Sequence record: OZ335959.1
Length of the DNA stretch: 64,000 bases
Reading direction: 5' to 3' (one strand)
From: a phage
The translations under genes and the position numbers were made by a program. The notes beneath the pieces were generated by a model that did not search any database, was not told the origin of the DNA, and saw only the letters and a list, made by a program, of their open reading frames with translations. Positions within the stretch are counted from its first letter, which is position 1. Every line of letters starts with the position of its first letter. This document shows positions 1 to 64,000 of the stretch, piece after piece.

Positions 1-185
1 GTTCTAACTTTATTTCCTTGCATCCAGTGCTTGACGTAAATGAAACCTTGCTCTACACATTTTTTAAAAATTCGTTCGTCTTTTTGAGCTCGGAATTCCG
101 GATTGCATCTAAAAAATTGATTTACGTGACCATAATCACGTGTAGTATTACCTTCATTTTCATAAATAGTGTGAACGACAAACAT
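1..185 (-). CDS. hypothetical protein, N-terminal 61 codons only (gene runs past window start)
   Basis: Open minus-strand frame from ATG at 183-185 (TAATG overlap with stop of upstream ORF) to window edge; absent from ORF track because truncated. Confidence 0.3.
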   Translation of the reverse strand, partial: MFVVHTIYENEGNTTRDYGHVNQFFRCNPEFRAQKDERIFKKCVEQGFIYVKHWMQGNKVR

Positions 186-1024
186 TAGAATGCTCCTTGG
201 AAAATATTATCACCGCTAGTAGGTCTATTATACAAATACTCTATGCCACCAGGTTTAATGTAGTTCCATGTCTGAAACGGATGTGTCTGATATGGATGAT
301 ATAGATGATTATAAGGATTAAATCCAGGCGTTCTCCAGGTAGTGTTCCAAGGAAAAGAATCGTTTTTAACCATCTTCTCAATTAAATCTTTTATAGCTTT
401 TTCACTATCAAAACTTTCTTTATTTTCCTTCGGCGAAAAAAGCTTATTTTCTACATCATTCCATGTATAAACTCGCTGAGCAGTTTTTGGAATATTGTCA
501 CGCTCTCCTCGAGCCATCCAATAAACCGGAACATTTAATATTTCACTCGCATGATCGCAATGGTGAGCGAGATCGTCAATATAACAAATTACGTTATATT
601 TCTCTTTTGCCTTTTTAAACAACTCTTCTTTTGAAGAATCATGACCACACATCATTACTTCTGAGAAGGCACCAGGAAAAAGAGCATTCAAATTAAATTG
701 ACGATTCAGCAGAGCGTCAATAGAATCACCCAATGCTGTAACAGCTACAAAATTATAATCTTCTTTTAATTTGTTAATTACACACAGGGCATCTTTATAC
801 GGAGACAAGTAACGAATAAAATCTGAACGATTGTATTTTTCAATTAGCTTGACACCGAGTTCTTCATCACAATTAAAGAGTTTACCCGGAGAAATAAATT
901 TCTCATCTTGGATCATTTTTAAAATATGTTCTAACGGAAGATTATATTTCTGAGCAAAATAAGGAAGACCTGATTGCCAGCTTAAACATACTCCATCAAT
1001 ATCAGTTAAAATAGTAGGCTTCAT
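185..1024 (-). CDS. hypothetical protein with HAD-like N-terminal DxDG motif (possible nucleotidase/phosphatase)
   Basis: 279-aa ORF; N-terminus ILTDIDGVCLSW resembles the HAD phosphatase motif I; lies in the T4 gene 30.x block. Confidence 0.5.
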   Translation of the reverse strand: MKPTILTDIDGVCLSWQSGLPYFAQKYNLPLEHILKMIQDEKFISPGKLFNCDEELGVKLIEKYNRSDFIRYLSPYKDALCVINKLKEDYNFVAVTALGDSIDALLNRQFNLNALFPGAFSEVMMCGHDSSKEELFKKAKEKYNVICYIDDLAHHCDHASEILNVPVYWMARGERDNIPKTAQRVYTWNDVENKLFSPKENKESFDSEKAIKDLIEKMVKNDSFPWNTTWRTPGFNPYNHLYHPYQTHPFQTWNYIKPGGIEYLYNRPTSGDNIFQGAF

Positions 1025-1479
1025 AGAGAGTCTCTTAATAGGTTTAACACATCAATAAATTCAGCTTCGGTTAGTATTGTATCATCTTTTGTTAGACCAC
1101 TAGCCATGCTGTGCTTCAAAACTTTTCCTTTCGAGGCTTGTAATGCATCACGAAAGCCCTTATTTTGGAACGCTGCTTCAAAATATGCATTTGTGTATAA
1201 TTCTTTCCACGCTGGAGAGTATCTTGAAAACGGAACTCCAAGCCAGAACAACGTGCCACGGTCCTGAGCTCTAGCATAAGCTCGTCCAGCTTGTTGGGCG
1301 GCAAGCCCGGATAACCCAAATATACGACGTTGCTGTTCAACATTTTTCACCTTACACCCTTGGAGGAATCCTTCGAGACCTCCAAATTGGATACTATCCA
1401 TAACAAAAGGCCATTGGGCGAAATTACTTAATGCGCATGATGGCCATCTAAAATTGCTTCTAATCTCTAACTCAGACAT
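1021..1479 (-). CDS. NADAR/YbiA-like (DUF1768) protein
   Basis: 152-aa ORF; SNFAQWP...E..Q..K and W.E....A.F.....R pattern matches E. coli YbiA as I recall it; 4-nt overlap with downstream ORF. Confidence 0.6.
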   Translation of the reverse strand: MSELEIRSNFRWPSCALSNFAQWPFVMDSIQFGGLEGFLQGCKVKNVEQQRRIFGLSGLAAQQAGRAYARAQDRGTLFWLGVPFSRYSPAWKELYTNAYFEAAFQNKGFRDALQASKGKVLKHSMASGLTKDDTILTEAEFIDVLNLLRDSL

Positions 1480-1687
1480 CTTTAATACTTATAATTTCAA
1501 CATCAGCCCAATGACCGTAACTTGGTAAACGGTCTTCAATAGATAATCCGCCATCATATTTAAGCATTTTAATTGTCATAATATATGGCTCTAAATGGTC
1601 TTCAGTGAGTGGAGAGACATCAGTCACGCGATAAGTAACTTCGACCATTTCCGTGCCAAGTAATTTCTGGATTAATTTCTTAAACAT
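1472..1687 (-). CDS. hypothetical protein (71 aa)
   Basis: ORF in tight minus-strand array, overlaps neighbour start. Confidence 0.45.
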   Translation of the reverse strand: MFKKLIQKLLGTEMVEVTYRVTDVSPLTEDHLEPYIMTIKMLKYDGGLSIEDRLPSYGHWADVEIISIKDV

Positions 1688-1691
1688 TTTA

Positions 1692-2030
1692 TTAAAATCT
1701 CATCTGAAAACCGTGTGATTTAACATTACCGCCGCCAATATCAGAAATGTTAATTTCACGCGCAATTGAAGGGTCAATGTCAATTTCACGATTGAGTTTA
1801 ATGATAGCTAAAGTATCGCGGCCATTTACAGTACGGAACTCTAAAGGACATACTACATTAACGTAGTTTTTAATCGATTCGCTGGTAGGTTGCAAATGAG
1901 CAGGAAGGTCTTTAGGCGCTTTAGAGAAAACTACTTCACAGAAATTTTTGCGGGTGTCAAAATAAGTAGTCATAAACATAGTATTTTCCTCAGTAAGGGG
2001 CCGAAGCCCCTGTTTTATTTTAAATATCAA
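1692..2030 (-). CDS. hypothetical protein (112 aa)
   Basis: ORF in T4 30.x-like early gene array; UUCG-type hairpin just upstream at 1990-2012. Confidence 0.5.
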   Translation of the reverse strand: MIFKIKQGLRPLTEENTMFMTTYFDTRKNFCEVVFSKAPKDLPAHLQPTSESIKNYVNVVCPLEFRTVNGRDTLAIIKLNREIDIDPSIAREINISDIGGGNVKSHGFQMRF

Positions 2031-2385
2031 ATTCGTTAAGAACTACATCAAAGATTGCTTCAAGATGCTCAGGTTTAGCTCTGTTACTTAGAATATGACG
2101 AATCCAAGTTTTAACCAGAAGCTTGCGATTAACGCCATTCCAGCAAGGATGAGTCCCTAAATCGCGTTGACGAAAATCATCATCCAAAGCGATTTTGAAG
2201 TTGGAACCTTCCATTGTGATTGAAACCGTGATGCCATTTTCAAATCGCATATAAACGTAGTTAGGAGTCATATACTGTTCAATTTCGCATACTGATCCAT
2301 TTTGATGTTTCCAAAGGCAAATAGTATCAATAGAACCTGCAATACCATTAGAAACATATTTACGTTCAAAGTTGATGTAGTTCAT
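2020..2385 (-). CDS. hypothetical protein (121 aa)
   Basis: ORF in early gene array, overlaps downstream gene. Confidence 0.5.
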   Translation of the reverse strand: MNYINFERKYVSNGIAGSIDTICLWKHQNGSVCEIEQYMTPNYVYMRFENGITVSITMEGSNFKIALDDDFRQRDLGTHPCWNGVNRKLLVKTWIRHILSNRAKPEHLEAIFDVVLNEFDI

Positions 2386-2453
2386 TTTTATTCTCCAAGA
2401 TGTTTAATTGCGGTACAGGTATATAATATCATATCCTGTACCAAAGTAAACAA

Positions 2454-2786
2454 TTATTTTACTACTTTCCAGTGCTGCATGTCAAGTTTACCAACTTTTT
2501 TCATCTTCTCAATTAAGCGTTCGGCACGTTGGCGAGCTGTAACATAATACCATTCACCCAATTCATTTTGTTCAATTTTTCCAACGATTATTGTATTCAA
2601 TTCATAAATCCAACCAGTAAAGAAATTATGAACTTGAATTGTAAAGGTGAAATCTGTTCCCATACCTTCTGTTGTTTCTACTTCAATAATATCACCTTCA
2701 ACTGCCATTAAGAACCACATAGTTTCATCATATTTACCATTGAAGCATTTAGTTTTAACTGCAGCGTTCAGATTAATCGTTTTCAT
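2454..2786 (-). CDS. hypothetical protein (110 aa)
   Basis: ORF immediately downstream of early-promoter module at 2808-2850. Confidence 0.5.
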   Translation of the reverse strand: MKTINLNAAVKTKCFNGKYDETMWFLMAVEGDIIEVETTEGMGTDFTFTIQVHNFFTGWIYELNTIIVGKIEQNELGEWYYVTARQRAERLIEKMKKVGKLDMQHWKVVK

Positions 2787-2807
2787 TTTATTCTCCTTTG
2801 TTTGTGT

Positions 2808-2850
2808 AAGATAATACTATCACAAAGGAACTATACTGTAAACAACTTTG
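2808..2850 (-). promoter_or_regulatory. early promoter module (-35 GTTTAC at 2838-2843, -10 region 2811-2820)
   Basis: Minus-strand GTTTAC plus TGTG-ATAGTAT -10 region; same architecture recurs upstream of many minus-strand genes. Confidence 0.45.
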
Positions 2851-2864
2851 TGCAATCTTTGGAA

Positions 2865-2891
2865 AATAAAAAAGGACTCCCGAAGGAGTCC
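2865..2891 (-). terminator. rho-independent terminator hairpin (GGACUCC-CGAA-GGAGUCC) with U-run
   Basis: Perfect 7-bp stem with tetraloop followed on minus strand by T-run; identical hairpin recurs at 55983-56009. Confidence 0.55.
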
Positions 2892-2896
2892 TCAAC

Positions 2897-3073
2897 TTAT
2901 GCTTTCTGCTTACCAAAACGAGAAGCATCATCTCGAAGAACCGCACGTGCTCGGCGCATGATCTTCTCAACAGTTTGATTGATACGAGAGTTCGACCCAC
3001 GCTTGTAGCCAGCGCGTTTAGAATCACCAACTTTCTTTTCAACTGCTTTCTTTGCTTTAGCTTGTTTTGCCAT
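2897..3073 (-). CDS. small basic protein (58 aa from internal ATG; track ORF extends to 3115)
   Basis: Lys/Arg-rich ORF MAKQAKAKK...; ATG at 3071-3073 preceded by AAGAG. Confidence 0.4.
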   Translation of the reverse strand: MAKQAKAKKAVEKKVGDSKRAGYKRGSNSRINQTVEKIMRRARAVLRDDASRFGKQKA

Positions 3074-3192
3074 TATAAATTCTCTTTTAAATGAAAATGC
3101 AGGACTTATTGGCATTGCCTGCGCAAGCCCTCAAGGGGAACATAGGTTTTGAATATTTACCGACAGGATAACCATAAACCTCGTCAACATAC

Positions 3193-3441
3193 TTACTTCA
3201 GTGTTACCACAAAGTGACGAACTGCTTTTCGTGCAGCAGAAGCCAGTGGCTTAGCATATTTAAGTTCATCTTTTTCCTGAAGCTCAGCAGCTAATGCAGT
3301 TTGAGCAGGATTCAGATGTTTGAAATAACGCAGGATTTCAAGAGCTTCGGCTTCAACATCAATAGATGCGCCATAGTTTTCGTGACCGTTATTCCATGCG
3401 TTTCGTTGCAGTTCAAGAGCGTGTTGTAATTGTTTAATCAT
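3193..3441 (-). CDS. rIII: rIII lysis inhibition accessory protein
   Basis: 82-aa ORF, size and position (just below gene 31) match T4 rIII. Confidence 0.7.
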   Translation of the reverse strand: MIKQLQHALELQRNAWNNGHENYGASIDVEAEALEILRYFKHLNPAQTALAAELQEKDELKYAKPLASAARKAVRHFVVTLK

Positions 3442-3588
3442 TTGAAAATTCTCGTTAGAGATTAAAACTCGGTAGTCACGTTCTTCTGAATTTCATCTTC
3501 TTTCGACAGATCTCTCAGTTGTAGACTACCACATAGAATTGTTCGGTTAACTTATTATTCCGACACCCAATTCATATTATTATTTATA

Positions 3589-3924
3589 TCACTTATAAAG
3601 ACACGGAATAGCTTTATAGTGACAGGTAACGAATTTTTGTTTAATTTCTTTTGGCTGCTTAAGGCCCAGAGCTACAAAAGGATGCGGAACGTTTCGAATT
3701 TGACCAACTGGAAGAGAAGTCAAATCACCAACTTCACAGAAACCTTCAGGAACATCAGGACCAACAGAGTGAACTACACACAGTTCAGGAACTTCACCTT
3801 GAACACGTTTACCGATAATAAGTCCTGATTCTGTAACTTCTTCATCACCAGCCTGTGCAGGTTCAGAAACTAAAATAACATATTCACCGACAGCACGAAT
3901 TGGTAGCTGTTGTACTTCAGACAT
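3589..3924 (-). CDS. 31: gp31 co-chaperonin (GroES analogue)
   Basis: 111-aa ORF, size and position between rIII and cd match T4 gp31 as I recall it. Confidence 0.85.
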
Positions 3925-3980
3925 CGTTTTTCCTTTTTGTTAGCAGATGAATTAATAATAACAAATAATTCTTAAAGCAT

Positions 3981-4280
3981 TTATTTACCAATAAATTGAA
4001 GCAAATGCTCAACTTTCATACCATTAACGGAAATCAATTTGTCAATAGAAAAACCTCGCCATGCACCAAGCTCAACATCAAATACTGGAATCATATCAGT
4101 AGATTCTTTCCGAGCAGATTCAGTCAATTTACCAGTTTGCATAAAGTCCGCATCACGAGTGCCTTTCATAGTACGAATAGTACCATCAGACTTTTCAAAA
4201 ACTACGTTTGAAACCCCCATGGACAATTTAGTTTTCAAAATTTCACGAATTGCTACTTTTTGTTCAGTCGTCAGTTTCAT
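3981..4280 (-). CDS. hypothetical protein (99 aa; 31.1 position)
   Basis: ORF between 31 and cd. Confidence 0.5.
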   Translation of the reverse strand: MKLTTEQKVAIREILKTKLSMGVSNVVFEKSDGTIRTMKGTRDADFMQTGKLTESARKESTDMIPVFDVELGAWRGFSIDKLISVNGMKVEHLLQFIGK

Positions 4281-4517
4281 TTATTTACCTATTACAGTTT
4301 TAATATGAGTTGTTCCACGTTCTTTAAGAGTGGAAAGCAATTTTTGGCATTTTTCTAAATCAGATTTCCAACTATACGGCCTATCAATACTAGTCCAATC
4401 AGTTTTATAATACTGTTTCCATTTAGAGAAAAAATATTTCTTATACTCTACAGCAAATGAAATGTTCTCGTTAGAATAAGAACTAATTGCTGTGAGCTGT
4501 ACCAAACGAAATTTCAT
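4281..4517 (-). CDS. hypothetical protein (78 aa; 31.2 position)
   Basis: ORF abutting cd stop. Confidence 0.5.
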   Translation of the reverse strand: MKFRLVQLTAISSYSNENISFAVEYKKYFFSKWKQYYKTDWTSIDRPYSWKSDLEKCQKLLSTLKERGTTHIKTVIGK

Positions 4518-5098
4518 TATTCACCACAGAATTCGTTGATATTTTCCCAATTTAACTTATTCAAGTTTTTCTTAGGAACATTAAACACTTCAATACCTGC
4601 ATTTCGCAGAATATCATCCCAGCCAGGTTTATTTTTATCGTATGTTTCGCAATAAACCAGCTTTTTAATACCAGATTGAGCTATCGCTTTTGCACAATCT
4701 GGGCAAGGAGAAAGTGTTACATACATAGTAGCACCTTCAATTGAAGAACCGTTTCGTGCAGCAAACAAAATCGCATTTAGTTCAGCATGAATTTCATTTT
4801 TAGATGACCATTCAGAGTGAGCGCTACGGTGTTCTTTCGCCAAGACAAAACGATCAGTTGAACCAAACGATACACATTCAGGCTTATGACCTTGAATGAT
4901 AGTATGTTTAGGCTTATTCAGCAACCAACCTTGCTCAGCAGCATAATCACAACAGTTCACACCCCCGGCAGGTGAACCATTATATCCGGTAGAAATAATA
5001 CGTCCATTCTTTTCAATTACTGCTCCTACCTTCCAGGAGCAACATTTTGATTCTTGCGATACTAAATATGCAATTTGAAGTACTGTACTCGCTTTCAT
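4517..5098 (-). CDS. cd: dCMP deaminase
   Basis: 193-aa ORF with HAELNA and SPCPDC zinc-binding cytidine/dCMP deaminase motifs; same length as T4 Cd. Confidence 0.9.
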   Translation of the reverse strand: MKASTVLQIAYLVSQESKCCSWKVGAVIEKNGRIISTGYNGSPAGGVNCCDYAAEQGWLLNKPKHTIIQGHKPECVSFGSTDRFVLAKEHRSAHSEWSSKNEIHAELNAILFAARNGSSIEGATMYVTLSPCPDCAKAIAQSGIKKLVYCETYDKNKPGWDDILRNAGIEVFNVPKKNLNKLNWENINEFCGE

Positions 5099-5433
5099 TT
5101 CATAATCACCAGATAAGCAGATTTAGCAGTTTCAACACGATAAATTTCGTGACGAAGTTTAGTTATACTTTTAATAACAGAACTAATTATATTCTGCCCA
5201 TCTTTAAAGCGGTTTTTCTTATCAATAAAAATTGCGCCAACCATCTTTTTGTGAAGCTCAACTGGGTACTTCGTCACAATAATAGCATCATACACAGAAG
5301 GATGAATACTATTCACTAGAGTGTCATTCATTAAAGTTATTCTAATGAACTGTGCTGTTTCAGAGTCAAGCGCTCTATGATCGCCAGTATCATTTTCAAG
5401 ACAAGTATCAATTATATCAGTTAAATTCATCAT
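5095..5433 (-). CDS. hypothetical protein (112 aa)
   Basis: ORF, 4-nt overlap with cd. Confidence 0.5.
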   Translation of the reverse strand: MMNLTDIIDTCLENDTGDHRALDSETAQFIRITLMNDTLVNSIHPSVYDAIIVTKYPVELHKKMVGAIFIDKKNRFKDGQNIISSVIKSITKLRHEIYRVETAKSAYLVIMK

Positions 5434-5666
5434 AGTACGCCATACACCCTTTGTGCTTCAACTAATCCATCAAAATCCAATTTGAGATGTGTTATTTGAT
5501 CACCATCACCTGGATTCACAATTACTAATACTGAACGAGGAGTTTCGGTAATAACACGAACCGATGTTTCTGGAAATCGTTCAGAAACCTTATTTACCAA
5601 TTCCTGGGCAAATAGTTTAACTTTTTCTTGGAATTCTTTAACAGTAATTGGTTTTTCACTTAGCAT
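5430..5666 (-). CDS. hypothetical protein (78 aa)
   Basis: ORF in overlapping early gene array. Confidence 0.5.
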   Translation of the reverse strand: MLSEKPITVKEFQEKVKLFAQELVNKVSERFPETSVRVITETPRSVLVIVNPGDGDQITHLKLDFDGLVEAQRVYGVL

Positions 5667-6187
5667 GTTGATCCCAGCTCCTTACTTTCAACGTTTTTAA
5701 CTAATTTGACAGAAACTAATTCGGCATCTTGGGTAATCATTACCGGGCCTTCTTCATACTCTTCAAGATATTCTAGAGCTTTCTTTTTAGCTTCTTCCTT
5801 CGTATCAGTTTGAGCATAGATATAAAACATACAACCAGTAATACCTACTACTTTCCACTTAATTTCTTTATCAGTTTTAATTTCAAATTTACTGACAGAA
5901 TCATCTTTTTGAACTTCTTCGAAAAAAGAATATTCTAACATATAAGCAATTGAAAATAACGGGCTAACTTTATAGGATTCTCCCATTACATCAACAGCTT
6001 TATACCAACGGTCATCAATTTCGCGTTTAATGCTAATAACATTTTTCGCAGGATCTATTTTTACTTTAAATGAATTTTCCCCAATAAATTGAGCAATTCG
6101 TTTATTAGCCCCACAGGTTTCATTAAAAATATCTTTATATCCAGCTTTAAAACGATAAACCTTATCTTCTTCAAACCATTCGCTCAT
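5660..6187 (-). CDS. hypothetical protein (175 aa)
   Basis: ORF downstream of early-promoter module at 6212-6250. Confidence 0.5.
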   Translation of the reverse strand: MSEWFEEDKVYRFKAGYKDIFNETCGANKRIAQFIGENSFKVKIDPAKNVISIKREIDDRWYKAVDVMGESYKVSPLFSIAYMLEYSFFEEVQKDDSVSKFEIKTDKEIKWKVVGITGCMFYIYAQTDTKEEAKKKALEYLEEYEEGPVMITQDAELVSVKLVKNVESKELGSTC

Positions 6188-6211
6188 TTCAATTTCCTCA
6201 TTTATTTTGGT

Positions 6212-6250
6212 AGAGCTATAATATCACAACTCTACCGTAAAGTAAACTGT
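6212..6250 (-). promoter_or_regulatory. early promoter module (-35 GTTTAC 6242-6247; -10 TATAATAT region 6217-6224)
   Basis: Conserved GTTTAC/TGTG-ATATTATA architecture on minus strand. Confidence 0.45.
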
Positions 6251-6531
6251 TAAATTGCTTTGAATTCTGATGTCTGCGATTCAAAACGAATATCGCCTTT
6301 GATGACTAGCTCAGCATCAAGACCAAATACGACAATGATATGCGCGGAACCTGGATACAGCGTAATGGCAATAGAATCCACCTGGTCTGGAAGCAAAGTG
6401 TTCAATACATGAGTCACTTGAGCATGAATTCGAAGCTCGGCTGCGTTATCAAGCTTTTCAAACATATTATTAGCGATAATTTGACTAAACACTACTTCTA
6501 CGATTTTAGAATAAGTCGGAAACATATTCAC
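6250..6531 (-). CDS. hypothetical protein (93 aa)
   Basis: ORF. Confidence 0.45.
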   Translation of the reverse strand: MNMFPTYSKIVEVVFSQIIANNMFEKLDNAAELRIHAQVTHVLNTLLPDQVDSIAITLYPGSAHIIVVFGLDAELVIKGDIRFESQTSEFKAI

Positions 6532-6728
6532 CCCACATAATTTTCTTCAAGCCAATTAATAACATCCAACGCATTATCAAAAGTTGAACCATCTACTATG
6601 TCTTCTGTTTCATAATCAAGAATATCTAAGTCTATTCTTCCATCAACAATAGGCCATAAACAAAATAGATATTTCTTTTCTTTTTCAATTTTATCGCAAA
6701 GTTGATAAATCTTTTCTATGTTATTCAT
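6528..6728 (-). CDS. hypothetical protein (66 aa)
   Basis: ORF overlapping neighbours by 4 nt. Confidence 0.45.
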   Translation of the reverse strand: MNNIEKIYQLCDKIEKEKKYLFCLWPIVDGRIDLDILDYETEDIVDGSTFDNALDVINWLEENYVG

Positions 6729-6917
6729 AAGTTTTCCATGGTAAAGGCAGTTTAGTTTTCTTTACTGTTAGTTCAACATCAGGATTCTTTTCTCTTAATT
6801 TAAGGCATTCCTCCCAAGCTCTGATTTCACTAGTGAATACACAAAATTGCCCATTACTAGTACCAACTAAACCACTATTTACAATAACAATAGACCAAGT
6901 TTCATGATGCCACGCCA

Positions 6918-6918
<1 letters not shown>
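6721..6918 (-). CDS. hypothetical protein (65 aa from ATG overlapping pseT stop; track ORF extends to 6948)
   Basis: Internal ATG at 6916-6918 gives a 1-nt overlap with the pseT stop. Confidence 0.4.
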
Positions 6919-8139
<1,221 letters not shown>

Positions 8140-8143
<4 letters not shown>

Positions 8144-8370
8144 CTATTTTTCTCAACCAATGATTGAATATAATCATGTAGGTCTTTAGATGCTTTACCC
8201 CACTTATTTTGGTATTCATTTTTAAGATTAGCACGTGATTGAGCTAATAAAACATCATTAGTTGGAGGTAAAGATTCTAATCGTTGAATCTGGCGTCCAT
8301 AAATCATTGCAGCCATCTCGGATTCATAAATCAATCCTTTGAGATGTTCAAATTGATGCCATGAAATCAT
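8140..8370 (-). CDS. hypothetical protein (76 aa)
   Basis: ORF. Confidence 0.5.
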
Positions 8371-8666
8371 TTACATTTATCCTCTTTTAACTCTTGACGA
8401 TAATAACATATCATAGTTTTCTGATCATGTACATATCGTTTTACATCATTAAGCCAAATACGAAATTCCTGGGAATCTTCGAATGGCATACCGACCCAAG
8501 CTTTACCATCAATAACTTTAACTTGCCAGGATAGTTTAGCTTCATCATATGACTTTATCTGCACAGGCCAATTAGGATGAACTGTTTCTTTCTTTACTTC
8601 TAGAGGCTTTGTCGAACAACCAACTAGAAGACCAATAGATAATATTACTGCTGATAGTTTAATCAT
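8367..8666 (-). CDS. outer-membrane lipoprotein, probable o-spanin
   Basis: 99-aa ORF with signal peptide and lipobox LLVGC|S; directly downstream of and overlapping a TM + coiled-coil ORF (spanin pair architecture). Confidence 0.6.
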   Translation of the reverse strand: MIKLSAVILSIGLLVGCSTKPLEVKKETVHPNWPVQIKSYDEAKLSWQVKVIDGKAWVGMPFEDSQEFRIWLNDVKRYVHDQKTMICYYRQELKEDKCK

Positions 8667-9016
8667 TTAGAAAGGTCCTGGATGTCTTCTGCGAACTTGT
8701 TGAAGGAGTTGTTGATTTGTTTTTCAACCAATCCTGGCTTATGAGCCACCACATCCGCCTTCTTTGCGTCTTTGCGCAGTTTTTCATTTTCACGCTCAAT
8801 AGCAGCAATTGCCTCACGATTTTTATTATTCATCGCATCAATATAATTATACTGAATTCGCAAATTATTTAATGCTAAAGCGTTTTCATTGGCCGTTTTT
8901 GTAATTTCTACAACAGACGTTTCTAATCTTTCAATTTTATTTTTTAAAATTAAAGAAGTTCCGCCCAATGCAATTACAATTAATAACAAGCCCGTTGTCG
9001 TATTACTTAATTGCAT
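8663..9016 (-). CDS. probable i-spanin (N-terminal TM, coiled-coil periplasmic domain)
   Basis: 117-aa ORF; hydrophobic N-terminus then heptad-rich charged region; paired with lipoprotein ORF. Confidence 0.55.
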   Translation of the reverse strand: MQLSNTTTGLLLIVIALGGTSLILKNKIERLETSVVEITKTANENALALNNLRIQYNYIDAMNNKNREAIAAIERENEKLRKDAKKADVVAHKPGLVEKQINNSFNKFAEDIQDLSK

Positions 9017-9513
9017 AAAGTTTTAATAACCTCTACAATATCGTCTTGAGAAAGACCGTTAATTAAAATATGATGTTCAGCCGGAGATTTAGAAATTTTA
9101 AAGCATGCCTCAACATCTTCTGCCATATCCGACGCGCTACGATTTGGATTACTAATTCCAAGACGATGTTTTCCCGTCAAAGGATTAACGATTATATAGC
9201 ATTTACAGTTGTTGATATGAACATTAGGTTGAGTCTGATTAATGAACACATCACAATCATATTTCGCAAGCTGATTTTCTAAAAAGACTTTCATCTCCTC
9301 AACCGCATCAGGAAGCATATCACGGGCTTGCTCAAGACGACGATTTCGATATTCTTTAATGGTCGTTTTCCGCTTGACTTGTTTAGCTAAATCTTTCTTA
9401 AGATCGGTGATATATCCAACTCGACGATTTCCTTTAAATACAGAAATCCCATCTGTAGTATCACCGTATGCTTCAACGACCATCTCAGTAGTAATAAGCT
9501 GCAAATCCATCAT
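9007..9513 (-). CDS. alc: Alc, inhibitor of host transcription on cytosine-containing DNA
   Basis: 168-aa ORF, size and position between spanins and rnlA match T4 alc. Confidence 0.65.
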   Translation of the reverse strand: MMDLQLITTEMVVEAYGDTTDGISVFKGNRRVGYITDLKKDLAKQVKRKTTIKEYRNRRLEQARDMLPDAVEEMKVFLENQLAKYDCDVFINQTQPNVHINNCKCYIIVNPLTGKHRLGISNPNRSASDMAEDVEACFKISKSPAEHHILINGLSQDDIVEVIKTLCN

Positions 9514-9537
9514 AAAGTCCTCATGTTATGTCAGTAA

Positions 9538-9574
9538 GACTACTATAACACAACACGAGGGACTTGTAAACAGC

Positions 9575-9575
<1 letters not shown>
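9538..9575 (-). promoter_or_regulatory. early promoter module (-35 GTTTAC 9566-9571)
   Basis: GTTTAC and TGTG-TTATAGTA on minus strand upstream of alc. Confidence 0.45.
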
Positions 9576-10720
<1,145 letters not shown>

Positions 10721-10751
10721 TTAATATAGTACCACACTCCATGTGGAAGCA

Positions 10752-11162
10752 TCATTTTTTCTTGTGTTGAATATTCCAAGGCGGGTTAAACAGTTTAATG
10801 AATAGTGGCTCCTCTAGGTCAATCGTTGCGATTGTCATTGTACCTAACTCATTTGTCATAGAAAGATTAAAACATTGGCGGGCGTAAAATTCAACTTTGC
10901 TTCCTTCCTTTAGCGCAGCATGAATTAATGCAGATTTAGTAGAATCAGACGTTTTGTCTTTACGGTTAATAGCAGTTCTATAATAGTTTATTCTTTTACG
11001 TAAATTTTTAGTTTTTCCAATATAAACAAGCTCATCATTTATAGCAATAGCATAAATTACATTATACTTGTTTGGAATAGATAATTGTTTTATACTTCCA
11101 TTGTCGTCTAATTCTAGCTCAGTATATTTAATAAATGAATATTCTGTTGCAATTTCTTTCAT
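10752..11162 (-). CDS. denA: endonuclease II (GIY-YIG type)
   Basis: 136 aa from MKEIATEYSF; GIY-YIG-like motif VIYAIA...YIGKT; adjacent to nrdB as in T4. Confidence 0.8.
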   Translation of the reverse strand: MKEIATEYSFIKYTELELDDNGSIKQLSIPNKYNVIYAIAINDELVYIGKTKNLRKRINYYRTAINRKDKTSDSTKSALIHAALKEGSKVEFYARQCFNLSMTNELGTMTIATIDLEEPLFIKLFNPPWNIQHKKK

Positions 11163-11189
11163 AATAAAATGGGCCTTGCGGCCCACTCC

Positions 11190-12359
11190 TTAAAAATATT
11201 TTTTAAAACTCATCATAACTTTATCATCAACATCATTATCAATCTGTGCTACAAGGTAAGATGACAGTTCTACTTCCTGTGGCGCGGATTGAACATTATC
11301 AGAATTAAGGTATTCACGAATCCAAGGATACGGATGTTTAACCGGAGCATCGGTAATTGGGCATGGAAGACCACACTGTTTCATACGAGATACAGTTAAG
11401 TAATCAATAAAGCTCCACATGCTATTTGTATTTAATCCAGGAACATCACCATCTTTAAATAAATGAACTGCCCAGTCTTTTTCTTGACGGTTAACTTCCA
11501 TGAAAATATCAACTGCTTCTTGTTCACACTCTTTGGCGATTTTAACCCATTCATCACCATCAGTGCCAAGTTGAAGTTGACGAATAATATATTGGGTGCC
11601 TTTAAGGTGAAGCTGCTCATCACGTGCAATGAACTTCATAATCTTGGCATTACCTTCCATGATTTCCATGTTCTTATGGAAGTTAAAGGTACATGCGAAA
11701 GATACATAAAAACGAATAGCTTCCAATGCGTTAATTACATGCAAGCAAAGATAAAGAGATTTCATTAGTGCTTGTTTAGTACATTCAACAACTTTGCCTA
11801 ACTCTTCTTTGCGAAATCCTTCTGATAAAATTCCTTCATAATCTTCAACCGCATTCTGATATTCACGAGTCTTAACTAGAACATCATCGTAATAGCGACC
11901 AATGGACTCGGCACGTTTCATAATAGCTTTATCTAATACAATCTCATCAAACACTTTTGACGGATCAGTATAAAGATTTCGCATAATATGAGTGTATGAA
12001 CGGCTGTGAATAGTTTCACTAAAAGTCCATGTAGCAACCCATGTATCAAGGCTTGGGTCTGAAATTAATGACATAAGTACAGCAGACGGTGCACGACCCT
12101 GAATGCTATCTAGAAGTGATTGATACTTCAGGTTATTAGTAAAAATATCTTGCTGATACTGAGGAAGCTTGTTAAATTGCGCAGCATCCATCATCAAGTT
12201 TACTTCTTCAGGACGCCAGAAAAATGATAATTGCTTTTCGGTTAAATCTTCAAAAACTTTATGGCGTTGAATATCATAACGCGCAATACCAAGACCTGAC
12301 CCGAAGAACATAGGTTCTTTTAAAACATCAACTGGATTTGTATTAAAAACTGTGCTCAT
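11190..12359 (-). CDS. nrdB: ribonucleotide reductase small subunit (uninterrupted)
   Basis: 389-aa continuous ORF, class Ia R2-like; no intron interruption. Confidence 0.92.
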   Translation of the reverse strand: MSTVFNTNPVDVLKEPMFFGSGLGIARYDIQRHKVFEDLTEKQLSFFWRPEEVNLMMDAAQFNKLPQYQQDIFTNNLKYQSLLDSIQGRAPSAVLMSLISDPSLDTWVATWTFSETIHSRSYTHIMRNLYTDPSKVFDEIVLDKAIMKRAESIGRYYDDVLVKTREYQNAVEDYEGILSEGFRKEELGKVVECTKQALMKSLYLCLHVINALEAIRFYVSFACTFNFHKNMEIMEGNAKIMKFIARDEQLHLKGTQYIIRQLQLGTDGDEWVKIAKECEQEAVDIFMEVNRQEKDWAVHLFKDGDVPGLNTNSMWSFIDYLTVSRMKQCGLPCPITDAPVKHPYPWIREYLNSDNVQSAPQEVELSSYLVAQIDNDVDDKVMMSFKKYF

Positions 12360-12410
12360 AAATTTTCCGCTTAGTTAATAGATAGTGACTCGTCCGTGAG
12401 TCAAATTATA

Positions 12411-14675
12411 TCATAATTTACAGGATGAACAATCTTCAGCTTTTGGAGTTTCTATTTCATAATCATCAGTACCAGAACCGTCACGGGTATTATGATAATA
12501 GAAATTTTTTCCGCCAAAATACCAAAAATACAAAAGGTCATCAATCATTATTGACATTGGAACCTTTCCTTTTGGAAAAATCTGTGGGTCATAATATGTA
12601 TTCGCTGAAGCTGATTGACACACCCATTTAAGCATAATAGCTACCTGCGTAAGATAAGGTTTATTACCTTTCTTAGCTAATTTCCACGTATAATCATATA
12701 GGTCTATGTTATGCTCAATATTGGGCACGACTTGATTAAAGGAACCCTCTTTTGATTCTTTAACAGAGACTGGTCCACGTGGAGGCTCGATACCGTTTGT
12801 ACTGTTAGAAACTTGGGAAGATGACTCACATGGCATAAGCGCTGATAATGTGCTATTACGGATGCCAAAGAGCTTAAGGTCTTCCCGCAGCGACGACCAG
12901 TCACAAACGTATTTTGGAGCTGCGATTTGGTCAATCTTTTTATTGTACCAGTCAATAGGTAATTCGCCTCGAGACCAACGAGTGTCTGAATAATATTCGC
13001 AAGGTCCTTTTTCTTTGGCGAGCTTAATGGATGCTTTAATGAGTCCATACTGTAATCTCTCGAATAGTTCATGTGTTAAATCGTTAGCATCTTCATAAGA
13101 AGCAAAATTACTTGCCAGCCAAGCTGCATAGTTAGTAACACCTACGCCAAGGTTTCGACGCTTTTTAGCTTTTTCTGCTTCAGGAACCGGATATCCTTGG
13201 TAGTCCAAAAGATTATCAAGAGCACGAACTTGGACTTCTGCCAATTCATTAATTTTATCTTGGTCTTGCCAATCAAAGTTATCTAACACAAATGCAGATA
13301 ACGTGCACAATCCAATTTCAGCATCAGGGCTATTCACATCATTTGTTGGAATAGCAATTTCACAACACAAGTTACTCTGACGAATAGGTGTCTTTTCACG
13401 AATAAATGGCGTATAGTTATTCGTATTATCAATGAACTGTACATAAATCCTTGCTGTTCCTGAGCGTTCAGTCATGAGCAATTCAAACAGTTCACGGGCT
13501 TTAATACGCTTTTTACGAATATTAGGGTCTTTTTCTGCAGCTTCGTATAATTCACGGAAACGGTCTTGGTCTTTAAAATAAGAATAGTAAAGTTCGCCGC
13601 CCATTTCATGCGGACTGAACAAAGTAATGTAATCATTCTTTCCAAATCGTTCCATCATCAAATCATTCAGCTGGACGCCATAATCCATATGACGGATACG
13701 GTTTTCTTCTACACCTTTGTTATTTTTCAAAACGAGAAGATTTTCAACTTCCAAATGCCAAATAGGATAATAAGCAGTAGCAGCGCCGCCACGAATTCCA
13801 CCCTGTGAGCATGATTTAACAGCAGTCTGAAAATGTTTCCAAAAAGGAATAACACCAGTATGGCGTACTTCGCCTGTGCCAATCTTAGAACCTTCGGCAC
13901 GAATCATACCAACGTTAATACCAATTCCAGCACGTTTGGAGATATATTCAACAATTGAAGCGGAAGCCTTATTGATAGACTTTAATGAATCACCTGCTTC
14001 AATAACAACGCATGAACTAAACTGTCGAGTCGGAGTACGGCAACCAGCCATAATAGGAGTTGGTAATGAAATCTGTCGAGTAGATACTGCTTCATAAAAA
14101 CGAATAACATGTTTTAATCTATCAACAGGTTCATCTTGATGTAATGCCATTCCAATAGTCATAAATGCAAACTGTGGAGTTTCATAAATTTGACCAGTGG
14201 TTTTATCTTTAACTAGATATTTTTCTTTTAATTGCATCGCCCCGGAATAAGTAAATTCCATATCCCGTTCGTGCTTAATTTTTGATTCTAAAAATGTAAT
14301 TTCTTCTGCTGAATATTTTGACAACAATTCAGGGTCGTATTTACCTTCATTTACACAGTAAGAAATATGGTCAATAAATGAACGTGGTTCATACTGCCCG
14401 TAAACATGCTTACGAAGAGCGAACATTAAGCAGCGTGCAGCTACATATTGATAATCAGGCTCTTCAACTGAAATAGAATTCGCAGCAGCCTTAATTACAA
14501 TGGTTTGAATGTCATCAGTTGTCATTCCATCACGGAGATATGATTTAATATTTTCATATAATTCATAAGGATCTACAGATGTTCCTTCAGCTGCCCAAGA
14601 TAAAACTTTAATAATTTTTTGCGGATCAAAGCTCTGAGAAACACCACTACTTTTGATAACATTAATTAATTGCAT
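12411..14675 (-). CDS. nrdA: ribonucleotide reductase large subunit
   Basis: 754-aa ORF with ATP-cone N-terminus and C-terminal CxxC tail; class Ia R1. Confidence 0.95.
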   Translation of the reverse strand: MQLINVIKSSGVSQSFDPQKIIKVLSWAAEGTSVDPYELYENIKSYLRDGMTTDDIQTIVIKAAANSISVEEPDYQYVAARCLMFALRKHVYGQYEPRSFIDHISYCVNEGKYDPELLSKYSAEEITFLESKIKHERDMEFTYSGAMQLKEKYLVKDKTTGQIYETPQFAFMTIGMALHQDEPVDRLKHVIRFYEAVSTRQISLPTPIMAGCRTPTRQFSSCVVIEAGDSLKSINKASASIVEYISKRAGIGINVGMIRAEGSKIGTGEVRHTGVIPFWKHFQTAVKSCSQGGIRGGAATAYYPIWHLEVENLLVLKNNKGVEENRIRHMDYGVQLNDLMMERFGKNDYITLFSPHEMGGELYYSYFKDQDRFRELYEAAEKDPNIRKKRIKARELFELLMTERSGTARIYVQFIDNTNNYTPFIREKTPIRQSNLCCEIAIPTNDVNSPDAEIGLCTLSAFVLDNFDWQDQDKINELAEVQVRALDNLLDYQGYPVPEAEKAKKRRNLGVGVTNYAAWLASNFASYEDANDLTHELFERLQYGLIKASIKLAKEKGPCEYYSDTRWSRGELPIDWYNKKIDQIAAPKYVCDWSSLREDLKLFGIRNSTLSALMPCESSSQVSNSTNGIEPPRGPVSVKESKEGSFNQVVPNIEHNIDLYDYTWKLAKKGNKPYLTQVAIMLKWVCQSASANTYYDPQIFPKGKVPMSIMIDDLLYFWYFGGKNFYYHNTRDGSGTDDYEIETPKAEDCSSCKL

Positions 14676-14992
14676 AAGTCCTCAACTTGAAAATCGTCTT
14701 TAAACAATCGGTTAACTATATGAGCTATTATATCACCATGACACGGCTTTGGTTTACATGTGCATCCTAGCCTCATTCCACGTAAAGGCTCTAAATGTGC
14801 TTTAGTTATTTCTCCGGATTTAATTCGACGTATAAAATCTTTTTTGAATAATTCAATGGCAGCCTCCCGGCTGCCAGCATCTTTACCGACGTAATTTCCC
14901 CAAAATGTACCACGGTGAATATTAACATCAAAGTCGGATTTATATTTATTCACTACCTGGCATAGACGGCCCGCGCGGTGATAATTCGTCAT
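14666..14992 (-). CDS. hypothetical protein (108 aa)
   Basis: ORF overlapping nrdA start by 10 nt. Confidence 0.5.
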
Positions 14993-15221
14993 ATTGTTTT
15001 TCCGTTAAAACAGTAATATCATAATAACAGTCAGAAGAAGTTTTAACTGTGGAAATTTTATTATCAAAATACTCACGGGTCATTTTATGAGTATAATATT
15101 TTTTGCCATAAATGATAATAGGCTGATTTGGTCCTGGAACTTCTAACTCACTCGGATTAGGAAGTGTAAAAAGAACTACGCCAGAAGTATCTTTAAATCG
15201 TAAAATCATATATCCTCGCAA
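14946..15221 (-). CDS. hypothetical protein (91 aa)
   Basis: ORF between nrdA and td. Confidence 0.45.
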
Positions 15222-15232
15222 TTAAATTAAAA

Positions 15233-16092
15233 TTATACCGCCATCTTTCCTTTAATTGGCGGGTGAGATTCGTAACCTTTAAGAACGAAATCTTTAGGTC
15301 TAAGTTTAAGAACATATTTTAATTGTTCTTTAGTAGAAAGATATCGAAATTTATAAGGTAGACCACTTATTACCAGCTCACAAAGCTCTTTAGGTTCACG
15401 ACGCAAAATTTCTTTACATTGTTCTACGTGATTCATATAGATATGAGTATTACCACCAGAAAATATCAAATCTCCCGGAATAAGATTACACATCTTAGCT
15501 ACAATATGAACTAATGCAGCATATGATGCAATATTAAATGGAAGACCGAGGAAAACATCTACCGAACGTTGATACCACTGCAAATCCAAATAGCCATTAC
15601 GCACATTAAACTGATAGAACATATGACAAGGTGGTAATGCCATATATTTAAGTTCAGCTGGATTCCATGCAGAAACAATTTGACGCCTATCATTTGGTAG
15701 TTTTTTAATACGATCAACAACTTCTATAATTTGGTCTACACCACCAAAATCGCGCCATTGTTTTCCATAAATTGGACCAAGTTCACCACTATGGTATCCT
15801 AAATCTTTTGCTTGATTTTCGTAATTTTCATCCCAGACTGTTTTGCCTTGAATTAATGAATCATGTTGAATTAATCGCAAATCATTGACATTTGTGCTTC
15901 CCGATAAAAACCATATTAGTTCAGCAATGCAAGCTTTCCAGGCGAGCTTCTTAGTCGTTACTGCAGGAAAACCTTTAGTTAAATCCCAGCGTAATTTAGT
16001 ACCGAACAAAGCAATTGTTCCTGTGCCTGTTCGGTCATCGGTTTCGTAGCCATTTTCTAGGATATCTTTAATTAAAAATTGGTATTGTTTCA

Positions 16093-16093
<1 letters not shown>
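15233..16093 (-). CDS. td: thymidylate synthase (uninterrupted, no intron)
   Basis: 286 aa from MKQYQ; continuous ORF across the site where T4 td carries its intron; conserved TS motifs incl. PPCH. Confidence 0.93.
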
Positions 16094-17125
<1,032 letters not shown>

Positions 17126-17133
17126 TTTATCTC

Positions 17134-17469
17134 CTAATATAAAGGATCGAGAACATATCCACTAGCTTTAATCATTTTAATTAATGTTAACATTCCTTTA
17201 TTAACTGCTAGTGAAATTTCATCAAAAACTTCATCACTAAAAAGTTCTAACACGCCCTTCTGAACTTTTAGTTTACAGCCAACAATTTCGTCATCGCCTA
17301 TAGTAAATTCGTTTCCGCCAATTCCACCGAAAAACTTAATTACGCCAGTTAACTGTCTTCCACGAGAATATGGGTCGTGCGATAAAGTAATATGAGTCAC
17401 CCCAGGTACAGTTTTAAATTGACAGCGAATGTTTACTTGAGAAATTCCAGTTACATGAATGTCAGACAT
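17134..17469 (-). CDS. hypothetical protein (111 aa)
   Basis: ORF. Confidence 0.5.
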   Translation of the reverse strand: MSDIHVTGISQVNIRCQFKTVPGVTHITLSHDPYSRGRQLTGVIKFFGGIGGNEFTIGDDEIVGCKLKVQKGVLELFSDEVFDEISLAVNKGMLTLIKMIKASGYVLDPLY

Positions 17470-17479
17470 AATATTTTCC

Positions 17480-17722
17480 TCAAACAGACTTTTTCACAGT
17501 TTTCCAATCAGCTTTAAACTGATCAACATCAGAATGGTAAATCCAGAATCCTGCGCTTTCTCCATCTTCATAAAGAGGACATCCATCACATTCATCTTCC
17601 CATCCCATATCACGCAAAAGATGTTCAGCTTTTTCAACAAGTTCAGAATCTTTACCGATGATATTAAAATACCATTTACCTCTAACTTCTGAATCTTTAA
17701 TACTCTGACGTTGTAATCTCAT
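17480..17722 (-). CDS. hypothetical protein (80 aa)
   Basis: ORF downstream of early promoter module. Confidence 0.5.
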   Translation of the reverse strand: MRLQRQSIKDSEVRGKWYFNIIGKDSELVEKAEHLLRDMGWEDECDGCPLYEDGESAGFWIYHSDVDQFKADWKTVKKSV

Positions 17723-17744
17723 TTTATTCTCCTTAGTTGATAGG

Positions 17745-17780
17745 GTAATAGTATCACACTACTACCCTACTGTAAACTAC
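17745..17780 (-). promoter_or_regulatory. early promoter module (-35 GTTTAC 17772-17777)
   Basis: GTTTAC plus GTGATACTATTA -10 region on minus strand. Confidence 0.45.
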
Positions 17781-18142
17781 TTTTTGAAAGTTTTTCGCAA
17801 AAGTTCAATGATTTCGTCGACGTTATTTTCGTCTACAATGCAGTGAATTTTTGTTACGCCAGAAACCTTGTCTTCGATTTCATCTTCTTCAGAAGTCGGT
17901 TCTTTATATTCACGGAAACAATGAAATTCATCTTCGCAAACGTTAAAGTAAAAATGCTTTCCATTTGCGCATTCAATGTATTTTATTACTCTAAATCCAT
18001 CGGCAAAGAAAGCTTCTTTAACTTCAAACCATCCGCCATTTTCTTGAATAATTTTAACTATTGATGAATTAGAACGTGGGCGATAATTAATAAATGTATT
18101 AATAAGTCTTGGAACAAGCTCATACTTTTTGCCGATATACAT
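17777..18142 (-). CDS. hypothetical protein (121 aa)
   Basis: ORF. Confidence 0.5.
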   Translation of the reverse strand: MYIGKKYELVPRLINTFINYRPRSNSSIVKIIQENGGWFEVKEAFFADGFRVIKYIECANGKHFYFNVCEDEFHCFREYKEPTSEEDEIEDKVSGVTKIHCIVDENNVDEIIELLRKTFKK

Positions 18143-18185
18143 TGTGTTTCCTCATTTTAATAGGGGCTATAAAGCCCCTTGATAA

Positions 18186-18437
18186 TTATTGTTCAATCAG
18201 TCCCATGTAAAATTCTGCGTCTTCAGAATCCATACCATCACAATATTCATTAGCCATAAAGCGGGTGAGGTCTTCAAGAGGACCTTCAATGACAATAGAA
18301 AAATTGCAATAATTGGGATCATCGTGAATACTTGTGATACTAAGCTCAGGATAACGATTACGAATAATTTCTTCAATATATTCAAAATCAACGATGTCAA
18401 TATCAACTTTAGCCATATTATTTTCCTCTTTAATCAT
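18186..18437 (-). CDS. hypothetical acidic protein (83 aa)
   Basis: ORF directly downstream of promoter module at 18455-18492. Confidence 0.5.
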
Positions 18438-18454
18438 CAGCAGTATTGCCGATA

Positions 18455-18492
18455 GTTGTATAGTACCACAGTCCTTGTTGTATGTAAACCGT
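18455..18492 (-). promoter_or_regulatory. early promoter module (-35 GTTTAC 18484-18489; -10 TACTAT 18460-18465) with A/T-rich UP element
   Basis: Near-identical ~70-bp module also at 35125-35198 and 38925-38990. Confidence 0.5.
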
Positions 18493-18510
18493 TTTGTGAA
18501 AAAATTTTTG

Positions 18511-18540
18511 AAATAAAAAAGGGGACCTCTAGGGTCCCCA
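18511..18540 (-). terminator. rho-independent terminator after gene 32 (hairpin GGGGACC-UCUA-GGGUCCCC plus U-run)
   Basis: GC stem-loop followed on minus strand by TTTTTTATTT. Confidence 0.6.
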
Positions 18541-18561
18541 ATTAATTAGTAATATAATCTA

Positions 18562-19470
18562 TTAAAGGTCATTCAAAAGGTCATCCAGGTCCGTGTCATC
18601 AGCACTAGATGAACTGCCAGAGCTTGAGCTCATAAAATCATCTTCAGTTTTTGTATTGAAGTCATCAACATTGAATGCATCCAAATCATCAGCAACTTTA
18701 TCAGCTTTCTTAGCGGCAGTCGCTGCGGCACCACCCATAGCAGCAGTTCCCATAACTTGACTAAACTTAGCGCTCAGTTCTTCAAACGATTTGAATTTAT
18801 CTTTAGAAGTCATTTCAGAAAGGTCAACCATTTGTTCGAACAGTTCTTTCTGGAAAGATTCATCATCAATGTTTGGAATCGCAGATTGATTCAGGAATTT
18901 AGATTCGTCGTAGTTACTAAAACCAGAAACTTGTTTAACTTTCAGTACAAAGTTAGCACCTTCCCACGGACAAGTTACATCAACCGGAGTTTCACCCATT
19001 TCAACATCAACTGCAATCATTGCATTGATTTTATCCCAGATTTTCTTGCCGAAACGGTATTTAAATACTTTACCTTCATTTTCTGGAGCAGCTGGGTCTT
19101 TTACTACAAGAATGTTAGCCCAGTAAGAAGTTTTACGTTTAACAAGACCGTACTCTTTATTGTCAGTATTGTACAAATCATTTTTACTGATGTACTGACA
19201 TACTGGACAAGAATCGTAATCACCGTGGGTAGATGAACAGTTTTCAATATACCATTTACCATTTTTCTTGAAACCGTGATTTACAAGAATTGCGAATGGT
19301 GCTTGTTCATCATTTTTAGACGGAAGAAAACGAATTACTGCTTGACCGTTACCCGCATTGTCGAGTTTCAGTTTCCACTCGCCTTTATCTTCAGAAGAAA
19401 AACCACCTTTATTTCCAGCCAGTTTAGCCATTTGTGCAGCGAGTTCAGCAGTAGATTTACGTTTAAACAT
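18562..19470 (-). CDS. 32: single-stranded DNA-binding protein gp32
   Basis: 302-aa ORF; zinc-binding Cys/His cluster and acidic Ser/Asp-rich C-terminal tail characteristic of gp32. Confidence 0.95.
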
Positions 19471-19545
19471 TTTTATTTCCTTTTTAATTTAATTAACAGT
19501 TGGTGCTATGACGATGTATGACCTCATAGCTGGTCAGTGAGATAA
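19471..19545 (-). promoter_or_regulatory. gene 32 translational operator (5' leader with H-type pseudoknot UGACC/GGUCA and GCUAUG/CAUAGC, then A/U-rich tract)
   Basis: Minus-strand leader reads ...UGACCAGCUAUGAGGUCAUACAUCGUCAUAGCACC...AAUUAAAUUAAAAAGGAAAUAAAAAUG, matching the gp32 autoregulatory site as I recall it. Confidence 0.7.
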
Positions 19546-19553
19546 TTATAATC

Positions 19554-19561
19554 TATTTATA
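19554..19561 (-). promoter_or_regulatory. late promoter TATAAATA upstream of gene 32
   Basis: Exact TATAAATA on minus strand. Confidence 0.55.
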
Positions 19562-19569
19562 ATAAGCAA

Positions 19570-20223
19570 TTAATACTTGCAAGATTTCACAGTTTCAATG
19601 AAAACACTTTTAGCTTTCTGCGAATCAATATTTAAAATTTTTCTATAAGCCTTTAACTTTATAGAATAATTATTCCAGACTAAATTATCAGTCTGTTCAT
19701 CATGTTTATCGATTATATTTAAAAACGAATCAAGCAAGATAAACGTCTCAAACGAAATTATATTCGATTGAAGTAGTTTAAAAATATAACTTGATTGAAC
19801 TTTTGGATTATACTCAAAGATTTCTTTAAAAGCAGAAACTTCAACTTTTTTACTAAAATAATAAATGTTGCGAATATCTTCTTCAAACTTAAATTTAATT
19901 TGCTTTAAGCGTCCGATATATTCACGATAAAACACAAGTGCATCAGCGTCAGAGATGTCACCAATCCAAGCATCTTGGTTAGCAACCAAATTACTTATAA
20001 AAATTAAAGCAAGTTCCTTTAATTTATATTTTTCTGATAACTTCTGGAAAAAATACTTATCCCTTCGCTTTTGATAAGCGGCATCAGACACCCGCATGCA
20101 CCAATTATACTTAATTACATCATACTTTCCATTCATATGTTGTTTTATCATTAAGTATAATTTATAAACTGATTTACCATCGATGTATCTTTCACCACCA
20201 GCAGGCATGCGGAGTTTAATCAT
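19570..20223 (-). CDS. 59: gp59 helicase-loading protein
   Basis: 217-aa ORF, size and position next to gene 32 as in T4. Confidence 0.85.
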   Translation of the reverse strand: MIKLRMPAGGERYIDGKSVYKLYLMIKQHMNGKYDVIKYNWCMRVSDAAYQKRRDKYFFQKLSEKYKLKELALIFISNLVANQDAWIGDISDADALVFYREYIGRLKQIKFKFEEDIRNIYYFSKKVEVSAFKEIFEYNPKVQSSYIFKLLQSNIISFETFILLDSFLNIIDKHDEQTDNLVWNNYSIKLKAYRKILNIDSQKAKSVFIETVKSCKY

Positions 20224-20558
20224 AGTAGAAAATCTAATGTATTAGTTTTTTCACAACGAACAACAGAAGGACGTAAAAGATTTTCGTCAATAGCTTCTGA
20301 CTGAATTTTTTCAATTATACCCGAAGGAATAAATTTAGCAAATTGAGTTTCAGGAATAGAATTTTCTTCTAAGAATGCTGTTGTAGCTTCAAGATAACTC
20401 ATTCCAAACTCTTCTACCATTTTTTCAATAATAAATCCATTTTCTTGGCGGTCAAGAAGCTTTGCTATTTCATCCTTTTCTTTCTTAATTGAAAGTTCTT
20501 TTTCTGAAAGACCGGTCTCATCGACCGGACGAATATCATTTAGAGAAAACTGTGTCAT
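20220..20558 (-). CDS. 33: gp33 late transcription co-activator
   Basis: 112 aa from MTQFS (track ORF starts 9 nt upstream); position between 59 and dsbA. Confidence 0.75.
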   Translation of the reverse strand: MTQFSLNDIRPVDETGLSEKELSIKKEKDEIAKLLDRQENGFIIEKMVEEFGMSYLEATTAFLEENSIPETQFAKFIPSGIIEKIQSEAIDENLLRPSVVRCEKTNTLDFLL

Positions 20559-20805
20559 AAAGTTCAACTACCTCTTCAGTTTCAGCTTCAAACACATCAC
20601 GGTTATCTTTATGATACAAAGCTAACAGACGATTAAACATCTTGCCATCAACACCAAGTTCATCTTTGGCACGAATTCGAATATCTTTAATCAATTCATT
20701 ATAACCAGAAATTTTCAGTTTATGATCAGATGCTTCTTTAATAAATTTAGCCAAGTCTTCGCCATGGATAGCTTCATCAAATTCAACCATTTCTTTTTTA
20801 GCCAT
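20536..20805 (-). CDS. dsbA: DsbA double-stranded DNA-binding protein
   Basis: 89-aa ORF, size and position match T4 dsbA. Confidence 0.7.
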   Translation of the reverse strand: MAKKEMVEFDEAIHGEDLAKFIKEASDHKLKISGYNELIKDIRIRAKDELGVDGKMFNRLLALYHKDNRDVFEAETEEVVELYDTVFSK

Positions 20806-20813
20806 TATTCACC

Positions 20814-21731
20814 TCAAAATTCATTAATGCTATTAGTTAATTTAGAAAGACCCGCTTTTACAAAATATGAATAAATTTTGCCACGCGGTGGTAATTTATA
20901 TGAATTATAATAATTCACAATGTTTGAAGCAATATTATCAGGAATATAATCAAAATCAATTAGAACTAAATTTTCTTTATAACGATTATATTCAGATTCT
21001 GTGAGAAGCACCTTAGCTTGATCACGGTCATTAGCAATAGCTTCGACAATAGATGTTTTCATTGAAGGAGTTCGTTCACCTTCAACTCTGGTAAACCAAA
21101 AGTCAGATCGTACTTTAACTGAAGCAACGTTATCCTTTTTGTCACCTTTAAGGATTTTAGTCATACAGTCAATTTCAGCAGAACCGCTTTTAATTTTAAC
21201 CCATTTCTTGTGCATCGGTGACCATTGCTTAACATTTGGGTATTTATGAAGTTGAGTAAAGTCACCATCCGATGAAATGATTAAAATCTTATGTCCTTCT
21301 AAAGAGAACTTTTTAACAAGAACAGCAATATGGTCATCTGCTTCATACTTATCAATATCCATAACGATGTATGGCATATAAGCTTTCAGTTCATCTATAA
21401 CTTTATGACTGGATTCAAAATAACCTTCCCAGTCCCAAGTAGATTCTTCTCGTGCTTTTCCACGGTTTTTCTTATAATAATAAGCAAAATCACGACGCCA
21501 GTATCCAGATTTCGCGTTATCAATACACAATACAATTTTAGTGTATCCAAGAGTTTTTGCTTTTTTAACATTGAACTTAATTGAGTTCAATATCAAATGA
21601 CGAACCATTGATAAATTAATTTTTTCTTTATCTGGGAAGTTTACCAGAGCAGTTGAAAGCGCAATCTGACTAAAGTCAATTAAGCAAATTCCTTCTTTGT
21701 AATCTTCATCCAGCATCATTTCTAAATCCAT
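20814..21731 (-). CDS. rnh: RNase H (5'-3' flap exonuclease)
   Basis: 305 aa from MDLEMM (track ORF starts 15 nt upstream); FEN-like acidic motifs; same length as T4 RNase H. Confidence 0.9.
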   Translation of the reverse strand: MDLEMMLDEDYKEGICLIDFSQIALSTALVNFPDKEKINLSMVRHLILNSIKFNVKKAKTLGYTKIVLCIDNAKSGYWRRDFAYYYKKNRGKAREESTWDWEGYFESSHKVIDELKAYMPYIVMDIDKYEADDHIAVLVKKFSLEGHKILIISSDGDFTQLHKYPNVKQWSPMHKKWVKIKSGSAEIDCMTKILKGDKKDNVASVKVRSDFWFTRVEGERTPSMKTSIVEAIANDRDQAKVLLTESEYNRYKENLVLIDFDYIPDNIASNIVNYYNSYKLPPRGKIYSYFVKAGLSKLTNSINEF

Positions 21732-21793
21732 ATGAACCTCGTTCAATTAGTGAGATTTCTATTATATACTATCCAAATCTTAAAGTAAACAAG

Positions 21794-21801
21794 TATAAAT
21801 A
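21794..21801 (+). promoter_or_regulatory. late promoter TATAAATA upstream of gene 34
   Basis: Exact TATAAATA 35 nt upstream of gene 34 ATG. Confidence 0.65.
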
Positions 21802-21835
21802 CTTATTATTGAAAACACAATAGGAGCCCGGGAGA

Positions 21836-24800
21836 ATGGCCGAGATTAAAAGAAAGTTCAGAGCAGAAGATGGTCTGGACGCAGGTGGCGATAAAATAAT
21901 CAACGTAGCTTTAGCTGATCGTGCCGTAGGAACTGACGGTGTTAACGTTGATTACCTAATTCAAGAAAACACAGTTCAACAATATGATCCAACTCGTGGA
22001 TATTTAAAAGATTTTGTAATCATTTATGATAACCGCTTTTGGGCTGCTATAATTGATATTCCAAAACCGGCAGGAGCTTTTAATAGCGTGCGCTGGAGAG
22101 CATTACGTACTGATGCAAACTGGACAACTGTTTCGTCAGGACCTTATCAATTAAAGTCAGGTGAATCAATTTCAGTTAATACTGCAGCAGGAAATGATAT
22201 CACATTTACTTTGCCAACTTCTCCAATTGATGGAGATACTATCGTTCTTCAAGATATTGGTGGAAAACCCGGAGTTAACCAAGTTTTAATTACAGCTCCA
22301 GTGCAAAGCATTGTAAATTTTAGAGGTCAGCAAGTACGATCAGTATTAATGACCCATCCAAAATCACAGATAGTTTTAATTTTTAGTAATCGTCTGTGGC
22401 AAATGTATGTTGCTGATTATAGCAGAGAAGCGGTAGTTGTGACGCCAGCAAGTCTCTATCAGGCACAGTCAAATGATTTTATCGTGCGCAGATTTACTTC
22501 TGCTGCTACAATTAATATTAAACTTCCGAGATTTGCTAATCATGGAGATATTATTAATTTTGTTGATTTAGATAAATTAAATCCGCTTTATCATACAATT
22601 GTCACGACATATGATGAAACAACTTCAGTACAAGAAGTTGGAACTCATTCTATTGAAGGTCGTACATCGATTGATGGTTTCTTGATGTATGATGATAATG
22701 AGAAATTATGGAGATTATTTGACGGGGATAGTAAAGCACGTTTACGCGTTATAACAACTAATTCTAATATTCGTCCAAACGAAGAAGTTATGGTATTTGG
22801 TGCGAATAATGGAACAACTCAAACAATTGAACTTCAGCTTCCGACCGATATTTCCATTGGTGATACTGTTAAAATTTCCATGAATTACATGAGAAAAGGA
22901 CAAACAGTTAAAATCAAAGCTGCCGGGGAAGATAAAATTGCTTCTTCAGTTCAATTGTTGCAATTCCCAAAGCGTTCAGAATATCCGCCTGAAGCTGAAT
23001 GGGTGACTGTCCAAGAATTAGTTTTTAACGGTGAAACTAATTATGTTCCAGTTTTACAACTTGCTTATATAGAAGATTCTGACGGAAAATACTGGGTTGT
23101 ACAGCAAAACGTTCCAACAGTTGAAAGAGTCGATTCTTTAAATAATTCTACTAGAGCAAGATTAGGCGTAATTGCTTTAGCTACACAAGCTCAAGCTAAC
23201 GTCGATTTAGAAAATTCTCCACAAAAAGAATTAGCAATTACTCCAGAAACATTAGCTAACCGTACTGCTACAGAAACTCGTAGAGGTATCGCAAGAATAG
23301 CAACTACCGCTCAAGTGAATCAGGACACTACATTCTCTTTTGCTGACGATATTATCATCACTCCTAAAAAGCTGAATGAAAGAACTGCTACAGAAACTCG
23401 TAGAGGTGTTGCTGAAATTGCTACGCAACAAGAAACTAATACAGGTACTGATGATACTACAATCATCACTCCTAAAAAGCTTCAAGCTCGACAAGGTTCT
23501 GAATCATTATCGGGTATTGTAACCTTTGTATCTACCGCAGGAGCTACTCCAGCCTCTAGTCGTGAATTAAATGGTACAAACGTTTACAATAAAAACACTA
23601 ATAATTTAGTTGTTTCGCCTAAAGCTCTAGATCAGTATAAAGCTACTCCAACACAGCAAGGCGCAGTAATTTTAGCAGTTGAAAGTGAAGTAATTGCTGG
23701 ACAGAGTCAAGAAGGATGGGCAAATGCGGTTGTAACGCCAGAAACGTTACATAAAAAGACATCAACTGATGGAAGAATCGGTTTAATTGAAATTGCTACG
23801 CAAAGCGAAGTTAATACAGGAACTGATTATACTCGTGCAGTCACTCCTAAAACTTTAAATGACCGTAAAGCAACTGAAAGTTTAAGTGGTATAGCTGAAA
23901 TTGCTACACAAGTTGAATTCGACGCAGGCGTCGACGATACTCGTATCTCTACACCATTAAAAATTAAAACTAGATTTAATAGTACTGATCGTACTTCTGT
24001 TGTTGCTCTATCTGGATTAGTTGAATCAGGAACTCTCTGGGACCATTATACCCTTAATATTCTTGAAGCAAATGAGACACAGCGTGGTACACTTCGTGTG
24101 GCTACACAAGTTGAAGCTGCTGCAGGGACATTAGATAATGTTCTAATAACTCCTAAAAAGCTTTTAGGTACTAAATCTACTGAAGCGCAAGAAGGCGTTA
24201 TTAAAGTTTCAACTCAAGTTGAAACTGTAGCTGGAACGTCAGCAAATACTGCTGTATCTCCAAAAAATTTAAAATGGATTGTACAGAGTGAACCTACTTG
24301 GGCAGCAACTACTTTGGTAAGAGGTTTTGTTAAAACTTCATCTGGTTCAATTACATTCGTCGGTAATGATACTGTTGGTTCAACACAGTCATTAGAATTA
24401 TACGAGAAAAATAGCTATGCAGTATCTCCATATGAATTAAACCGTGTATTAGCAAATTATTTGCCATTAAAGGCAAAAGCTGCTGACACGAATTTATTGG
24501 ATGGTCTAGATTCATCCCAGTTCATTCGTAGGGATATTGCGCAGACGGTTAATGGTTCACTAACCTTAACTCAACAAACGAATCTGAGTGCCCCTCTTGT
24601 ATCATCTAGTACTGCTACGTTTGGTGGATCAGTTTCGGCAAATAGTACACTAACTATTTCTAATACTGGAACAGCAACTCAATTGATTTTTGAGAAAGGA
24701 CCTCAATCTGGAACGAACCCAGCGCAGACGATGACTGTCAAAGTGTGGGGAAATCAATTTAGTGGGGAATCAGATACAACACGTTCTACTGTATTTGAAG

Positions 24801-25705
24801 TTAGTGATGAAACGTCTAGTCATTTTTATTCTCAGCGCAATAAAGCTGGAAATATAACATTTAATATCAACGGTACAGTAACTCCGATAAATGTTAATGC
24901 TTCAGGAACATTGAATGCAAATGGTGTAGCAACATTTGGTAATTCAGTCACGGCAAGTGGTGAAATTATTTCTCGAAGCGCAAATGCTTTCCGTGCTATT
25001 AACGGAAATTACGGTTTTATTGTTCGCAATGACGGGTCAGTAACGAATTTTATGCTTACTGCATCGGGCGATCAGACTGGTGGATTTAATGGATTACGTC
25101 CATTAACTATTAATAATGCATCTGGTCAAGTAACGATTGGTGAAAGCTTAATCATCGCCAAAGGTGCTACTATAAATTCAGGTGGTTTGACTGTTAACTC
25201 GAGAATTCGTTCTCAGGGTACTAAAACATCTGATTTATATACCCGTGCTCCAACATCTGATACTGTAGGATTCTGGTCAATCGATATTAATGATTCAGCC
25301 ACTTATAACCAGTTCCCGGGTTATTTTGAAATGGTTGAAAAAACTAATGAAGTGACTGGACTTCCATACTTAGAACGTGGCGAAGAGGTTAAATCTCCTG
25401 GTACGTTAACTCAGTTTGGTAACACACTCGATTCGCTTTATCAAGATTGGATTACTTATCCAACGACCCCAGAAGCGCGCACCACTCGCTGGACACGCAC
25501 ATGGCAGAAAACAAAAAACTCTTGGTCGAGTTTTGTTCAGGTATTTGATGGAGGTAACCCTCCTCAGCCGTCTGATATCGGTGCTTTACCATCTGATAAT
25601 GCTATAATGGGGAATCTTACTATTCGTGATTTCTTACGAATTGGTAATGTTCGCATTATTCCTGACCCAGTGAATAAAACGGTTAAATTTGAATGGGTTG
25701 AATAA
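21836..25705 (+). CDS. 34: long tail fibre proximal subunit gp34
   Basis: 1289-aa ORF (same length as T4 gp34); repeated ~38-aa ATQ.E...GTD....TPK.L motifs; late promoter upstream. Confidence 0.93.
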   Translation: MAEIKRKFRAEDGLDAGGDKIINVALADRAVGTDGVNVDYLIQENTVQQYDPTRGYLKDFVIIYDNRFWAAIIDIPKPAGAFNSVRWRALRTDANWTTVSSGPYQLKSGESISVNTAAGNDITFTLPTSPIDGDTIVLQDIGGKPGVNQVLITAPVQSIVNFRGQQVRSVLMTHPKSQIVLIFSNRLWQMYVADYSREAVVVTPASLYQAQSNDFIVRRFTSAATINIKLPRFANHGDIINFVDLDKLNPLYHTIVTTYDETTSVQEVGTHSIEGRTSIDGFLMYDDNEKLWRLFDGDSKARLRVITTNSNIRPNEEVMVFGANNGTTQTIELQLPTDISIGDTVKISMNYMRKGQTVKIKAAGEDKIASSVQLLQFPKRSEYPPEAEWVTVQELVFNGETNYVPVLQLAYIEDSDGKYWVVQQNVPTVERVDSLNNSTRARLGVIALATQAQANVDLENSPQKELAITPETLANRTATETRRGIARIATTAQVNQDTTFSFADDIIITPKKLNERTATETRRGVAEIATQQETNTGTDDTTIITPKKLQARQGSESLSGIVTFVSTAGATPASSRELNGTNVYNKNTNNLVVSPKALDQYKATPTQQGAVILAVESEVIAGQSQEGWANAVVTPETLHKKTSTDGRIGLIEIATQSEVNTGTDYTRAVTPKTLNDRKATESLSGIAEIATQVEFDAGVDDTRISTPLKIKTRFNSTDRTSVVALSGLVESGTLWDHYTLNILEANETQRGTLRVATQVEAAAGTLDNVLITPKKLLGTKSTEAQEGVIKVSTQVETVAGTSANTAVSPKNLKWIVQSEPTWAATTLVRGFVKTSSGSITFVGNDTVGSTQSLELYEKNSYAVSPYELNRVLANYLPLKAKAADTNLLDGLDSSQFIRRDIAQTVNGSLTLTQQTNLSAPLVSSSTATFGGSVSANSTLTISNTGTATQLIFEKGPQSGTNPAQTMTVKVWGNQFSGESDTTRSTVFEVSDETSSHFYSQRNKAGNITFNINGTVTPINVNASGTLNANGVATFGNSVTASGEIISRSANAFRAINGNYGFIVRNDGSVTNFMLTASGDQTGGFNGLRPLTINNASGQVTIGESLIIAKGATINSGGLTVNSRIRSQGTKTSDLYTRAPTSDTVGFWSIDINDSATYNQFPGYFEMVEKTNEVTGLPYLERGEEVKSPGTLTQFGNTLDSLYQDWITYPTTPEARTTRWTRTWQKTKNSWSSFVQVFDGGNPPQPSDIGALPSDNAIMGNLTIRDFLRIGNVRIIPDPVNKTVKFEWVE

Positions 25706-25713
25706 GAGGTATT

Positions 25714-26829
25714 ATGGAAAAATTTATGGCAGAGTTTGGACAAGGATATGTCCAAACGCCATTTTTATCGGAAAGTAATTCAGTAAGATATAAAATAAGT
25801 ATAGCGGGTTCTTGCCCGCTTTCTACTGCAGGACCATACGTCAAATTTCAGGATAATCTTGTTGGAAGCCAAACATTTAGTGCAGGTCTTCATTTAAGAG
25901 TTTTTGACCCTTCTACCGGAGCATTAGTTGATAGTAAGTCATATGCTTTTTCGACTTCAAATGATACTACATCAGCTGCTTTTGTTAGTTTCATGAATTC
26001 TTTTTCAAACAACAGACTTGTTGCTATATTAACTAGCGGAAAGGTTAATTTTCCTCCTGAAGTAGTATCTTGGTTAAGAGCAGCAGGAACGTCTGCTTTT
26101 CCATCTGATTCTTTATTGTCAAGATTTGACGTATCATATGCTGCTTTTTATACTTCTTCTAAAAGAGCTATTGCATTAGAACACGTTAAACTAAGTAATA
26201 GAAAAAGCACAGATGACTATCAAACTATTTTAGATGTTGTATTTGACAGTTTAGAAGACGTTGGAGCTACAGGATTTCCTAAAAGAACATACGAAAGCGT
26301 TGAGCAATTTATGTCAGCTGTTGGTGGAACTAATAACGAAATTGCACGTTTACCAACTTCATCCGCGATAAGTAAACTCTCTGATTATAATTTAATTCCT
26401 GGCGATGTTCTTTATCTTAAAGCACAGTTATATGCTGACGCAGATTTACTTGCGCTTGGAACTACAAATGTATCAATCCGTTTTTATGATGAATCGAATG
26501 GATATATTTCTTCAACACATGCCGAGTTTACTGGACAAGCTGGGTCATGGGAATTAAAGGAAGATTATGTAGTTATTCCAGAAAATGCAGTAGGATTTAC
26601 GATATATGCACAAAGAACTGCACAAGCAGGTCAAGGTGGCATGAGAAATTTGAGCTTTTCCGAAGTATCAAGAAATGGTGGAATTTCAAAACCCGCTGAA
26701 TTTGGCGTCAATGGTATTCGAGTTAATTATGTCTGTGAATCTGCTTCACCTCCGGATATAATGGTACTTCCTACACAAGCATCGTCTAAAACTGGTAAAG
26801 TGTTTGGACAAGAATTTAGAGAAGTTTAA
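25714..26829 (+). CDS. 35: long tail fibre hinge protein gp35
   Basis: 371-aa ORF between 34 and 36. Confidence 0.85.
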   Translation: MEKFMAEFGQGYVQTPFLSESNSVRYKISIAGSCPLSTAGPYVKFQDNLVGSQTFSAGLHLRVFDPSTGALVDSKSYAFSTSNDTTSAAFVSFMNSFSNNRLVAILTSGKVNFPPEVVSWLRAAGTSAFPSDSLLSRFDVSYAAFYTSSKRAIALEHVKLSNRKSTDDYQTILDVVFDSLEDVGATGFPKRTYESVEQFMSAVGGTNNEIARLPTSSAISKLSDYNLIPGDVLYLKAQLYADADLLALGTTNVSIRFYDESNGYISSTHAEFTGQAGSWELKEDYVVIPENAVGFTIYAQRTAQAGQGGMRNLSFSEVSRNGGISKPAEFGVNGIRVNYVCESASPPDIMVLPTQASSKTGKVFGQEFREV

Positions 26830-26834
26830 ATTGA

Positions 26835-26857
26835 GGGAGCCTTCGGGTTCCCTTTTT
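26835..26857 (+). terminator. rho-independent terminator after gene 35 (GGGAGCC-UUCG-GGUUCCC plus U5)
   Basis: Stem-loop with UUCG tetraloop followed by TTTTT. Confidence 0.6.
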
Positions 26858-26860
26858 CTT

Positions 26861-26868
26861 TATAAATA
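26861..26868 (+). promoter_or_regulatory. late promoter TATAAATA upstream of gene 36
   Basis: Exact TATAAATA 24 nt upstream of gene 36 ATG. Confidence 0.65.
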
Positions 26869-26891
26869 CTATTAAAATAAAGGGGCATACA

Positions 26892-27548
26892 ATGGCTGAT
26901 TTAAAAGTAGGTTCAACAACTGGAGGCTCTGTCATTTGGCATCAAGGAAATTTTCCATTGAATCCAGCCGGTGACGATGTACTCTATAAATCATTTAAAA
27001 TATATTCAGAATACAATAAACCACAAGCTGCTGATAACGATTTCGTTTCTAAAGCTAATGGTGGTACGTATTTAAATAAAGTAATTTTTAATAAAGGAAT
27101 GACTGTTCCTGGTGCAGGGTCAGGTGACAACGGTATTTTTGCTGGTCCTGGTGATAATGCCACGTATGATACTACAAATATGGATATTGTTTCGTGGTAT
27201 GGTATTGGTTTTAAATCATCACAAGGAACAGCAGGTAGAACTGTAGTAATTAACACACGAAATGGAGATATTAGCTCAAAGGGTGTAATTGAAGCATCAC
27301 AAATGCGCGCAACTTCATTATCTCCAGTAAATAATTATGACCTTACGCGGAAAGATTATGTCGATGGTGCAATAAATATTGTTACAGCAAACGCAAACTC
27401 TAGGGTATTACGCTCTGGAGACACTATGACAGGTAACTTAACCGCGCCAAACCTTTTTTCACAGAATCCTGCATCTCAACCTTCGCATGTTCCACGATTT
27501 GATCAAATTGTTATTAAGGATTCTGTTCAAGATTTCGGCTATTATTAA
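26892..27548 (+). CDS. 36: long tail fibre distal connector gp36
   Basis: 218-aa ORF. Confidence 0.85.
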   Translation: MADLKVGSTTGGSVIWHQGNFPLNPAGDDVLYKSFKIYSEYNKPQAADNDFVSKANGGTYLNKVIFNKGMTVPGAGSGDNGIFAGPGDNATYDTTNMDIVSWYGIGFKSSQGTAGRTVVINTRNGDISSKGVIEASQMRATSLSPVNNYDLTRKDYVDGAINIVTANANSRVLRSGDTMTGNLTAPNLFSQNPASQPSHVPRFDQIVIKDSVQDFGYY

Positions 27549-27556
27549 GAGGACTT

Positions 27557-31679
<4,123 letters not shown>

Positions 31680-31709
31680 TTTGAATAAATATCCTTAAAA
31701 GGAGGGTCT

Positions 31710-32366
31710 ATGGCAGCACCTAGAATATCATTTTCGCCCTCTGATATTCTGTTGGGTGTTCTAGATCGCTTGTTCAAAGATAACGCTACCGGGAAGGTTC
31801 TTGCTTCCAGAGTAGCTGTCGTAATTCTTTTATTTATGATGGCGATTGTTTGGTATAGGGGAGATAGTTTCTTTGAGTACTATAAGCAATCAAAGTATGA
31901 AACATACAGTGAAATTATTGAAAAGGAAAGAAATGCACGCTTTGAATCTGTCGCCCTGGAACAACTCCAGATAGTTCATATATCATCTGAGGCAGACTTT
32001 AGTGCGGTGTATTCTTTCCGCCCTAAAAACTTAAACTATTTTGTTGATATTATAGCATATGAAGGAAAATTACCTTCAACAATAAGTGAAAAATCACTTG
32101 GAGGATATCCTGTTGATAAAACTATGGATGAATATGCAGTTCATTTAAATGGACGTCATTATTATTCCAACTCAAAATTTGCTTTTTTACCGACTAAAAA
32201 GCCTACTCCCGAAATAAATTACATGTACAGTTGTCCATATTTCAATTTGGATAATATCTATGCTGGAACAATAACCATGTACTGGTATAGAAATGATCAT
32301 ATAAGTAATGACCGCCTTGAATCAATATGTGCTCAGGCGGCCAGAATATTAGGAAGGGCTAAATAA
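31710..32366 (+). CDS. t: holin T
   Basis: 218-aa ORF (same length as T4 T) with one N-terminal TM and a large periplasmic domain. Confidence 0.9.
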   Translation: MAAPRISFSPSDILLGVLDRLFKDNATGKVLASRVAVVILLFMMAIVWYRGDSFFEYYKQSKYETYSEIIEKERNARFESVALEQLQIVHISSEADFSAVYSFRPKNLNYFVDIIAYEGKLPSTISEKSLGGYPVDKTMDEYAVHLNGRHYYSNSKFAFLPTKKPTPEINYMYSCPYFNLDNIYAGTITMYWYRNDHISNDRLESICAQAARILGRAK

Positions 32367-32639
32367 TTATTTGTTTGTATACATCTCTAGATATCGATAT
32401 ACACCCTCAAAACCCTCGTTGAATTCGTCGATGAGGGTTTTCTTATCTTCTTGAGTTAATTCAGAAACAATTTTACGGAATGAATTCTGATTTAACTTTC
32501 TACCTTCATGCGTTACTCCAATCTCATTCAGAAATGCAATAAAATTAGCGCGATTCTCAACAATATCTTCTCTGGAAAATTTAATCAAAATAGACGCAAC
32601 AGTAATAATTTCACGAACTGTATCAATATTTTTATTCAT
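32367..32639 (-). CDS. asiA: AsiA anti-sigma70 factor
   Basis: 90-aa ORF, size and position convergent with t as in T4. Confidence 0.85.
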   Translation of the reverse strand: MNKNIDTVREIITVASILIKFSREDIVENRANFIAFLNEIGVTHEGRKLNQNSFRKIVSELTQEDKKTLIDEFNEGFEGVYRYLEMYTNK

Positions 32640-32800
32640 TAACTATACCACTCAATTAGTTGACTTTGCTATAATATCATCAGACGCTTGATTTGTAAAC
32701 TGGTCTGTGTTATTTTCTTCAAAAATTTTTTCTACGAATTCCTTGAACGACTTACGTTCCTGAGCTACATTATGCTCGATTACTTTTTCAAGATTATGAC

Positions 32801-33079
32801 TCATTCGAAATAATCTTCAATTTCATAATCAAGAACATAAATCATTATAGTTTTTAATACATCATCAATACTTTTTCCTGGAGCTGGAATTACGTAAAAA
32901 TATCCTGCTTTTGAGAGGTCTTTATAAGTTCCAACCAAGAAATCATTATTCTCGAGATGCAGTTCTTCAACTAATTCATTAACAATTGAGTGGTATAAAT
33001 TTGGTAGTAACTTGTATAGCTTTTCTAGAATATCAATTTTGATTGTGTATTGAACCACAGACTGAGAATCAATAATCAT
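32801..33079 (-). CDS. arn: Arn anti-restriction (McrBC inhibitor), acidic DNA-mimic-like
   Basis: 92-aa acidic ORF, size and position match T4 arn. Confidence 0.6.
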   Translation of the reverse strand: MIIDSQSVVQYTIKIDILEKLYKLLPNLYHSIVNELVEELHLENNDFLVGTYKDLSKAGYFYVIPAPGKSIDDVLKTIMIYVLDYEIEDYFE

Positions 33080-33162
33080 AGACCTTCCCCTTATGTTTCT
33101 GTTTGCGATTAGATTCTTTAAACGCTTTCTTCTTATCTTTATGGACAGAAGCTTTATTAAAA

Positions 33163-33381
33163 TTATGTTTTGCGACTAAATTGTTCATAGTGCTGAATTA
33201 CCTCTCTCAAACATTTGCATGTGAATGAAAACTTTTTAGCTACACCACATTCAAATATATGTTCTCTTAAATCACGTGTGTCAGTATATCCCATCTCAAC
33301 AATAAAATGCCGTATTAGATTTTTATCTTTATCATTGAGAGAATTAAAATAATCGGATTTTGAATTAATTTCCCTGGCCAA
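33163..33381 (-). CDS. hypothetical protein (72 aa)
   Basis: ORF. Confidence 0.45.
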   Translation of the reverse strand: MAREINSKSDYFNSLNDKDKNLIRHFIVEMGYTDTRDLREHIFECGVAKKFSFTCKCLREVIQHYEQFSRKT

Positions 33382-33661
33382 ATTGAATCACCTTCAGTTG
33401 ACGTTTTAGTTCTTTTATCATTTCTTCGTTCATCGCAATATAAAGATCTCGTAAAGCAGGTTTTAACATTCCATTTACTGGAGAACTAAATGGACATACA
33501 TAATCTTTTCCTACGAGCTTTTTGGTGAATTCCATATTACAGAACTGAAATGCCGGTTCATTGGCATAAATTCCCCAATTAGTTGACATCATTTTATTGG
33601 CATATTCCAGTGCCTGGATTTGATTCATAATTCCATCAATTTGAAACTTTTTAATATTCAT
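33365..33661 (-). CDS. hypothetical protein (98 aa)
   Basis: ORF. Confidence 0.5.
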   Translation of the reverse strand: MNIKKFQIDGIMNQIQALEYANKMMSTNWGIYANEPAFQFCNMEFTKKLVGKDYVCPFSSPVNGMLKPALRDLYIAMNEEMIKELKRQLKVIQFGQGN

Positions 33662-34122
33662 TAGTAAAGGTCCTCAGAGTAAAGTTCTTTTTCACTACCA
33701 CCACGTTCAATACGTACTTGTCCGGCGTAAGTTGCAATAATCATTGCTTCTTCACGTGTCCAATAATTACTATATTGGTCAATAAATCCTTGGTCATCAT
33801 CACAAACTTGTTGAGTAACTAATTGGGGTTTAACTACATCTAAAACTTCTGCCATATCTTTAGAATAATGACGAGCACCTGGAATAACAAGAGTTCGTCC
33901 ATCTTTTAATTTAAAACGATTGGCGGCACAAACAATTCGTCGTTGATACTTTTGGTTTTCGTCCCAATATGCGGTTTGCCAACAGATTTCAGGAACTTCA
34001 TCTAAAACATTTTGTTCGGTGTATTCACCACTGTAAGAAGCTAATTTAGCAGCCAAACTTTCTGGAGTCTCACGTGACAAAGCTTTATCTAACAGAGTTA
34101 AACGTTCTTTAAAAGTTTTCAT
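33661..34122 (-). CDS. hypothetical protein (153 aa)
   Basis: ORF. Confidence 0.5.
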
Positions 34123-34448
34123 TTAAACCATCCTTTAATACGCTGCCACAAAGTTTTCTGTTGTGCTTTGTTAACACCAATTGAGCGAATAACTGGTTGA
34201 GATTCCTGGAATTCTTTATAATCAGCAAGGTAAATTTCATAAGCTGAATCTGTAAAGGAACTTATCGCTGCCATAAAATTATTGCGAATACCTACTGGAG
34301 CATCTTTACTTTCACGAATAATCATGTATTTACCAGTCTTAATCTTTACAATAGTTCCAAGATAAGCTCCGTGGTACCAGATGTCCCACCCCTCTTGAGT
34401 GGGTTCTGCACAACGACGAAGTTCATTAACAATTTCTAACTTGTTCAT
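34119..34448 (-). CDS. hypothetical protein (109 aa)
   Basis: ORF. Confidence 0.5.
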
Positions 34449-34458
34449 TATTTATTCC

Positions 34459-35094
34459 TCACAGTTCAGATGCTACGGTGATTACTGCTTCAATGTTTTC
34501 TGCCGAGCGTTTAATGTCAAGATACACATTACCATTTTTAGCGATTTTACATGACATTCCGATATCAGTAAATTTCTGAATATGATGTTCCATCATTTTG
34601 TATCCAAAAATTCGCATATTTCCATTGTTGTTAATTTCAAAATTACGAATTCCGTGAGTGCGTTTTTCTAAAATAGCAAGATAGTTACTGCGGTAAGTTT
34701 CAACCTTTTTAAGAACAAATCCATTTTCATCTAAAAGTTTTAACATGAAGTCTTTATCTTCTTCCATATCGGAAGTAATCTCACGAGCTTTACGAGTTGC
34801 TCGTTTTTTCAGCAGTTCAGGAGCATTTTCCTGTGCGTATAAAGTTGCTGCATTTGAAATAATATCCTGAGCTTCGCCTGTGATGATTAATCCATCACCA
34901 GATTTCTCCACCAGGCCTTTTTTAATCAATACCCCAATATTACTATTAACTACTGCGTTACCTAAATCTGGATGCACCTCACGAACTTCTGCAGCTGTAA
35001 TGAAATCTTTCTTAGCAATGGTAATTAAAATCGCAGCAGTTTTTTCATTCAGAACATCGTTAGAAGCTTTGATGATGTAAGTTACTTTAGACAT
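34459..35094 (-). CDS. motA: MotA middle-transcription activator
   Basis: 211-aa ORF, same length and position as T4 MotA. Confidence 0.88.
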   Translation of the reverse strand: MSKVTYIIKASNDVLNEKTAAILITIAKKDFITAAEVREVHPDLGNAVVNSNIGVLIKKGLVEKSGDGLIITGEAQDIISNAATLYAQENAPELLKKRATRKAREITSDMEEDKDFMLKLLDENGFVLKKVETYRSNYLAILEKRTHGIRNFEINNNGNMRIFGYKMMEHHIQKFTDIGMSCKIAKNGNVYLDIKRSAENIEAVITVASEL

Positions 35095-35129
35095 TTTCTA
35101 ATCTCCGTAATTCTGTATCAGTAGTTGAT

Positions 35130-35168
35130 AGTTGTATAGTACCACAGTATGCTTTGGTTGTAAACCGT
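35130..35168 (-). promoter_or_regulatory. early promoter module upstream of motA (-35 GTTTAC 35160-35165)
   Basis: Same conserved module as at 18455-18492. Confidence 0.5.
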
Positions 35169-35190
35169 TTTGTGAAAAAATTTTTGAAAT

Positions 35191-35217
35191 AAAAAAGGGA
35201 GAGCCTCGGCTCTCCCT
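35191..35217 (-). terminator. rho-independent terminator (GGGAGAGCC-UCGG-CUCUCCC plus U-run)
   Basis: GC-rich hairpin followed by T-run on minus strand. Confidence 0.6.
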
Positions 35218-35221
35218 AAAA

Positions 35222-35371
35222 TTACTGCATGACTGTGATAACTGTCATGATAACACGTTGAATTCCGAATGCAAGAAGACCTCCTGCTACGGCTGGAACA
35301 ACACCTAAACCCGCTAGTAAAATGCTACCAGATACTAATGCCGCGCTTGTAATACCAATGAATGGACTCAT
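35222..35371 (-). CDS. small hydrophobic membrane protein (49 aa)
   Basis: ORF below track cut-off; ATG overlaps gene 52 stop; Gly/Ala-rich TM sequence. Confidence 0.4.
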   Translation of the reverse strand: MSPFIGITSAALVSGSILLAGLGVVPAVAGGLLAFGIQRVIMTVITVMQ

Positions 35372-36696
35372 TTGATTTCCTCTAAATCTTTAGTGTATTC
35401 GGTAACTACATCAGTAGTTTTCCAATATTCGTTTTCTTCTTTCTTAGCTTTAGCTTCTTCAGCAAGTTTCTTTGCTTCGTCGGAAGTCATATGAAAAATA
35501 TTCATTCCAACTAGTTTATCAACATAAGAAGAATACATATCAATTTTAGAAAGTTCTTCGGTCAGTTCTTTGCGAGTTTTACCTTGTACAACAATTTCAC
35601 CTGAAATCACTTTCTTAATGAAATGCGCCTTGGCAAAGGCTAAACGAAATGCTGATTCAGTTTCTTTGATTTTGTTATCAATTCGTTTTTGGACATAAGT
35701 TTTACGAACTTCAACGAAGTCTTTGATTAAATCAACTACGTTATCGTAAACTTGTAGCTTTCCTTTCTCATTAATAACGGTAATATTCTGGGAACGACGC
35801 TCAATCAACCCGAAGTCTTTCATAATTTTTGCATGGCGTTCTTCTTCGTTATCACTCAAAGAGTATTCTTTGCGGAATTTAACTTTGAAGCCAAAGCCAT
35901 GCTCACCACAAGCATCATCCCACGTAATGAAGCCTTTATCTTCAAGCGGGTCTAAGATTTTACTCACATAAGTTTCACGATCATACTTATACGGAATCTC
36001 AGTGATATGCATTTGAGTTCGTGAAGTAAACTTGTACGTTCCACGAATTTCATATTGACCGTCAATTTCAACGACTTCACCACGAAATTCTGGGAATTCT
36101 ACCTTAGGTTTAGTTACTTTCTTTCCTTGAAGAGCTTGCAATACAGCTTTCTTGACAGAAGAAACACTATGAGGAAGAATGTAAGTTGCATAACCAGTTG
36201 CAATACCGGAAACACCATTAAGAAGAACAGTAGGAATAATAGGCAAATAGAAAGCAGGCGGAATGTGTTCTTTATCTTGATGTACCGGAGCATATTCAGT
36301 ATCTTTATATACATTATAGAAATTTTTACTTACACGAGCAAAAATATAACGACTTGCCGCTGCTTTTTGAACGGTACGAGAACCAAAGTTTCCTTGACCA
36401 TCTAACAAAGGAAAGTTATTATTCCAAGTGTTAGCCATCAAAGCACCTGCGTCTTGCGCAGAGTTTTCACCATGATGATATCCAAGGTCTGCTACACCGC
36501 CTGCAATAGAAGCGAGTTTGTGAAACTTATCTTTATTTCCTCGTGCCAAATCAAGAGCTCGAGCAATAACAAATCGTTGAACTGGCTTAAATCCATCAAT
36601 CATATTTGGGATAGCACGATTTTCAACCGTGTACATAGCATAAGCCAATGCTTCATTATCAATGATACTTTTTAAATCGCGATTATTCAGTTGCAT
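35368..36696 (-). CDS. 52: DNA topoisomerase II medium subunit gp52
   Basis: 442-aa ORF, GyrA-like breakage-reunion domain (same length as T4 gp52). Confidence 0.92.
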   Translation of the reverse strand: MQLNNRDLKSIIDNEALAYAMYTVENRAIPNMIDGFKPVQRFVIARALDLARGNKDKFHKLASIAGGVADLGYHHGENSAQDAGALMANTWNNNFPLLDGQGNFGSRTVQKAAASRYIFARVSKNFYNVYKDTEYAPVHQDKEHIPPAFYLPIIPTVLLNGVSGIATGYATYILPHSVSSVKKAVLQALQGKKVTKPKVEFPEFRGEVVEIDGQYEIRGTYKFTSRTQMHITEIPYKYDRETYVSKILDPLEDKGFITWDDACGEHGFGFKVKFRKEYSLSDNEEERHAKIMKDFGLIERRSQNITVINEKGKLQVYDNVVDLIKDFVEVRKTYVQKRIDNKIKETESAFRLAFAKAHFIKKVISGEIVVQGKTRKELTEELSKIDMYSSYVDKLVGMNIFHMTSDEAKKLAEEAKAKKEENEYWKTTDVVTEYTKDLEEIK

Positions 36697-36700
36697 AAAT

Positions 36701-36841
36701 TTACCATACTAGTGAATGTAGTGCCATAATAACATCAGAAATGAAAAGCACGACTTGAATTAATCCGAACATTACTCCATAATATAGTGCTACCAATAAA
36801 GTAGCAAGGGCTAATGAATAGCCCAAGATTTTCTTAATCAT
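36701..36841 (-). CDS. small membrane protein (46 aa)
   Basis: Hand-translated: MIKKILGYSLALATLLVALYYGVMFGLIQVVLFISDVIMALHSLVW; below track cut-off. Confidence 0.4.
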   Translation of the reverse strand: MIKKILGYSLALATLLVALYYGVMFGLIQVVLFISDVIMALHSLVW

Positions 36842-36992
36842 TAGTAGATAACAACACAAATGTTAAATATGCACACATACCCTGGGCTAAAGCTTGTGAA
36901 AACACACTGCTAGCATCGATACAGATAGTTAAAACACATGCTACTATCCAACAAATAAATGAAATAACTCCTAATAATTTTGCGATATTCAT
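36834..36992 (-). CDS. small membrane protein (52 aa)
   Basis: Hand-translated: MNIAKLLGVISFICWIVACVLTICIDASSVFSQALAQGMCAYLTFVLLSTND. Confidence 0.4.
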   Translation of the reverse strand: MNIAKLLGVISFICWIVACVLTICIDASSVFSQALAQGMCAYLTFVLLSTND

Positions 36993-36999
36993 ATTTTCC

Positions 37000-37080
37000 T
37001 CACTGGCGTCCGAAGACGCCTTTGGTTTTAAGATTGTTACGATAGAACTGCATCACATGTTCGTTATGGAAATTACTCAT
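37000..37080 (-). CDS. stp: Stp peptide (26 aa), activator of host PrrC anticodon nuclease
   Basis: Hand-translated [26 protein letters not shown], matching T4 Stp as I recall it. Confidence 0.8.
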
Positions 37081-37246
37081 ACACACCACACATTTTGCAT
37101 AAACGTTCAAAACAGATAAATCCGCCACCTACACACATCACGACAGCCACATTATCATTAAGAGGTAGACCTAAAGCCATAAAGATTCCGGTCACTGTGA
37201 ATAAGGCTAAAACTAATAGGTAACCCATTACAAATAGAGCTTTCAT
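37073..37246 (-). CDS. small membrane protein (57 aa)
   Basis: Hand-translated [57 protein letters not shown]; start overlaps ndd stop, stop overlaps stp start. Confidence 0.4.
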
Positions 37247-37701
37247 TAGTATGCCTGTAAAACAAATTTAAAGTTATCAGCCAACATACGATTCATTTCT
37301 TCAAGTGTTTGATACTCAGAATGATGATTACGAGTAAACGCTAAAGCTAACTGACCTTTTCCAAATCCTGTCGTCAAAGGTTTCATCTTAGAAGCAGGAA
37401 GATAAAATACTGTATATGGAACATTATTATTTGCAATAGTACGCGCAAGCTGAGACCGACGCTGACGAATATGACTTAGAACTGCACTGAATCCTTGCTT
37501 AGAACGCTGATTACCTACATAAAATCGTGCAGATACACACGGACTATCAAATGGACCACCAAATTTACTCACTAAAAAGTAAAATCCAGGTGTAGATAAA
37601 ATGTCTTTATGTGGAGTTCCAAAAACCCATTCACCGCCCTTGATTGTACCAATAACAGTAGCACCTGCATTATTCAAATCAGTAACAGTCATGTATTTCA
37701 T
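37246..37701 (-). CDS. ndd: Ndd nucleoid disruption protein
   Basis: 151-aa ORF, same length and position as T4 ndd. Confidence 0.75.
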
Positions 37702-37760
37702 ATTAATTTCCTCTAATTATTTTCTACTCCAAGGCCGCATGAATACACACGGCCGATAAA

Positions 37761-37976
37761 TTAATCGTCGCAGTCGACGCTCAATTCCCAGAACTCTTCT
37801 ACAGTATAAGTTTCAGTATCGTTTTCAATACAGAAACGTTCATTACTGTTATTTGCTAAAGTAGCATTAACTGTCATTTTCTCGCTAGTGCTCTTAAGAG
37901 GTGAAATACGAATTAACTGATCACCACTATCCAAGCAAAAAATTTCGCCAACTTTTACATCTTTAAAAATTTTCAT
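37761..37976 (-). CDS. hypothetical protein (71 aa)
   Basis: ORF. Confidence 0.45.
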   Translation of the reverse strand: MKIFKDVKVGEIFCLDSGDQLIRISPLKSTSEKMTVNATLANNSNERFCIENDTETYTVEEFWELSVDCDD

Positions 37977-38091
37977 AATTCACCTCAGGGAGTATAAAAT
38001 CCAAATGCAGTTGTTGACCATCCCATCCAATACGGAAAATTTGCACCAACGTAAAACATGAGAATATAAAACCAACCACTCAGCAAATTCA

Positions 38092-38310
38092 TCATTTTAC
38101 ACCATTCCAAATTGTTTCAACCACAGATTTTAAGCCATTTTGATGAATGTCCATTCCGACAACTGCCATCAAATAAATTCCAACTACAACTGAACCTAAG
38201 GCAAAAATCAGCATGAAAATGAATAAAGCTGGAAAAATATTATCGAAAAACCATTCAATAAATGTAAAAGCACTGCGTTTACGCTTCATATTTTCCTCAC
38301 ATAAATCCAA
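38092..38310 (-). CDS. small membrane protein (72 aa)
   Basis: ORF with two hydrophobic segments. Confidence 0.45.
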   Translation of the reverse strand: MDLCEENMKRKRSAFTFIEWFFDNIFPALFIFMLIFALGSVVVGIYLMAVVGMDIHQNGLKSVVETIWNGVK

Positions 38311-38410
38311 AGTAAGCGTTTAATACATCAATCATTAAAACGATTGGGAATATACTCAAAACTACTAGTATTATAACTACATTCCATATAGCTTTAACAA
38401 TCTTTTTCAT
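38297..38410 (-). CDS. small membrane protein (37 aa from MKKIVKAIW; track ORF runs further upstream through the promoter)
   Basis: Internal ATG at 38408-38410 lies just downstream of promoter module 38435-38470. Confidence 0.35.
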   Translation of the reverse strand: MKKIVKAIWNVVIILVVLSIFPIVLMIDVLNAYFGFM

Positions 38411-38434
38411 TTTCTGTTCCTCCGTAGTTGATAG

Positions 38435-38470
38435 GGTAATAATACCACAGAGGAACAGTCTTGTAAACAA
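38435..38470 (-). promoter_or_regulatory. early promoter module (-35 GTTTAC 38463-38468)
   Basis: Conserved module. Confidence 0.45.
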
Positions 38471-38653
38471 CTTTTTTAAAAATATTCGTAATAAATGTGA
38501 ATACCAATCACCACTGCCGAAACTTGCGCAACCCACCACGCACAAGCAATAAGCACAGAATTCAAAATTTTCATAATAACCTCATTACAAAAGTAAATGT
38601 TAAACAAATTAATGGAATACTAATTAACCAAACAAAACACCACCACAATGAAC

Positions 38654-38917
38654 TCATAGTTCAATCTCAGCGATTTTCATTTCATTACTATTAATAGCCG
38701 CTTTAAGACTATCTGAAAGAATTACATTCCAGTGGTCATTCATATGACCATTAACTAAGCGTGTAATTTCTTCGGGAGTTGAAAAATAAGGCGTATCAGA
38801 CTCCCAATGCGATAATCCCAAGCGAGTATAAATCATACCTTCATCATCGCTAGAATATTCAACTGACACAAACTCATCAGTTATTTTATGTTTAGCGTAA
38901 TAAAATTTAAATTTCAT
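38654..38917 (-). CDS. hypothetical protein (87 aa)
   Basis: ORF downstream of promoter module 38940-38976. Confidence 0.5.
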   Translation of the reverse strand: MKFKFYYAKHKITDEFVSVEYSSDDEGMIYTRLGLSHWESDTPYFSTPEEITRLVNGHMNDHWNVILSDSLKAAINSNEMKIAEIEL

Positions 38918-38939
38918 TTTTACTCCTCCGTAGCTGATA

Positions 38940-38976
38940 GTTGTATAGTACCACAGTCCTTGTGGTATGTAAACCG
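38940..38976 (-). promoter_or_regulatory. early promoter module (-35 GTTTAC 38969-38974)
   Basis: Near-identical to modules at 18455 and 35130. Confidence 0.5.
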
Positions 38977-38990
38977 TTTTGTGAAAATTT

Positions 38991-39548
38991 TTAAATGGAA
39001 AGATACCATCCGTTGTAGTTGCTTTTTCTTACAACCTTACGAAGGTCTTCTCTATCACCAATGAACTTCGGAGTGTACTGGATGACACCTGGATGAATTT
39101 CTTTAGTGTTGAATATAATTATACAGTCAGCGACCTGATGATTCAGAATGGGCCCTAGATTTATTCCAGAACCATATGGATACTCTCCGCTGCATCCTGT
39201 TGTTACAGAAATCCAACGTGAGTCAGTTTGATGTGTCTTAACTTCTACACGAAGCCCGCAGTATCTTGGATGCGCCAATACATCCCATGCATATGTATAC
39301 GGGTCATTAACATCTTCTTGGCCTTTGTTAACATACCCGCTTAGCCAATCTGCTACAAAAAACTCTGCGTACACCGCGATACGGCATCTTTCGATAACTT
39401 CTGCTTTATCCTGATTTGGATTTTGTTTTAAAGAGTATCTTGCTGTATCAGCAATTTTGACCTTCATTTCACTAGTCAAGTCACTGTTCGATAGGGTAAA
39501 TGTCGGAATCTGAAATAGTCTCTGTAAACCCGGATTCGTTTTCTGCAT
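38991..39548 (-). CDS. denB: endonuclease IV
   Basis: 185-aa ORF, same length and position (below rIIB) as T4 denB. Confidence 0.7.
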   Translation of the reverse strand: MQKTNPGLQRLFQIPTFTLSNSDLTSEMKVKIADTARYSLKQNPNQDKAEVIERCRIAVYAEFFVADWLSGYVNKGQEDVNDPYTYAWDVLAHPRYCGLRVEVKTHQTDSRWISVTTGCSGEYPYGSGINLGPILNHQVADCIIIFNTKEIHPGVIQYTPKFIGDREDLRKVVRKSNYNGWYLSI

Positions 39549-39810
39549 TTAGACTTTCCTTTTTACCGCTGAGATAAGCGTTATATACTTTAAGAGTGCC
39601 GTAATAAATTCGGTCATTTTCATCTAAAGACTCATGGTCAAGTTCATCGAGTTCCTTTTTATCCATGACTATAATATCATTGCAGTAAAGAAACCCAAGT
39701 TTTTCGTGACCAAACTCAAATTTATTGCAGTACACAATATTAGCATGATGATTTCCGTGCAGTTTAATCTCTTTTATGTCGGAATCACCGATATTCATAC
39801 AATAAATCAT
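39481..39810 (-). CDS. hypothetical acidic protein (109 aa)
   Basis: ORF. Confidence 0.5.
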   Translation of the reverse strand: MIYCMNIGDSDIKEIKLHGNHHANIVYCNKFEFGHEKLGFLYCNDIIVMDKKELDELDHESLDENDRIYYGTLKVYNAYLSGKKESLNAENESGFTETISDSDIYPIEQ

Positions 39811-39825
39811 AATTTTTCCTTAAAA

Positions 39826-39850
39826 CAAAAGGGCCGAAGCCCCTTATTTT
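39826..39850 (-). terminator. GC hairpin (GGGCCGAAGCCCC) flanked by U-runs; terminator or RNA-stability element
   Basis: Stem-loop with GNRA-type loop; a similar hairpin at 40060-40075 follows the rIIB stop. Confidence 0.4.
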
Positions 39851-40043
39851 ATTTGAATTGTGCAATTCTTTTTTCTAAACAATCTGCGTAAGATTTCATT
39901 GAGATGAACTGTGAAAGCAGTAATTCTTGCTCAACTTCATTAATCGTTAGAAACTTTGTGCTTTCTAAAAATTTGCTCAGTGCATTAATTTTGAGCATTA
40001 ATTGATCGTATTCTTCTTTTACTCGTGCTTGATAACCTAACAT
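39849..40043 (-). CDS. hypothetical protein (64 aa)
   Basis: ORF bracketed by two GC hairpins. Confidence 0.45.
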   Translation of the reverse strand: MLGYQARVKEEYDQLMLKINALSKFLESTKFLTINEVEQELLLSQFISMKSYADCLEKRIAQFK

Positions 40044-40071
40044 AATTTTCCTTAGTTAAGGGCCGAAGCCC

Positions 40072-41010
40072 TTATTTAAATTGTTCAGTAACGTCTTCAA
40101 CTACTTCGTATTGGCAGGTACGCATTTTAGCATCATTGTAATCAATCGGAATTGATACTACATCGCGAGGATGTACTTTAACTTTTACAACTCGACTGGT
40201 TGAACTGCCAAAGTGACGAATATAAGATTTAGAACACACATGCAGACCACGAGAACAAGTTTGTGTATCATCGTCATTCACACGAGTGCGTGGCATTTTA
40301 ACTACTTTACCAGGACTGTTATCAAAAGTATTTGAATGGCAGTCAAAGTAATTACTGCGAACTACTTTCCAAGCATAGAAGTAACCATCTTCTGTGATTT
40401 CAATATCGTTTGCTACCAAGAAATCAAAGAGTCGAGATACCGCTTTTTGGCTCGGGTTTTCCAACAGATTTTCCAAGAACGGAAAATAAAATTCAAAGTT
40501 TTCGCCTTTTTCCATCGAATCGAGAATACGATCAACTAAACCAGATCGCAATTCAATATTTTGATAGAACAAGCTTCCACCTTCAATTCGAACATCACCG
40601 GAAATATATTTTTCAACAGCGCGACGAACATTAATTTTTTGTGCCGCTTCTTCCAATTTATCTGCAACAAGCAGATTAAGAATTTCCTGGAAGTTTGAAT
40701 GAGTATTAGGAGTTGCGTTATAAGTTACACCGTCAACAGTAATTGAAATGAATTTTTTAGATGCATTCCAAATAATGTCAGATTTAGCAACTGGAGCGAT
40801 AGCTGTATCGCTATTAACTTTAACTGTAATATCACCACTAATAGTAACTTTAGAGCGCTCAGCTTCTTCAGCATTTTTCAAAACACGACGGATTGTGTCC
40901 ACCGATACACCTTGCCAATCAGCCAATTCCTGTTGGGTGTAATTACCACTTGAATACAGTTTGACAATTTCAGATTGTTCGTTTTTGGTCAGGCATTTAA
41001 TATTGTACAT
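40072..41010 (-). CDS. rIIB: rIIB lysis-inhibition/membrane integrity protein
   Basis: 312-aa ORF (same length as T4 rIIB), directly downstream of rIIA. Confidence 0.9.
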   Translation of the reverse strand: MYNIKCLTKNEQSEIVKLYSSGNYTQQELADWQGVSVDTIRRVLKNAEEAERSKVTISGDITVKVNSDTAIAPVAKSDIIWNASKKFISITVDGVTYNATPNTHSNFQEILNLLVADKLEEAAQKINVRRAVEKYISGDVRIEGGSLFYQNIELRSGLVDRILDSMEKGENFEFYFPFLENLLENPSQKAVSRLFDFLVANDIEITEDGYFYAWKVVRSNYFDCHSNTFDNSPGKVVKMPRTRVNDDDTQTCSRGLHVCSKSYIRHFGSSTSRVVKVKVHPRDVVSIPIDYNDAKMRTCQYEVVEDVTEQFK

Positions 41011-41021
41011 AATTTTCCTTA

Positions 41022-43199
41022 TTAGGCCGCAAGGGCCTTCATAGTTTTAGCGATTTGGGAAACTTCATCATCACTTAAAGAGTTACGATAACCGATGAAG
41101 TCGGAAACGATACGGAATTTCTTGGTAAACTCAGCAACCATTTTATCACTATTTTTTGAAGCATTATTTGATAGTACATCAAAAAGATTAGTTACTGTCC
41201 AGATGTCATGACCGATGGTACCTTTTCCACCGTTGAAATATATACCCTGCAATGAACTAACCATATTACCAAGGCGAGTATATTCTTCAGAAACTTCATC
41301 TACACTGAAGTACTTCATCATAAAATCGAGTTCAGGATACTTAATAATTTTATCAATATATCGTTTAGCTGAACTTGAATAACCTACATACTTATCATAA
41401 TCTACAGCATCAAAAGCATCTACATATAAATCACGCAGAGTTTCAAAAATACATTGGCACTGACCAAGTTCTTTTACCTTTTTCTGCAAAAGCGGACGAA
41501 TAACATAAAATTCATTAATGCCAATAAGATTAGCCATACGAGTCAAAATACTCGTAGATGGATTACAAAGCGATGTAGTGCCATCCATAGAGAAAATATC
41601 AGAACGATGCATGTATGCTACGTAACCAGTAATTTCATCTGCTTCTGATGTGAGCGTAAACAGTTCCTCTTTTTCCCAGCGCCCGTCTTTAATTTCAAAC
41701 TTAAATGCAGTAGCAGCTTTAGGACGAGGAGCTTTACTTTTAACTGCCTTCGGAATATAACTTTTAACTAAAGCTTCAATTTCTGACAAATAATGAATGT
41801 TAACTTCATCACTTTCAAACATTGCCATAATATCAGGAAGTAAATCAATCTGCGATTCTACTTCCGGATTAATAAACAGAAGACGCTCATTATGATGAAT
41901 ATTTAAGGCGTTATTAAATTCACTATCATCTAATGCATGTGCTAATCCACGGACAATATTAACACGATTTTTAATATTATCAATAACGATATTGATTTTT
42001 GTTGTATTAATACCAAACAGACGATAACTTGATGCAACGGCTGAAGTTTCATGACTTTGCTTAATGCGTTTCAGTCGAGGGTCAAGATTTACTTCATACA
42101 CAACTCCTGCATTGCATAGTTTACTATCAGGTTCAAACATGCTTTGCATCTTCTTATATGACAGATTTTTAGTCGTAAATTTGACTGAATTACTAATCAT
42201 ATAATCTCGAGCAGAATATCCCATCTTCATCAATTCACGGTATGTATGACGAGGAGATGTAGATTCTTTAAATCGTTTTACATCTTCATTGAATGCCTTC
42301 TCACTAAGCTCTTTAACACGCTCAATAATATTTTTACGAGTACGATCATCTAATGAAAGAGCTTCGCGTGATGGAGCAATATCAAGTGAACCCATTGGAA
42401 ACTTAATGTAATTCACTTCATTGCGGATGCTTAACCAGTTACGGTCTCTAATAACACCATCGATAGGATAAACAATACCACCATAGATAGCATATAATCC
42501 ACCACGATCTGGCCAGTATCTTTCTGGATTTACGCCGTAATAATCATCAAAATCCGGAAAATAATCAATTTCGCGGTCAAGACCATTAATGATAGCTAAA
42601 TCTTTGAATGGTCGCATGATATAAGAAACTTCATAAGCAAAGTTTCTAAAGTCTTTTTCTTCAACTGGAACTACAATTTCAATACCAGTTTTATCATCTG
42701 GATCCATTTCTTTTACGAATGTAGGTTTAATTTGCGGACCATCGCCATCCATGTAAGCTACATAACCACGAATTTCACCTTTATGATACGAAGTAATACT
42801 AAATGTATCAGTATAACTAAACGGAGATTTAGAACCTAAACCAAATCCACCAATGAAATCGTTAGATTCAGCCTTAGATGAACTAAAGTATGAATTATAC
42901 AACCCAGGAGAATTATCATCACCCTGAATATCAAAATCGCTCATACCCGGACCAAAATCTCGACAAACAAATCGCGGATCTAATCGTCCTGGAACTTGAA
43001 TGATAAATTTTTCAGGATTTCCATTGAGAGCATGGGCATCAATCATGTTGGTAATCAATTCACGGACTACTGCGCGAATCTTGTTTGTATACAAATCAGA
43101 TGACAGAATTTTAAATACTTTAGGAGATGCTGTGATGCTAAATGCTTTTGACTTAGAACCATTACCAAGAATTGTTTCTTTTTCAGTGGTGATAATCAT
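41022..43199 (-). CDS. rIIA: rIIA
   Basis: 725-aa ORF (same length as T4 rIIA) with GHKL-type ATPase-like N-terminal region. Confidence 0.92.
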
Positions 43200-43209
43200 A
43201 ATTTCCTCA

Positions 43210-43413
43210 TTAATTCATATTGCGTTTAATAACTTCAGCAACTTCTAGTAGTTCATCTTTAGTTGCGGTGTCGGATTGAATTTTATCTCTAATATCCTTA
43301 AAGCGGTTTTTAAACTCTTCGGCTTCTCCCATATCGAAAAAGCGTTGAATGATTCTATATTCTCGATGAACTGCTTTATCAAAAAGTTCTAAATTTACTT
43401 TATATGATTTCAT
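43210..43413 (-). CDS. hypothetical protein (67 aa; rIIA.1 position)
   Basis: ORF between gene 39 and rIIA. Confidence 0.55.
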
Positions 43414-43434
43414 TTCAATATCCTCATTTGCCCA

Positions 43435-43470
43435 ATTAATTATACCACATCCTTGTGGTAAAGTAAACTA
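43435..43470 (-). promoter_or_regulatory. early promoter module (-35 GTTTAC 43463-43468)
   Basis: Conserved module overlapping 3' end of gene 39. Confidence 0.45.
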
Positions 43471-45288
43471 TTGGCTCATCCATTCTTTACGAAGGTCAGC
43501 ATTATCTCCCATGAGCATTTCAAAAAGCTCTTTCCAGTTCTCAGGAAGTTTAACAACATCATATACTGGGTTTTGAATCATCTCACGATATTCAGATTTT
43601 TCCAAAGAGCCAAGTCCCTTAATATAACGGATGCTATGTTTAGGTAGAGCATCTTTGGCACTCTCATATTCAGCGACTGTATAAAACCATTCTTGTTTTT
43701 TACCGACCTGAGCGATGATTACAGGAGTTTTGACGAAGCGAATTCTTCCTTGTTCAAACAGTTCTGGCCAATTGCTAAAAAATCCGAGCAGAGAAGGATA
43801 AATGCTTCCTAGACCATCATGGTCAGCATCGGTCATAATAGCAATATTATGATAATTCAAGTTTTCAGCTTTTTCACCAAGAACTAATCCAGTGATTGCG
43901 CAAATATCAAACAGTTCTTTGTTTTTAAGCATATCGGCATAAGACATACCCCAGCTATTAAGAACTTTACCACGCAATGGATAACCACCATGAAGTTCTT
44001 TATCACGAACATCAATAAGATATCCGATAGCAGAATCACCCTCAGTCAAGAAAAGAGTAGTGTCAGCGTCTTTACCGCAAAGATTCGCTTTAATATGTTT
44101 ATGAACCTTAGCTTTAGAAGCCTTTTTAGCTGCTTTAGTTTCAGCTGCTTTTTCTGCAGCCAATTTACGAGCCAAAGCAGCTTCAATAATTGGCATTAAA
44201 ATTGCTTCATTATTTAAAATAGCACGTGAAATCTTTTTAGCATCAAGCTGAATATGACTACGAATTTCACCAAATGGAGAAGTCAAACGCTCTTTAGTCT
44301 GAGAATCAAATCGCATGTTTTTCATATCACGAACAAACATAACGATAGTCAAACATTCTTTAACACGTGCTTTAGTTACATCAATTTTGAACTTGCGTTT
44401 GATTTGTGGAATAAGGTCTTCACAAATATCATCCATAACGCAGTCAATGTGATGGCCACCATTCTTAGTATGAATGTTATTAACGTATGTTAATTGACGA
44501 AAACCATCAGGTGAACGACCAACCGCAATAGAACAATTTTCTTGTTCTTGAACAATAGCATGCTCATCATATTGGCGTGCATATTTCTTAAAATTACCCT
44601 GAACCTTTTTACCATTAAAGGTAAATTGAATATCAGGATAAACTACTGCAAGTGTCTGGAGACGATCCAGTGTAATGTCAAGATAAACTTGAGACAGCTC
44701 ATTAGTTTCAAATGACATAAAATCAGGAATGAAAGTAACACGAGTTCCTTTCCATTTTCCGGGAATATCTTCCCATGATTTATTTTCCATGCCATTTGAA
44801 CAACGAACTACAATATTATTTTGACCGTCGCCAGTTTCACCGACAAACATCACAGAAAAAATGTTAGTTAAACTAGAACCAACACCGTTCATACCGCCAG
44901 TGACGCGTTCTTTATCATCGCCGAAGTTACCACCTGCTTTTGGAATAGTCCAAGCAGCAACAGGACCAGGAATTTCTTCACCAGTAGGTGTTTTAACCAT
45001 CGCTTGTGGAATACCGCGACCGTTATCTTCAACTGTTACCTGATTATTTTTAATGGTAACATTAATTTTATTTGCGAATTTAAACTTAGTACGAATACCT
45101 TCATCTACTGAGTTATCGATAATTTCATCAATAAGCTTAACAAGACCAGGTACATACTGAACACTTTCCCATTTACCAAACAGAAAGCGCTCATGCATTT
45201 CATTAGCGGAAGAGCCAATGTACATGCCGCTACGCTTTTTGATATGTTCAATATCGCTCAGAATTTTAATTTCATTCTTAATCATCAC
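43468..45288 (-). CDS. 39: DNA topoisomerase II large (ATPase) subunit, single unsplit polypeptide (T4 gp39 + gp60 equivalent)
   Basis: 606-aa continuous ORF with GyrB-like ATPase and TOPRIM regions; no internal stop or bypass gap. Confidence 0.92.
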   Translation of the reverse strand: MMIKNEIKILSDIEHIKKRSGMYIGSSANEMHERFLFGKWESVQYVPGLVKLIDEIIDNSVDEGIRTKFKFANKINVTIKNNQVTVEDNGRGIPQAMVKTPTGEEIPGPVAAWTIPKAGGNFGDDKERVTGGMNGVGSSLTNIFSVMFVGETGDGQNNIVVRCSNGMENKSWEDIPGKWKGTRVTFIPDFMSFETNELSQVYLDITLDRLQTLAVVYPDIQFTFNGKKVQGNFKKYARQYDEHAIVQEQENCSIAVGRSPDGFRQLTYVNNIHTKNGGHHIDCVMDDICEDLIPQIKRKFKIDVTKARVKECLTIVMFVRDMKNMRFDSQTKERLTSPFGEIRSHIQLDAKKISRAILNNEAILMPIIEAALARKLAAEKAAETKAAKKASKAKVHKHIKANLCGKDADTTLFLTEGDSAIGYLIDVRDKELHGGYPLRGKVLNSWGMSYADMLKNKELFDICAITGLVLGEKAENLNYHNIAIMTDADHDGLGSIYPSLLGFFSNWPELFEQGRIRFVKTPVIIAQVGKKQEWFYTVAEYESAKDALPKHSIRYIKGLGSLEKSEYREMIQNPVYDVVKLPENWKELFEMLMGDNADLRKEWMSQ

Positions 45289-45354
45289 TTATCCTCGTTT
45301 GGTTTCGGGAATATTATACTCCGGTAATCATAAAGCTAAAGGCCCGAAGGCCTT

Positions 45355-45627
45355 TTATTTAAAACGGATAGTCGAATCCTTGAAGAATAGACCAGAACAT
45401 ACGGTTCCTTCTACTTTCTGCCCGGTAGGTCCAATAGCACGAAATCCAGTATGTTGGAAATCATTTTCAGAGCAACCGAACCAGTTATATCCAGTGATTT
45501 CAATATTAGTAAAACCACTTGAAGACAAAACTTTGGTTGCATTATCAGCATCAGTACATCCTGCTAAAGACACTGCTAATACTAATGCTGCGATAGAACG
45601 ATTAATATATTTCATAATTTCACTCAA
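45355..45627 (-). CDS. lipoprotein (90 aa)
   Basis: Signal peptide with lipobox LAGC. Confidence 0.55.
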   Translation of the reverse strand: MSEIMKYINRSIAALVLAVSLAGCTDADNATKVLSSSGFTNIEITGYNWFGCSENDFQHTGFRAIGPTGQKVEGTVCSGLFFKDSTIRFK

Positions 45628-45991
45628 ATTTAATGGCTTGAAGAAGACTAATAATTCTCAAGCGACTTCTTTCATCTTTAACCGTAAATGAAAGAGGGTC
45701 ACCAGATTTCATAGTGATAGTGCATTCAAAATCAAAATCTTCGGGAACTTCTTCGAAGAAGTCAAATTCTTCATCATATATTAGAACATTACTCTGAAAA
45801 CTGTGAAGAATTTTTCCATCATTTCCAGATGCTGTACTAATCATTGTAACGTTATTACCTTTCATATCTTCAACGATAAATTCGCTTGTAGATATTACGG
45901 CATTAATAGAACCATTCCTATAAATAGCAGAAAATAGATATTTCTTTTCTTCACCTTCACGAACACGATATTTCTTACCGATTTTAAACAT
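45620..45991 (-). CDS. hypothetical protein (123 aa from ATG; track used GTG at 45997)
   Basis: ORF. Confidence 0.5.
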   Translation of the reverse strand: MFKIGKKYRVREGEEKKYLFSAIYRNGSINAVISTSEFIVEDMKGNNVTMISTASGNDGKILHSFQSNVLIYDEEFDFFEEVPEDFDFECTITMKSGDPLSFTVKDERSRLRIISLLQAIKFE

Positions 45992-45993
45992 AA

Positions 45994-46170
45994 TCACCCT
46001 TTAAGTAAGTCGTAAAATCCACCATTCACATGCTTAGGAGCAGAAGGCCGACGAGTAGACAGACGATGACATTTAGGACAAACATCATTTTCTCGTTCAG
46101 AAATCTTTTTAATTTTTTCATATTCATGCCCGCAATCTTCGGATTGGCATTTATAATCATACATTGGCAT
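45994..46170 (-). CDS. FmdB-like zinc-ribbon protein (58 aa)
   Basis: Hand-translated MPMYDYKCQSEDCGHEYEKIKKISERENDVCPKCHRLSTRRPSAPKHVNGGFYDLLKG; two CxxC pairs; below track cut-off. Confidence 0.45.
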   Translation of the reverse strand: MPMYDYKCQSEDCGHEYEKIKKISERENDVCPKCHRLSTRRPSAPKHVNGGFYDLLKG

Positions 46171-46172
46171 AA

Positions 46173-46592
46173 TTATTCCTTAAAGTGTGCTTTCAACATC
46201 TGATACAAGGACCATGCCTGTTCATTATTTTCAATAGTAACTTTCATGATAGGAAATTCTGTGAAATCTTCTATTTGTTCTTGCTCTTCCTGCTCTTGCT
46301 CTTCAGATGCCTGATATGGATTTTCAACTTCATCAAAGAACCCAGCTTCGTTAGTAGAGAGCCAGATAAAGTTTTCGTCAAGGATATCACCATGTGTTGC
46401 ATATCCAACTGTGCCAGTAGATGTCACAATTTTAGTAGGACGACCAAGATGGTCAACATCTAAAATTTTAAAAGGATGCATACCTAAACGACGTGCATAG
46501 ATTCCGTTATCAGTATGGTCTTTAATAAAATTTTCTTGAGCTTGTTTATTTTTAAATTGATACCATTTATTAACTTCAAATTTAATAGCCAT
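46173..46592 (-). CDS. hypothetical protein (139 aa; position of T4 goF)
   Basis: ORF with acidic EQEQEEQEQ tract. Confidence 0.5.
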
Positions 46593-46807
46593 TAATAAAT
46601 TTCCTTCCAGTAAGTTGTACCGTCTTCAGTGATTTCACGGAATACACCGTAAATTGGCTGTTTATCACCAACATTTTCATACACATAAACCGAAGTCAAG
46701 TGAGTAAACTTAACGGTATGTTCCTTTTGAACTACTACCAAATCTGGATCGAATAATACATCTTCAAATTCGTCATTAGTGCATTTCTGAACAGTTTTAC
46801 GTTTCAT
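46592..46807 (-). CDS. hypothetical protein (71 aa; position of T4 cef)
   Basis: ORF, 1-nt overlap with downstream gene. Confidence 0.5.
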
Positions 46808-46983
46808 TACAATTTCCTCATTAATTGAACATTGGAGCGATGCGTTTCAGAAGAGTGGCAGCACCTTTGGCAAATTTTCCATTTCATTCTCCAAGTTATT
46901 TTCTGTATCAGTAGTTGATATTGATATAGTACCATAATCAACTACTGATGTATATAGTTTTATGAAAAAAAAAAATTTAAACT

Positions 46984-47481
46984 TTATGCACAGCGGGCTT
47001 TGCTATAGTGTTTAATCCAACTTTCGGGAATGACTTTGTATGTTCCTAAAAATACAGCATTGTACAACTTAACACCATCTTCTACCCACTGATCAGTAAT
47101 GTATGCACACATAGCGCGAGTACGGTGTTTTTGAACAACCCCTTCCTCATCTTCAGTAAATTCGAATTCATAAGGAGCAACGAACTTAATAGCTTGACCG
47201 AGTTTCCACTTAAAGTCTACACCTACGTGCGAAGTATCAATCGTTTCAATTCCTTTAGCAGGAACAGCTTTCAAAAACGCAGACTCAAGAAATTTCGCAC
47301 GAACATAGCCAAACTGAGGTTTAGACTTTCCATCTTTAGGAATGATACGCACTTTTACTTCAGAATCTTCATCTTTAACGCCGTGTTTAAGCTGAATGCT
47401 TACAATTTCAACCAATTTTCCTGCTGCTTTAGAACGGGATTTATCAGATACACGAGCAATTTCACCAATATTAATAATCAT
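46984..47481 (-). CDS. hypothetical protein (165 aa; MotB-like by position), paralog of the next ORF
   Basis: C-terminal motif ITDQWVEDGVKLYNAV shared with ORF 47558-48100. Confidence 0.5.
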   Translation of the reverse strand: MIINIGEIARVSDKSRSKAAGKLVEIVSIQLKHGVKDEDSEVKVRIIPKDGKSKPQFGYVRAKFLESAFLKAVPAKGIETIDTSHVGVDFKWKLGQAIKFVAPYEFEFTEDEEGVVQKHRTRAMCAYITDQWVEDGVKLYNAVFLGTYKVIPESWIKHYSKARCA

Positions 47482-47523
47482 AGTTATCTCTCACTTGTTA
47501 AAAAGATTTTATACTCCACGGGA

Positions 47524-47558
47524 CCATTATACTCTGGTCCCAAGAGTTTGTAAACTAT
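47524..47558 (-). promoter_or_regulatory. early promoter module (-35 GTTTAC 47550-47555)
   Basis: Conserved module. Confidence 0.45.
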
Positions 47559-48100
47559 TAATTCAAAATAGCTACCACCGCACTACGGGGTACTACACTA
47601 AAATCACCTGCATGAACAACGTTCAGAAGTTCAACACCATCTTCAATCCATTGGTCTGTTACCCAACCACAGACCGAAATAAATGGGGTCTTAATAGCTA
47701 CAGCACGAGTTAGAAGGTCAGTAGGATCGCATTCTTGGAAGAGGATAAGCTCTGCTTCAAAGACTATAGTTTTAATTACTTCATCATTATCTAAGCGTTG
47801 TGCTCGAATCACATAAGCTTTATTCTTATCATACCAATTACTTTTTGAAAAACTTTTAACCACAAACTCGCCTTCACCAAAAACACTAGTCAATGCTTTA
47901 TAACCCAAACTTAGTTCAGTAGTTTTAATTTCAGTTTCAACCAGTTTGTAGATTTTGCCAATTTCAATGGTCCGAGCAGTCATAAAGGTTTCCTTAATTT
48001 CCAGTGGTTTAACAGGGCATACATAAGTGCTTACAACATCAAAATCAATCAGTTTAGCTACCGGATTTGGAGTGTATTCAGGATTATAATTAAATTTCAT
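47558..48100 (-). CDS. hypothetical protein (180 aa), paralog of the previous ORF
   Basis: C-terminal motif VTDQWIEDGVELLNVV. Confidence 0.5.
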   Translation of the reverse strand: MKFNYNPEYTPNPVAKLIDFDVVSTYVCPVKPLEIKETFMTARTIEIGKIYKLVETEIKTTELSLGYKALTSVFGEGEFVVKSFSKSNWYDKNKAYVIRAQRLDNDEVIKTIVFEAELILFQECDPTDLLTRAVAIKTPFISVCGWVTDQWIEDGVELLNVVHAGDFSVVPRSAVVAILN

Positions 48101-48654
48101 AATTGTCTCATTTCAATAAAATCTACAAGTTCAGCATGGGATTTACGGAACATTACTTGGTGTCCGCCAATGATAACTTCATCTTCAGGAACTTCATAAA
48201 TCGCAATGTACATTCCACGATCTTTTAAGTCTTCACGCTCTTCTCGGGTGAACCATCTCATCATATCATATTCACTAGCGAAAGCAAAATGGTATAATGC
48301 AATAAACCGCGATGGAATATACTTTTCAGACGGTGAATAATTTTTATCCCATTTAGTTTTAATAGCATTATTAGCATTTTCAACTAATAACTTATCATCG
48401 TGTGGAATAGGAATACTTTCATGGCTTTCATAATTATCGCTATGATGATGAAATGACGATGAATTAATACCACAAAATTTTAGCCAAGTTCGAGTTTTCA
48501 TAGAATCAAATCCACGATAAGGAGTTGATTGCACGCATAACTCTTGCCTAATTTTCACTATACCACTATCATCATTTAATGCGCTAAACGATGATTCAAC
48601 ACGATAAATTTTCATTTTATTATCCTCAGTAGCTATGGTGTTATAATACCACAA
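48097..48654 (-). CDS. hypothetical protein (185 aa; possibly shorter from MKIYRVE)
   Basis: ORF. Confidence 0.5.
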   Translation of the reverse strand: MWYYNTIATEDNKMKIYRVESSFSALNDDSGIVKIRQELCVQSTPYRGFDSMKTRTWLKFCGINSSSFHHHSDNYESHESIPIPHDDKLLVENANNAIKTKWDKNYSPSEKYIPSRFIALYHFAFASEYDMMRWFTREEREDLKDRGMYIAIYEVPEDEVIIGGHQVMFRKSHAELVDFIEMRQL

Positions 48655-48675
48655 CTAACCGAGGAAGTAAACAAC
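48638..48675 (-). promoter_or_regulatory. early promoter module (-35 GTTTAC 48667-48672)
   Basis: Conserved module. Confidence 0.45.
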
Positions 48676-48678
48676 TTT

Positions 48679-49362
48679 TTATCGTTTTGTTGGAAGAGAT
48701 AGAGGATCGCACTCTTCCTCTGACGGAGCATCTTCAAGACCCATAGCATACCGCAAAGCATACTTCATCATCAGGATGTCTTTCGCACAGTCATGAATAG
48801 AATCATGCGCAACGAACCCGTCTAAAGTTCCCTTTGGAAGAGGACATGTGGTCATATCACGAACAAGCAGAAGTGCTTCAATTCTGGTGCGAATATCGCG
48901 TTGATTCCAGAATTTACAAGGTTCTAACTTAAACGTATCAAGCTCATTCTCGGAAACGCCATTAAGACGTTGAATATCACGAATGAGATCAACTAAAATA
49001 GGAAAATCAAACGACATTCCACGGCACCAGCCTTGAGATTTCCAAGGATCGATATTATGCGCATTGATGTAATCATTAAATTTTGCAATACCATCGATAG
49101 TGCTTACATCTTCATCTGATGGCGCAATATTTTTTCGAGCTTCAGGAGATTGATTTTTCCACCATTCGATAGTGCTTTTAGTAAAAAGACGATGTCCTTT
49201 TTGGCTTTTTAAATCAAACTTGATTTTAATGCCGCGTGAAACTAATTCATCAAACGTTTCAACTACTTCTGGATTAGGGTCAAAGGCAATAACAGCCAAA
49301 TCAATAACAGCTGCCTTTTCACCGCTTCCCATTGTTTCAAAATCTATAATAAAATCAAACAT
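48679..49362 (-). CDS. dexA: exonuclease A (DEDD-type 3'-5' exonuclease)
   Basis: 227-aa ORF (same length as T4 DexA); N-terminal DFETMG exonuclease motif. Confidence 0.85.
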   Translation of the reverse strand: MFDFIIDFETMGSGEKAAVIDLAVIAFDPNPEVVETFDELVSRGIKIKFDLKSQKGHRLFTKSTIEWWKNQSPEARKNIAPSDEDVSTIDGIAKFNDYINAHNIDPWKSQGWCRGMSFDFPILVDLIRDIQRLNGVSENELDTFKLEPCKFWNQRDIRTRIEALLLVRDMTTCPLPKGTLDGFVAHDSIHDCAKDILMMKYALRYAMGLEDAPSEEECDPLSLPTKR

Positions 49363-49637
49363 TAAATTTTCCTCGCTAAATCGCGAATTTGACCTACAGT
49401 ATAATCTTGGATATAAACTTTATTGATGGGCTCATCAATAAATTTTGTCATAGATTCAATATCTTTTTGTATCTCTTCAAGACTGTATACTATCTTTAAA
49501 GCTTTTTCGCGAATAGTAACATTATCAGGTCCTGGATTTTCTTGAATGACAGCTTTAACATTTGCCATAAGAGATTTAAACTGATGCAAACTTAATTCAA
49601 TCATTAATAACCGCCTTATAAAGATGGCTAATTTCAC
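49362..49637 (-). CDS. hypothetical protein (91 aa)
   Basis: ORF. Confidence 0.45.
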   Translation of the reverse strand: MKLAIFIRRLLMIELSLHQFKSLMANVKAVIQENPGPDNVTIREKALKIVYSLEEIQKDIESMTKFIDEPINKVYIQDYTVGQIRDLARKI

Positions 49638-49857
49638 CTAAAATATAATCACTGATTGTAACAGTTTTCACTTCACCACAAAAGAATTCTAACGCGATCA
49701 AATCTCGTTCAATTTCTTCCAATTGAAGCATTAACTTGCCTGATTTAATTTTTACATTTGTACGATTTTTACTATAAGCTATTTCATAAATTTCGCTCAC
49801 TTTATCTTGAAGCAGATAAAACTGATCTTTAGTTATTTCCACGAATAGCTTCCTCAA
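49597..49857 (-). CDS. hypothetical protein (86 aa)
   Basis: ORF. Confidence 0.45.
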   Translation of the reverse strand: MRKLFVEITKDQFYLLQDKVSEIYEIAYSKNRTNVKIKSGKLMLQLEEIERDLIALEFFCGEVKTVTISDYILGEISHLYKAVIND

Positions 49858-50089
49858 ATTTAATCAGCAGCTTACAGACACTTTCATCTAGCGTAATTAC
49901 AGTGTCTATATTACTGTGATATGATTGTTTTTCAATTCGTTTAATTGCTAGTATAGTATCACTTATAAGATTAAGCTTATAAAGGAGCTCAGCTCCTGTT
50001 ACCATAACACTGAGGTTATCTTGCTTATCAGTATGCTTCTTTATACCATCTATTAGACGATTTAAATATTTTGAATTGATGTTAATCAT
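49829..50089 (-). CDS. hypothetical protein (86 aa)
   Basis: ORF. Confidence 0.45.
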   Translation of the reverse strand: MININSKYLNRLIDGIKKHTDKQDNLSVMVTGAELLYKLNLISDTILAIKRIEKQSYHSNIDTVITLDESVCKLLIKFEEAIRGNN

Positions 50090-50095
50090 ATATCC

Positions 50096-51415
50096 TCACA
50101 CATAAAACACATCATAACGACCACGAGTGACACCAACATAAAGAAGCTGCTGAGCCAATTCAGCATCTGCATAATGAATACAAGGCGTATAGATGAAAGC
50201 ACGGTCTACAGACATGCCCTGAGCTTTATGGAATGTTGATGCAGGAAGTGCTTTCACTTTACTAAACTGTGATTTAGCATCCCAAAAATCACTCCACGGA
50301 GCTTTTCCACCTTTATTCCAATTTTTATACGTTTCTGCCGTTTTACCTAAAAATAAGTTAAACTTATACAGCTCTTCATCAGATGAAATTATTTTAATCT
50401 TTTCACGATAATATTCATCATCGCCGTAAGTTTCTACTGTTAAATCCCAATGACGAATTAGATATTCTCCAGAAACACCACGAGCTTTAACAAATGTTGA
50501 TGTATACTCTGCTTCTATAATACGAACTAATTGTCCGTTATTAAAAATAATTTCTGACACAGGCTTTCCATCAATTTTATATGTTTTAATTAATGGTTCC
50601 TGCATTACAATAATTTCACCAACGATAAAATCTTTATCAGTTTCAAAAATCTTTTTGCGAATAATGCTATTTAACTTGTCGACAGATTTATTCGTAAATG
50701 CCATTACGCGATTTTCAAACAAATCATCTAATGATTTTACGATTGAAAAATAATTTACCATAAAATCGCGTAAAGCGGTATCACCAGTAAATCCACGTAC
50801 TCCATGCCCGTCAACAACTTTATCATAAATCCACTTACCGTTGCGAACATCAGTAGCTACATCAATAATAGGAGCATTACTGCGTTTAACTTCAGTGAGT
50901 TCACACTGATAAAAATCTTTATGCGTAAAGAATGGACTGATATAAGCAGTGTTTTCTCCTGGGTCAACAGGTCTAATTTGCTTATTATCGCCTATTCCAA
51001 TTATAGTACACCACGGCGGGATAGTTGAAAGCAGAATTTTAAATAGCTTTCTATCATACATTGACACTTCGTCGCAGATTAATACTCTGCATTTAGCTAA
51101 ATCCGGTACTTCTTTTTGTTCAAAAAGAACGTTTTCTTCATATGTTACCGGGTTAATTTTGAGAATACTGTGAATAGTACTCGCTTCTTTCCCTGACAGT
51201 TTAGAAAGAATCTTTTTAGCTGCATGAGTAGGAGCTGCTAAAATAATGCCAGTTTCGCCCGTAGATATTAAGGCTTCAATGATGAACTTAGTAAGAGTAG
51301 TCTTACCAGTACCAGCAGGTCCATTAATAGTTACATGATGTTTCTTTTCTTTAATAGCCCTCATAACGATGTTAAAGGCATTTTTCTGGCCTTCGGTCAA
51401 ATCATCAAATGTCAT
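50096..51415 (-). CDS. dda: Dda DNA helicase (SF1B)
   Basis: 439-aa ORF with Walker A GPAGTGKT and SF1 helicase motifs; same length as T4 Dda. Confidence 0.93.
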   Translation of the reverse strand: MTFDDLTEGQKNAFNIVMRAIKEKKHHVTINGPAGTGKTTLTKFIIEALISTGETGIILAAPTHAAKKILSKLSGKEASTIHSILKINPVTYEENVLFEQKEVPDLAKCRVLICDEVSMYDRKLFKILLSTIPPWCTIIGIGDNKQIRPVDPGENTAYISPFFTHKDFYQCELTEVKRSNAPIIDVATDVRNGKWIYDKVVDGHGVRGFTGDTALRDFMVNYFSIVKSLDDLFENRVMAFTNKSVDKLNSIIRKKIFETDKDFIVGEIIVMQEPLIKTYKIDGKPVSEIIFNNGQLVRIIEAEYTSTFVKARGVSGEYLIRHWDLTVETYGDDEYYREKIKIISSDEELYKFNLFLGKTAETYKNWNKGGKAPWSDFWDAKSQFSKVKALPASTFHKAQGMSVDRAFIYTPCIHYADAELAQQLLYVGVTRGRYDVFYV

Positions 51416-51723
51416 CGTAAATTCCCTGCAATTGGTATACTAACAATACGCCCAGTATCTAAAATTCGCCGATATAATCTTTGTGTGTCTACATCAGGCT
51501 TAACATGTTTAACTTCTATTTTATTAAACCAAAACTTGCGTGGAGTTTCAACTAATCTCGGAATTCCCATACCTAAAGCTAGTCGATACTGATCTTTAAG
51601 AGTTGTAAATACTTTATCAGCAATCTCCCTTTCAAAAAATACAGCAGGGCGATGTTCATCGAGCGGAACTGGCACTGCAAATCCATCTTTATCTCTATAC
51701 ACTATCGCATATACATAAAACAT
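51412..51723 (-). CDS. hypothetical protein (103 aa)
   Basis: ORF. Confidence 0.5.
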   Translation of the reverse strand: MFYVYAIVYRDKDGFAVPVPLDEHRPAVFFEREIADKVFTTLKDQYRLALGMGIPRLVETPRKFWFNKIEVKHVKPDVDTQRLYRRILDTGRIVSIPIAGNLR

Positions 51724-51724
51724 A

Positions 51725-52471
51725 TTATCCTCGGATAAGTTTAAAAATTGAACAATTTAGCGGGTATCCTCTTTTTAGTTTAAGTTTATCAATAAAAGAC
51801 AAGTTTTGATACCGCTCTACACCTTGAATAATTTTATCACACATATCATATTGCATTTCTGCTTCTGACAGCTTTTTCACAGTTTTCCAATCAGAGCCTT
51901 TAAGAAGAACGTTCAATTTAACAACTTCAGTGCCTTCTGCTATACGAGAACCATCAATACGAGCTTTGAGTGCTACAATCGTTAGCTTAATGTCAGAGGT
52001 TTGTTTTGATTTAGAAAGCTGAGAAATGTGTTCAATTCGGTTTTCACGTTTTTTCTGTATAGCTTTAATTTGATTATAAGTCTTTTTGATTTTAGCCCAT
52101 TTCTTTTCATCTAAATTTAGTTTATGAACTTTTTTCGCAGATGAACGACCAATTCGCAAAGCAAATAAATCACGCTTTTCAATCAACTCTTCTAAAGTAT
52201 AATCAGAACGAAATGTATTGTACTTTTTCTTTACTGCAATAACATTCCCTTTAATGTATCCAACGTTATTATCAAAACGTTCTAATGATAATTTCTCTCC
52301 TTCAATACGATTATCAAAAGGTTCTCCCGAGTAAGCGCAAACTTTCTGATCTAAAATGTTCTTAATGTAATTGAAGTCTAAGTTAAAATCTTTAGAACGT
52401 CTTTTAGCAGATGCCTGAGTATGCTCTAGACGACGTGTAATTTTACGAATTTGATTTTTAGACAGTTTCAT
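51725..52471 (-). CDS. srd: Srd-like protein (248 aa)
   Basis: Position between dda and modA; Lys-rich ORF. Confidence 0.5.
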   Translation of the reverse strand: MKLSKNQIRKITRRLEHTQASAKRRSKDFNLDFNYIKNILDQKVCAYSGEPFDNRIEGEKLSLERFDNNVGYIKGNVIAVKKKYNTFRSDYTLEELIEKRDLFALRIGRSSAKKVHKLNLDEKKWAKIKKTYNQIKAIQKKRENRIEHISQLSKSKQTSDIKLTIVALKARIDGSRIAEGTEVVKLNVLLKGSDWKTVKKLSEAEMQYDMCDKIIQGVERYQNLSFIDKLKLKRGYPLNCSIFKLIRG

Positions 52472-52494
52472 ATTTTTCTCACGGACGGGTTAAC

Positions 52495-52534
52495 TACTTA
52501 TACTATAACATTTTTACTTCAGCTTGTAAACAAC
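52495..52534 (-). promoter_or_regulatory. early promoter module (-35 GTTTAC 52526-52531)
   Basis: Conserved module. Confidence 0.45.
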
Positions 52535-52587
52535 TTTATGAAAAATGCTTTAAAACTTTCATGGTATAATGAATCTAAGTCCTTCCA

Positions 52588-53190
52588 TTATAGATTAAAT
52601 CCTTCAAAATCAAGAGTATAAATAGTGTATGTTGAATACTTTTTATACTCGTATCTATCCGCAATTCTAAATACACTTCCAGCTGGTATCATTACTTCTT
52701 GTTCATCTGAAACTAATTCCATATTACGATAACGATGGCTATCCGGAAATTTAAAACTTGGACTATATTCTTTACAGCGTAGAGCTTTTATAGCATACTC
52801 CTGGAAATTAAACACCATAGGAGCTTTGAATTCAAAAATAACTTGTGTGTTGTATTCTAATCCAGAAGCAAAATGTAGAGCTATATTTTTATCATATGAA
52901 GCTGATGCTACTTTATCAAATGTAATAATATCAATTCCTTGATTTAACACCTGCTTAGTCTCAACTGGAACACCTCTCCAAAGAGGTTTATCGTTTGGAA
53001 CCAAACGAGATTTGATTATTTCATTTAACCAAGAATGATCGTCTGGCTTATTAGTAATACAATGAATTAAAAGTTCAATTTCGGATAAATTAAATCCTTC
53101 AGAAAGTAATTCTTCACGAATAGAAGCACGCACCGATGCATCCATTGATTTGATTTTAAAATCTTTTAATTGCATTGCTGAATATTTCAT
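52588..53190 (-). CDS. modA: ModA mono-ADP-ribosyltransferase
   Basis: 200-aa ORF with R (LWRG), S-x-S and EQEVMIP (E-x-E) ART motifs. Confidence 0.8.
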   Translation of the reverse strand: MKYSAMQLKDFKIKSMDASVRASIREELLSEGFNLSEIELLIHCITNKPDDHSWLNEIIKSRLVPNDKPLWRGVPVETKQVLNQGIDIITFDKVASASYDKNIALHFASGLEYNTQVIFEFKAPMVFNFQEYAIKALRCKEYSPSFKFPDSHRYRNMELVSDEQEVMIPAGSVFRIADRYEYKKYSTYTIYTLDFEGFNL

Positions 53191-53810
53191 TCAACTACCT
53201 CAATATCATACACTTTAAATGTTCCAAATGAATCATGTAATTTTTCTTTTGAAATAGAAGTTATTTTATACTTTCCAATTGGAATCATCCATTCTTGTTC
53301 ACGTACAATCATCATTAAGTTATCAGTACGTTCTGAATCTAATCCATCAGTATCTTCATATGTATACTTAAACTCAGTATTAGGAGAAGAAAGTATAATA
53401 TCACTGATATGGTCAGAATAATTAAAAGCTTTATCAGTTTTTAAGCGAAATATTATTTCAGTGGAATATTCAACATAAGAAAAACCACATGCTGTGTGCA
53501 AACTAGTAGTAAATGAATCTACTCTGTTCGTTGAAAACACTTCTCCAACTTGTAAATCTTTAATGAGTTCTTTTGTCGATTTTGATATACCACGATATAG
53601 CTGATAAGGCGATTTAGTTAAATGCTTTTTAATGATTTTATTCAACTGCCGATGAAGAGCTTCATTCTTTTTGGCTTCCATACATTGCCAAAGAACTGAC
53701 TGTTCAAAGTCAGTAAATTTTTCACAGACCTTTTTATACATATCATATTGAAAATCGACACTTTCAGCTTTTATAGATAACTGTTCAACATCTGCAAGAT
53801 TAATAATCAT
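53187..53810 (-). CDS. modB: ModB mono-ADP-ribosyltransferase
   Basis: 207-aa ORF with LYRG, STS-like and REQEWMIP motifs; paralog of modA. Confidence 0.8.
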   Translation of the reverse strand: MIINLADVEQLSIKAESVDFQYDMYKKVCEKFTDFEQSVLWQCMEAKKNEALHRQLNKIIKKHLTKSPYQLYRGISKSTKELIKDLQVGEVFSTNRVDSFTTSLHTACGFSYVEYSTEIIFRLKTDKAFNYSDHISDIILSSPNTEFKYTYEDTDGLDSERTDNLMMIVREQEWMIPIGKYKITSISKEKLHDSFGTFKVYDIEVVE

Positions 53811-53831
53811 GATAGCCTCCGTATACTTCAG

Positions 53832-53870
53832 AAGCTATCATATCATTGTTAGGAAGGAAAGTAAACAACT
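53832..53870 (-). promoter_or_regulatory. early promoter module (-35 GTTTAC 53861-53866)
   Basis: Conserved module. Confidence 0.45.
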
Positions 53871-53878
53871 TTTTTGAA

Positions 53879-54061
53879 TTATTTTGCCCAGGGAGCCCAG
53901 GGCGGAGGGTCAAGATGGTATGAAGCTAGTTCTTCTAGAAGAGCATCTGAGGCTTCAATTCCATAATTCTGTAATACTATACGGTACTCTTTCTTATAAT
54001 CACTAGAATCATTCTGGATATTCGTAGAATGATTATCTTCTAACATCTCAAATAAATCCAT
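53879..54061 (-). CDS. hypothetical protein (60 aa)
   Basis: ORF; GC-rich 3' end encoding PPPWAPWAK. Confidence 0.4.
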   Translation of the reverse strand: MDLFEMLEDNHSTNIQNDSSDYKKEYRIVLQNYGIEASDALLEELASYHLDPPPWAPWAK

Positions 54062-54069
54062 ATTAATTC

Positions 54070-54540
54070 CTAGCGATAAAAACCAAAATGACGATTAGCT
54101 TCAATAATCTTTCTTTCTTCTTCGGACATTCTCCAGCGTAGTCCAACATCAAAATGAGCCCAGACCATCTTAACAAATGCATTTATATCTTTAATATCTT
54201 CAATAATGAATGTTTTACTTTTATAAGGTTGACTAGCTAATTTAACTTTATCGTCTTCAAACAGGTCAAAAAGACCATATTCATGAGCTCTTTTATAGCC
54301 TTTAATAGTTAAAGCTTCAGAAGAAGAAAACGGTGAATCGGTATTCTGTAAAATATCTTCAGTATGCTTTATAATTAGAATAACATTTTCTGGATATTTT
54401 CTTTCTTTTATATCTTTAATTAAAAAATCCGGATTTTCTGCTAAAGGAATAATTAATGAGCAATTTTTATTAAGTGTATTTACTGATTTACCTTCTTTAG
54501 ACATAAATTCTATTGAATATCGTTTTGCTACTTCAATCAT
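54070..54540 (-). CDS. hypothetical protein (156 aa)
   Basis: ORF. Confidence 0.5.
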
Positions 54541-54693
54541 GTGATTTCCTTTTGCCTACTAATGGACCGTCAGGAATTTTGTTTTCCTGGATATATTTCT
54601 CATTTTCTTCCATCATTTTACTGCCAATTTTAAGAAGCAAATCCATTGCTTCATTTGCTTTAGCTTTAGCCTCTTCTAACGTCATATCTCTGT

Positions 54694-54897
54694 TCACGAT
54701 TTATCCCCATAGATGTCTCTCATCAATTTAAGCGCTGAGCGTTCTAATTTCTTTTCTTTCTCGGCACTAATCATTGATTTCATCCATTCTTCTGATTCAT
54801 TCTGCATTTCTTTATTTGCTTGTTCAACCCAACCATCATCAATATACATTGAGTTTGGTCTATTGAACCATTCAAGCATTTTCTTCAGAACTTTCAT
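54694..54897 (-). CDS. hypothetical protein (67 aa)
   Basis: ORF. Confidence 0.45.
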
Positions 54898-55369
54898 TTG
54901 TTTTACCTAAAATAACAGTAGGAGCATCATCAAATTCATGAATTTTTAGCAAATTTGGATGTAAACTATTCCATACAGAAGAAATAAAGTATGATAAAGC
55001 ATCTTCACTTGCAATTATAAATTTATTTCCTTTATCTATTTTCCAACTATATACTGAATCATACGAATAAAAAGATAAAGGTTTATCATTATATTGTTCT
55101 GCGCTAACATTAATGTATTCTGATTTAGTAAATGCTTCAATTGCTCTAAATGGAATATTTGGTACAGTTTCAATAATACCAATCTTTTTAAGTTTTATTT
55201 CAGCATCTTCTGGAACTGGCATTGAAACGAAATTTTCTACGAGATACATTGGGTCACAATAACCCTTATCAATCATTACTGCTACGGTAATTGGAACGTC
55301 TTTAGCAAACGACAAACTATTACTGCTAATATACATTTCAAACAAAATCGCTTCCATAATTTTCCTCAA
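54872..55369 (-). CDS. hypothetical protein (165 aa, or 161 aa from second ATG; position of T4 mrh)
   Basis: ORF. Confidence 0.5.
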
Positions 55370-55704
55370 TCACAAGATGTAGATGAACAACTAGAATCAC
55401 AAGAACTTCCACATGAATCGCCCGTCCATACATGAACAGGAACATTAGTGTCATATGAATCAGAACTAGACTGTGTATTCTGCGTATTAGATGATGTAGG
55501 TATTGACCAGCGCCAAGGATTTTTATAATATTCCTGGGCTTCTTCATAAGTCATAGTAACTGCTTCTACTGTTCCATCTCCCATATAAACATATTCAACT
55601 ACAGTTAAAGGAAGGTAGTCATTTGAAATAGGAACTACACCTTCTCCGGGAGTTGTAGAGAAAAAATCCGTAAAGAAACTTTTAAACCAATTAAAGATAA
55701 ACAT
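55366..55704 (-). CDS. hypothetical protein with Ser/Cys-rich C-terminal tail (112 aa)
   Basis: C-terminus [18 protein letters not shown]. Confidence 0.5.
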
Positions 55705-55916
55705 TACAAAAAGCCTCTTTGAAATTCGACTCTTTGAAATCCACCCCAGTCAGTGTATCGCATTTCAGCATTGAACTCGACTGAACCATCTGCATGCATC
55801 ATGAATGAATGCGTGACGATATCACAATCCCAGCTTTTCATACCCCATTTATCAGAGATAGCTTTATCAAGAACCTTCTGGAGGTCTTCATTTGGTTTAA
55901 TCCAACGATTTAACAT
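55704..55916 (-). CDS. hypothetical protein (70 aa)
   Basis: ORF downstream of promoter module. Confidence 0.5.
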   Translation of the reverse strand: MLNRWIKPNEDLQKVLDKAISDKWGMKSWDCDIVTHSFMMHADGSVEFNAEMRYTDWGGFQRVEFQRGFL

Positions 55917-55938
55917 AGTGCTCTCCTCTATAAGATAA

Positions 55939-55975
55939 TTCTATTATACCATACTTGTTTTGGAAAGTAAACCGG
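55939..55975 (-). promoter_or_regulatory. early promoter module (-35 GTTTAC 55967-55972)
   Basis: Conserved module. Confidence 0.45.
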
Positions 55976-55982
55976 TAAAATG

Positions 55983-56009
55983 AAAAAAGGACTCCCGAAG
56001 GAGTCCTTG
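55983..56009 (-). terminator. rho-independent terminator after soc (GGACUCC-CGAA-GGAGUCC plus U-run)
   Basis: Identical hairpin to 2874-2891. Confidence 0.55.
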
Positions 56010-56014
56010 AATTA

Positions 56015-56260
56015 TTAACCACCAGTTACTTTCCACAAATCTTCGTTTGCAGTAATCCATGCATCACGTTGATTTTCTTCGTATACAGTAGTATATGCTG
56101 CTTTTTCTGAAGGGAATGTCTGGTAATGAGCGCCAGAAATTTTGTGAACGTCAGAATAAAGAGGGAAAGCTACAGAAATTTCCTTTCCTTCAATTTTCTT
56201 ATTTCCATCTAATTTCTGCTCAAATGTTTTAATATTAACATAACCGCGAGTACTAGCCAT
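56015..56260 (-). CDS. soc: Soc small outer capsid protein
   Basis: 81-aa ORF MASTRGYVNIKTF..., matching T4 Soc; late promoter upstream. Confidence 0.9.
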   Translation of the reverse strand: MASTRGYVNIKTFEQKLDGNKKIEGKEISVAFPLYSDVHKISGAHYQTFPSEKAAYTTVYEENQRDAWITANEDLWKVTGG

Positions 56261-56290
56261 GTAATTCTCCTTTTATTTAAATTACATGAC

Positions 56291-56298
56291 TATTTATA
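56291..56298 (-). promoter_or_regulatory. late promoter TATAAATA upstream of soc
   Basis: Exact TATAAATA on minus strand 30 nt upstream of soc ATG. Confidence 0.6.
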
Positions 56299-56332
56299 AT
56301 AAATTCTCACAGCTTTTAAGCCGTCGTTTATA

Positions 56333-56851
56333 TTAATAACCTCGGTCTTGACGAGCGAAGTTTTCAGCATTTTTCAGATAATAAAGTTTAAAGATTTCTT
56401 CAGCCGTAAGACCGAGACCTTGGAACATGTTCAGAACGAAATGAAGAATATCAATCATTTCGAATTTAATTTCCAACTGGTCTTGTGGAGATAAGTCAGT
56501 AATCAGAGTTTCACGACGTTCACCGTGTTGCGACTTCCAAGGCTTCCATACAGCAGATGCATCTTTTTCGCCATTGCTCATACCACCAAGAGAAGTCAGA
56601 AGTTCGCGGAATTCATCATCAATATAATCTTTCTGATTACGCAGCCAATCAACAACTTCACCTGCAGTAGCCAAATCATCAGGATGACGGTTATATTCAG
56701 GTTTATCTTTAGCTAAACGAACTTGCAGAGATTTCTGCATATCAAGCATAACCTGCAGCGGGTCTTTTTCATCACCGAGAATATCCCAGTATTCATTTTG
56801 AGCTTTATCAGCGCCTTCAATTAGTTGACTACATTCGTTAAAGTATGCCAT
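56333..56851 (-). CDS. 56: dCTP pyrophosphatase (dCTPase/dUTPase) gp56
   Basis: 172 aa from MAYFNE (track ORF runs 93 nt further upstream); AAGGA RBS; MazG-like. Confidence 0.85.
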   Translation of the reverse strand: MAYFNECSQLIEGADKAQNEYWDILGDEKDPLQVMLDMQKSLQVRLAKDKPEYNRHPDDLATAGEVVDWLRNQKDYIDDEFRELLTSLGGMSNGEKDASAVWKPWKSQHGERRETLITDLSPQDQLEIKFEMIDILHFVLNMFQGLGLTAEEIFKLYYLKNAENFARQDRGY

Positions 56852-56922
56852 TATTTTTCCTTTCAATTCATGGGTTAGTAGATTAATTATACAATAAATA
56901 TATAAAGCAATAAGGAGGACAT

Positions 56923-57123
56923 ATGGTACAAAAATTAATGGCACTTGTTAATGCCATAAAAGGTAATAAAAAACGTATAGCTTTTACTATTTCTGCTATG
57001 GTAGGAATTTTACTCTGGAATTTTGTTTTATCACCAATTGCTATTGCTCATGGTGTTAATATTCCGGTAATTACTCTTGATACATTCGTAGATTTAGCAT
57101 TTGCTTTGGTTGGGTTAATTTAA
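56923..57123 (+). CDS. small double-TM membrane protein (66 aa), convergent with flanking genes
   Basis: Plus-strand ORF with AAGGAGGA SD 4 nt upstream of ATG; two hydrophobic helices; stop overlaps gene 61 stop. Confidence 0.5.
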   Translation: MVQKLMALVNAIKGNKKRIAFTISAMVGILLWNFVLSPIAIAHGVNIPVITLDTFVDLAFALVGLI

Positions 57124-58148
57124 ATCTTAGCATATTTAGATAGCCGCATTTTAGCCATCAACCCTTGAGCAATATTATTTTTCATATATTCCATAATTTG
57201 TTCAGGGGTTGCACCTTCCTTTCTAATCATATCATTAACATCTTTTGATTTCCAGGGAGATTTGTCCCAAAACATAACCCTTTCTCCTGCATCAACTAAT
57301 TTAGTCATTCGTTTAATAGTGTCAGGGTGACGAGGTTCATTATCTAAAACCCATACACGTCTATCTTTAAATGGAACAATTTCTAGGTCTAATTGACCAC
57401 CCGTAATAGCTATACCATTTTCAATAAAAAGTGAATCTATAGGTCCTTCTAGAACATATACATCACCATCTTTGACTCGTTCAACTCCATAGATTTTTGT
57501 TGCCTCAGGATAAGCTTTGATGGTGATATATTTTTGGGGAGCATCTTTCTTTAATGCACGTCCTTGAAAAGACTCAGCTTTTCCGTTAGCATTATAAATT
57601 GGAATAACAAGACGAGGCTCGGGCATTTCCTTTTTATATGTTCCTGGCGCTATACTATTAACTAATTTAGGCCATTCGGTTGTAAACCAAAGATATTTCC
57701 ATTTATTCTTTGGAATACAACGAGCTTTTACATATTTTATAATTGGATGGTCTTCCGCCAGTTTATCTAATCTAATGCATGACGGAAGAGATTTAATTAT
57801 TTTCTTCTCAGGTTGTTTAGGAAGTTCTTTAGGTTTTTCTACTGGACGACTTTTACCTTTTTCTTTTCTTATTTCAAAGATATACTCACGATATAAATCA
57901 GGTTCAAACTCCTTTAAATATATTCCAATTGGTGCATGATAGTTACAGTTATAACAATGAATATTTCCTTCATTATTATCGCCATAATACCATCCACGGG
58001 CTTTATTTTGATCGGTTTTTGAATCTCCACAAACAGGACATCTAAACCGTAATTTAAAAGTTGAACTATTATTTACTTGTGCGAATTTAGGTAAATGAGC
58101 TAATGCACGGTATGCAAACTCATTATCAATCCAAGGTATTGATGACAT
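57120..58148 (-). CDS. 61: DNA primase gp61
   Basis: 342-aa ORF with N-terminal zinc ribbon CPVC...CYNC and TOPRIM region; same length as T4 gp61. Confidence 0.92.
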   Translation of the reverse strand: MSSIPWIDNEFAYRALAHLPKFAQVNNSSTFKLRFRCPVCGDSKTDQNKARGWYYGDNNEGNIHCYNCNYHAPIGIYLKEFEPDLYREYIFEIRKEKGKSRPVEKPKELPKQPEKKIIKSLPSCIRLDKLAEDHPIIKYVKARCIPKNKWKYLWFTTEWPKLVNSIAPGTYKKEMPEPRLVIPIYNANGKAESFQGRALKKDAPQKYITIKAYPEATKIYGVERVKDGDVYVLEGPIDSLFIENGIAITGGQLDLEIVPFKDRRVWVLDNEPRHPDTIKRMTKLVDAGERVMFWDKSPWKSKDVNDMIRKEGATPEQIMEYMKNNIAQGLMAKMRLSKYAKI

Positions 58149-58150
58149 TT

Positions 58151-58315
58151 TTACTCTTCTTTTTCTTTAGATTCCTCTTTTTTCTTTTTAGGAATCTGTT
58201 CAGGACCTTTATTTACTACAGCGCCTGACGTTGTTCCAGTGGAGATATTTTCAGGATTACCACCTGAATCTCCAGCTACCATATCTTCTTTGATAAATTC
58301 TTTATATGTTTTCAT
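58151..58315 (-). CDS. small charged protein (54 aa)
   Basis: Hand-translated MKTYKEFIKEDMVAGDSGG...KKKKEESKEKEE; below track cut-off. Confidence 0.4.
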   Translation of the reverse strand: MKTYKEFIKEDMVAGDSGGNPENISTGTTSGAVVNKGPEQIPKKKKEESKEKEE

Positions 58316-58316
58316 A

Positions 58317-58943
58317 TTAACCTCTATTCATAAAAGCATTAAAAATTTGGTCATCAATAGAAACATTTACTTTAGACTGTTTTTCTGATGGTAATTCATA
58401 TCCACATATTACAATTTTGTGATCAATATCAAAATACACAGAAGCAATATGATTAATGATGTTTTCAGTAAAGTCTAAATCAACATCAATATCTTTTTGA
58501 CCACAGCCCAAAGGATAAATAATGCGAGTAATTCGATTATCTTTAACAAAGATTCCACCGATATACTCTGTGCTGCGTTTAAAGTCTACACGCCGACGAA
58601 ATGAAAAATATTCAGGCTCTTTATGAGCTCGGCTCATAGGACACAACGAGTAACTAGAATAAGAGATGTCAAATCCTACGCCTTCAATATGAGCCAAAGT
58701 ATTACGATTAAACCAATTATAATCGTACGCCAAATCCATTAGATTATAATATGTAAAAGGCACCGGATTAACATCATTAGTCACAAGCACGTAATTAGCA
58801 ATTGCTATAATTTCATTGTTTTTAACGAATACAAACCGTGATTGATGGGAATGACCTGGACCCGCGTTTTCACGATTAATGATATAACACTGGGCACCTT
58901 TATATTTGTATGTATCTTTGCACTTGTGCATTTGATAGAGCAT
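58317..58943 (-). CDS. hypothetical protein (208 aa)
   Basis: ORF between primase and sp. Confidence 0.55.
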   Translation of the reverse strand: MLYQMHKCKDTYKYKGAQCYIINRENAGPGHSHQSRFVFVKNNEIIAIANYVLVTNDVNPVPFTYYNLMDLAYDYNWFNRNTLAHIEGVGFDISYSSYSLCPMSRAHKEPEYFSFRRRVDFKRSTEYIGGIFVKDNRITRIIYPLGCGQKDIDVDLDFTENIINHIASVYFDIDHKIVICGYELPSEKQSKVNVSIDDQIFNAFMNRG

Positions 58944-59236
58944 TATTCACCTACCACTTCAGCGATGATATTTTTATTATTAAAGTTTTTATCGCAATAC
59001 AGAACATAATTATACTGCATTACACCACCAGACTTAAGCTGTTTTTGTACTTCAGCTTTCATTTCAGGACGGTCACGCTCAACAATATTCATAATATCTG
59101 CTTCAATTTGAGTTTCAACTTCAGTCTGATCTGCAGTCATAGACCATTCACACAAATCTTTGTCATAACCCGCCATAGCAGGCTGAGCAGCACAAGAAGA
59201 TAAAGCAAAAATTGTAGCAAAGATAAATTTTTTCAT
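58943..59236 (-). CDS. sp: Spackle periplasmic protein (lysozyme inhibitor / superinfection exclusion)
   Basis: 97-aa ORF with signal peptide MKKFIFATIFALSSCAAQPAMA; same length and position as T4 Sp. Confidence 0.8.
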   Translation of the reverse strand: MKKFIFATIFALSSCAAQPAMAGYDKDLCEWSMTADQTEVETQIEADIMNIVERDRPEMKAEVQKQLKSGGVMQYNYVLYCDKNFNNKNIIAEVVGE

Positions 59237-59294
59237 GATAATCTCCTCAGTAGTTTATGTTTATAGTATCTCAATTTCTAATAAAAGTAAACAG

Positions 59295-59594
59295 CTATTT
59301 TAAAACTTCTGCATAATCACATGTTACAAACTGTTTCTCTAACTTGACGATTTTACGAAAGTATCTTTTGCATTGACGAATCTGTCGCTTCGTAGGGCGC
59401 ACAGCAAACTTAATAAATTCCACTCGACCAAATGGAGGGCTTTCTTCTGCCGGAATATCTAATACTAATTCCCACGTATCTGCAATAAGTGCTTTGAATT
59501 GAGTATTTTTCCTGACATTATACGAAGTAGGTTTAAATAAAACAATATGCATATTATCCTCGGCAATCCACTTCACATACTTTCTTGTCATCAA
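59295..59594 (-). CDS. hypothetical basic protein (99 aa)
   Basis: ORF. Confidence 0.5.
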   Translation of the reverse strand: MMTRKYVKWIAEDNMHIVLFKPTSYNVRKNTQFKALIADTWELVLDIPAEESPPFGRVEFIKFAVRPTKRQIRQCKRYFRKIVKLEKQFVTCDYAEVLK

Positions 59595-59736
59595 TGAAAG
59601 CTTTAACTAGCGCTTTATTAACTTCAGCATATTGAGTAGTAGCCCATTGAACGTCATCTTTCATCATTGTGATTTCTTTAGCAAACATGCTTTCGTTCTT
59701 AAACCACCCCATAAAAACTACCTTTACCAATTCCAT
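59554..59736 (-). CDS. dmd: Dmd antitoxin (inhibitor of RnlA/LsoA RNase toxins)
   Basis: 60-aa ORF MELVKVVFMGWFKNE..., matching T4 Dmd as I recall it; GAGGAG RBS. Confidence 0.8.
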   Translation of the reverse strand: MELVKVVFMGWFKNESMFAKEITMMKDDVQWATTQYAEVNKALVKAFIDDKKVCEVDCRG

Positions 59737-59769
59737 AACAATCTCCTCATTTAACCAACAAGACTACTA

Positions 59770-59808
59770 TACCATAGTCTTGTCAGCTTGTAAACTAAAA
59801 TTTTAATT
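59770..59808 (-). promoter_or_regulatory. early promoter module (-35 GTTTAC 59800-59805) inside the 3' end of gene 41
   Basis: Conserved module driving dmd. Confidence 0.45.
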
Positions 59809-61222
59809 CATTTGCCAAAGCATCTAACTGAGCCCGAGCGGATTCGTTTCTTTGATAGCGATTCTGTTCAGCCTGAATCTGCTGTGAACCTGCTACTTCG
59901 TTCACTTCGGTTGGAGTAGAATCTTGTTCAATTTCTACCCATTTCTGATTTCCTTTTTGAACACCCATCAAAAACTTATTCCATTTATTCTTATCACCAT
60001 ATCGTGATTTGATTTGCTTAATGAGTTGTTGTTCAGCAGCTGCTAACTCCTCGGTTTCAATGACCGCAAGCATAAAATCAGCTGTTGCTGGAAGACCGGC
60101 AGATTCTGCAATATCGCTCATGTTAACATCAGAAGAATCCCAAGCTTGCTTACCAACCTGTGCTGCGGTCCAAAGAACAGTTTCAGTTTCAACAGCCAGA
60201 GCACGCAATTCTTCTGCGATGGCTTTAACAGTTGTGTAACTATTTTCTGAATAAACTCTGATGCGGCAAGATTTACAAATACCTAGATAGTCAACAATAA
60301 TGATTGTTGGAACAAAATTCTTCTTGAGCTTCAATTCATTCAAGAGAGACCTGAATGTATTAGCGTCTGCTCCACCAGTAGGATACTGTTTAACGATTAA
60401 ACGACCGAGAGTAGATTTCTCACGCCATTTTTCCATTTTTCCTTTATATTCAGCGTAAGAAATATGCCCATCATCAATGTCATCAAGAGAAACATCAAGC
60501 ATATTAGCATCAATACGCTTAGCACAGACTTCTTCTGCCATTTCCATGGAAATGTAAAGAACATTATGTCCGAGCTGCAAATAATCTGCTGCCAATGAAC
60601 ACAATCCTAATGACTTACCGACGTTAACACCAGCCATTAAAACGTTCAGTGTTCCAGTTTCAGCTCCGCCTTTAGTAATTTTATTTAGAATTTTGAGTTT
60701 AAATGGAACCTTACGAGCTTTATTCATATAAGATAGCCAACGTGCTTCGTAGTCATCCATCCAATCATGACCAACGTAACTATCAAATGAAATTGATAAT
60801 GCTTGACGCATGATGTCAGGAATAGCACCTACATCTGGCATTTTCTTATTTCGTTTTTCCGGAGGAAGCTCAGCATTAGTTTGAATTTCAATTATTTTAG
60901 ACGTAGCATTAAACATCGCCCTTTGCTGAACATATTTTTCTGTTTCTTTTACTAACCAGCTGTGGTCTTCTGGAGAATCGGCTAGTTTCGAAATAAGTGT
61001 TTTTACACCAGAATATTCTGTTTCAGTAAATGAACTATTTTCTAATGCAACATTTAACGCATTAATAGATGGAACGCTATGGTACTCATTAACATGAGAT
61101 TTAATTAATTTGAATGTATTTTTAGCTGGACCACTTTCAAAATATTCTGAATCCATATATGGCCAAACTTTTGAAAAATAAGCTTGATCAAATATGAGAT
61201 GAGAAAGAATAATTTCTACCAC
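59795..61222 (-). CDS. 41: replicative DNA helicase gp41 (DnaB-like)
   Basis: 475-aa ORF with Walker A GVNVGKS and DnaB-family motifs; same length as T4 gp41. Confidence 0.95.
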   Translation of the reverse strand: MVEIILSHLIFDQAYFSKVWPYMDSEYFESGPAKNTFKLIKSHVNEYHSVPSINALNVALENSSFTETEYSGVKTLISKLADSPEDHSWLVKETEKYVQQRAMFNATSKIIEIQTNAELPPEKRNKKMPDVGAIPDIMRQALSISFDSYVGHDWMDDYEARWLSYMNKARKVPFKLKILNKITKGGAETGTLNVLMAGVNVGKSLGLCSLAADYLQLGHNVLYISMEMAEEVCAKRIDANMLDVSLDDIDDGHISYAEYKGKMEKWREKSTLGRLIVKQYPTGGADANTFRSLLNELKLKKNFVPTIIIVDYLGICKSCRIRVYSENSYTTVKAIAEELRALAVETETVLWTAAQVGKQAWDSSDVNMSDIAESAGLPATADFMLAVIETEELAAAEQQLIKQIKSRYGDKNKWNKFLMGVQKGNQKWVEIEQDSTPTEVNEVAGSQQIQAEQNRYQRNESARAQLDALANELKF

Positions 61223-61231
61223 ACTTACTCC

Positions 61232-61594
61232 TTAAAAGAATTTAAATTTTTTCTTTGACCTTTTATTAAATGCATCTTGTAGTTGCATTGTAATACATTT
61301 TTCTACATGAGGAGCTAACTCAGCTTTTCTTTCTTGGTCAAGAACAGCAAAGTCCATTACGACTTTTCCATCAACCCAATCTAATTTTGTCACATACACA
61401 ATGTGTGTAGAACCGTCTTCTAGTTTAATGACAATCTCCTGGATAACATTTTCCATGGCAGATTTAATTATCTTAAGAGATTCATTAAAAAGACGTTCTT
61501 TTCTTTCTTCTTCCCCCTCCGAAGAGGGGGATTCATCGATAATTTCTAGATCTAAATCTAAATCATCTTTATTCATTAAATTCTTCCATATCAC
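61232..61594 (-). CDS. 40: gp40 head assembly protein
   Basis: 120-aa ORF between 41 and uvsX. Confidence 0.65.
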   Translation of the reverse strand: MIWKNLMNKDDLDLDLEIIDESPSSEGEEERKERLFNESLKIIKSAMENVIQEIVIKLEDGSTHIVYVTKLDWVDGKVVMDFAVLDQERKAELAPHVEKCITMQLQDAFNKRSKKKFKFF

Positions 61595-62750
61595 TTAACT
61601 GATCTAGGTCAGTTTCTAAATCAGCTGCTGATTTACTTTTACTTTCTGGAGATTTAAATTTTTCAACCTTTGAGTTAATCAATTCATCAACTTCAGCTTC
61701 AACAATTTCATTACTATCAATAGCACCTAACTGATAAGCGCGTTTAATAGCATCTCGGAATGGCTGATGCTTAAATAAAGGACCCCAGAATGTAGTGCAA
61801 TTGGTATCTTTTGCACGCCAAGATTTTTCTTCGCGAATCATCTCGCCGGTTTCTTCGTCAAGAAATTCACGAGCATACCAGCCATTTTTAGGTTTTACCA
61901 CAAATCCTAATTCAAGAGCCATATCTAACAATCCAGAATAAGGATCGATGCCACCGTCAAATTTAACATCAATAAAGAATTTACTTTTTTCTTTAACGGT
62001 ACGAGATTTTTCTACATTTAGAACAAATTGATACCCCTGAAGATCAGAACCATCTTTAATCTGGCGCTTACCGATAATGAATACAGTATCAGCCGAATAC
62101 ATTACGCCTGTACCACCTGTCATCACGGTTTTACTAAACATTTCAATTGTTTCAATTGTATGGTTAACCGCAACACACGGAATGTTTTTAATACTAAAAT
62201 AAGGAGTAACAATACGAAATAATGACTTCAGCGATTTAGCACGAGTCATATCTGCCACAGATTTTTCATTCAAGGCATCTTCCGTTTCTTTCTTAGAAGC
62301 CATATTACCGATTGAGTCGATGAATACAATAACTTTTTCACCACGCTCAATAGCTTCAAGCTGATTCACCATATCAATTTTCAGTTGTTCAACTGACTGG
62401 ATTGGGGTATGAATTACTCGTTCCGGGTCAACTCCCATGGATCGCAAATAAGCGGGAGTAATACCAAATTCGCTATCATAGAATAGACATACCGCGTCAG
62501 GATATTTGTTCAAATACGCCGCAACCATAGTCAAAGACATATTTGATTTAAAGTGTTTAGAAGGACCTGCAAAAATGGTTAAACCAGACTGCATACCACC
62601 GTCAATCGCACCTGAAATAGCGATATTAAGCATTGGGATTTTTGTACGGATTACATCCTTTTCATTAAAGAATTTAGATGTAGTCAGTTCAGCAGTCATT
62701 TTAGAAGTGGAAGCTTTAATCAAACGGGATTTTAAATCTGCAATAGACAT
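61569..62750 (-). CDS. uvsX: UvsX recombinase (RecA-like)
   Basis: 393-aa ORF with Walker A GPSKHFKS and RecA-fold motifs. Confidence 0.92.
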   Translation of the reverse strand: MSIADLKSRLIKASTSKMTAELTTSKFFNEKDVIRTKIPMLNIAISGAIDGGMQSGLTIFAGPSKHFKSNMSLTMVAAYLNKYPDAVCLFYDSEFGITPAYLRSMGVDPERVIHTPIQSVEQLKIDMVNQLEAIERGEKVIVFIDSIGNMASKKETEDALNEKSVADMTRAKSLKSLFRIVTPYFSIKNIPCVAVNHTIETIEMFSKTVMTGGTGVMYSADTVFIIGKRQIKDGSDLQGYQFVLNVEKSRTVKEKSKFFIDVKFDGGIDPYSGLLDMALELGFVVKPKNGWYAREFLDEETGEMIREEKSWRAKDTNCTTFWGPLFKHQPFRDAIKRAYQLGAIDSNEIVEAEVDELINSKVEKFKSPESKSKSAADLETDLDQLSDMEEFNE

Positions 62751-62827
62751 TCATTTTTTCCATAGGCATCATTATATTTTCCTCACTGGTTAAAGATAGA
62801 GTAATTATAACACAATAAATTTAGGCA

Positions 62828-63676
62828 TTAATCAACTGCTATTGGATGAATAGCATTAAACTTATGAAACGCTTCTGATTTTTCTTTGCGCGAAACACAC
62901 ATGCGAAGAACCTTTAATGGCTCGTCTTCTTCACCCAACGATTTTCTCTTTTCAATATTTGATGTTTTCCAACGAGCTTGCTCTGGAAACTCTCTATTGA
63001 TTTGCTCAAGAGCTCTATTATGTTTTGAATTACTACGAATTGAACTACATCCGCCAGGAGCTTGCGCTTTTCCAGATACAACCAGATATTTGAACAAGGC
63101 CAAATGCGGATAACCTTGATTAATTAAATTGAGAAATGCATACATATCTTCGCATAAATCAATTTTTCCATACCCAATTTGTTCTGTTGTAAGTTTTCCA
63201 AGGTCATACCAAGTATTCGTGAATCCATATGAATTTTCACGATAATTACCCCAAGATGAAGTAATTTTAAAAATTGGTAAACGAGCATGACCATGATAAT
63301 ACCCGCAATCCATGGCATCTTCAACGTATTGAATCAATTCATAGAACTGTTCACGGGTTAATTGATTAATTTTATCTACGCAGCGACGATCATCTTTCTT
63401 TCGCATTGAACTCATACGAATAGTAGTATCATCATCAATCATCCAAATTCGTTGACCTGCATACATTTCAGTAATTGCTTTGCGAGTGCCAGCAATTCCA
63501 TTAACATCATCGGGAATAGTTATAATTTTGGCTCTAGACCCGTAAGCGTCATAATAAGCTTTTTCTTCGTGTTCACGTACTACAATATGAGGTTCATAAT
63601 CAGTCGGAAACATATCAAGGGCAGAAACTGCCCCTACGCGTTGATAGCTTGGAATTACGAATTGAATCATTTCCAC
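62828..63676 (-). CDS. DxD-motif glycosyltransferase (GT-A-like); probable DNA hydroxymethylcytosine glucosyltransferase at the beta-gt locus
   Basis: 282-aa ORF with IWMIDDD motif; sits between uvsX and 42 where T4 encodes the 351-aa beta-gt. Confidence 0.55.
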   Translation of the reverse strand: MEMIQFVIPSYQRVGAVSALDMFPTDYEPHIVVREHEEKAYYDAYGSRAKIITIPDDVNGIAGTRKAITEMYAGQRIWMIDDDTTIRMSSMRKKDDRRCVDKINQLTREQFYELIQYVEDAMDCGYYHGHARLPIFKITSSWGNYRENSYGFTNTWYDLGKLTTEQIGYGKIDLCEDMYAFLNLINQGYPHLALFKYLVVSGKAQAPGGCSSIRSNSKHNRALEQINREFPEQARWKTSNIEKRKSLGEEDEPLKVLRMCVSRKEKSEAFHKFNAIHPIAVD

Positions 63677-64000
63677 TCACCATTATAATCTTTTTTCGCA
63701 ATATGAGTTTCGCCAGTTTTCCACCAATGGTCAACCAAATAAAAATGACGGGAATACACATGAAGGCTTCCGACATTCCATATAATGGAACCTGCTTTAT
63801 ACTGACGAGTTGAATCACCTGCATTCAAATCAGATACTAATTTATCTAGTACGTATTTTTGCCATGCATAATCATTACGGAATCCGAAGACTACGTCATT
63901 TGAACGCATGCTTACTACTGCATTGACTTTCTTATCACGAATCAGGTACTGTACTGTATTCGTACACATGAAATCTGACATACCGTCTTTATTGTAGTCA
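63667..64000 (-). CDS. 42: dCMP hydroxymethylase gp42, C-terminal part (gene continues beyond window end)
   Basis: Translation ...DFMCTNTVQYLIRDKK...HVYSRHFYLVDHWWKTGETH matches the C-terminal half of T4 gp42; no true start in window. Confidence 0.85.
   Translation of the reverse strand, partial: DYNKDGMSDFMCTNTVQYLIRDKKVNAVVSMRSNDVVFGFRNDYAWQKYVLDKLVSDLNAGDSTRQYKAGSIIWNVGSLHVYSRHFYLVDHWWKTGETHIAKKDYNGEWK

Follow-up and report, generated by a model that had tools for sequence, protein, structure and literature searches.

The DNA analyzed here, hereafter referred to as the window, is a 64,000-nucleotide stretch from a phage (sequence record OZ335959.1). Reading of the sequence together with the ORF listing revealed a minus-strand ORF (Table 1) of 58 codons plus TGA, with its ATG at positions 46170-46168 and its stop codon at positions 45996-45994; its translation is MPMYDYKCQSEDCGHEYEKIKKISERENDVCPKCHRLSTRRPSAPKHVNGGFYDLLKG. 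The TAA stop codon of the upstream gene goF (46175-46173) ends 2 nt before this ATG, and the TGA is followed, again after 2 nt, by the ATG (45991) of the downstream ORF. Because only 2 nt separate the ORF from either neighbor, it fills the gap between the flanking genes exactly. These results agree with the first-pass annotation, which had described a 58-aa minus-strand ORF that occupies this gap completely and falls below the cut-off of the ORF track; both its coordinates and its translation were reproduced, and its length is below a cut-off of 60 aa. The same annotation had called the ORF unannotated, which is accurate for its own ORF track but not for public databases, where many phage records carry an annotation for the identical protein. 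The Shine–Dalgarno sequence of the ORF overlaps the last codons of goF, which suggests that the two genes are probably translationally coupled. A purine-rich element of the Shine–Dalgarno type was found at the same place in T4, RB69, Bp7, U115, TG1, and Makalu_003.

The ORF, identified below as gene 39.2, lies within a packed minus-strand unit with the order cef, goF, 39.2, 123-aa ORF, and 39.1. No Pfam match was obtained for the 123-aa ORF. We found it in PP01 and U115 but not in T4 or fPS-90, and therefore consider it a variable insert; RB69 has a different ORF of 140 aa at this place. The interval between 39.2 and 39.1 is thus an indel hotspot beside a conserved small gene. Gene 39.1 starts with a signal peptide of the lipoprotein type (MKYINRSIAALVLAVSLAGC...; ...LAVSLAGC), and in an omics study of T4 its transcript was early and its protein late. 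The hairpin directly after 39.1 is probably the terminator of the unit, judging from its sequence, although a consensus terminator scan did not call it. A candidate early promoter, from which the unit with 39.2 may be transcribed, was recognized by its match to the consensus, and the number of such promoter-like matches in the region was not above the shuffled expectation.

Several features surrounding this unit were also observed. The 39.1 hairpin is closely followed, in front of gene 39, by TAGCTTTA-N12-TATAAT (45311..45340, minus strand), which resembles a T4 MotA-dependent middle promoter; the fPS-90 annotation predicts a middle promoter at the equivalent site. A single ORF of 606 aa (43468..45288, minus strand) encodes the topoisomerase II large subunit, unsplit as in RB69 and PP01, whereas the T4 gene is divided between 39 and 60, with a mobA insertion. 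Two minus-strand ORFs, 46984..47481 (165 aa) and 47558..48100 (180 aa), share similar C-terminal segments (...ITDQWVEDGVKLYNAVFLGTYKVIPESWI vs ...VTDQWIEDGVELLNVVHAGDFSVVPRSAV) and look like tandem paralogs in the motB region.

Table 1. Coordinates of the features in the window and of the regions used for comparison in other phages.
Feature	Coordinates	Strand	Basis
Gene 39.2 (nwgI) CDS	45994..46170	-	ORF, translation, HMM matches, identical PP01 protein
Shine–Dalgarno sequence AAGGA	46177..46181	-	Sequence; 6 nt before the 39.2 ATG, overlaps the last goF codons
goF (comC-alpha), 139-aa ORF	46173..46592	-	Annotated at the same relative position in PP01 and T4
cef	46592..46807	-	Pfam T4_Cef, E 8.6e-35; upstream of goF, same early transcription unit
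123-aa ORF	45620..45991	-	Between 39.2 and 39.1
Gene 39.1, 86-aa predicted lipoprotein, last of the unit	45355..45615	-	Aligns with 39.1 of re-sequenced T4
Hairpin AAAGGCC-TTCG-GGCCTTT (probable terminator)	45338..45355	-	Sequence, directly after 39.1; fPS-90 equivalent annotated as terminator
Candidate early sigma-70-like promoter TTTACA-17-TATAAT	47526..47554	-	Consensus match only (11/12 matches)
Gene 31 (phage co-chaperonin Gp31)	3592..3924	-	tblastn; non-adjacent functional partner by inference
T4 39.2, compared regions	NC_000866 5702-5839 (L002:2703-2840) vs MT984581 (L015:661-837)		
Zinc ribbon and groES pair, fENko-Kae01 (ENKO_297/298)	L012:1501-1994		
Zinc ribbon and groES pair, fHe-Yen9-04	L014:1501-2017		
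Zinc ribbon and groES pair, 121Q (gp614/gp615)	L105:1501-2008		

To establish the identity of the ORF, its surroundings and its product were compared with public phage genomes. The 1.6 kb around it is 95-98% identical at the DNA level to many Tequatrovirus (T4-like) genomes, and the window is a genome of this kind. Phage PP01 encodes an identical 58-aa protein annotated as '39.2: gp39.2 hypothetical protein', in the order goF, 39.2, 123-aa ORF, and then 39.1 and topoisomerase gene 39. The ORF of the window holds the corresponding position: it follows cef-goF and precedes 39.1 and gene 39, all on the same strand. Tequatrovirus, Mosigvirus (including RB69), Dhakavirus, Tegunavirus, and Krischvirus all have 39.2 in this slot directly before gene 39, with varying small ORFs around it; the homologs in Vequintavirinae have a different genomic context. 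A tblastn search with the window protein gave matches in 886 phage records, 216 of them at 99% identity or more, and in 852 of the 886 the match covered at least 80% of the protein. PHROG 1076 also matches the protein. We conclude that the ORF is the T-even phage gene 39.2 (NwgI), which is already known and named and is not a new gene. Other public records of the same gene carry the names 'FmdB-like transcriptional regulator' and 'zinc ribbon domain(-containing) protein'.

The window protein is 81% identical to Gp39.2 of re-sequenced T4 (MT984581; 58/58 residues) and 93% identical to the RB69 protein over 57 residues. T4 Gp39.2 has the same length, the same C-x4-C and C-x2-C ligands, and an identical C-terminal segment, SAPKHVNGGFYDLLKG; the 11 of 58 residues that differ lie mostly around the two knuckles and at residues 38-42. 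Its gene occupies the same slot, between goF and 39.1/gene 39, but T4 is without the 123-aa ORF that the window phage has between 39.2 and 39.1. The Mosigvirus homolog, RB69 ORF006c (RB69p006), also has goF and cef as neighbors; it encodes 59 aa, with one extra C-terminal residue compared with the window protein, and the gene downstream is the 140-aa ORF, 39.1 being absent. Two allele classes of 39.2 were observed in Tequatrovirus, a window/PP01/AR1 type and a T4/fPS-90/U115 type. With 93% identity, the former is nearer to the Mosigvirus RB69 than to the latter (79-81%), which suggests, from sequence comparison, that this small gene has been exchanged between genera.

In the T4 RefSeq entry NC_000866 and the 1992 record M89919, 39.2 encodes 45 aa, the form listed in UniProt as Q01434 ('Uncharacterized 5.1 kDa protein'). 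Two re-sequenced T4 genomes (MT984581 and HM137666, the latter being T4T) are identical to each other in the 39.2 stretch, whereas their identity to NC_000866/AF158101/M89919 is 95.9% over 341 bp, with several substitutions and with one base deleted relative to the reference, i.e., a 1-nt insertion in the reference. In the re-sequenced genomes, Gp39.2 is a 58-aa protein, MPLYDYKCQSKDCAKEYEKIKKISERDTDVCPDCHRLAVRLVSAPKHVNGGFYDLLKG, and 39.1 is an intact 86-aa lipoprotein, the signal peptide of which is likewise broken in the reference sequence. Because the re-sequenced T4 gives 58 aa, matching the 58-aa peptide that Georgopoulos mentions for T4 39.2 (PMC5153855), we attribute the 45-aa entry to errors of the old sequence. 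The truncated RefSeq/UniProt entry can hide the 39.2 protein from proteomics searches. In Table S2 of PMC9697503, the T4 39.2 transcript is classed as early, which agrees with the placement of the ORF in an early region by the first-pass annotation, and the protein is listed as undetected in the proteome (Class_P = NA). That gene table has 39.2 at the truncated RefSeq coordinates, under Q01434 (the 45-aa form); therefore, the correct 58-aa sequence may have escaped the search. As a separate observation, four deposited 39.2 proteins (P0005, P0007, P0033, and P0053) are frame-shifted chimeras with an alternative frame (...NVIVCLLVGLLLLSM, or MIINVN... at the start), probably owing to homopolymer sequencing errors in those assemblies.

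We then evaluated whether 39.2 is under selection as a protein. Pairwise Nei-Gojobori comparison of six Tevenvirinae alleles gave dN/dS values of 0.02-0.16, with dS from 0.13 up to saturation. In all seven phages compared, the 39.2 frame was the sole frame open over the full length, and an SD-like element preceded the ATG in each. Two ORFs overlapping it in the window, one of 44 aa (46026..46160, minus strand) and one of 57 aa (46030..46203, plus strand), are not kept open in relatives and were rejected. Among the homologs in Straboviridae and Vequintavirinae, residues M1, P2, Y4, Y6, C8, R26, C31, C34, A44, P45, and G51 are invariant. On this sequence evidence, we regard 39.2 as a genuine small protein-coding gene.

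The protein matches Pfam PF09723 (Zn_ribbon_8) with 45.7 bits (E 6.7e-12; curated cut-off, 34.4 bits) and NCBIfam TIGR02605 (FmdB family, CxxC_CxxC_SSSS) with 44.9 bits (curated cut-off, 31.3 bits), which bears out the assignment of an FmdB-like zinc ribbon made in the first-pass annotation; no other Pfam or NCBIfam domain, Cpn10 included, scored above cut-off. The zinc ribbon spans residues 1-41, with C8, C13, C31, and C34 as predicted ligands, and is followed by the conserved tail. The knuckles are C8-QSED-C13 and C31-PK-C34, so the description of two CxxC pairs holds for the second only, the first being C-x4-C. That assignment had been said to depend on the retention of the cysteines in related phages; since almost every full-length member retains four potential metal ligands, it stands. 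Ligand spacing differs between groups: Tevenvirinae have C-x4-C, Krischvirus has C-x2-H, and Vequintavirinae have C-x2-C plus C-x-C. Thus, the protein has four Cys that are conserved in Tevenvirinae but deviates from the canonical FmdB spacing. Like 39.2, FmdB family proteins have an N-terminal MPxYxYxC, two knuckles approximately 17 residues apart, and a SAP..G[FYW][YF] motif after the zinc ribbon. However, their first knuckle is usually C-x2-C, and they carry a long low-complexity Ser/Lys/Pro tail that 39.2 lacks; bacterial members have no known function. In 80 viral FmdB-like loci, the first knuckle was C-x2-C in 52 and C-x4-C in 12. The C-x4-C spacing was considered as a unique marker of chaperonin-linked members and was discarded, as an unrelated environmental group (MPRYDYKCRNENCGK...) has the same spacing.

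An AF2 model built from a 47-sequence alignment predicted a four-stranded zinc ribbon (strands 3-8, 16-20, 28-30, and 37-40), with pLDDT values of 80-83 for residues 1-40 and 49-59 for the C-terminal tail. The best BFVD matches of this model were T4 Q01434 and FmdB-family phage proteins. A PDB sequence search with 39.2 returned only a chance match to bL31 (E 0.78), and a Foldseek search against the PDB gave nothing below E 0.78, the matches being generic zinc ribbons (RbpA, the MCM N-terminal zinc site, S27e, and aRF1). The tail is conserved and resembles the SAP..KG.G[WF]Y.TDY motif of bacterial FmdB proteins. That a segment modeled with low confidence is nevertheless conserved and FmdB-like suggests that it may serve as a flexible interaction motif.

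The function of 39.2 has been studied experimentally in T4. PMC5153855, written by the senior author of the work of Ang & Georgopoulos 2012, describes T4 39.2, whose function had previously been completely unknown, as subtly modulating GroES/GroEL. Both genetics and biochemistry suggest, according to this account, that Gp39.2 shifts GroEL towards an 'open' form able to bind host and phage GroES-type co-chaperones, and certain groEL mutant hosts completely block a T4 phage deleted for 39.2 but not its parent. PMC4396842 gives the same account of this work (Ang & Georgopoulos, 2012, Genetics 190:989). Our description of the GroEL mechanism is taken chiefly from these two secondary accounts; in the other papers examined that mention 39.2, it is cited or appears in a gene table. 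In the original study, the gene was reportedly first isolated from RB69 in a GroEL selection, and the homologs of T4, RB43, and RB49 are said to behave alike. Its expression reportedly relieves temperature sensitivity in groEL and groES mutants, over-production is said to be lethal, and the effects are said to be allele-specific.

The phage co-chaperonin gene is present in the window as well. The product of gene 31, which lies approximately 42 kb from 39.2, is identical (100% over 111 aa, tblastn) to a T4 Gp31 sequence. Gp31 and GroES (Pfam Cpn10) act on GroEL, as is reported for 39.2, and secure the folding of phage proteins. However, they have no sequence or fold relationship to 39.2, a 6.6-kDa zinc ribbon, and 39.2 is reported to modulate GroEL rather than to cap it.

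The weakest tblastn matches of 39.2 were to jumbo phages. In fENko-Kae01 (Klebsiella) and fHe-Yen9-04 (Yersinia), the gene for a 67-69-aa Zn_ribbon_8 protein, which passes the cut-off of that family, immediately precedes a Cpn10/GroES gene (Pfam, 66.6 bits). To determine how widespread this arrangement is, tblastn was run with both proteins fused, and a pair was defined as one place covering at least 80% of the fusion on one strand. Both genes were adjacent in 73 of the 81 matching records, which span the Rak2-like jumbo phages infecting Klebsiella, Escherichia (121Q, PBECO4), Salmonella, Cronobacter, Pectobacterium, Serratia, Erwinia, Yersinia, and Xanthomonas, and the adjacency persists while protein identity drops to 50-60%, although it stems from one broad lineage. 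The jumbo-phage zinc ribbon is 53% identical to window 39.2 over residues 1-36 and has the same C-x4-C knuckle (KCQNEECEH vs KCQSEDCGH in the window), so that a KCQxE[ED]C.H knuckle and a KI.KIS.R motif are common to both. Its C-terminal half differs (...FRFKGNWFNTTGRY) and is nearer to bacterial FmdB proteins. Moreover, its gene adjoins Cpn10, whereas Gp31 is encoded at a distance in T-even phages. Some records mis-annotate this zinc ribbon as a 'type I antifreeze protein'. Our literature search for the groES/zinc-ribbon pairing found no mention of it.

To assess the scope of this association, 80 other viral FmdB-like loci were collected from IMG/VR with a 9-sequence alignment. None of the 80 had a Cpn10 gene within 5 kb, and therefore the groES link does not extend to FmdB-like genes in general. 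Two bacterial FmdB neighborhoods contained neither groES nor groEL, one FmdB gene preceding the gene for an aspartyl-tRNA synthetase and the other lying beside a rhomboid gene; a sample of two is too small to exclude a broad chaperonin hypothesis but gives it no support. Together, these gene neighborhoods support a link between zinc ribbon and chaperonin for the 39.2-like subgroup, not for the FmdB family as a whole.

We next weighed what the product of 39.2 might otherwise be. That the ORF is a chance reading frame or a decaying pseudogene without function could be argued from its length of only 58 aa, the 45-aa version in T4 RefSeq, and the few frame-shifted database entries. However, the truncation is absent from the re-sequenced T4 genomes, the gene is under strong purifying selection and spread over the phage records matched by tblastn, mostly at nearly full length, and its product passes curated Pfam and NCBIfam HMM cut-offs; on the strength of the spread, the re-sequencing, and the selection, we exclude this explanation, to which we assign a negligible probability. 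A role as a transcription factor, or as a zinc ribbon binding nucleic acid or RNA polymerase, is the function that the first-pass annotation had suggested. The name 'FmdB-like transcriptional regulator' in RefSeq and PHROG annotations points in this direction, as does the location of 39.2 among modulators of transcription and RNA metabolism (motB, goF, and cef), and RbpA and RNA-polymerase subunits are among the top Foldseek matches in the PDB. These matches, however, are weak and non-significant (E ≥ 0.78) and reflect the generic zinc-ribbon fold, and neither a recognizable DNA-binding domain nor significant similarity to a known regulator was found in Pfam, NCBIfam, the PDB, or Foldseek. The label 'regulator' of the FmdB family is not known to go back to more than a conjecture from a single operon, and our literature search on FmdB function found no paper supporting it. 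Furthermore, the related jumbo-phage genes adjoin groES and not transcription genes, and the only experimental work known for this gene, as described in PMC5153855 and PMC4396842, gives it a chaperonin phenotype and assigns it to GroEL/GroES modulation. We consequently regard a transcriptional role as unsupported and improbable, and the product name as probably misleading for 39.2. Overall, the earlier observation was partly confirmed and its interpretation partly supported.

A closer competitor accepts 39.2 as a real gene but holds that it influences GroEL indirectly, or as one effect among several, for example through another host protein or through GroESL raised via the heat-shock response. 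The suppression phenotypes are genetic, and the SAP..G[FYW][YF] tail is common to bacterial FmdB proteins without a nearby chaperonin gene, which suggests an older family function that is not GroEL-specific. On the other side, the jumbo-phage operon link to groES argues for a direct connection, as do the reportedly allele-specific effects. Genetic and biochemical studies, as related in PMC5153855, point to a conformational shift of GroEL itself. Accordingly, we consider an indirect effect unlikely, if somewhat less so than a transcriptional role. The explanation that we hold to be very probably correct as a whole is that the ORF is the 39.2 (nwgI) ortholog, encoding a zinc-ribbon protein that modulates GroEL, a function assigned by orthology.

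By sequence, window 39.2 encodes a cytoplasmic protein of 58 residues that consists of a single FmdB-type zinc ribbon, with C8, C13, C31, and C34 on its two beta-hairpin knuckles, and a short, conserved, and probably flexible C-terminal tail (SAP..GGFYD). We infer that the zinc site is structural and that the tail is the likeliest contact surface. As the T4 literature describes for Gp39.2, the target would be the host GroEL tetradecamer, whose equilibrium would be moved towards the open conformation that binds GroES or Gp31; by orthology, the window protein is expected to act on GroEL in the same way. Phage proteins that need GroEL/Gp31 for folding, for instance the major capsid protein, could thereby still be folded on hosts in which GroEL and the co-chaperonin interact poorly, and we therefore propose that 39.2 is a non-essential host-range or fitness factor.

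A broader model may also be envisaged, which we consider speculative and put forward with considerable doubt. In this model, 39.2-type zinc ribbons would be dedicated and widespread phage chaperonin modulators working with the phage co-chaperonin, and the jumbo-phage pair would be a two-part co-chaperonin system. The glycine-aromatic tail (GGFYD; KGNWF in jumbo phages) would be the motif that touches GroEL, perhaps as a mimic of the GroES mobile loop, and, by extension, the cellular FmdB family might act on chaperonins.

The finding itself is an ordinary one, as this T-even gene had already been named and studied by experiment, and many public genomes carry its annotation. Its practical consequence is that the annotation of 39.2 should follow the published function as a GroEL modulator. 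The pairing of zinc ribbon and groES in jumbo phages provides inexpensive, independent support for the link to chaperonins and offers a second system in which the mechanism may be worked out.

What the first reader, a model, noticed from the sequence alone, without database searches (positions are those of the whole stretch)
46984..48100. Tandem paralogous genes sharing a C-terminal TDQW[VI]EDGV motif
Adjacent ORFs of 165 aa and 180 aa end in ITDQWVEDGVKLYNAV and VTDQWIEDGVELLNVV (11 of 16 identical), indicating an old tandem duplication. One is at the position of T4 motB. The shared motif could be a common interaction surface with divergent N-terminal specificity domains.
Basis: seen in the sequence. 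Interest (0 to 1): 0.4.

Follow-up and report, generated by a model that had tools for sequence, protein, structure and literature searches.

The report
T4-type motB and motB.1 paralogs
These are the known early genes motB and a motB.1-type neighbour of a T4-like phage, which share one small C-terminal domain but have different N-terminal domains; this relationship was published in 2021, so the finding is correct but ordinary.

Summary
Two minus-strand ORFs (46984-47481, 165 aa; 47558-48100, 180 aa) carry ITDQWVEDGVKLYNAV and VTDQWIEDGVELLNVV (11/16 identical). The motifs lie 22 and 18 residues before the C-termini.

The similarity is far beyond chance: BLASTP E=5e-11, shuffle z=15.5, hhalign 98.7% probability. 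It covers a domain of about 50 residues, and the two AlphaFold2 models have matching secondary structure there (45/50 positions).

- **ORF A** is MotB: Pfam PF17613 E=6.5e-99, 88% identical to T4 MotB, which is a non-specific DNA-binding protein that alters H-NS binding.
- **ORF B** sits at the T4 motB.1 position. It has a disordered but conserved 42-aa tail, an N-terminal domain of the GoF/Frd.2/MotB.1 type, and the MotB-type C-terminal domain.
- **N-terminal domains** are not detectably homologous between the two ORFs.
- **Charge** differs: MotB is basic (pI 9.1), ORF B acidic (pI 4.9).

So this is an old duplication of one domain (50% nucleotide identity) plus N-terminal domain exchange. 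Son et al. 2021 (PMC7827196) already reported exactly this, and Kim et al. 2025 (PMC12152347) described the N-terminal domain family.

By-product: the T4 reference genome has one extra G in motB.1 that truncates the protein to 119 aa. Thirteen other T4-type records encode 143 aa.

The parts
46984..47481 (-). motB gene (165 aa plus stop). NTD is residues 1-68 (47278-47481), the disordered linker is 69-89 (47215-47277), and the CTD is 90-165 (46987-47214).
   Evidence: Pfam PF17613 E=6.5e-99 over residues 1-163. phrog_1671 E=2.2e-76. 88% identical to T4 MotB. AF2 model pLDDT 80.5 with two beta domains and a disordered linker at 70-86.
47053..47100 (-). MotB copy of the shared motif, ITDQWVEDGVKLYNAV (residues 128-143). 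It forms a predicted beta-hairpin of the CTD.
47558..48100 (-). motB.1-type gene, 'ORF B' (180 aa plus stop), at the T4 motB.1 position.
   Evidence: phrog_2333 E=9e-80. The C-terminus hits Pfam motB at 34.2 bits against a cut-off of 25. Close homologues are widespread in T4-like phages: 232 protein hits at E<=0.001. It aligns from residue 40 with full-length T4-type MotB.1. Foldseek hit to T4 MotB.1 P39415 E=4e-6.
47975..48100 (-). ORF B N-terminal tail (residues 1-42). It is predicted disordered but conserved, and carries the peptide LIDFDVVSTYVCPVKPLEIKE.
   Evidence: pLDDT below 50 for residues 1-42. Many invariant positions. The same peptide lies in the interdomain linker of other family members.
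47729..47974 (-). ORF B N-terminal domain (residues 43-124), of the GoF/Frd.2/MotB.1 (LSm-like/SH3-like) type.
   Evidence: AF2 predicts a beta-alpha-beta-beta-beta-alpha-beta pattern with block-mean pLDDT 74-89. hhalign against the 125-aa ORF at 45620-45997 gives probability 93%, E=3.1e-7. There is no blastn match to T4 DNA here, so it is an exchanged cassette.
47561..47728 (-). ORF B C-terminal domain (residues 125-180), homologous to the MotB CTD. It is acidic (pI 4.3).
   Evidence: hhalign probability 98.7%. DSSP states agree at 45/50 aligned positions. Translation. pI.
47615..47662 (-). ORF B copy of the shared motif, VTDQWIEDGVELLNVV (residues 147-162).
47526..47554 (-). Sigma-70-type promoter-like site (TTTACA-17-TATAAT, 11/12 matches) in the 76-bp gap just upstream of motB. 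A hairpin at 47513-47547 overlaps it.
   Evidence: The hairpin folds at -26 kcal/mol, z=-4.8. These are consensus and fold predictions only.
48097..48615 (-). Neighbouring motB.2 homologue, given as context. Its stop codon overlaps the ORF B start (ATGA).
   Evidence: phrog_1106. It begins MKIYRVESSF like T4 MotB.2. Sequence.

Best explanation
The window comes from a Tequatrovirus (a T4/T6-like phage). ORF A is MotB, an early, basic protein built of two beta domains. In T4, MotB binds DNA without sequence specificity, copurifies with H-NS/StpA, changes the H-NS footprint and raises burst size. ORF B is the motB.1-family gene immediately upstream. Both proteins end in the same small five-stranded beta domain of about 50 residues, whose central hairpin is TDQW[VI]EDGV[KE]L[YL]N.V. 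MotB carries an extra beta-hairpin of about 17 residues inside this domain. The N-terminal domains differ: KOW/SH3-like and basic in MotB, GoF/Frd.2/MotB.1-type (LSm-like) and acidic in ORF B, which also has a conserved disordered 42-aa tail. The pair arose by an ancient duplication of the C-terminal module, or of a whole gene, followed by N-terminal domain replacement. The ORF B N-terminal cassette is still being exchanged between phages, with one junction lying inside the motif. Inferred mechanism: the C-terminal domain is a conserved scaffold or partner-docking module, and the N-terminal domain sets the activity. In MotB that activity is DNA coating through its basic surfaces. ORF B has pI 4.9, so it is unlikely to coat DNA and more likely binds RNA or a protein. 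Gene identities, domain homology and age of the duplication are shown here. The docking role of the C-terminal domain and the ligand of ORF B are inferred.
Confidence: 0.75

Rival explanations
1. A whole gene was duplicated, and both N-terminal domains descend from one ancestral small beta-barrel but have diverged beyond sequence recognition. On this reading the two genes are full-length paralogs, not products of domain shuffling.
For: Both N-terminal domains are predicted small beta-barrels. Foldseek aligned the ORF B model over 172 columns of a 163-aa MotB (E=7.9e-6) and over a KOW-domain protein. Family members with a MotB-like KOW N-terminus and a MotB.1-type C-terminus exist.
Against: hhalign reports no N-terminal match, and a shuffle test of the N-terminal parts is not significant. 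The ORF B N-terminal domain is significantly similar to a different family, the GoF/Frd.2-like ORF (E=3e-7). Its predicted strand and helix order differs from the MotB N-terminal domain. The ORF B N-terminal coding region behaves as an exchangeable DNA cassette.
Confidence: 0.2
2. The shared C-terminal domain is the nucleic-acid-binding OB-type domain in both proteins, so ORF B is a second DNA-binding, nucleoid-associated protein acting like MotB.
For: The C-terminal domains are homologous. The published HHpred assignment calls the MotB C-terminal domain an OB-fold. Weak eIF5A/EF-P structural hits appear. Several database records label ORF B homologues 'transcriptional regulator'.
Confidence: 0.15
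3. The shared motif reflects recent gene conversion or recombination between neighbouring genes, or is chance or convergent, and not an old duplication.
For: The two copies lie about 560 bp apart. A 12-nt identical run (GAAGATGGTGTT) is present.
Against: Nucleotide identity over the aligned 114 nt is 50%, third positions match at 14/38, and only 8 of the 16 identical residues use the same codon. Protein-level E-values of 5e-11 and 3.3e-16 exclude chance. Both lineages are separately conserved across many phages.
Confidence: 0.02

Closest known systems
Bacteriophage T4 MotB (Pfam PF17613; Patterson-West et al. 2018, PMC6070864; Son et al. 2021, PMC7827196)
   Same: ORF A is an ortholog. It is 88% identical, matches the Pfam model over its full length, lies at the same position between motB.1 and cef, and has its own promoter-like site. 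It shows the same two-domain layout of KOW-like N-terminal domain, flexible linker and C-terminal beta domain.
   Different: It is three residues longer, and substitutions cluster in the C-terminal hairpin insertion (residues 103-120). Nothing suggests a functional difference.
T4 MotB.1 and the 'Category 2-4' MotB.1-like proteins of Son et al. 2021 (PMC7827196)
   Same: ORF B has a MotB-type C-terminal domain closer to MotB.1 than to MotB (DPTDLL...GWVTDQWIEDGVELLNVVHAG...VVPRSAVVAILN). It lies immediately upstream of motB, its N-terminal domain differs from MotB's, and it aligns with full-length 143-144-aa T4-type MotB.1 from residue 40 onward.
   Different: ORF B carries a conserved 39-42-aa N-terminal extension that T4 MotB.1 lacks. 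Over the aligned columns ORF B is about 45% identical to T4-type MotB.1 as a whole; the most divergent pairs in that alignment fall to 17% in the N-terminal domain. The N-terminal coding DNA has no blastn match to T4. I could not open the paper's Figure S1 or Table S4 to say which category it falls in.
GoF / Frd.2 / MotB.1 'LSm-like fold' N-terminal domain family (Kim et al. 2025, PMC12152347)
   Same: The ORF B N-terminal domain (residues 44-124) matches the N-terminal domain of the window's 125-aa GoF/Frd.2-like ORF (hhalign probability 93%, E=3e-7). It is predicted to be a bent beta-sheet domain with a helix.
   Different: The match to the window's GoF ortholog (139 aa) is not significant with a single sequence (E=0.13). 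No RNA-related activity is known for any wild-type member.
Tandem small beta-barrel proteins: 53BP1 tandem Tudor, Spt5/NusG KOW, eIF5A/EF-P (structural analogues only)
   Different: Sequence identity is 8-16%, so there is no evidence of common descent or of shared ligands. The resemblance is at fold level only.

Membership tests
MotB (Pfam PF17613) | Full-length match to the family model above the curated cut-off | tested here: met
   ORF A scores 328.9 bits against a cut-off of 25, covering residues 1-163 of 165. It is 88% identical to T4 MotB.
MotB (Pfam PF17613) | Genomic position in the dexA ... motB.1 - motB - cef - goF early-gene block | tested here: met
   T4 gene order compared with the window ORFs. 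cef is 46592-46807 (Pfam T4_Cef E=8.6e-35). dexA was identified by blastn colinearity with T4 and by the annotation of the best phage records.
MotB (Pfam PF17613) | Non-specific DNA binding and an effect on H-NS | not testable with these tools
   Known for T4 MotB only (PMC6070864, PMC7827196). ORF A is basic (pI 9.1), which is consistent.
MotB.1-like proteins (Son et al. 2021, categories 2-4) | C-terminal domain homologous to the MotB C-terminal domain | tested here: met
   ORF B: Pfam motB 34.2 bits against cut-off 25 over residues 142-175. hhalign probability 98.7%. 45/50 positions share the DSSP state.
MotB.1-like proteins (Son et al. 2021, categories 2-4) | N-terminal domain different from the MotB KOW-like domain | tested here: met
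   No N-terminal hit in hhalign. The shuffle test is not significant. The predicted secondary-structure order differs.
MotB.1-like proteins (Son et al. 2021, categories 2-4) | Gene immediately upstream of motB on the same strand | tested here: met
   The same arrangement occurs in L004-L006.
GoF/Frd.2/MotB.1 LSm-like N-terminal domain family (Kim et al. 2025) | N-terminal domain homologous to other members | tested here: met
   hhalign against the 125-aa phrog_622 ORF gives E=3.1e-7. MAFFT aligns it with T4-type MotB.1. Foldseek against T4 MotB.1 gives E=4e-6. The match to the GoF ortholog alone is not significant.
GoF/Frd.2/MotB.1 LSm-like N-terminal domain family (Kim et al. 2025) | Five-stranded bent antiparallel sheet (LSm/SH3-like topology) | tested here: inconclusive
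OB-fold nucleic-acid-binding domains (published proposal for the MotB C-terminal domain) | OB topology of the C-terminal domain | tested here: inconclusive

The most novel reading that the evidence does not exclude
The MotB-type C-terminal barrel may be a dedicated docking or reader module. Its invariant acidic and aromatic hairpin face (D-x-W-x-E-D-G) would bind one common basic partner, for example a host nucleoid protein such as H-NS/StpA, or the paralog itself. T4-like phages would then attach interchangeable heads to it: a KOW-like DNA-binding head in MotB, and an LSm-like head plus a conserved disordered peptide in the MotB.1 type. This would direct different activities to the same host target, with ORF B acting as an acidic modulator or antagonist rather than a DNA binder.
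Probability: 0.15. Interest if true: 0.45.

Novelty: already known. Interest (0 to 1): 0.15.

Why it matters
For the window itself the finding matters little. It confirms that two adjacent early genes of a T4-like phage are MotB and a MotB.1-type protein sharing a C-terminal domain, as published in 2021.

Two practical points come out of the check.

1. The 119-aa MotB.1 of the T4 reference genome appears to result from a single extra base. The protein in every other T4-type record examined is 143 aa with a complete MotB-type C-terminal domain. Published heterologous assays used the gene synthesised to the reference sequence (PMC12152347), so they probably tested a protein lacking three of the five C-terminal strands.

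2. The C-terminal domain is the most conserved part of both paralogs even though its net charge is opposite in the two. This argues that its conserved face does something other than bind the DNA backbone, and it gives a concrete target for mutagenesis.

Tried and rejected
- **Solved structures:** sequence searches found nothing useful for either protein.
- **NCBIfam:** no hit for either ORF or for the motB.2 homologue.
- **Distant relatives:** the exhaustive representative search found only 21 proteins at E<=0.001 among 1.84 billion, so the family is confined to T4-like phages and no informative distant relative exists.
- **Third copy:** tblastn of both proteins against the window found no third copy of the C-terminal domain.
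- **Chance or gene conversion:** rejected on E-values and on the codon-level comparison.
- **Full-length paralogy:** not supported by sequence.
- **Internal start:** I tested whether the internal ATG at residue 40 of ORF B has a conserved Shine-Dalgarno sequence. A purine-rich stretch is present in all five loci examined, but it also encodes conserved K/E residues, so the test is uninformative.
- **Terminators:** the terminator scan found none in 46500-49500.
- **Superposition:** model coordinates are not exposed, so I could not superpose the two models. I compared DSSP strings along the hhalign alignment instead.

Full report
**What is there.** The interval holds two minus-strand ORFs, 46984-47481 (165 aa, ORF A) and 47558-48100 (180 aa, ORF B). 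The quoted peptides translate from 47053-47100 (ITDQWVEDGVKLYNAV) and 47615-47662 (VTDQWIEDGVELLNVV) and are 11/16 identical. They are not the extreme C-termini, because 22 and 18 residues follow them. The window is a Tequatrovirus. The 1.8-kb region is 96.6% identical to Escherichia phage ECO78 and 93% identical to T6, and 636 phage records match it.

**More than chance.**
- BLASTP of the two proteins gives 16/32 identical, E=5e-11.
- The local alignment score is 105 against 29.8 +/- 4.9 for 2000 shuffles, z=15.5.
- Profile-profile comparison of the two families gives probability 98.7%, E=3.3e-16. It aligns ORF B 129-178 with MotB 93-159, and MotB carries a hairpin insertion of about 17 residues.
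- The N-terminal halves alone are not significantly similar (264 of 2000 shuffles score as well), and hhalign reports no second hit.

**Identity of the genes.** ORF A matches Pfam motB (PF17613) over its full length (E=6.5e-99) and is 88% identical to T4 MotB. In T4 the order is dexA, motB.2, motB.1, motB, cef, goF. The window is colinear with this, so ORF B sits where motB.1 is.

ORF B belongs to phrog_2333. Its C-terminus passes the Pfam motB cut-off (34.2 bits against 25) and hits the MotB PHROG over residues 125-178. Its relation to T4 MotB.1 rests on four results:
- It shares DPTDLL...GWVTDQWI with T4 MotB.1.
- In a 39-sequence alignment it aligns from residue 40 to the end with full-length 143-144-aa T4-type MotB.1 proteins.
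- Foldseek finds T4 MotB.1 (P39415) at E=4e-6.
- Some GenBank records already call this gene 'motB.-1' or 'transcriptional regulator'.

**Structure predictions.**

| Feature | MotB | ORF B |
|---|---|---|
| Mean pLDDT | 80.5 | 70.8 |
| N-terminal tail | none | residues 1-42, pLDDT below 50 |
| N-terminal domain | five strands, residues 8-67 | residues 50-124, strand-helix-three strands-helix-strand |
| Linker | residues 70-86, disordered | not resolved as a separate segment |
| C-terminal strands | 97-112, 115-134, 137-144, 147-152, 156-159 | 133-137, 142-153, 156-163, 166-171, 175-177 |

**The N-terminal domain of ORF B.** Its profile matches the N-terminal domain of another ORF in the window, 45620-45997 (125 aa, phrog_622, with a weak Pfam FRD2 hit), at probability 93%, E=3.1e-7. 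The match to the window's GoF ortholog (46173-46592) covers the same span but is not significant (E=0.13). This agrees with Kim et al. [quoted passage not shown]

**Evolution.**
- Over the aligned 114 nt the two C-terminal coding regions are 50% identical, third positions match at 14/38, and the longest shared run is 12 nt. The duplication is therefore old and there has been no recent gene conversion.
- The pair 'motB.1-like then motB', both carrying PF17613, recurs in divergent T4-like contigs.
- The exhaustive representative search found only 21 proteins at E<=0.001. They show modular architectures: a MotB-like KOW N-terminus with a MotB.1-type C-terminus, doubled N-terminal domains, and an extra N-terminal domain.
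- DNA similarity between the window and T4 runs at 89% from 45989 to 47670 and resumes at 48115 (86%). The coding region for ORF B residues 1-143 is therefore an exchanged cassette, and one junction lies inside the GWVTDQW codons.
- The C-terminal domain is the most conserved part of both families: 83% mean pairwise identity against 56% for the N-terminal domain in MotB.1-like proteins, and 72% against 59% in MotB.

**How it most likely works.** T4 MotB binds modified and unmodified DNA without sequence specificity, copurifies with H-NS/StpA, alters the H-NS footprint, is toxic when overexpressed and doubles burst size (PMC6070864; PMC7827196). ORF A is expected to do the same, and it is basic (pI 9.1; N-terminal domain 9.75). 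It has a near-consensus sigma-70-type promoter-like site (TTTACA-17-TATAAT) directly upstream.

ORF B is acidic (pI 4.9; C-terminal domain 4.3, with 3 K+R against 7 D+E), so MotB-like DNA coating is unlikely. Its start overlaps the stop of the motB.2 homologue (ATGA), which suggests co-translation with that gene.

My inference is that the C-terminal barrel is a conserved scaffold or partner-docking module and that the N-terminal domains give the specific activity. The invariant D, W and E at positions i, i+2 and i+4 of one strand would lie on one face. That fits a ligand site better than a hydrophobic core, but I could not check it without coordinates. I put about 0.9 on the gene identities and domain history and about 0.35 on the docking role.

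**By-products.**
- *T4 reference frameshift.* The annotated T4 MotB.1 (119 aa) ends GWVTDQWIGRWR*, and the next frame continues EDGVELLNVVHAGEYSVVPRSAVVAILN*. AF158101 and NC_000866 have one extra G (ATTGGAAGATGG against ATTGAAGATGG) at about position 7305. All 13 other near-identical records, which cover T4 isolates, T4T, RB55 and RB59, are one base shorter. MT984581 annotates a 143-aa protein, and that exact protein occurs on 256 contigs. Kim et al. had motB.1 synthesised and report a 13.8 kDa monomer, so they probably assayed the truncated form. Neither 'frameshift' nor 'truncat' occurs in their text.
- *Conserved disordered tail.* The ORF B tail carries a peptide (LIDFDVVSTYVCPVKPLEIKE) that lies in the interdomain linker of other family members.
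- *Possible internal start.* An internal ATG at residue 40 is preceded by AAGGA.

**Verdict.** Interest is low.

Noticed in passing
L001 about 2806 (NC_000866.4 / AF158101.6 about position 7305); compare L003:380-811: The T4 reference sequence has one extra G in motB.1 (ATTGGAAGATGG against ATTGAAGATGG). This truncates the protein to 119 aa (ending ...TDQWIGRWR*), and the rest of the C-terminal domain remains readable in the next frame. Thirteen other near-identical records (T4 isolates, T4T, RB55, RB59) lack the base and encode 143 aa. That 143-aa protein is seen on 256 contigs. Published MotB.1 assays used a gene synthesised to the reference sequence.
   Followed up: yes
window 47975-48100 (-), ORF B residues 1-42: The N-terminal tail is predicted disordered (pLDDT below 50) yet strongly conserved. 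Its peptide (LIDFDVVSTYVCPVKPLEIKE, pattern DxD-hydrophobic-x-S-[MT]-Y..P..P) occurs in the linker just before the C-terminal domain in other family members (P0246, P0248, P0249, P0253, P0256). It behaves like a short linear motif whose position moves.
   Followed up: partly
window 47981-47995 (-): An internal ATG (ORF B Met40, invariant in the family) is preceded by AAGGA at a 7-nt spacing. Starting there would give a 141-aa protein colinear with T4 MotB.1. Purine-rich sequence upstream of this ATG is present in 5 of 5 loci, but it also encodes conserved K/E residues, so this is undecided.
   Followed up: partly
window 47670/47671 and 48114/48115: DNA similarity to T4 (86-89%) is interrupted exactly over ORF B codons 1-143. 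One junction lies inside the codons of the GWVTDQW motif, so the conserved C-terminal coding DNA appears to serve as a recombination boundary for swapping N-terminal cassettes.
   Followed up: partly
window 45620-45997 (-): This 125-aa ORF (phrog_622, weak Pfam FRD2 hit) has no blastn match in the T4 stretch compared here (window 45618-45988 has no hit). Its N-terminal domain is homologous to the ORF B N-terminal domain (hhalign E=3e-7). It is a further GoF/Frd.2-type paralog next to the GoF ortholog at 46173-46592.
   Followed up: partly
P0254 (43 aa): The sequence is MKIYRVESSFSILDYEDGVELLNVVHAGDFSVVPRSAVVAILN. The N-terminus of MotB.2 is fused in frame to the last 28 residues of the MotB.1-type C-terminal domain. 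This looks like a deletion derivative that removed most of motB.2 and motB.1. It recalls the 29-aa RB69 peptide mentioned by Son et al. 2021.
   Followed up: no
window 47513-47547 (-) and 46907-46949 (-): Two stable hairpins on the transcribed strand. One overlaps the -10 element of the motB promoter-like site (-26 kcal/mol for the 88-nt stretch, z=-4.8). The other lies just downstream of the motB stop after a run of 11 T (-20.5 kcal/mol for the 96-nt stretch, z=-4.7). Neither fits the simple terminator pattern scanned.
   Followed up: partly
window 48097-48654 (-): The mechanical ORF for the motB.2 homologue starts at a TTG (185 aa). Comparison with T4 MotB.2 (MKIYRVESSF...) puts the real start at the ATG at 48615 (172 aa). 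Its stop overlaps the ORF B start codon (ATGA).
   Followed up: partly

Follow-up and report, generated by a model that had tools for sequence, protein, structure and literature searches.

The genome in the window, a stretch of 64,000 nucleotides of phage DNA (sequence record OZ335959.1), is an ordinary copy of a Tequatrovirus (T4-like) genome. Positions 53879-55916 on the minus strand contain seven tightly packed genes that overlap or abut one another. They fill the interval separating soc from modB and follow the soc terminator and a promoter of the T4 early type. The block and its surroundings comprise the following features:

51725-52471: srd, 1.4 kb downstream of the block
53187-53810, minus strand: modB, downstream neighbor; 96.1% amino acid identity to T4 ModB
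53808-53865, minus strand: modB-proximal early promoter and RNA hairpin; TTTACT (53865-53860), 17-nt spacer, TATGAT (53842-53837)
53879-54061, minus strand: modA.2, 60 aa, pI 4.3; PHROG 1647 (E = 1e-30); dN/dS 0.14
54070-54540, minus strand: modA.3, 156 aa; Pfam PF24070 T4_MRH (E = 1e-38)
54533-54697, minus strand: modA.4, 54 aa, beginning with a GTG that overlaps the stop codon of srh; PHROG 2681 (E = 2e-37); dN/dS 0.07
54694-54897, minus strand: srh, 67 aa; PHROG 2441 (E = 6e-41); dN/dS 0.05
54872-55357, minus strand: mrh, 161 aa, start codon ATG at 55357; Pfam PF24070 T4_MRH (E = 4e-42)
55366-55704, minus strand: mrh.1, 112 aa; Pfam PF23836 DUF7206 (E = 6e-28); dN/dS 0.10
55704-55916, minus strand: mrh.2, 70 aa; PHROG 1873 (E = 4e-31); dN/dS 0.16
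55943-55972, minus strand: early sigma-70 promoter of the T4 type; GTTTACT, 17-nt spacer, TG-extended TATAAT
55987-56008, minus strand: soc intrinsic terminator from a terminator scan; AAGGACTCC-TTCG-GGAGTCCTT followed by a U-run, 9-bp stem
56015-56260, minus strand: soc, upstream neighbor; 93.8% amino acid identity

An early operon of T4

The T4 genes modA.2, modA.3, modA.4, srh, mrh, mrh.1, and mrh.2 all have one-to-one counterparts in the block, with order and strand retained. The gene set, order, and orientation are identical to those of T4 positions 13198-15232 (NC_000866; old names dda.6-dda.9 and so on), and the flanks agree as well, with soc upstream, modB and modA downstream, and the early promoter and terminator shared. 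Amino acid identity to T4 ranges from 57 to 100% across the seven proteins, whose lengths are equal within 2 aa. Srh is 100% identical to its T4 counterpart, and ModA.2, ModA.3, ModA.4, and Mrh.1 are 95 to 98% identical (97.3% for Mrh.1), whereas Mrh and Mrh.2 reach just 76.4% and 57%, respectively. The block is the orthologue of the T4 early non-essential operon mrh.2-mrh.1-mrh-srh-modA.4-modA.3-modA.2. Outside the block, the window differs from T4 in lacking segF and dam.

The initial annotation described the interval as six unknown ORFs of 60 to 165 aa without recognizable motifs. The run of consecutive minus-strand ORFs between modB and soc is as described, but the genes number seven; the one overlooked, modA.4, is a real gene and is conserved in JS98. 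The ORF of 165 aa is a mechanical product of a TTG codon, and the ATG annotated in T4 and its relatives (55357), which follows GAGGA, gives a protein of 161 aa. Motifs are present in that two of the ORFs match the Pfam family T4_MRH, one matches DUF7206, and all seven match PHROG families. The block is, moreover, already known: in T4, the mapping and naming of its genes, and the demonstration that they are dispensable, go back to the 1990s.

Across 12 genomes, dN/dS is between 0.05 and 0.29 for all seven genes, indicating purifying selection. These ratios bear on the possibility that certain small ORFs arose by chance in AT-rich DNA and are not genes, an idea to which four proteins of at most 70 aa without a Pfam family and the absence of Mrh.1 from the detected T4 proteome (PMC9697503 supplements) lend some weight. 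That idea is refuted for practical purposes, and its probability is negligible, given also the PHROG assignments, the presence of homologues in other genera for every gene except mrh, and the detection as protein of the T4 orthologues of every gene but mrh.1 (PMC9697503 supplements). Sequence searches of the PDB with all seven proteins returned no significant relative, NCBIfam profiles gave only sub-threshold noise, and Rfam had no match over the whole window. A literature search on modA.2, modA.3, modA.4, mrh.1, and mrh.2 returned almost nothing relevant. The label "molybdenum ABC transporter" carried by modA.2, modA.3, and modA.4 in databases is an error arising from a name collision.

Mrh.1 has an aromatic N terminus, a small conserved core, and an acidic tail rich in Ser, Thr, and Cys. 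It matches DUF7206 with 97.9 bits over model positions 1 to 107 of 107, above the gathering threshold of 25.6 bits, and was found by tblastn in 502 phage records. A four-Cys metal site in the tail was considered and rejected, as JS98 retains just two of the cysteines. The resemblance of the Ser/Cys tail to FxLD lanthipeptide precursors in NCBIfam (E = 0.034, 14 bits against a cutoff of 30 bits) is compositional and was likewise set aside.

The promoter that the initial annotation placed at 55939-55975 is borne out: its -35 box (TTTACT, 55971-55966) and -10 box (TATAAT, 55948-55943) agree with the consensus at 10 of 12 positions, the best sigma-70 match in the region, and both boxes are invariant in 12/12 Tequatroviruses. 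The soc terminator also exists, with its 9-bp stem and U-run, and in a 12-genome alignment the stem is preserved by compensatory changes (GGAATCC/GGATTCC in RB33 and JLBYU31). The claim that the block ends at this terminator has the direction reversed, since the terminator lies upstream in the direction of transcription and the block begins after it. Downstream, the block is bounded by the modB promoter and hairpin and has no clean terminator, and a scan for MotA boxes of middle promoters on the minus (coding) strand inside the block found none. Transcription by the host RNA polymerase with sigma-70 would begin at the early promoter just past the soc terminator and run through all seven genes towards modB. 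In T4, all seven genes are represented in early RNA (PMC9697503 supplements), and modA, modB, srh, and mrh are preceded by early promoters that are DksA sensitive (PMC6024815). The T4 orthologues lie in the dispensable 39-56 (delta-12) region beside srd, modA, and modB (PMC6070864), and viable deletions of mrh.2 have been reported (PMC8262927). Early transcription and dispensability are established for T4 itself.

Conservation and divergent alleles

All 12 of the sampled Tequatroviruses contain the same seven genes, and of 733 phage records that match the block, 498 span 80% or more of it. The expectation that the interval is hypervariable is supported by the presence/absence comparison of T4-like genomes only between genera, where gene content varies; within Tequatrovirus, the content is constant. 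The plastic spots are the soc-56 and 56-61 intervals adjoining the block. The seven genes are conserved, yet they are accessory and have no housekeeping role.

Variation within the block is concentrated in mrh and the center of mrh.2, which occur as sharply bounded divergent alleles within surrounding DNA that is 95 to 99% identical to that of T4. DNA identity to T4 is 80 to 88% in mrh, the fastest-evolving gene of the block (dN/dS 0.29), and 52 to 76% in mrh.2. In alignments of Mrh.2 the ends are conserved and a central segment is swapped. Searches with tblastn found 121 records at least 95% identical and 602 less than 60% identical, which define two allele classes across approximately 740 genomes; the allele in the window belongs to the minority class, together with those of Sfk20, W143, RB33, and JLBYU31.

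Under one alternative, at least one of the seven proteins inhibits, or is sensed by, bacterial immunity such as restriction, abortive infection, or toxin-antitoxin systems, and the divergence of mrh and mrh.2 would reflect an arms race. Consistent with such a role, the products are small, acidic, and early and are encoded in a dispensable region, the divergence in mrh and mrh.2 is bounded, mrh.2 falls into two classes, and mrh has the highest dN/dS of the block. However, dN/dS stays below 0.3 throughout, and dS in mrh.2 is approximately 1, which suggests that the alleles are old and have been exchanged by recombination, not that positive selection acted recently; the neighboring genes soc and 56 are also as mosaic as mrh and mrh.2. 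PADLOC gave no matches, which is a weak test as its library consists of defense rather than anti-defense proteins, and the PHROG and NCBIfam annotations name no such role. The searchable literature, T4 counter-defense papers included, contains no report of one. Neither membership in a characterized anti-defense family nor a counter-defense phenotype was found by PADLOC, PHROG, NCBIfam, PDB, or literature searches. The description of the block as a candidate anti-defense island thus gained no support from PADLOC, PHROGs, or the literature, and we regard that function as improbable.

Srh, Mrh, and the sigma-32 connection

The only genetic phenotypes described for the seven genes, in the T4 studies as they are cited in later papers, are those of mrh and srh, for which effects on late transcription are reported both at 42 °C and in rpoH (sigma-32) mutants (Frazier and Mosig 1990 and Mosig et al. 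1998, cited in PMC6070864 and PMC8076793). Mrh is the counterpart of the T4 protein that "modulates rpoH," and the T4 srh gene, which in the window shares 26 nt with the 3' end of mrh, is labeled in GenBank as a "postulated decoy of sigma-32."

Taken literally, the GenBank label would make Srh a structural mimic of RpoH region 4.2 that competes for RNA polymerase core, DnaK/DnaJ, or FtsH. Pairwise comparisons are consistent with the label: BLASTP, in a single comparison, pairs Srh residues 23 to 60 with RpoH residues 244 to 279 (32% identity, E = 7e-4), and a second short colinear match pairs Srh 5 to 13 with RpoH 143 to 151. The Smith-Waterman score of 58 compares with 30.7 ± 5.2 for shuffled sequences and was equaled by 3 of 5,000 shuffles, and the Srh of JS98 scores 57, equaled by 0 of 3,000. 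Both Srh and RpoH contain Lys/Glu-rich helices, however, which inflates such scores. The Srh of Gelderlandvirus, the most distant examined, carries no signal (score 33, p = 0.22), the profile of the Srh family aligned to RpoH with hhalign has a probability of 1.9% over 20 columns, and no Pfam sigma-70 region 4 match was obtained at E ≤ 1. An AlphaFold2 model of Srh (pLDDT 76.8), which constitutes moderate evidence given its shallow alignment, consists of one unbroken helix from residue 21 to 63 with no helix-turn-helix, and Foldseek returned no PDB match to it. The decoy label therefore rests on short pairwise similarity and receives no support from the profile comparison or the structure model; we consider a literal decoy unlikely.

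Mrh and ModA.3 are, as judged from sequence, paralogues within the Pfam family T4_MRH. Their scores against the full-length model are 143.8 bits for Mrh and 132.5 bits for ModA.3, compared with a gathering threshold of 24.4 bits, and the two proteins share 24% identity in pairwise alignment (E = 0.012). ModA.3 is the member of the family that is retained across T4-like genera. The family is very narrow, forming 13 clusters at 50% identity in an exhaustive HMM search of 1.84 billion proteins, and a word-indexed homologue search went no further than close relatives, with identities of 73% or more for Mrh and 66% or more for Srh. No deep alignment can be obtained from a family confined to 13 clusters, and the AlphaFold2 model of Mrh from a 22-sequence alignment of Mrh and ModA.3 relatives was unusable (mean pLDDT 36.7). 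Mrh of T4 is soluble and migrates as an assembly in the megadalton range (PMC8076793). The same paper mentions a 3.3 Å cryo-EM structure of Mrh as "data not shown"; literature and PDB searches found no later publication or entry.

Two other T4 proteins provide a comparison. AsiA, the anti-sigma-70 protein, and Srd, a postulated decoy of sigma-70/sigma-S, are likewise small early proteins of the same dispensable region with proposed host sigma-factor targets. For AsiA, the fold and the site bound on sigma-70 region 4 are defined, whereas Srh and Mrh have no established partner, fold, or site. A search for structural or remote-homology links between the proteins of the block and transcription proteins found none, the Pfam sigma models missing Srh among them.

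ModA.2, the Mod enzymes, and the leader of modB

ModA.2 was found in 990 phage records, including T4-like phages of Klebsiella and Enterobacter, and its C-terminal motif DPPPW(A/S)PW is invariant in five genera in which overall identity is 33 to 58%. The order of an Mrh-family gene, ModA.2, and a Mod ADP-ribosyltransferase recurs in approximately 35 T4-like contigs. Among 36 IMG/VR contigs, a Mod-family ADP-ribosyltransferase begins directly downstream of ModA.2 in 35/35 evaluable loci and an Mrh-family ORF ends directly upstream of it in 34 of the 35, while just 17 contain Srh and just 6 a second Mrh paralogue. The same order is shared by JS98, RB69, Gelderlandvirus, and one Klebsiella phage. 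It is possible that ModA.2 and a ModA.3-like protein constitute an accessory module of the adjacent enzyme or enzymes, ModB and ModA, acting as a regulator, target adaptor, or antidote. In this reading, the DPPPWxPW tail would be a docking peptide and the remaining five genes would be lineage-specific additions. The retained order and the invariant motif are consistent with such a module, as is the report that modA alone is toxic on expression (PMC6070864). Synteny is broad in T4-like genomes, however, which makes adjacency to srd, modA, modB, or a Mod enzyme weak evidence, and the IMG/VR loci were fetched through the DPPPWxPW motif itself, so that its invariance in those loci is circular. A hairpin and a separate promoter in front of modB also uncouple the translation of modB from the upstream genes, contrary to strict co-expression. 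An accessory module of this kind is accordingly doubtful.

The hairpin (53842-53808) overlaps the modB-proximal promoter and has a predicted folding energy of -21.9 kcal/mol (z = -4.0). Its 5' arm is formed by the -10 box and its 3' arm by the Shine-Dalgarno sequence and AUG of modB. Promoter and hairpin are nearly invariant in 12 Tequatroviruses. Across genera, a MAFFT/RNAalifold comparison found 3 of 14 pairs changed on both sides in a poor alignment, and reliance was therefore placed on independent single-sequence folds, in which JS98, RB69, and a Klebsiella phage have an equivalent design built from other stem sequences. In transcripts that read through from upstream, the hairpin would mask the ribosome-binding site of modB, leaving transcripts from the modB promoter as the main source of its translation. 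The T4 genes e, soc, 49, and I-TevI are controlled in this manner, in that an RNA hairpin prevents their translation from long transcripts begun upstream. The modB leader resembles them in pairing the proximal -10 region with the Shine-Dalgarno sequence and AUG, such that only transcripts from the proximal promoter would be translatable; it differs in that the hairpin concerns the neighbor of the block rather than the block itself. A literature search found no description of such a hairpin for modB.

The cluster lies among early genes (srd, modA, and modB) whose products act on the transcription machinery of the host. From this location, the block most likely encodes accessory proteins for host takeover that adjust the transcription and heat-shock apparatus of the host. 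The proposal of host takeover in the initial annotation fits the T4 record, as far as that record is summarized in the cited papers, with respect to the dispensable early region, the detected proteins, and the effects of mrh and srh on late transcription. At a low probability, the Mrh-family protein and ModA.2 may in addition form a functional module with the Mod ADP-ribosyltransferase, and the divergent mrh and mrh.2 alleles may mark proteins that are sensed by or counter host immunity.

The block itself offers little that is new; its value lies in seven early proteins, conserved and expressed, of the best-studied phage, for whose mechanisms the comparative patterns narrow the search. The first places to look are the order of the Mrh-family gene, ModA.2, and the Mod enzyme, the tail of ModA.2, the divergent patches in mrh and mrh.2, and the modB hairpin.

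The modB-soc interval and its seven genes

The block between modB and soc (window 53879-55916, minus strand) is a gene cluster that is well known, and named, in T4. A 4-kb query around it matched 752 phage records, nearly all Tequatrovirus, the best being Shigella phage Sfk20 (99.4%), and the T4 reference annotation lists mrh.2, mrh.1, mrh, srh, modA.4, modA.3, and modA.2 in this interval. UniProt-annotated relatives bear matching T4 names, e.g., "7.0 kDa protein in modB-mrh intergenic region." The minus-strand genes and flanks described in the initial annotation are real (ModB and Soc are 96.1% and 93.8% identical to those of T4), but there are seven genes rather than six; modA.4, at 54 aa, was missed because it was under the 60-aa floor applied there; the length of 165 aa given for mrh corresponds to a longer TTG frame, whereas the ATG preceded by GAGGA gives 161 aa.

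Genes of the block (ORF list and sequence)
53879-54061, minus strand: modA.2, 60 aa
54070-54540, minus strand: modA.3, 156 aa
54533-54697, minus strand: modA.4, 54 aa, GTG start
54694-54897, minus strand: srh, 67 aa
54872-55357, minus strand: mrh, 161 aa, with the ATG that follows GAGGA as start
55366-55704, minus strand: mrh.1, 112 aa
55704-55916, minus strand: mrh.2, 70 aa

The genes overlap or abut in the manner of a single operon, with spacings between -26 and +8 nt. Orthologues were taken from 11 Tequatroviruses (Sfk20, W143, T4, RB33, JLBYU31, BCPShso_001, T2, O157 typing phage 7, HY03, teqdroes, and bov10K1), making 12 genomes with the window, each of which carries intact copies of all seven genes. 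Nei-Gojobori dN/dS values over these genomes (modA.2, 0.14; modA.3, 0.22; modA.4, 0.07; srh, 0.05; mrh, 0.29; mrh.1, 0.10; mrh.2, 0.16) are similar to those of modA (0.07), modB (0.12), soc (0.28), and gene 56 (0.17). In time-resolved omics of T4, all seven genes give early RNA and six of the seven proteins were detected, Mrh.1 being the exception (PMC9697503, supplementary tables).

Name-collision errors are widespread in the GenBank records matched by DNA search (H1 to H71): modA.2, modA.3, and modA.4 are labeled [quoted passage not shown] one record gives srh as "S-ribosylhomocysteinase," and one other gives mrh.2 as "Ras-binding domain 2 of RGS12." Pfam and NCBIfam gave no sequence support for any of these labels.

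Promoters, terminator, and the modB leader

The early promoter proposed at 55939-55975 is borne out: TTTACT, a 17-nt spacer, and a TG-extended TATAAT agree with the consensus at 10 of 12 positions, no other site in the region matching as well, and both boxes are invariant across the 12 Tequatroviruses. The soc terminator (56008-55987) also exists, its stem being preserved through compensatory substitutions in RB33 and JLBYU31, but transcription of the block runs away from it: the terminator is upstream, and the block starts after it instead of ending there, as had been supposed. No clean terminator was found at the downstream end, where modB's own promoter and leader are located instead.

53865-53860 (TTTACT), 17-nt spacer, 53842-53837 (TATGAT), minus strand: second early promoter, between modA.2 and modB
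53808-53865 region, minus strand: modB leader hairpin, -21.9 kcal/mol, z = -4.0

The 5' arm of this hairpin is the -10 box of the promoter, and its 3' arm contains the modB Shine-Dalgarno sequence and AUG. Hairpins of like design but with different stem sequences occur upstream of the first mod gene in JS98 (z = -3.1; locus L005:1505-1600, minus strand), RB69 (z = -4.1; L006:4925-4998, plus strand), and a Klebsiella T4-like phage (z = -2.3; L008:3685-3775, plus strand); none was found in the Gelderlandvirus locus. Hairpins of this type are known in T4 at e, soc, 49, and I-TevI. By analogy with these cases, the hairpin probably blocks translation of modB from transcripts reading through from the mrh.2 promoter; modB would then not be made from such transcripts, which would place the functional end of the block at 53879.

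Conservation within the genus and variation between genera

At the DNA level, at least 80% of the block is covered in 498 of 733 matching records; contrary to the hypervariability suggested in the initial annotation, the block is not hypervariable within the genus. The variable Tequatrovirus spots are the adjoining soc-56 gap, which holds soc.1, soc.2 or segF, or nothing, and the 56-61 gap, occupied by dam or else by a small plus-strand ORF among the relatives compared. Compared with T4, the window is without segF and dam (region 56261-57123), the latter being replaced by a 66-aa plus-strand ORF (56923-57123), which many relatives list as "hypothetical" and RB33 as "dam.1." A MotA-box-like middle promoter (TGCTTTA, 11 nt, TATAAT; 56886-56909, minus strand) is located shortly before the ATG of gene 56 (56851), within a longer mechanical GTG ORF; the T4 annotation places the oriA primer-transcript region here.

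From modA to mrh.1 the window is 95 to 99% identical to T4 DNA, save for sharply bounded patches; the divergent patches are mrh (80 to 88%) and the center of mrh.2 (52 to 76%). Mrh.2 falls into two allele classes (the window type at 95% identity or more in 121 records, below 60% in 602) with common ends and a different central stretch of ~27 residues. The mrh.2 dS of ~1 indicates that the alleles are old and have been exchanged by recombination, and does not suggest positive selection in the recent past. Across the 12 genomes, soc and gene 56 are as mosaic as mrh.2 (mean amino acid identities of 0.75 and 0.85, with minima of 0.41 and 0.70, respectively), so the patch beginning in mrh.2 may be part of a larger recombination-prone segment through soc and 56 (56015-56851).

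Between genera, the content of the block varies. JS98 is without mrh. The RB69 block comprises mrh.2, a pair of unique ORFs, an Mrh-family gene that is split, modA.2, and, before modB, the further unique ORF020. In Gelderlandvirus, the interval contains a small ORF, srh, a single gene of the Mrh family, and an ORF resembling ModA.2. In the Klebsiella phage, a small ORF, a single gene of the Mrh family, and modA.2 precede just one Mod enzyme (ADP-ribosyltransferase). Record counts by tblastn were 990 for ModA.2, 743 for Mrh.2, 603 for Srh, and 502 for Mrh.1. The RB69 half-ORFs (L006:4120-4329 and L006:4400-4585; 69 and 61 aa) correspond in alignment to the two halves, N- and C-terminal, of a relative that is intact at 154 aa (protein P0128), and the split reflects either a pseudogene or a frameshift introduced in sequencing. 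RB33 carries a ~90-bp insertion or duplication between srh and mrh (L009:2394-2510) that yields an extra 38-aa ORF, RB33_025, like the start of Srh (P0168; 68% identity over 55% of Srh).

ModA.2 ends in DPPPW(A/S)PW, invariant in five genera at an overall identity of only 33 to 58%. Among 36 IMG/VR loci retrieved through this motif itself, 35 were evaluable: a Mod-family ADP-ribosyltransferase lies directly downstream of ModA.2 in 35/35 and the end of an Mrh-family ORF directly upstream in 34/35, with Srh in 17 loci and a second Mrh paralogue only in the 6 loci from Tequatrovirus. The unit that stays constant is thus an Mrh-family gene, ModA.2, and a Mod enzyme, the other genes being lineage-specific additions. 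For a functional link of the Mrh-family gene and ModA.2 to the Mod enzyme, adjacency in syntenic T4-like genomes is weak evidence, and we therefore offer the link only as a rival or novel reading.

Protein families and possible functions

The block proteins had been described as lacking recognizable motifs, yet all seven match PHROG families (of unknown function), Mrh.1 matches DUF7206, and Mrh (E = 4e-42) and ModA.3 (E = 1e-38) both match Pfam T4_MRH, making them paralogues despite a pairwise identity of only 24%. An exhaustive search of 1.84 billion cluster representatives with an Mrh and ModA.3 profile found only 13 clusters, and the family is therefore confined to T4-like phages. PADLOC, NCBIfam, and PDB searches gave no significant match. 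Mrh.1 has a strikingly aromatic N-terminus and a Ser/Thr/Cys/Asp-rich C-terminal tail (55366-55430), invariant in 11 of 12 Tequatroviruses save for T/A at the second position; there is a further Ser-to-Gly change in bov10K1, and of the four cysteines JS98 retains only two.

Srh residues 23 to 60 align with region 4.2 of Escherichia coli RpoH (residues 244 to 279; 32% identity; single-comparison E = 7e-4), with a second short colinear match (Srh 5 to 13 with RpoH 143 to 151). The Smith-Waterman score of 58 was equaled in only 3 of 5,000 shuffles, and JS98 Srh behaves likewise; Gelderlandvirus Srh gave no signal. Comparison of a Srh-family profile with RpoH gave a probability of only 1.9%, no Pfam sigma model matched Srh, and the AlphaFold model (pLDDT, 76.8) consists of a short helix and one uninterrupted 43-residue helix, with no helix-turn-helix and no Foldseek match in the PDB. 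A literal region 4 mimic is thus unsupported, and the "sigma-32 decoy" label remains a postulate.

Produced recombinantly, Mrh of T4 is soluble and runs as a "large megadalton complex," and the same paper refers, as data not shown, to a cryo-EM structure at 3.3 Å (PMC8076793); our literature search found no follow-up paper, and there is no PDB entry. DksA-responsive early promoters lie upstream of modA, modB, srh, and mrh (PMC6024815), and phages that escaped CRISPR through deletions of 35 to 526 bp at a protospacer in mrh.2 remain viable (PMC8262927). According to PMC6070864, which cites Mosig et al. 1998 and Frazier and Mosig 1990, the T4 region lies inside the dispensable delta-12 (39-56) deletion, modA, srd, and 69 are reportedly toxic if expressed alone, and mrh and srh reportedly influence late transcription of T4 both at 42 °C and in some rpoH mutants. 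No anti-defense role for the block genes is described in the literature searched, and that part of the initial interpretation is unsupported; host takeover by the block is plausible, given the old genetic support for two of its genes, mrh and srh.

Follow-up and report, generated by a model that had tools for sequence, protein, structure and literature searches.

The closest described relative of the gene reported here is the early gene mrh.1 of bacteriophage T4. In the literature that we searched, the names 'mrh.1' and 'DUF7206' (its protein family) occur in no main text, and the gene is mentioned in supplementary tables only. A time-resolved omics analysis of T4 infection classed the RNA of mrh.1 as early; the Mrh.1 protein was not detected and has no protein class, in contrast to Mrh.2, Mrh, Srh and ModA.4, for which protein was seen (PMC9697503, supplementary file 4). 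This absence from the T4 proteome is to be expected given that, of the predicted tryptic peptides of Mrh.1 (8, 53, 4 and 47 residues), two are as long as 53 and 47 residues. Knock-down of T4 mrh.1 by CRISPRi-ART was labelled 'Semi-Fit' (0.79, p=0.069), a label that only five T4 genes whose function is purely unknown received, mrh.1 included; mrh.2, mrh, srh and soc were labelled 'Not Fit' (PMC11879866, supplements). The fitness effect is weak at this p value, and the CRISPRi-ART guides lie over the mrh.2/mrh.1 junction. According to their annotation, the neighbors srh and mrh encode modulators/decoys of host sigma-32.

Identity and genomic context of mrh.1

We analyzed a 64-kb stretch of phage DNA (64,000 nucleotides of record OZ335959.1, here called the window). 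The original prediction drew attention to an ORF with a Ser/Cys-rich C-terminal tail, and the ORF exists as described. It occupies positions 55366–55704 on the minus strand and encodes 112 amino acids plus a stop from an ATG start, with the stop, the terminal Asp and the four Cys codons confirmed base by base. The reading, checked by hand against the raw sequence, ends with the Asp112 codon (55371–55369) and the stop codon TGA (55368–55366), and the four Cys codons are located at 55413–55411, 55401–55399, 55389–55387 and 55374–55372. The product matches the Pfam family DUF7206 (PF23836) with 97.9 bits against a gathering cut-off of 25.6 (E=6.4e-28), and this match is full-length, with residues 3–112 aligned to profile positions 1–107 of 107. 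It also matches phrog_2031 (E=3.7e-34), and both DUF7206 and PHROG 2031 are annotated "unknown function". All DUF7206 family motifs are present in the window protein in our alignments, namely the W-x-K-x-x-F helix, PGEGVVP, YVYMGDG-x-x-E-x-V and the C-terminal S-C-D.

The proposed position of the ORF, equivalent to that of T4 mrh.1, was borne out both by a matching gene order and by alignment with T4 Mrh.1 (UniProt P20706; AAD42613.1), which is 98% identical over the full length and differs from the window protein in the linker described below, by an indel of one residue and a small number of substitutions. The surrounding 1.5-kb region (54800–56300) matches 538 phage records, the best being that of Shigella phage Sfk20 with 99.6%. 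Judged by sequence, the source phage of the window is a Tequatrovirus, and the window ORF is almost certainly the ortholog of the T4 early gene mrh.1.

Two database records could be taken to mean that the ORF is an artefact, either non-coding or produced by a frameshift or by faulty sequencing. Entry P0006 shifts into an alternative frame from residue ~60, and the GenBank record of the closest relative annotates a wrong-frame 69-aa ORF in place of mrh.1. Against this reading, the mrh.1 ORF is intact in that closest relative, in T4 and in ~500 phage records (the tblastn match spans at least 80% of the query in 482 of them); mrh.1 is also under strong purifying selection, and curated Pfam and PHROG families exist for it. 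A frame or sequencing error, against which the original prediction had cautioned, was rejected through comparison with close and distant relatives, which share the intact ORF and show synonymous changes in the tail. We regard the probability of an artefact as vanishingly small. In some phages the tblastn coverage ended at residue 93 or spanned residues 19–69, which gave the appearance that the tail had been lost. The ORFs are intact in these phages as well, so the apparent loss is an effect of the low-complexity filter, and loss of the tail in some phages was likewise rejected.

The minus-strand genes of this region are arranged in the order 61 (primase), 56 (dCTPase), soc, a terminator and a promoter, mrh.2, mrh.1, mrh, srh and modA.4, followed by modA.3, modA.2, modB and modA. 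Around mrh.1 this is the order of the T4 annotation, and the early block is also found in Gaprivervirus, Moonvirus and other loci. The late gene soc is followed by an intrinsic-terminator-like hairpin (55987–56008, minus strand), which sets it apart from the early unit of mrh.2 and mrh.1, and in phage G2540-3 a terminator is annotated at the equivalent place after soc. Upstream of mrh.2 and mrh.1 there is a sigma-70 promoter-like site of the early type (55943–55971, minus strand), which reads TTTACT-17-TATAAT with an extended TG. The mrh.2 gene (55704–55916, minus strand; 70 aa, phrog_1873, "unknown function") lies upstream of mrh.1 in most but not in all relatives, and in the window its stop codon overlaps the mrh.1 start codon within the sequence TAATG, which suggests translational coupling of the two genes. 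The Shine-Dalgarno sequence of mrh.1, GAGG (55714–55717, minus strand), falls within the 3' end of mrh.2 and precedes the ATG by 9 nt. At the other end of the gene, the mrh.1 stop codon is embedded in the Shine-Dalgarno sequence of the next gene, TGAGGAAAATTATG, where the GAGG of mrh (55364–55367, minus strand) overlaps the stop as TGAGG. The downstream gene mrh (T4_MRH family; 54872–55357, minus strand) was taken to start at the ATG equivalent to the T4 start, and not at the TTG of the automated ORF list.

Bipartite architecture and phylogenetic range of Mrh.1

Mrh.1 is a bipartite protein, with two conserved end modules on a variable, disordered linker. The N-terminal module opens with an aromatic, amphipathic helix (residues 1–15; 55660–55704, minus strand), which has the family consensus M-I-x-W-L-K-x-L-F and a hydrophobic moment of 0.4–0.7. 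The alignments then show a conserved PGEGVVP motif (residues 19–25; 55630–55650, minus strand), and across the family the motifs of this module are PGEG(V/M)VP(I) followed by (E)YVYMGDGMMEEV. A beta-hairpin (residues 34–52) and a short helix (residues 53–67), which carry the YVYMGDG...EEV motif, are predicted by AlphaFold within positions 55504–55605 of the minus strand. Predictions from an alignment of 8 sequences and from one of 28 both gave a helix at residues 4–15, the hairpin at 34–52 (pLDDT ~76–83) and the helix at 53–67; the hairpin/short-helix region is the sole part with a pLDDT of ~75–83, and beyond approximately residue 68 the pLDDT is below 50. The linker (residues 68–92; 55429–55503, minus strand) is a low-complexity segment of Ser, Thr, Asn and Gln that varies in both length and sequence across the family, with ~20–80 residues in the alignment. 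Some Tequatroviruses carry a 164-aa mosaic Mrh.1, in which a 52-residue insert resembles the linker of other genera and both end modules are kept. In the family alignment, a short hydrophobic patch ending in W or Y precedes the tail. The C-terminal tail itself (residues 93–112; 55369–55428, minus strand) contains Cys98, Cys102, Cys106 and Cys111 and is predicted to be disordered.

Structural comparison with a low-confidence query model (pTM 0.27) by Foldseek returned nothing below E=1.8 from PDB and family members only from BFVD; both negative results are weak because of the low confidence of the model. A family-profile search of PDB sequences produced a sole match, to a beta-strand segment of the major capsid protein 6ojn_A (E=0.003), which we judged to be spurious. 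Neither the domain profiles nor the predicted structure revealed a catalytic domain attached to Mrh.1.

The N-terminus of Mrh.1 is very aromatic, and Cys clusters are common in exported proteins. Both points would fit the idea that a signal for secretion or membrane insertion resides in the tail or the N-terminus, with the Cys residues forming disulfides outside the cytoplasm. The hydropathy of the family argues otherwise, since no window of transmembrane grade was found: the maximal 19-residue Kyte-Doolittle mean is 0.84 in the window protein and at most 0.93 across 28 members, well under transmembrane values. In most members the amphipathic N-terminus has a hydrophobic run of only ~9 residues, broken by Lys (also by Asp), and the N-terminal helix appears too short and too charged for a transmembrane segment or a Sec signal. 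The tail, for its part, is acidic and polar, and is devoid of a signal-peptidase or lipobox pattern. We therefore abandoned the earlier suggestion of a secretion signal, an explanation that we consider highly improbable. Mrh.1 is a small, acidic, early-expressed accessory protein and is predicted to be cytoplasmic.

An exhaustive profile search of 1.84 billion representative proteins recovered 28 clusters only; if a few fragmentary or frameshifted entries are set aside, their lengths are 96–144 aa. The mrh.1 loci were found in Tequatrovirus, in Gaprivervirus (VR7, VR26), in relatives of Citrobacter phage Moon and in Serratia phage PS2, and the phages that bear them are T-even phages of ~165–172 kb infecting enterobacteria. 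No Mrh.1 relatives or prophage copies were detected in 185,579 bacterial and archaeal genomes. By these searches, DUF7206 is confined to the enterobacterial T-even phages (Tevenvirinae). The family is restricted to lytic phages.

Signature and conservation of the C-terminal tail

The tail had been singled out as unusual, and a six-frame survey of the window supports this view. Among 48,718 stop-free 18-aa windows, two loci contain at least 12 Ser plus Cys residues and 4 Cys. The second of these (46246–46311, plus strand) is the antisense of a Glu/Gln run in a real minus-strand gene, so that the tail of Mrh.1 is the sole such segment in a real gene of the window. A profile of the tail alone, compared with 5.8 billion proteins, yielded 830 word candidates and none with E<=1, in a search where so short and low-complexity a profile lacks power.

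The tail is present in ~500 phage records and in 28 of 28 divergent family representatives, with the consensus ...Y-x-G-S-S-Y-D-S-G-x-S-S-C-D-S-G-S-x-x-S-C-D-COOH, and the motif S-S-[Y/C]-D-S-[G/S] occurs 2–3 times per tail. Cys111 is invariant in these representatives (28/28); the terminal residue is Asp112 in 27 of them and Asn in the remaining one, and conservation is at least 90% at each of S101, D103 and S104. The last 22 residues of all 25 non-Tequatrovirus representatives contain exactly 2 Cys and 3–4 acidic residues, with no basic residue in all but one of them and 1–4 Tyr in most; the two Cys are spaced by 5–10 residues in this set, and the spacing across the family is 4–10. The Tequatrovirus tail has the pattern CX3CX3CX4C, identical across the Tequatrovirus sequences examined. 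Of its residues, Cys106, Cys111 and the terminal Asp are family-wide, and the positions of Cys98 and Cys102 hold Tyr or Ser elsewhere. Read from these alignments, the ancestral tail is ...S-S-Y-D-S-G...S-S-C-D-S-G...S-C-D-COOH, with two Cys, 3–4 Asp and Tyr, and the four-Cys pattern is specific to Tequatrovirus, in which a Ser position (TCT to TGT) and a Tyr position (TAT to TGT) turned into Cys.

Codon alignments revealed abundant synonymous variants in the tail, including AGY/TCN switches of Ser codons and TGT/TGC, GAT/GAC and GGT/GGC changes, with the amino acids unchanged. An AGY/TCN switch at a homologous Ser position needs two substitutions. Together with the conservation of the tail in all relatives, this synonymous codon variation shows that the tail is real. 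Within the non-Tequatrovirus genera, pN/pS was 0.02 for the tail, 0.28 for the N-terminal module and 0.38 for the linker, and between clades the corresponding values were 0.21, 0.46 and 1.15, all of them from a crude Nei-Gojobori count with non-independent pairs and uncorrected proportions, which makes them indicative only. On this indicative measure, the tail is the most constrained part of mrh.1. The selected part of the protein is thus a short thiol/carboxylate tail with a near-invariant C-terminal Cys-Asp, and its signature defines a small and precise set of mutants for probing the role of Mrh.1. To our knowledge, and within the literature searched, the tail signature, the ancestral state with two Cys and Tyr, and the status of the tail as the most constrained part have so far not been described.

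The constant Tequatrovirus pattern, with four Cys in 14 residues and flanking Asp and Ser, is what would be expected if the T4-type tail were a dedicated single-chain Cys4 metal site, either Zn(Cys)4 or Fe-S, that constitutes the function of the protein. A Cys4 site of this kind is recognized by four conserved ligands, usually with CxxC or fixed spacing, and the conservation pattern of the family is different. Two of the four Cys are conserved, and the four-Cys state is neither ancestral nor general, as there are only two Cys in the other genera, where Tyr or Ser takes the remaining positions. There are no CxxC pairs and no His in the tail, the segment is predicted to be disordered, and there is no profile match to any metal-binding family. 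The two conserved Cys and the variable spacing speak against the view that each monomer must hold a Cys4 site of its own, and we consider a dedicated site of this type unlikely.

A second explanation does not involve the chemistry of Cys at all. The tail could be a short linear motif in a disordered segment, where a partner reads the [Y/C]-D-S-G repeats together with the terminal S-C-D-COOH and the Cys are chemically inert. In such a case, the shape and the charge pattern (acidic and hydroxyl-rich) would be bound, and Mrh.1 would be a decoy or an adaptor like other small T4 early proteins. The predicted disorder of the tail and its nearly invariant extreme C-terminus are consistent with this explanation, a near-invariant C-terminus being typical of motifs bound by a C-terminus-binding pocket. 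Also consistent with it are the interchange of Tyr and Cys at equivalent positions, the variable spacing, and the annotation of the neighbors srh and mrh as host sigma-32 modulators or decoys. On the other side, all 28 divergent members keep two Cys, with no exchange for Ser in any of them although the tail is Ser-rich, which suggests that the thiol itself matters; moreover, the residues added in the Tequatrovirus lineage are Cys and no others. A change from Cys to Ser is one mutation away. A linear motif with inert Cys is possible, if doubtful.

Possible roles of the tail and comparison with known systems

Our tentative preference is that the tail works by thiol-dependent chemistry, that is, by metal chelation or thiol redox. 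In this mechanism, the N-terminal helix and the hairpin would dock Mrh.1 onto a partner of host or phage origin or onto the membrane from its inner side, and the flexible tail would serve as a reactive arm that presents thiols and adjacent carboxylates, including the free C-terminal Cys-Asp. The arm might chelate a metal ion, metal binding having been raised in the original prediction; a two-Cys form might do so by pairing two chains, and the T4-type form with a single chain. Alternatively, the arm might engage in thiol-disulfide exchange with a partner. The outcome would be a modest gain in phage fitness during the early takeover of the host. We infer this mechanism with low confidence from composition, conservation and analogy. 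The chief argument in its favor is that no Cys-to-Ser exchange occurs at the two Cys in 28 divergent lineages, to which comes the specific gain of further Cys in the T4 lineage. Several observations weigh against thiol chemistry: the Cys-Cys spacing of 4–10 and the lack of CxxC or His are unlike typical structural Zn or Fe-S sites, and the exchange of Tyr and Cys at [Y/C]-D-S is explained equally well by a binding or modification motif. A redox arm in particular is at odds with the missing catalytic domain of Mrh.1, as all redox-arm proteins known to us carry one.

In another reading, the invariant ...[Y/C]-D-S-G...S-C-D-COOH arm would be either a tethered reactive pseudo-substrate or the physiological Cys/Tyr/Ser target of the co-encoded Mod ADP-ribosyltransferases, a pair of options to which we assign a very low probability. 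As a pseudo-substrate, Mrh.1 would be tethered to a host enzyme by its N-terminal module, and the thiol or Tyr hydroxyl of the tail would enter the active site, the enzyme being trapped or titrated via a mixed disulfide, metal ligation or covalent modification. Candidate targets would include a thioredoxin/glutaredoxin-dependent enzyme, a zinc protease such as FtsH, and a nucleotidyl- or ADP-ribosyl-transferase.

More generally, the original prediction raised the possibility that the tail is a modification signal. As a substrate of post-translational modification, it would be either a RiPP-like core or a Cys/Tyr/Ser target of the phage ADP-ribosyltransferases (modA, modB); for a RiPP-like core, the product would be a lanthionine, an azole or a thioether. 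In its layout, Mrh.1 is reminiscent of a Ser/Cys 'core' behind a conserved 'leader', and like the FxLD lanthipeptide and other RiPP precursors it has a C-terminus rich in Ser, Thr and Cys after a conserved N-terminal region. Residues 94–108 weakly match the FxLD lanthipeptide precursor core (TIGR04363, E=0.034), a compositional match and the sole RiPP-like one. However, its score of 14.2 bits is less than half of the cut-off of 30, Mrh.1 is three times longer than the FxLD precursors, and it occurs in lytic phages only, with DUF7206 absent from the bacterial and archaeal genomes searched. No dehydratase, cyclase, YcaO or radical-SAM maturase is encoded near mrh.1 in any genus examined, where the neighbors are without exception known T4 early genes or small ORFs with no assigned function, and we know of no RiPP maturase annotated in T4. 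With regard to ADP-ribosylation, synteny between mrh.1 and the genes of mod-type ADP-ribosyltransferases is constant, and the two are direct neighbors in Serratia phage PS2. This synteny, however, extends over the entire early block and does not single out mrh.1 and mod. Furthermore, the known specificity of T4 Alt, ModA and ModB is for Arg, a residue that the tail lacks. With a sub-threshold match and no maturase in the conserved neighborhood, the modification signal gained no positive support, and we consider a modified tail quite unlikely.

With Mrh.1 taken as a whole, the nearest known system is T4 Mrh.1, which shares with the window protein the position between mrh.2 and mrh, the TAATG coupling and the tail. 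The gene is therefore already known, and the window adds a near-identical member and no new class of system. Within the early transcription unit, Mrh.1 resembles Srh and Mrh in being encoded together with both and in being small and accessory. The N-terminus of Srh, SWLKDWLxRPG, also resembles that of Mrh.1, WLKNLFKTKPGEG, but Srh and Mrh are without a Cys/Ser tail. Homology of Mrh.1 and Srh via the N-terminal WLKxxF..PG pattern was rejected, as hhalign aligned 13 columns with 10% probability, which is not significant.

Outside the T-even phages, short unstructured termini rich in Cys and acidic residues are found in metallothionein- and phytochelatin-like sequences and in the tails of SlyD-type metal chaperones, and the Mrh.1 tail bears a likeness to them. 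Unlike metallothionein- and phytochelatin-like sequences, the ancestral Mrh.1 tail has two Cys and lacks His, Cys-x-Cys or CxxC repeats and a profile match. The nearest mechanistic analogy to Mrh.1 is the large subunit of class Ia RNR, in which the C-terminal tail is a redox shuttle. T4 NrdA ends in ...ADDCAACKL, an acidic, flexible dithiol tail, and Mrh.1 similarly has two Cys a few residues apart, both within ~10 residues of the C-terminus, in an acidic flexible tail. In contrast to NrdA, Mrh.1 has a longer and variable Cys spacing of 4–10 rather than 2–4, and it has neither sequence homology to NrdA nor a catalytic domain. Specific mimicry of the RNR C-terminal tail was rejected, as T4 NrdA ends in CAACKL and the resemblance is generic. 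Mrh.1 is at most an analogue of the RNR redox-arm tails, and not a member of that group.

Probable mosaic structure of mrh.1 and its record in the databases

In some Tequatroviruses, Mrh.1 is 164 aa long and includes an insert of 52 residues (DDTMEEIIRQPEKAGNVGAGALPLNSKKLKEHLD...IDTAPIITVTAVSS), as in Escherichia phage vB_EcoM_G2540-3 (locus L035, 647-1141; database protein P0003). The insert resembles the linker of the Gaprivervirus-type proteins, and the long protein keeps the four-Cys tail of the T4-type. This combination indicates recombination or mosaicism within mrh.1, and it suggests that the short T4 form is a deletion derivative.

The closest relative of the window phage is Shigella phage Sfk20 (MW341595.1; 99.6%). 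Its GenBank record leaves out mrh.1, and a wrong-frame 69-aa ORF over the 3' half of the gene is annotated instead (2739-2948 of the Sfk20 locus, L037, corresponding to window positions 55338-55547 on the minus strand). The intact mrh.1 ORF is nevertheless present in Sfk20. Among the database proteins, the 141-aa entry P0006 derives from a frameshifted mrh.1 and enters the same alternative frame as the ORF annotated in Sfk20, and P0009 (150 aa, from a 647-bp ENA contig) is a chimera in which unrelated sequence is fused to roughly the first 30 residues of Mrh.1, most likely an artefact of metagenome assembly.

Resemblances of Mrh.1 to other proteins

The N-termini of Mrh.1 (window 55660-55704, minus strand; M-I-x-W-L-K-N-L-F-K-T-K-P-G-E-G...Y-M-G-D-G-M) and Srh (srh at 54694-54897, minus strand; M-K-P-L-S-W-L-K-D-W-L-x-R-P-G...Y-I-D-D-G-W) are alike in appearance. 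The comparison also takes in three further loci (L008, 5340-5534; L011, 5333-5533; L014, 5348-5551). Since hhalign aligned only 13 columns of Srh and Mrh.1, at 10% probability, a common ancestry or shared docking motif is at most a possibility. The Mrh.1 family profile (positions 8-96) also gave a marginal sequence match (E=0.003) to residues 220-308 of a viral major capsid protein (PDB 6ojn_A), with VFQNKDTGNVIPIS...VEAYVYMTVGLVSNVER aligned to ...PGEGVVPIS... of Mrh.1. This match, a two-strand segment, is probably due to chance.

The only other segment of the window equal to the Mrh.1 tail in Ser/Cys richness was found at 46246-46311 on the plus strand. It was rejected as a gene and attributed to a composition artefact, because it arises from reading, in antisense, the codons for an acidic run of a 139-aa protein encoded on the minus strand (46173-46592). 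In some relatives outside Tequatrovirus, an ORF of 78-84 aa between modA.2 and the mod gene (L008, 6320-6574; L030, 5276-5512) is rich in Ser, Tyr and Cys over one stretch (KSSYSSCQSP or SYESYSYTP), after which it ends in a hydrophobic C-terminus (ADIAIFGVPLGVF). Its likeness to the Mrh.1 tail is faint and one of composition.

Neighboring genes and comparison with T4

The genes modA.3 (54070-54540, minus strand) and mrh are paralogs, both matching Pfam T4_MRH (PF24070) and phrog_1234. Several other genera have a modA.3-like copy alone, with srh directly after mrh.1. The automatic ORF call extended mrh to an upstream TTG (54872-55369, minus strand; 165 aa); comparison with T4 places the real start at the internal ATG at 55357, giving 54872-55357. 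Likewise, gene 56 was extended to an upstream GTG (56333-56944, minus strand; 203 aa), and the T4 comparison places its real start at the internal ATG encoding the Met of MAYFNEC....

At 56261-57119 the window phage lacks two genes of T4: segF, which in T4 separates soc from gene 56, and dam, which in T4 lies between gene 56 and the primase gene 61. In place of dam, the gap between genes 56 and 61 contains a 66-aa hydrophobic ORF (56923-57123, plus strand), annotated as hypothetical in Sfk20.

Follow-up and report, generated by a model that had tools for sequence, protein, structure and literature searches.

The 66-codon open reading frame (ORF) that lies between genes 56 and 61 of the phage record OZ335959.1 is a copy of a small accessory gene that is already catalogued, as T4T dam.1 and as PHROG 2024, with its function unassigned. 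We analysed the ORF within a stretch of 64,000 nucleotides of this record, which we refer to as the window. The explanation that best joins the different lines of evidence, and that we hold to be probable, is that this is a real gene, a small accessory of T4-like phages, which is transcribed late and encodes a single-pass inner-membrane protein. The first-pass annotation of the window had set the ORF beside the lack of a dam methylase gene and had proposed a separately regulated, possibly late membrane function. The link to dam turned out to be wrong, the late-gene and membrane-protein ideas are reasonable, and the gene itself is catalogued but unstudied. The ORF is not peculiar to a dam-less phage but is kept in many T4-like phages. 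Few conserved membrane-protein genes of the T-even phages that are probably late still lack an assigned role, and this is one of them.

The small gene and its slot between genes 56 and 61

The features of the locus are collected in Table 1. The interval between genes 56 and 61 (56852-57119) is 268 bp long and contains a single plus-strand ORF, whose translation is MVQKLMALVNAIKGNKKRIAFTISAMVGILLWNFVLSPIAIAHGVNIPVITLDTFVDLAFALVGLI (66 aa, with a full-length product of 7.1 kDa). The stop codon of the ORF (TAA, 57121-57123) and that of gene 61 (the reverse complement of 57120-57122) meet in a common TTAA. The same 4-nt overlap of stops is found in T4, ST0, KIT01, Merlin, and pzk-kv8, and the second copy of the ORF in VR25 and P479 also overlaps the gene 61 stop by TTAA. 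A gap of about 270 bp, a plus-strand 66-aa ORF with a strong Shine-Dalgarno (SD) sequence, and an overlap with the primase stop were what the first-pass annotation had described, and all of this was borne out.

Table 1. Features of the interval between genes 56 and 61 and of its flanks, in window coordinates.
Feature	Coordinates	Strand	Remarks
Gene 56 (dCTPase)	56333..56851	-	left flank of the interval
MotA-type middle promoter for gene 56	56886..56912	-	consensus match only
-10 element of the gene 56 promoter, TATAAT	56886..56891	-	reverse complement of these positions
Late-promoter box AATAAATA	56893..56900	+	A(-13) variant of the T4 late box TATAAATA
MotA box TATTGCTTTA	56903..56912	-	reverse complement of these positions; followed by an 11-nt spacer
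Shine-Dalgarno sequence AAGGAGGA	56912..56919	+	3 nt 5' of the ORF ATG
66-codon ORF and stop	56923..57123	+	orthologue of T4T dam.1, RB32ORF030w, and Bas37 bas37_0144; PHROG 2024
Terminator-like hairpin AUGGCAUU-AACA-AGUGCCAU, then UAAUUUUUGU	56928..56957	-	downstream of gene 61; antisense within ORF codons 6-12
TTAA palindrome	57120..57123	both	overlapping stops of the ORF and gene 61
Gene 61 (DNA primase)	57120..58148	-	right flank; the ORF is convergent on it

The window is of the pSs-1 / EC121 / Sfk20 type of Tequatrovirus, with 99% identity across this region, and the complete genome of Shigella phage Sfk20 is 97.5% identical to the window over 62.6 kb. Gene 61.2 (208 aa; 58317-58943, minus strand) is present in the window and not in the otherwise nearly identical Sfk20, where the alignment has a gap at window positions 58327-58941 and the annotation passes from 61.1 directly to sp.

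A homology search with the 66-aa protein, as the first-pass annotation had proposed, matched the PHROG 2024 / T4 dam.1 family (E=5.4e-31, residues 2-66 against profile positions 1-65 of 65). The ORF also has the position of the family: it lies in the interval from gene 56 to gene 61, runs opposite to both genes, and ends at the gene 61 stop. The T4T dam.1 protein (ADJ39749.1; 17724..17924, plus strand) is identical to the window protein at 63 of 66 positions, with I/V changes only, and the Bas37 protein bas37_0144 is 100% identical to it. Together with RB32ORF030w and RB69ORF029w, these two are the same gene as the window ORF (protein identity 95-100%). Genes of the T4T dam.1 type share with it the position, the orientation, the TTAA overlap, the SD sequence, and an upstream late-type box. 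What differs is the neighbour on the other side, which is dam in T4 and T2 (plus T2_31 in T2) and gene 56 directly in the window.

In T2 the ORF occupies the same position as in T4 and is convergent on gene 61. The T4 reference record NC_000866 holds an intact, unannotated copy at 17738-17938 (plus strand), in what the record presents as an "intergenic" gap of 309 nt separating dam from gene 61. CRISPRi-ART took its gene coordinates from NC_000866 and did not target the ORF (PMC11879866), and the T4 annotation table of the HIDEN-SEQ transposon screen omits it (10.1101/2025.11.20.689424). The ORF thus went unscored in two genome-wide T4 screens because the T4 reference annotation omits it. Literature searches on dam.1, RB32ORF030w, RB69ORF029w, and T4Tp032 found nothing.

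By tblastn, the ORF was found in 693 phage records, always adjoining the primase gene, and it was intact in 687 of them. Positional orthologues occur in sampled members of Mosigvirus, Gaprivervirus, Dhakavirus, Moonvirus, Jiaodavirus, and Marfavirus, and the gene is kept across at least eight T4-like genera, with sampled members of six genera of the Tevenvirinae and of Marfavirus among its carriers. The orthologues in Dhakavirus, Moonvirus, Jiaodavirus, and Marfavirus were identified by position; they are 63-66 aa long, are 17-30% identical to the window protein, and have a common core. The gene is absent from Krischvirus GEC-3S and from Erwinia phage COW86c. Gapriverviruses carry two tandem paralogues 8 nt apart (2495-2901 in VR25, 1929-2335 in P479, and about 2495-2900 in TH40, in coordinates of the extracted loci), with a promoter box before the first copy only. 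The second copy belongs to the Dhakavirus/Marfavirus subtype; in TH40 it has decayed through frameshifts.

We also evaluated the absence of dam, both from the interval and from the window, and here the first-pass annotation was right. A tblastn search of the window with T4 Dam returned nothing below E=1.5, and none of the window ORFs has both the [DNS]PP[YFW] and the FxGxG motif. In the complete Sfk20 genome, likewise, no Dam homologue was found, nor any ORF that combines the two methyltransferase motifs. Since both the window and the nearly identical complete genome of Sfk20 are without Dam, the lineage lacks dam entirely. T4 does carry dam in this interval, the gene order there being 56, dam, ORF, 61, and T2 has the same order with the additional T2_31. 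It was the implied tie between the ORF and the missing methylase gene that failed. The first-pass annotation had anticipated that T4 or T2 might carry the same ORF at this position with dam elsewhere; both do carry it at the same position, but with dam adjacent rather than elsewhere. Because T4 and T2 have the ORF beside dam, the ORF neither replaces dam nor relates to it.

The absence of dam is the commoner state among the close relatives of T4. Database matches at the level of Tequatrovirus comprise 503 records with the ORF (at least 80% identity) vs 182 with a T4-type Dam (at least 90% identity). The sampled Mosigvirus, Gaprivervirus, Dhakavirus, and Jiaodavirus genomes have the order 56-ORF-61 and no dam, and Moonvirus Merlin has no dam in the slot and carries an extra pyrophosphohydrolase gene there instead. 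Most simply, gene 56 and the ORF would bound a slot for optional cargo, which T4 fills with dam, T2 with a DpnII-like gene and dam, and Killian with an HNH/NUMOD3 endonuclease. The window would then represent the empty state of the slot, which is probably ancestral.

The cargo genes themselves allow some further observations. T2_31 (842-1387 of the extracted T2 locus, plus strand) lies directly upstream of dam and belongs to a gene type of 181-186 aa. An IMG/VR relative has a T2_31-like gene (841-1401 of the extracted locus, minus strand) upstream of dam with an ATGA overlap, and bas37_0143 of Bas37 (1469-1654 of the extracted locus, minus strand) is a remnant of a gene of this type. T2_31-type genes gave a sub-threshold Pfam match to the catalytic region of DpnII (E=0.0045 and 0.0096, 16-17 bits vs a cut-off of 23) and no sequence match in the PDB; the DpnII restriction endonuclease is GATC-specific. 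These sequences hint that the dam cargo may have begun as a GATC restriction-modification-like pair of which dam alone is left in T4. GATC is depleted about 3-fold in the window (72 sites vs 225.7+/-13.2 expected from dinucleotide-preserving shuffles), and Sfk20 has 216 GATC sites in 164.9 kb; both are without dam. The Killian gene (1555-2205 of the extracted locus, minus strand) is an HNH/NUMOD3 homing-endonuclease gene between the shared promoter region and gene 56, and ECO07P1/P3 and JE01 have an insertion like it. The window is without segF, which in T4 sits between genes 56 and soc. The neighbourhood of gene 56 is a hotspot for mobile nuclease genes.

Coding constraint and predicted topology

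The ORF truly encodes a protein and is subject to purifying selection, with dN/dS values of 0.10-0.19 in pairwise comparisons within Tequatrovirus and Mosigvirus. W32, N33, and G44 do not vary across 114 distinct sequences, and there is little variation at P38, A40, P48, G64, residue 53 (acidic), and residue 42 (small). The positional orthologues have the core WN-x4-P-x-A-x3-G-x3-P in common. Every promoter-proximal orthologue is preceded by a GGAGG-type SD sequence (AGGAG in Mosigvirus ST0), and the rest of the leader has diverged. Purifying selection on the amino-acid sequence, together with residues that are invariant across eight genera, shows that the protein itself is selected. The proposal of an opposite-strand gene for a small membrane protein was thus upheld by the 687 intact records, the dN/dS values, and a predicted transmembrane (TM) helix.

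The N-terminal residues 1-18 make up an amphipathic helix with a charge of +5, and the five basic residues of the protein are all N-terminal. Strong hydrophobicity follows at residues 19-42 (Kyte-Doolittle about 2.0), which make a clear TM helix. The AF2 model (pLDDT 76-78) has helices at residues 2-13, 16-42, and 52-63, the last two being separated by a conserved loop (HGVNIP, residues 43-51). The first-pass annotation had predicted two TM helices, and the first of these stands. A second full membrane span is doubtful because the C-terminal stretch has two acidic residues, D53 and D57, and a helix of only 12 residues (52-63). On this modelling, the product looks like an N-in single-pass inner-membrane protein with a short periplasm-facing tail, the orientation being that expected from the positive-inside rule. 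The tail of about 24 residues, short helix included, would face the periplasm or the membrane interface.

The constrained half of the protein is the periplasm-proximal one (W32-N33, P38, A40, [AST]42, [HQ]43, G44, P48, [DE]53). The most constrained residues are concentrated in the loop and where the helix ends on the periplasmic side, which suggests a specific contact at that place. The pattern points to a helix-helix or juxtamembrane contact, which may be self-association or an interaction with a partner protein.

The same half of the protein could also be read as a cleavage region. Residues 1-42 would then be a long Sec signal peptide that signal peptidase I cuts after A-I-A42, and the product would be a secreted or processed peptide, a hydrophobic, acidic one of 24 residues (HGVNIPVITLDTFVDLAFALVGLI) freed into the periplasm or into the outer leaflet of the inner membrane. 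In favour of this, the n-region carries positive charge, and an A-x-[AST] site is conserved, with P38 at -5 in 112 of 114 sequences, A40 at -3 in 105 of 114, and A, T, or S at -1 in 111 of 114, followed by [HQ]G. The helix of the AF2 model breaks exactly at residue 42/43. However, the hydrophobic core of about 20-24 residues has the length of a TM anchor, vs the 7-15 typical of cleaved signal peptides, and this h-region of at least 20 residues contains the invariant W32 and N33, which would not be expected in a disposable leader. Thr, a poor residue for signal peptidase I, is at -1 in 33 of the 114 sequences. The length of the hydrophobic segment and the invariant WN within it lead us to favour an uncleaved anchor, and we regard a processed peptide as unlikely.

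Probable late promoter and overlapping signals

We infer, with good support, that the ORF is expressed late, because it combines the opposite polarity with a conserved late-promoter box. The early and middle transcripts of T4 are all of one polarity, and the other polarity is possible for late ones only (PMC2988020). The ORF is on the strand of t and the tail-fibre genes 34-38, opposite to genes 56 and 61. The box AATAAATA lies 22 nt before the ATG of the ORF, so that a -10 box of the TATAAATA type stands shortly upstream, as in late transcription units, for which there is no -35 requirement. The A(-13) variant is found at 9 of 50 listed T4 late promoters (PMC2988020). Late transcription by the gp55-RNA polymerase would use this box and is predicted from the sequence to start at about A56906, which would give a 17-nt leader with the strong SD sequence.

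In seven of the eight genera the start is preceded at 13-22 nt by a late-type box, NATAAATA, among bases that differ. The box is AATAAATA in the window type, ST0, and KIT01, GATAAATA in T4 and T2, CATAAATA in VR25, TH40, P479, and JD18, and a perfect TATAAATA in Marfavirus pzk-kv8; Moonvirus carries ATTAAATA at the box position. The boxes of most lineages depart from the late consensus at -13. The chance of finding ATAAATA in a given 25-nt stretch is about 0.3%. Polarity and the occurrence of the box in seven of eight genera thereby back the separate, possibly late regulation that had been suggested for the ORF.

In the window as a whole, WATAAATA is under-represented (12 sites vs 22.6+/-4.8 expected), and ATAAATA occurs 16 times vs about 45 by a naive estimate. 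The depletion of WATAAATA fits a selection that removes stray late promoters. An SD sequence and an ATG follow five of the 12 sites, among them those of gene 34 (start at 21794), t (31684), soc (56298, minus strand), and the 66-aa ORF. The T4 late genes that lie amid early genes, namely t, soc, e, and rI, resemble the ORF in being short late units with a box of the TATAAATA type and a strong SD sequence in a leader of about 15-30 nt. Within the window, 18 nt separate the ATG of gene t from the same AATAAATA variant, and 30 nt separate that of soc from TATAAATA. The functions of t, soc, e, and rI are known and their late transcripts have been measured, which sets them apart from the 66-aa ORF. 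Our literature searches returned no transcript, start-site, ribosome-profiling, or proteomic datum for the ORF in any phage, and the literature on T4 ribosome profiling and unannotated ORFs yielded nothing on it.

Two other candidates were set aside. For a sigma-70-type early promoter of the ORF there was one weak plus-strand match (56825-56854), in a scan that found 9 matches vs 6.9+/-2.5 by chance. We also gave up treating the "ATAAATAT" boxes of the window and T4, which MAFFT pairs, as homologous. The window box aligns better with the promoter region between genes 56 and dam of T4, and the boxes may therefore have arisen separately.

The window shows a compact arrangement in which the late-promoter box of the ORF falls inside the spacer of the divergent middle promoter of gene 56, the two promoters sharing about 30 bp. 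The gene 56 promoter was recognised by its match to the consensus for MotA-dependent promoters, (a/t)(a/t)(a/t)TGCTTtA, 12+/-1 bp, TAtaaT (PMC2988021). In T4 and T2 about 1 kb separates the ORF box from the gene 56 promoter. The placement of the window box inside the middle-promoter spacer could be tolerated rather than selected.

The terminator-like hairpin on the minus strand (Table 1), which would belong to the transcription unit of gene 61, is identical in T4, and other genera have different hairpin and U-run features in the same place. The Lys-rich N-terminus of the ORF, with its AAA/AAG codons, supplies the U-run of the hairpin on the other strand. An Rfam scan of the interval gave sub-threshold noise only. 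On the plus strand, no intrinsic terminator was found for more than 4 kb downstream of the ORF, and late transcription would therefore run on into gene 61 as antisense.

The gene might accordingly matter mainly through its transcript, by running antisense through gene 61 and by late-promoter occupancy that blocks the gene 56 middle promoter, with the peptide being secondary. Late in infection, this would help to turn off both primase expression and origin-dependent initiation. The long stretch without a plus-strand terminator and the location of the late box between the MotA box and the -10 element in the window type both suit such a role, and in the T4 record oriA is placed in the 5' end of gene 56, whose transcript is given as the primer. 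However, a role of the transcript does not account for purifying selection on the amino-acid sequence and for invariant residues across eight genera. With the box about 1 kb from the gene 56 promoter in T4 and T2, promoter interference is no general feature, and insertions in the Bas37 orthologue were tolerated, according to the preprint cited above. We consider it quite unlikely that the transcript is what matters most.

Possible functions of the protein

A protein identical to that of the window is dispensable for the growth of Bas37 on E. coli K-12. The one experimental datum that we found on the protein comes from transposon sequencing in the HIDEN-SEQ preprint (10.1101/2025.11.20.689424). 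Of the 24 TA sites of bas37_0144, 20 took insertions; the gene is classed as Non-essential on E. coli K-12, and it shows no significant change in two condition comparisons (q=1.0).

Homology, fold, and neighbouring genes gave no functional lead. Scans against Pfam and NCBIfam found no family match for the 66-aa protein, and PADLOC, used for defence and counter-defence genes, gave no hit at E<=1 for the three family members tested. A profile search of 1.84 billion representative proteins returned six hits, all of them family members or fragments. A second, of 5.8 billion clusters, returned 120 hits, all 41-73 aa long and none with a Pfam domain, and those with names came from T4-like phage genomes or from phage contigs filed under host names. 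Functional names among the 120 were limited to one "Holin" and one obviously wrong "DNA packaging ATPase". Foldseek against viral models found, beyond the family, two weak matches to 63-aa proteins, one of them from a T4-like Enterobacter phage, and Foldseek against the PDB found no match.

The name "Holin", which UniRef gives to the homologue of vB_EcoM_OE5505, would fit a holin-like or pinholin-like lysis protein, as would a product that is small, hydrophobic, and probably late; moreover, the holin gene t of the window uses the same AATAAATA promoter variant. However, that name stands on one of about 120 clusters, among which another is mislabelled, and no holin family of Pfam or NCBIfam was matched. 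The protein has a single convincing TM helix, and in place of a charged hydrophilic C-terminus it has a hydrophobic end, DLAFALVGLI. No lysis gene (endolysin or spanin) is adjacent, the neighbours being the dCTPase and primase genes, and holin T is already encoded in the window (about 31710-32366). Transposon insertions in the Bas37 orthologue were tolerated. A role as a lysis protein of this kind is therefore very improbable.

The preferred reading remains that of a dispensable, late inner-membrane accessory protein, which would act on an envelope process. It is speculative to go further and to propose that it tunes a late envelope event, such as lysis timing, lysis inhibition, or membrane integrity. 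Superinfection exclusion and lysis timing, the examples given in the first-pass annotation, are likewise guesses. In a more specific form of this idea, the protein would be an overlooked late inner-membrane factor of T-even phages whose motif, WN...P.A.[AST][HQ]G...P, acts on an envelope partner, either the holin/antiholin machinery (in lysis timing or inhibition) or a host membrane protein. We give this specific form a small chance only. If it were true, the gene would have escaped study through its omission from the T4 reference annotation.

Among the small envelope proteins of T4, Imm, Sp, and RI are like the predicted ORF product in their small size, N-terminal hydrophobic segment, and envelope location. 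Imm and Sp are encoded by early genes on the other strand, unlike the ORF, and have no real homology to it. Homology to the RI antiholin was considered and rejected, as the resemblance was a weak local one of the RI signal-anchor to the TM helix of the ORF product, TM segment to TM segment only (8 of 20 identities, pairwise E=0.009). RI also has a folded periplasmic domain of about 70 residues, vs the roughly 24 residues that follow the TM helix of the ORF product.
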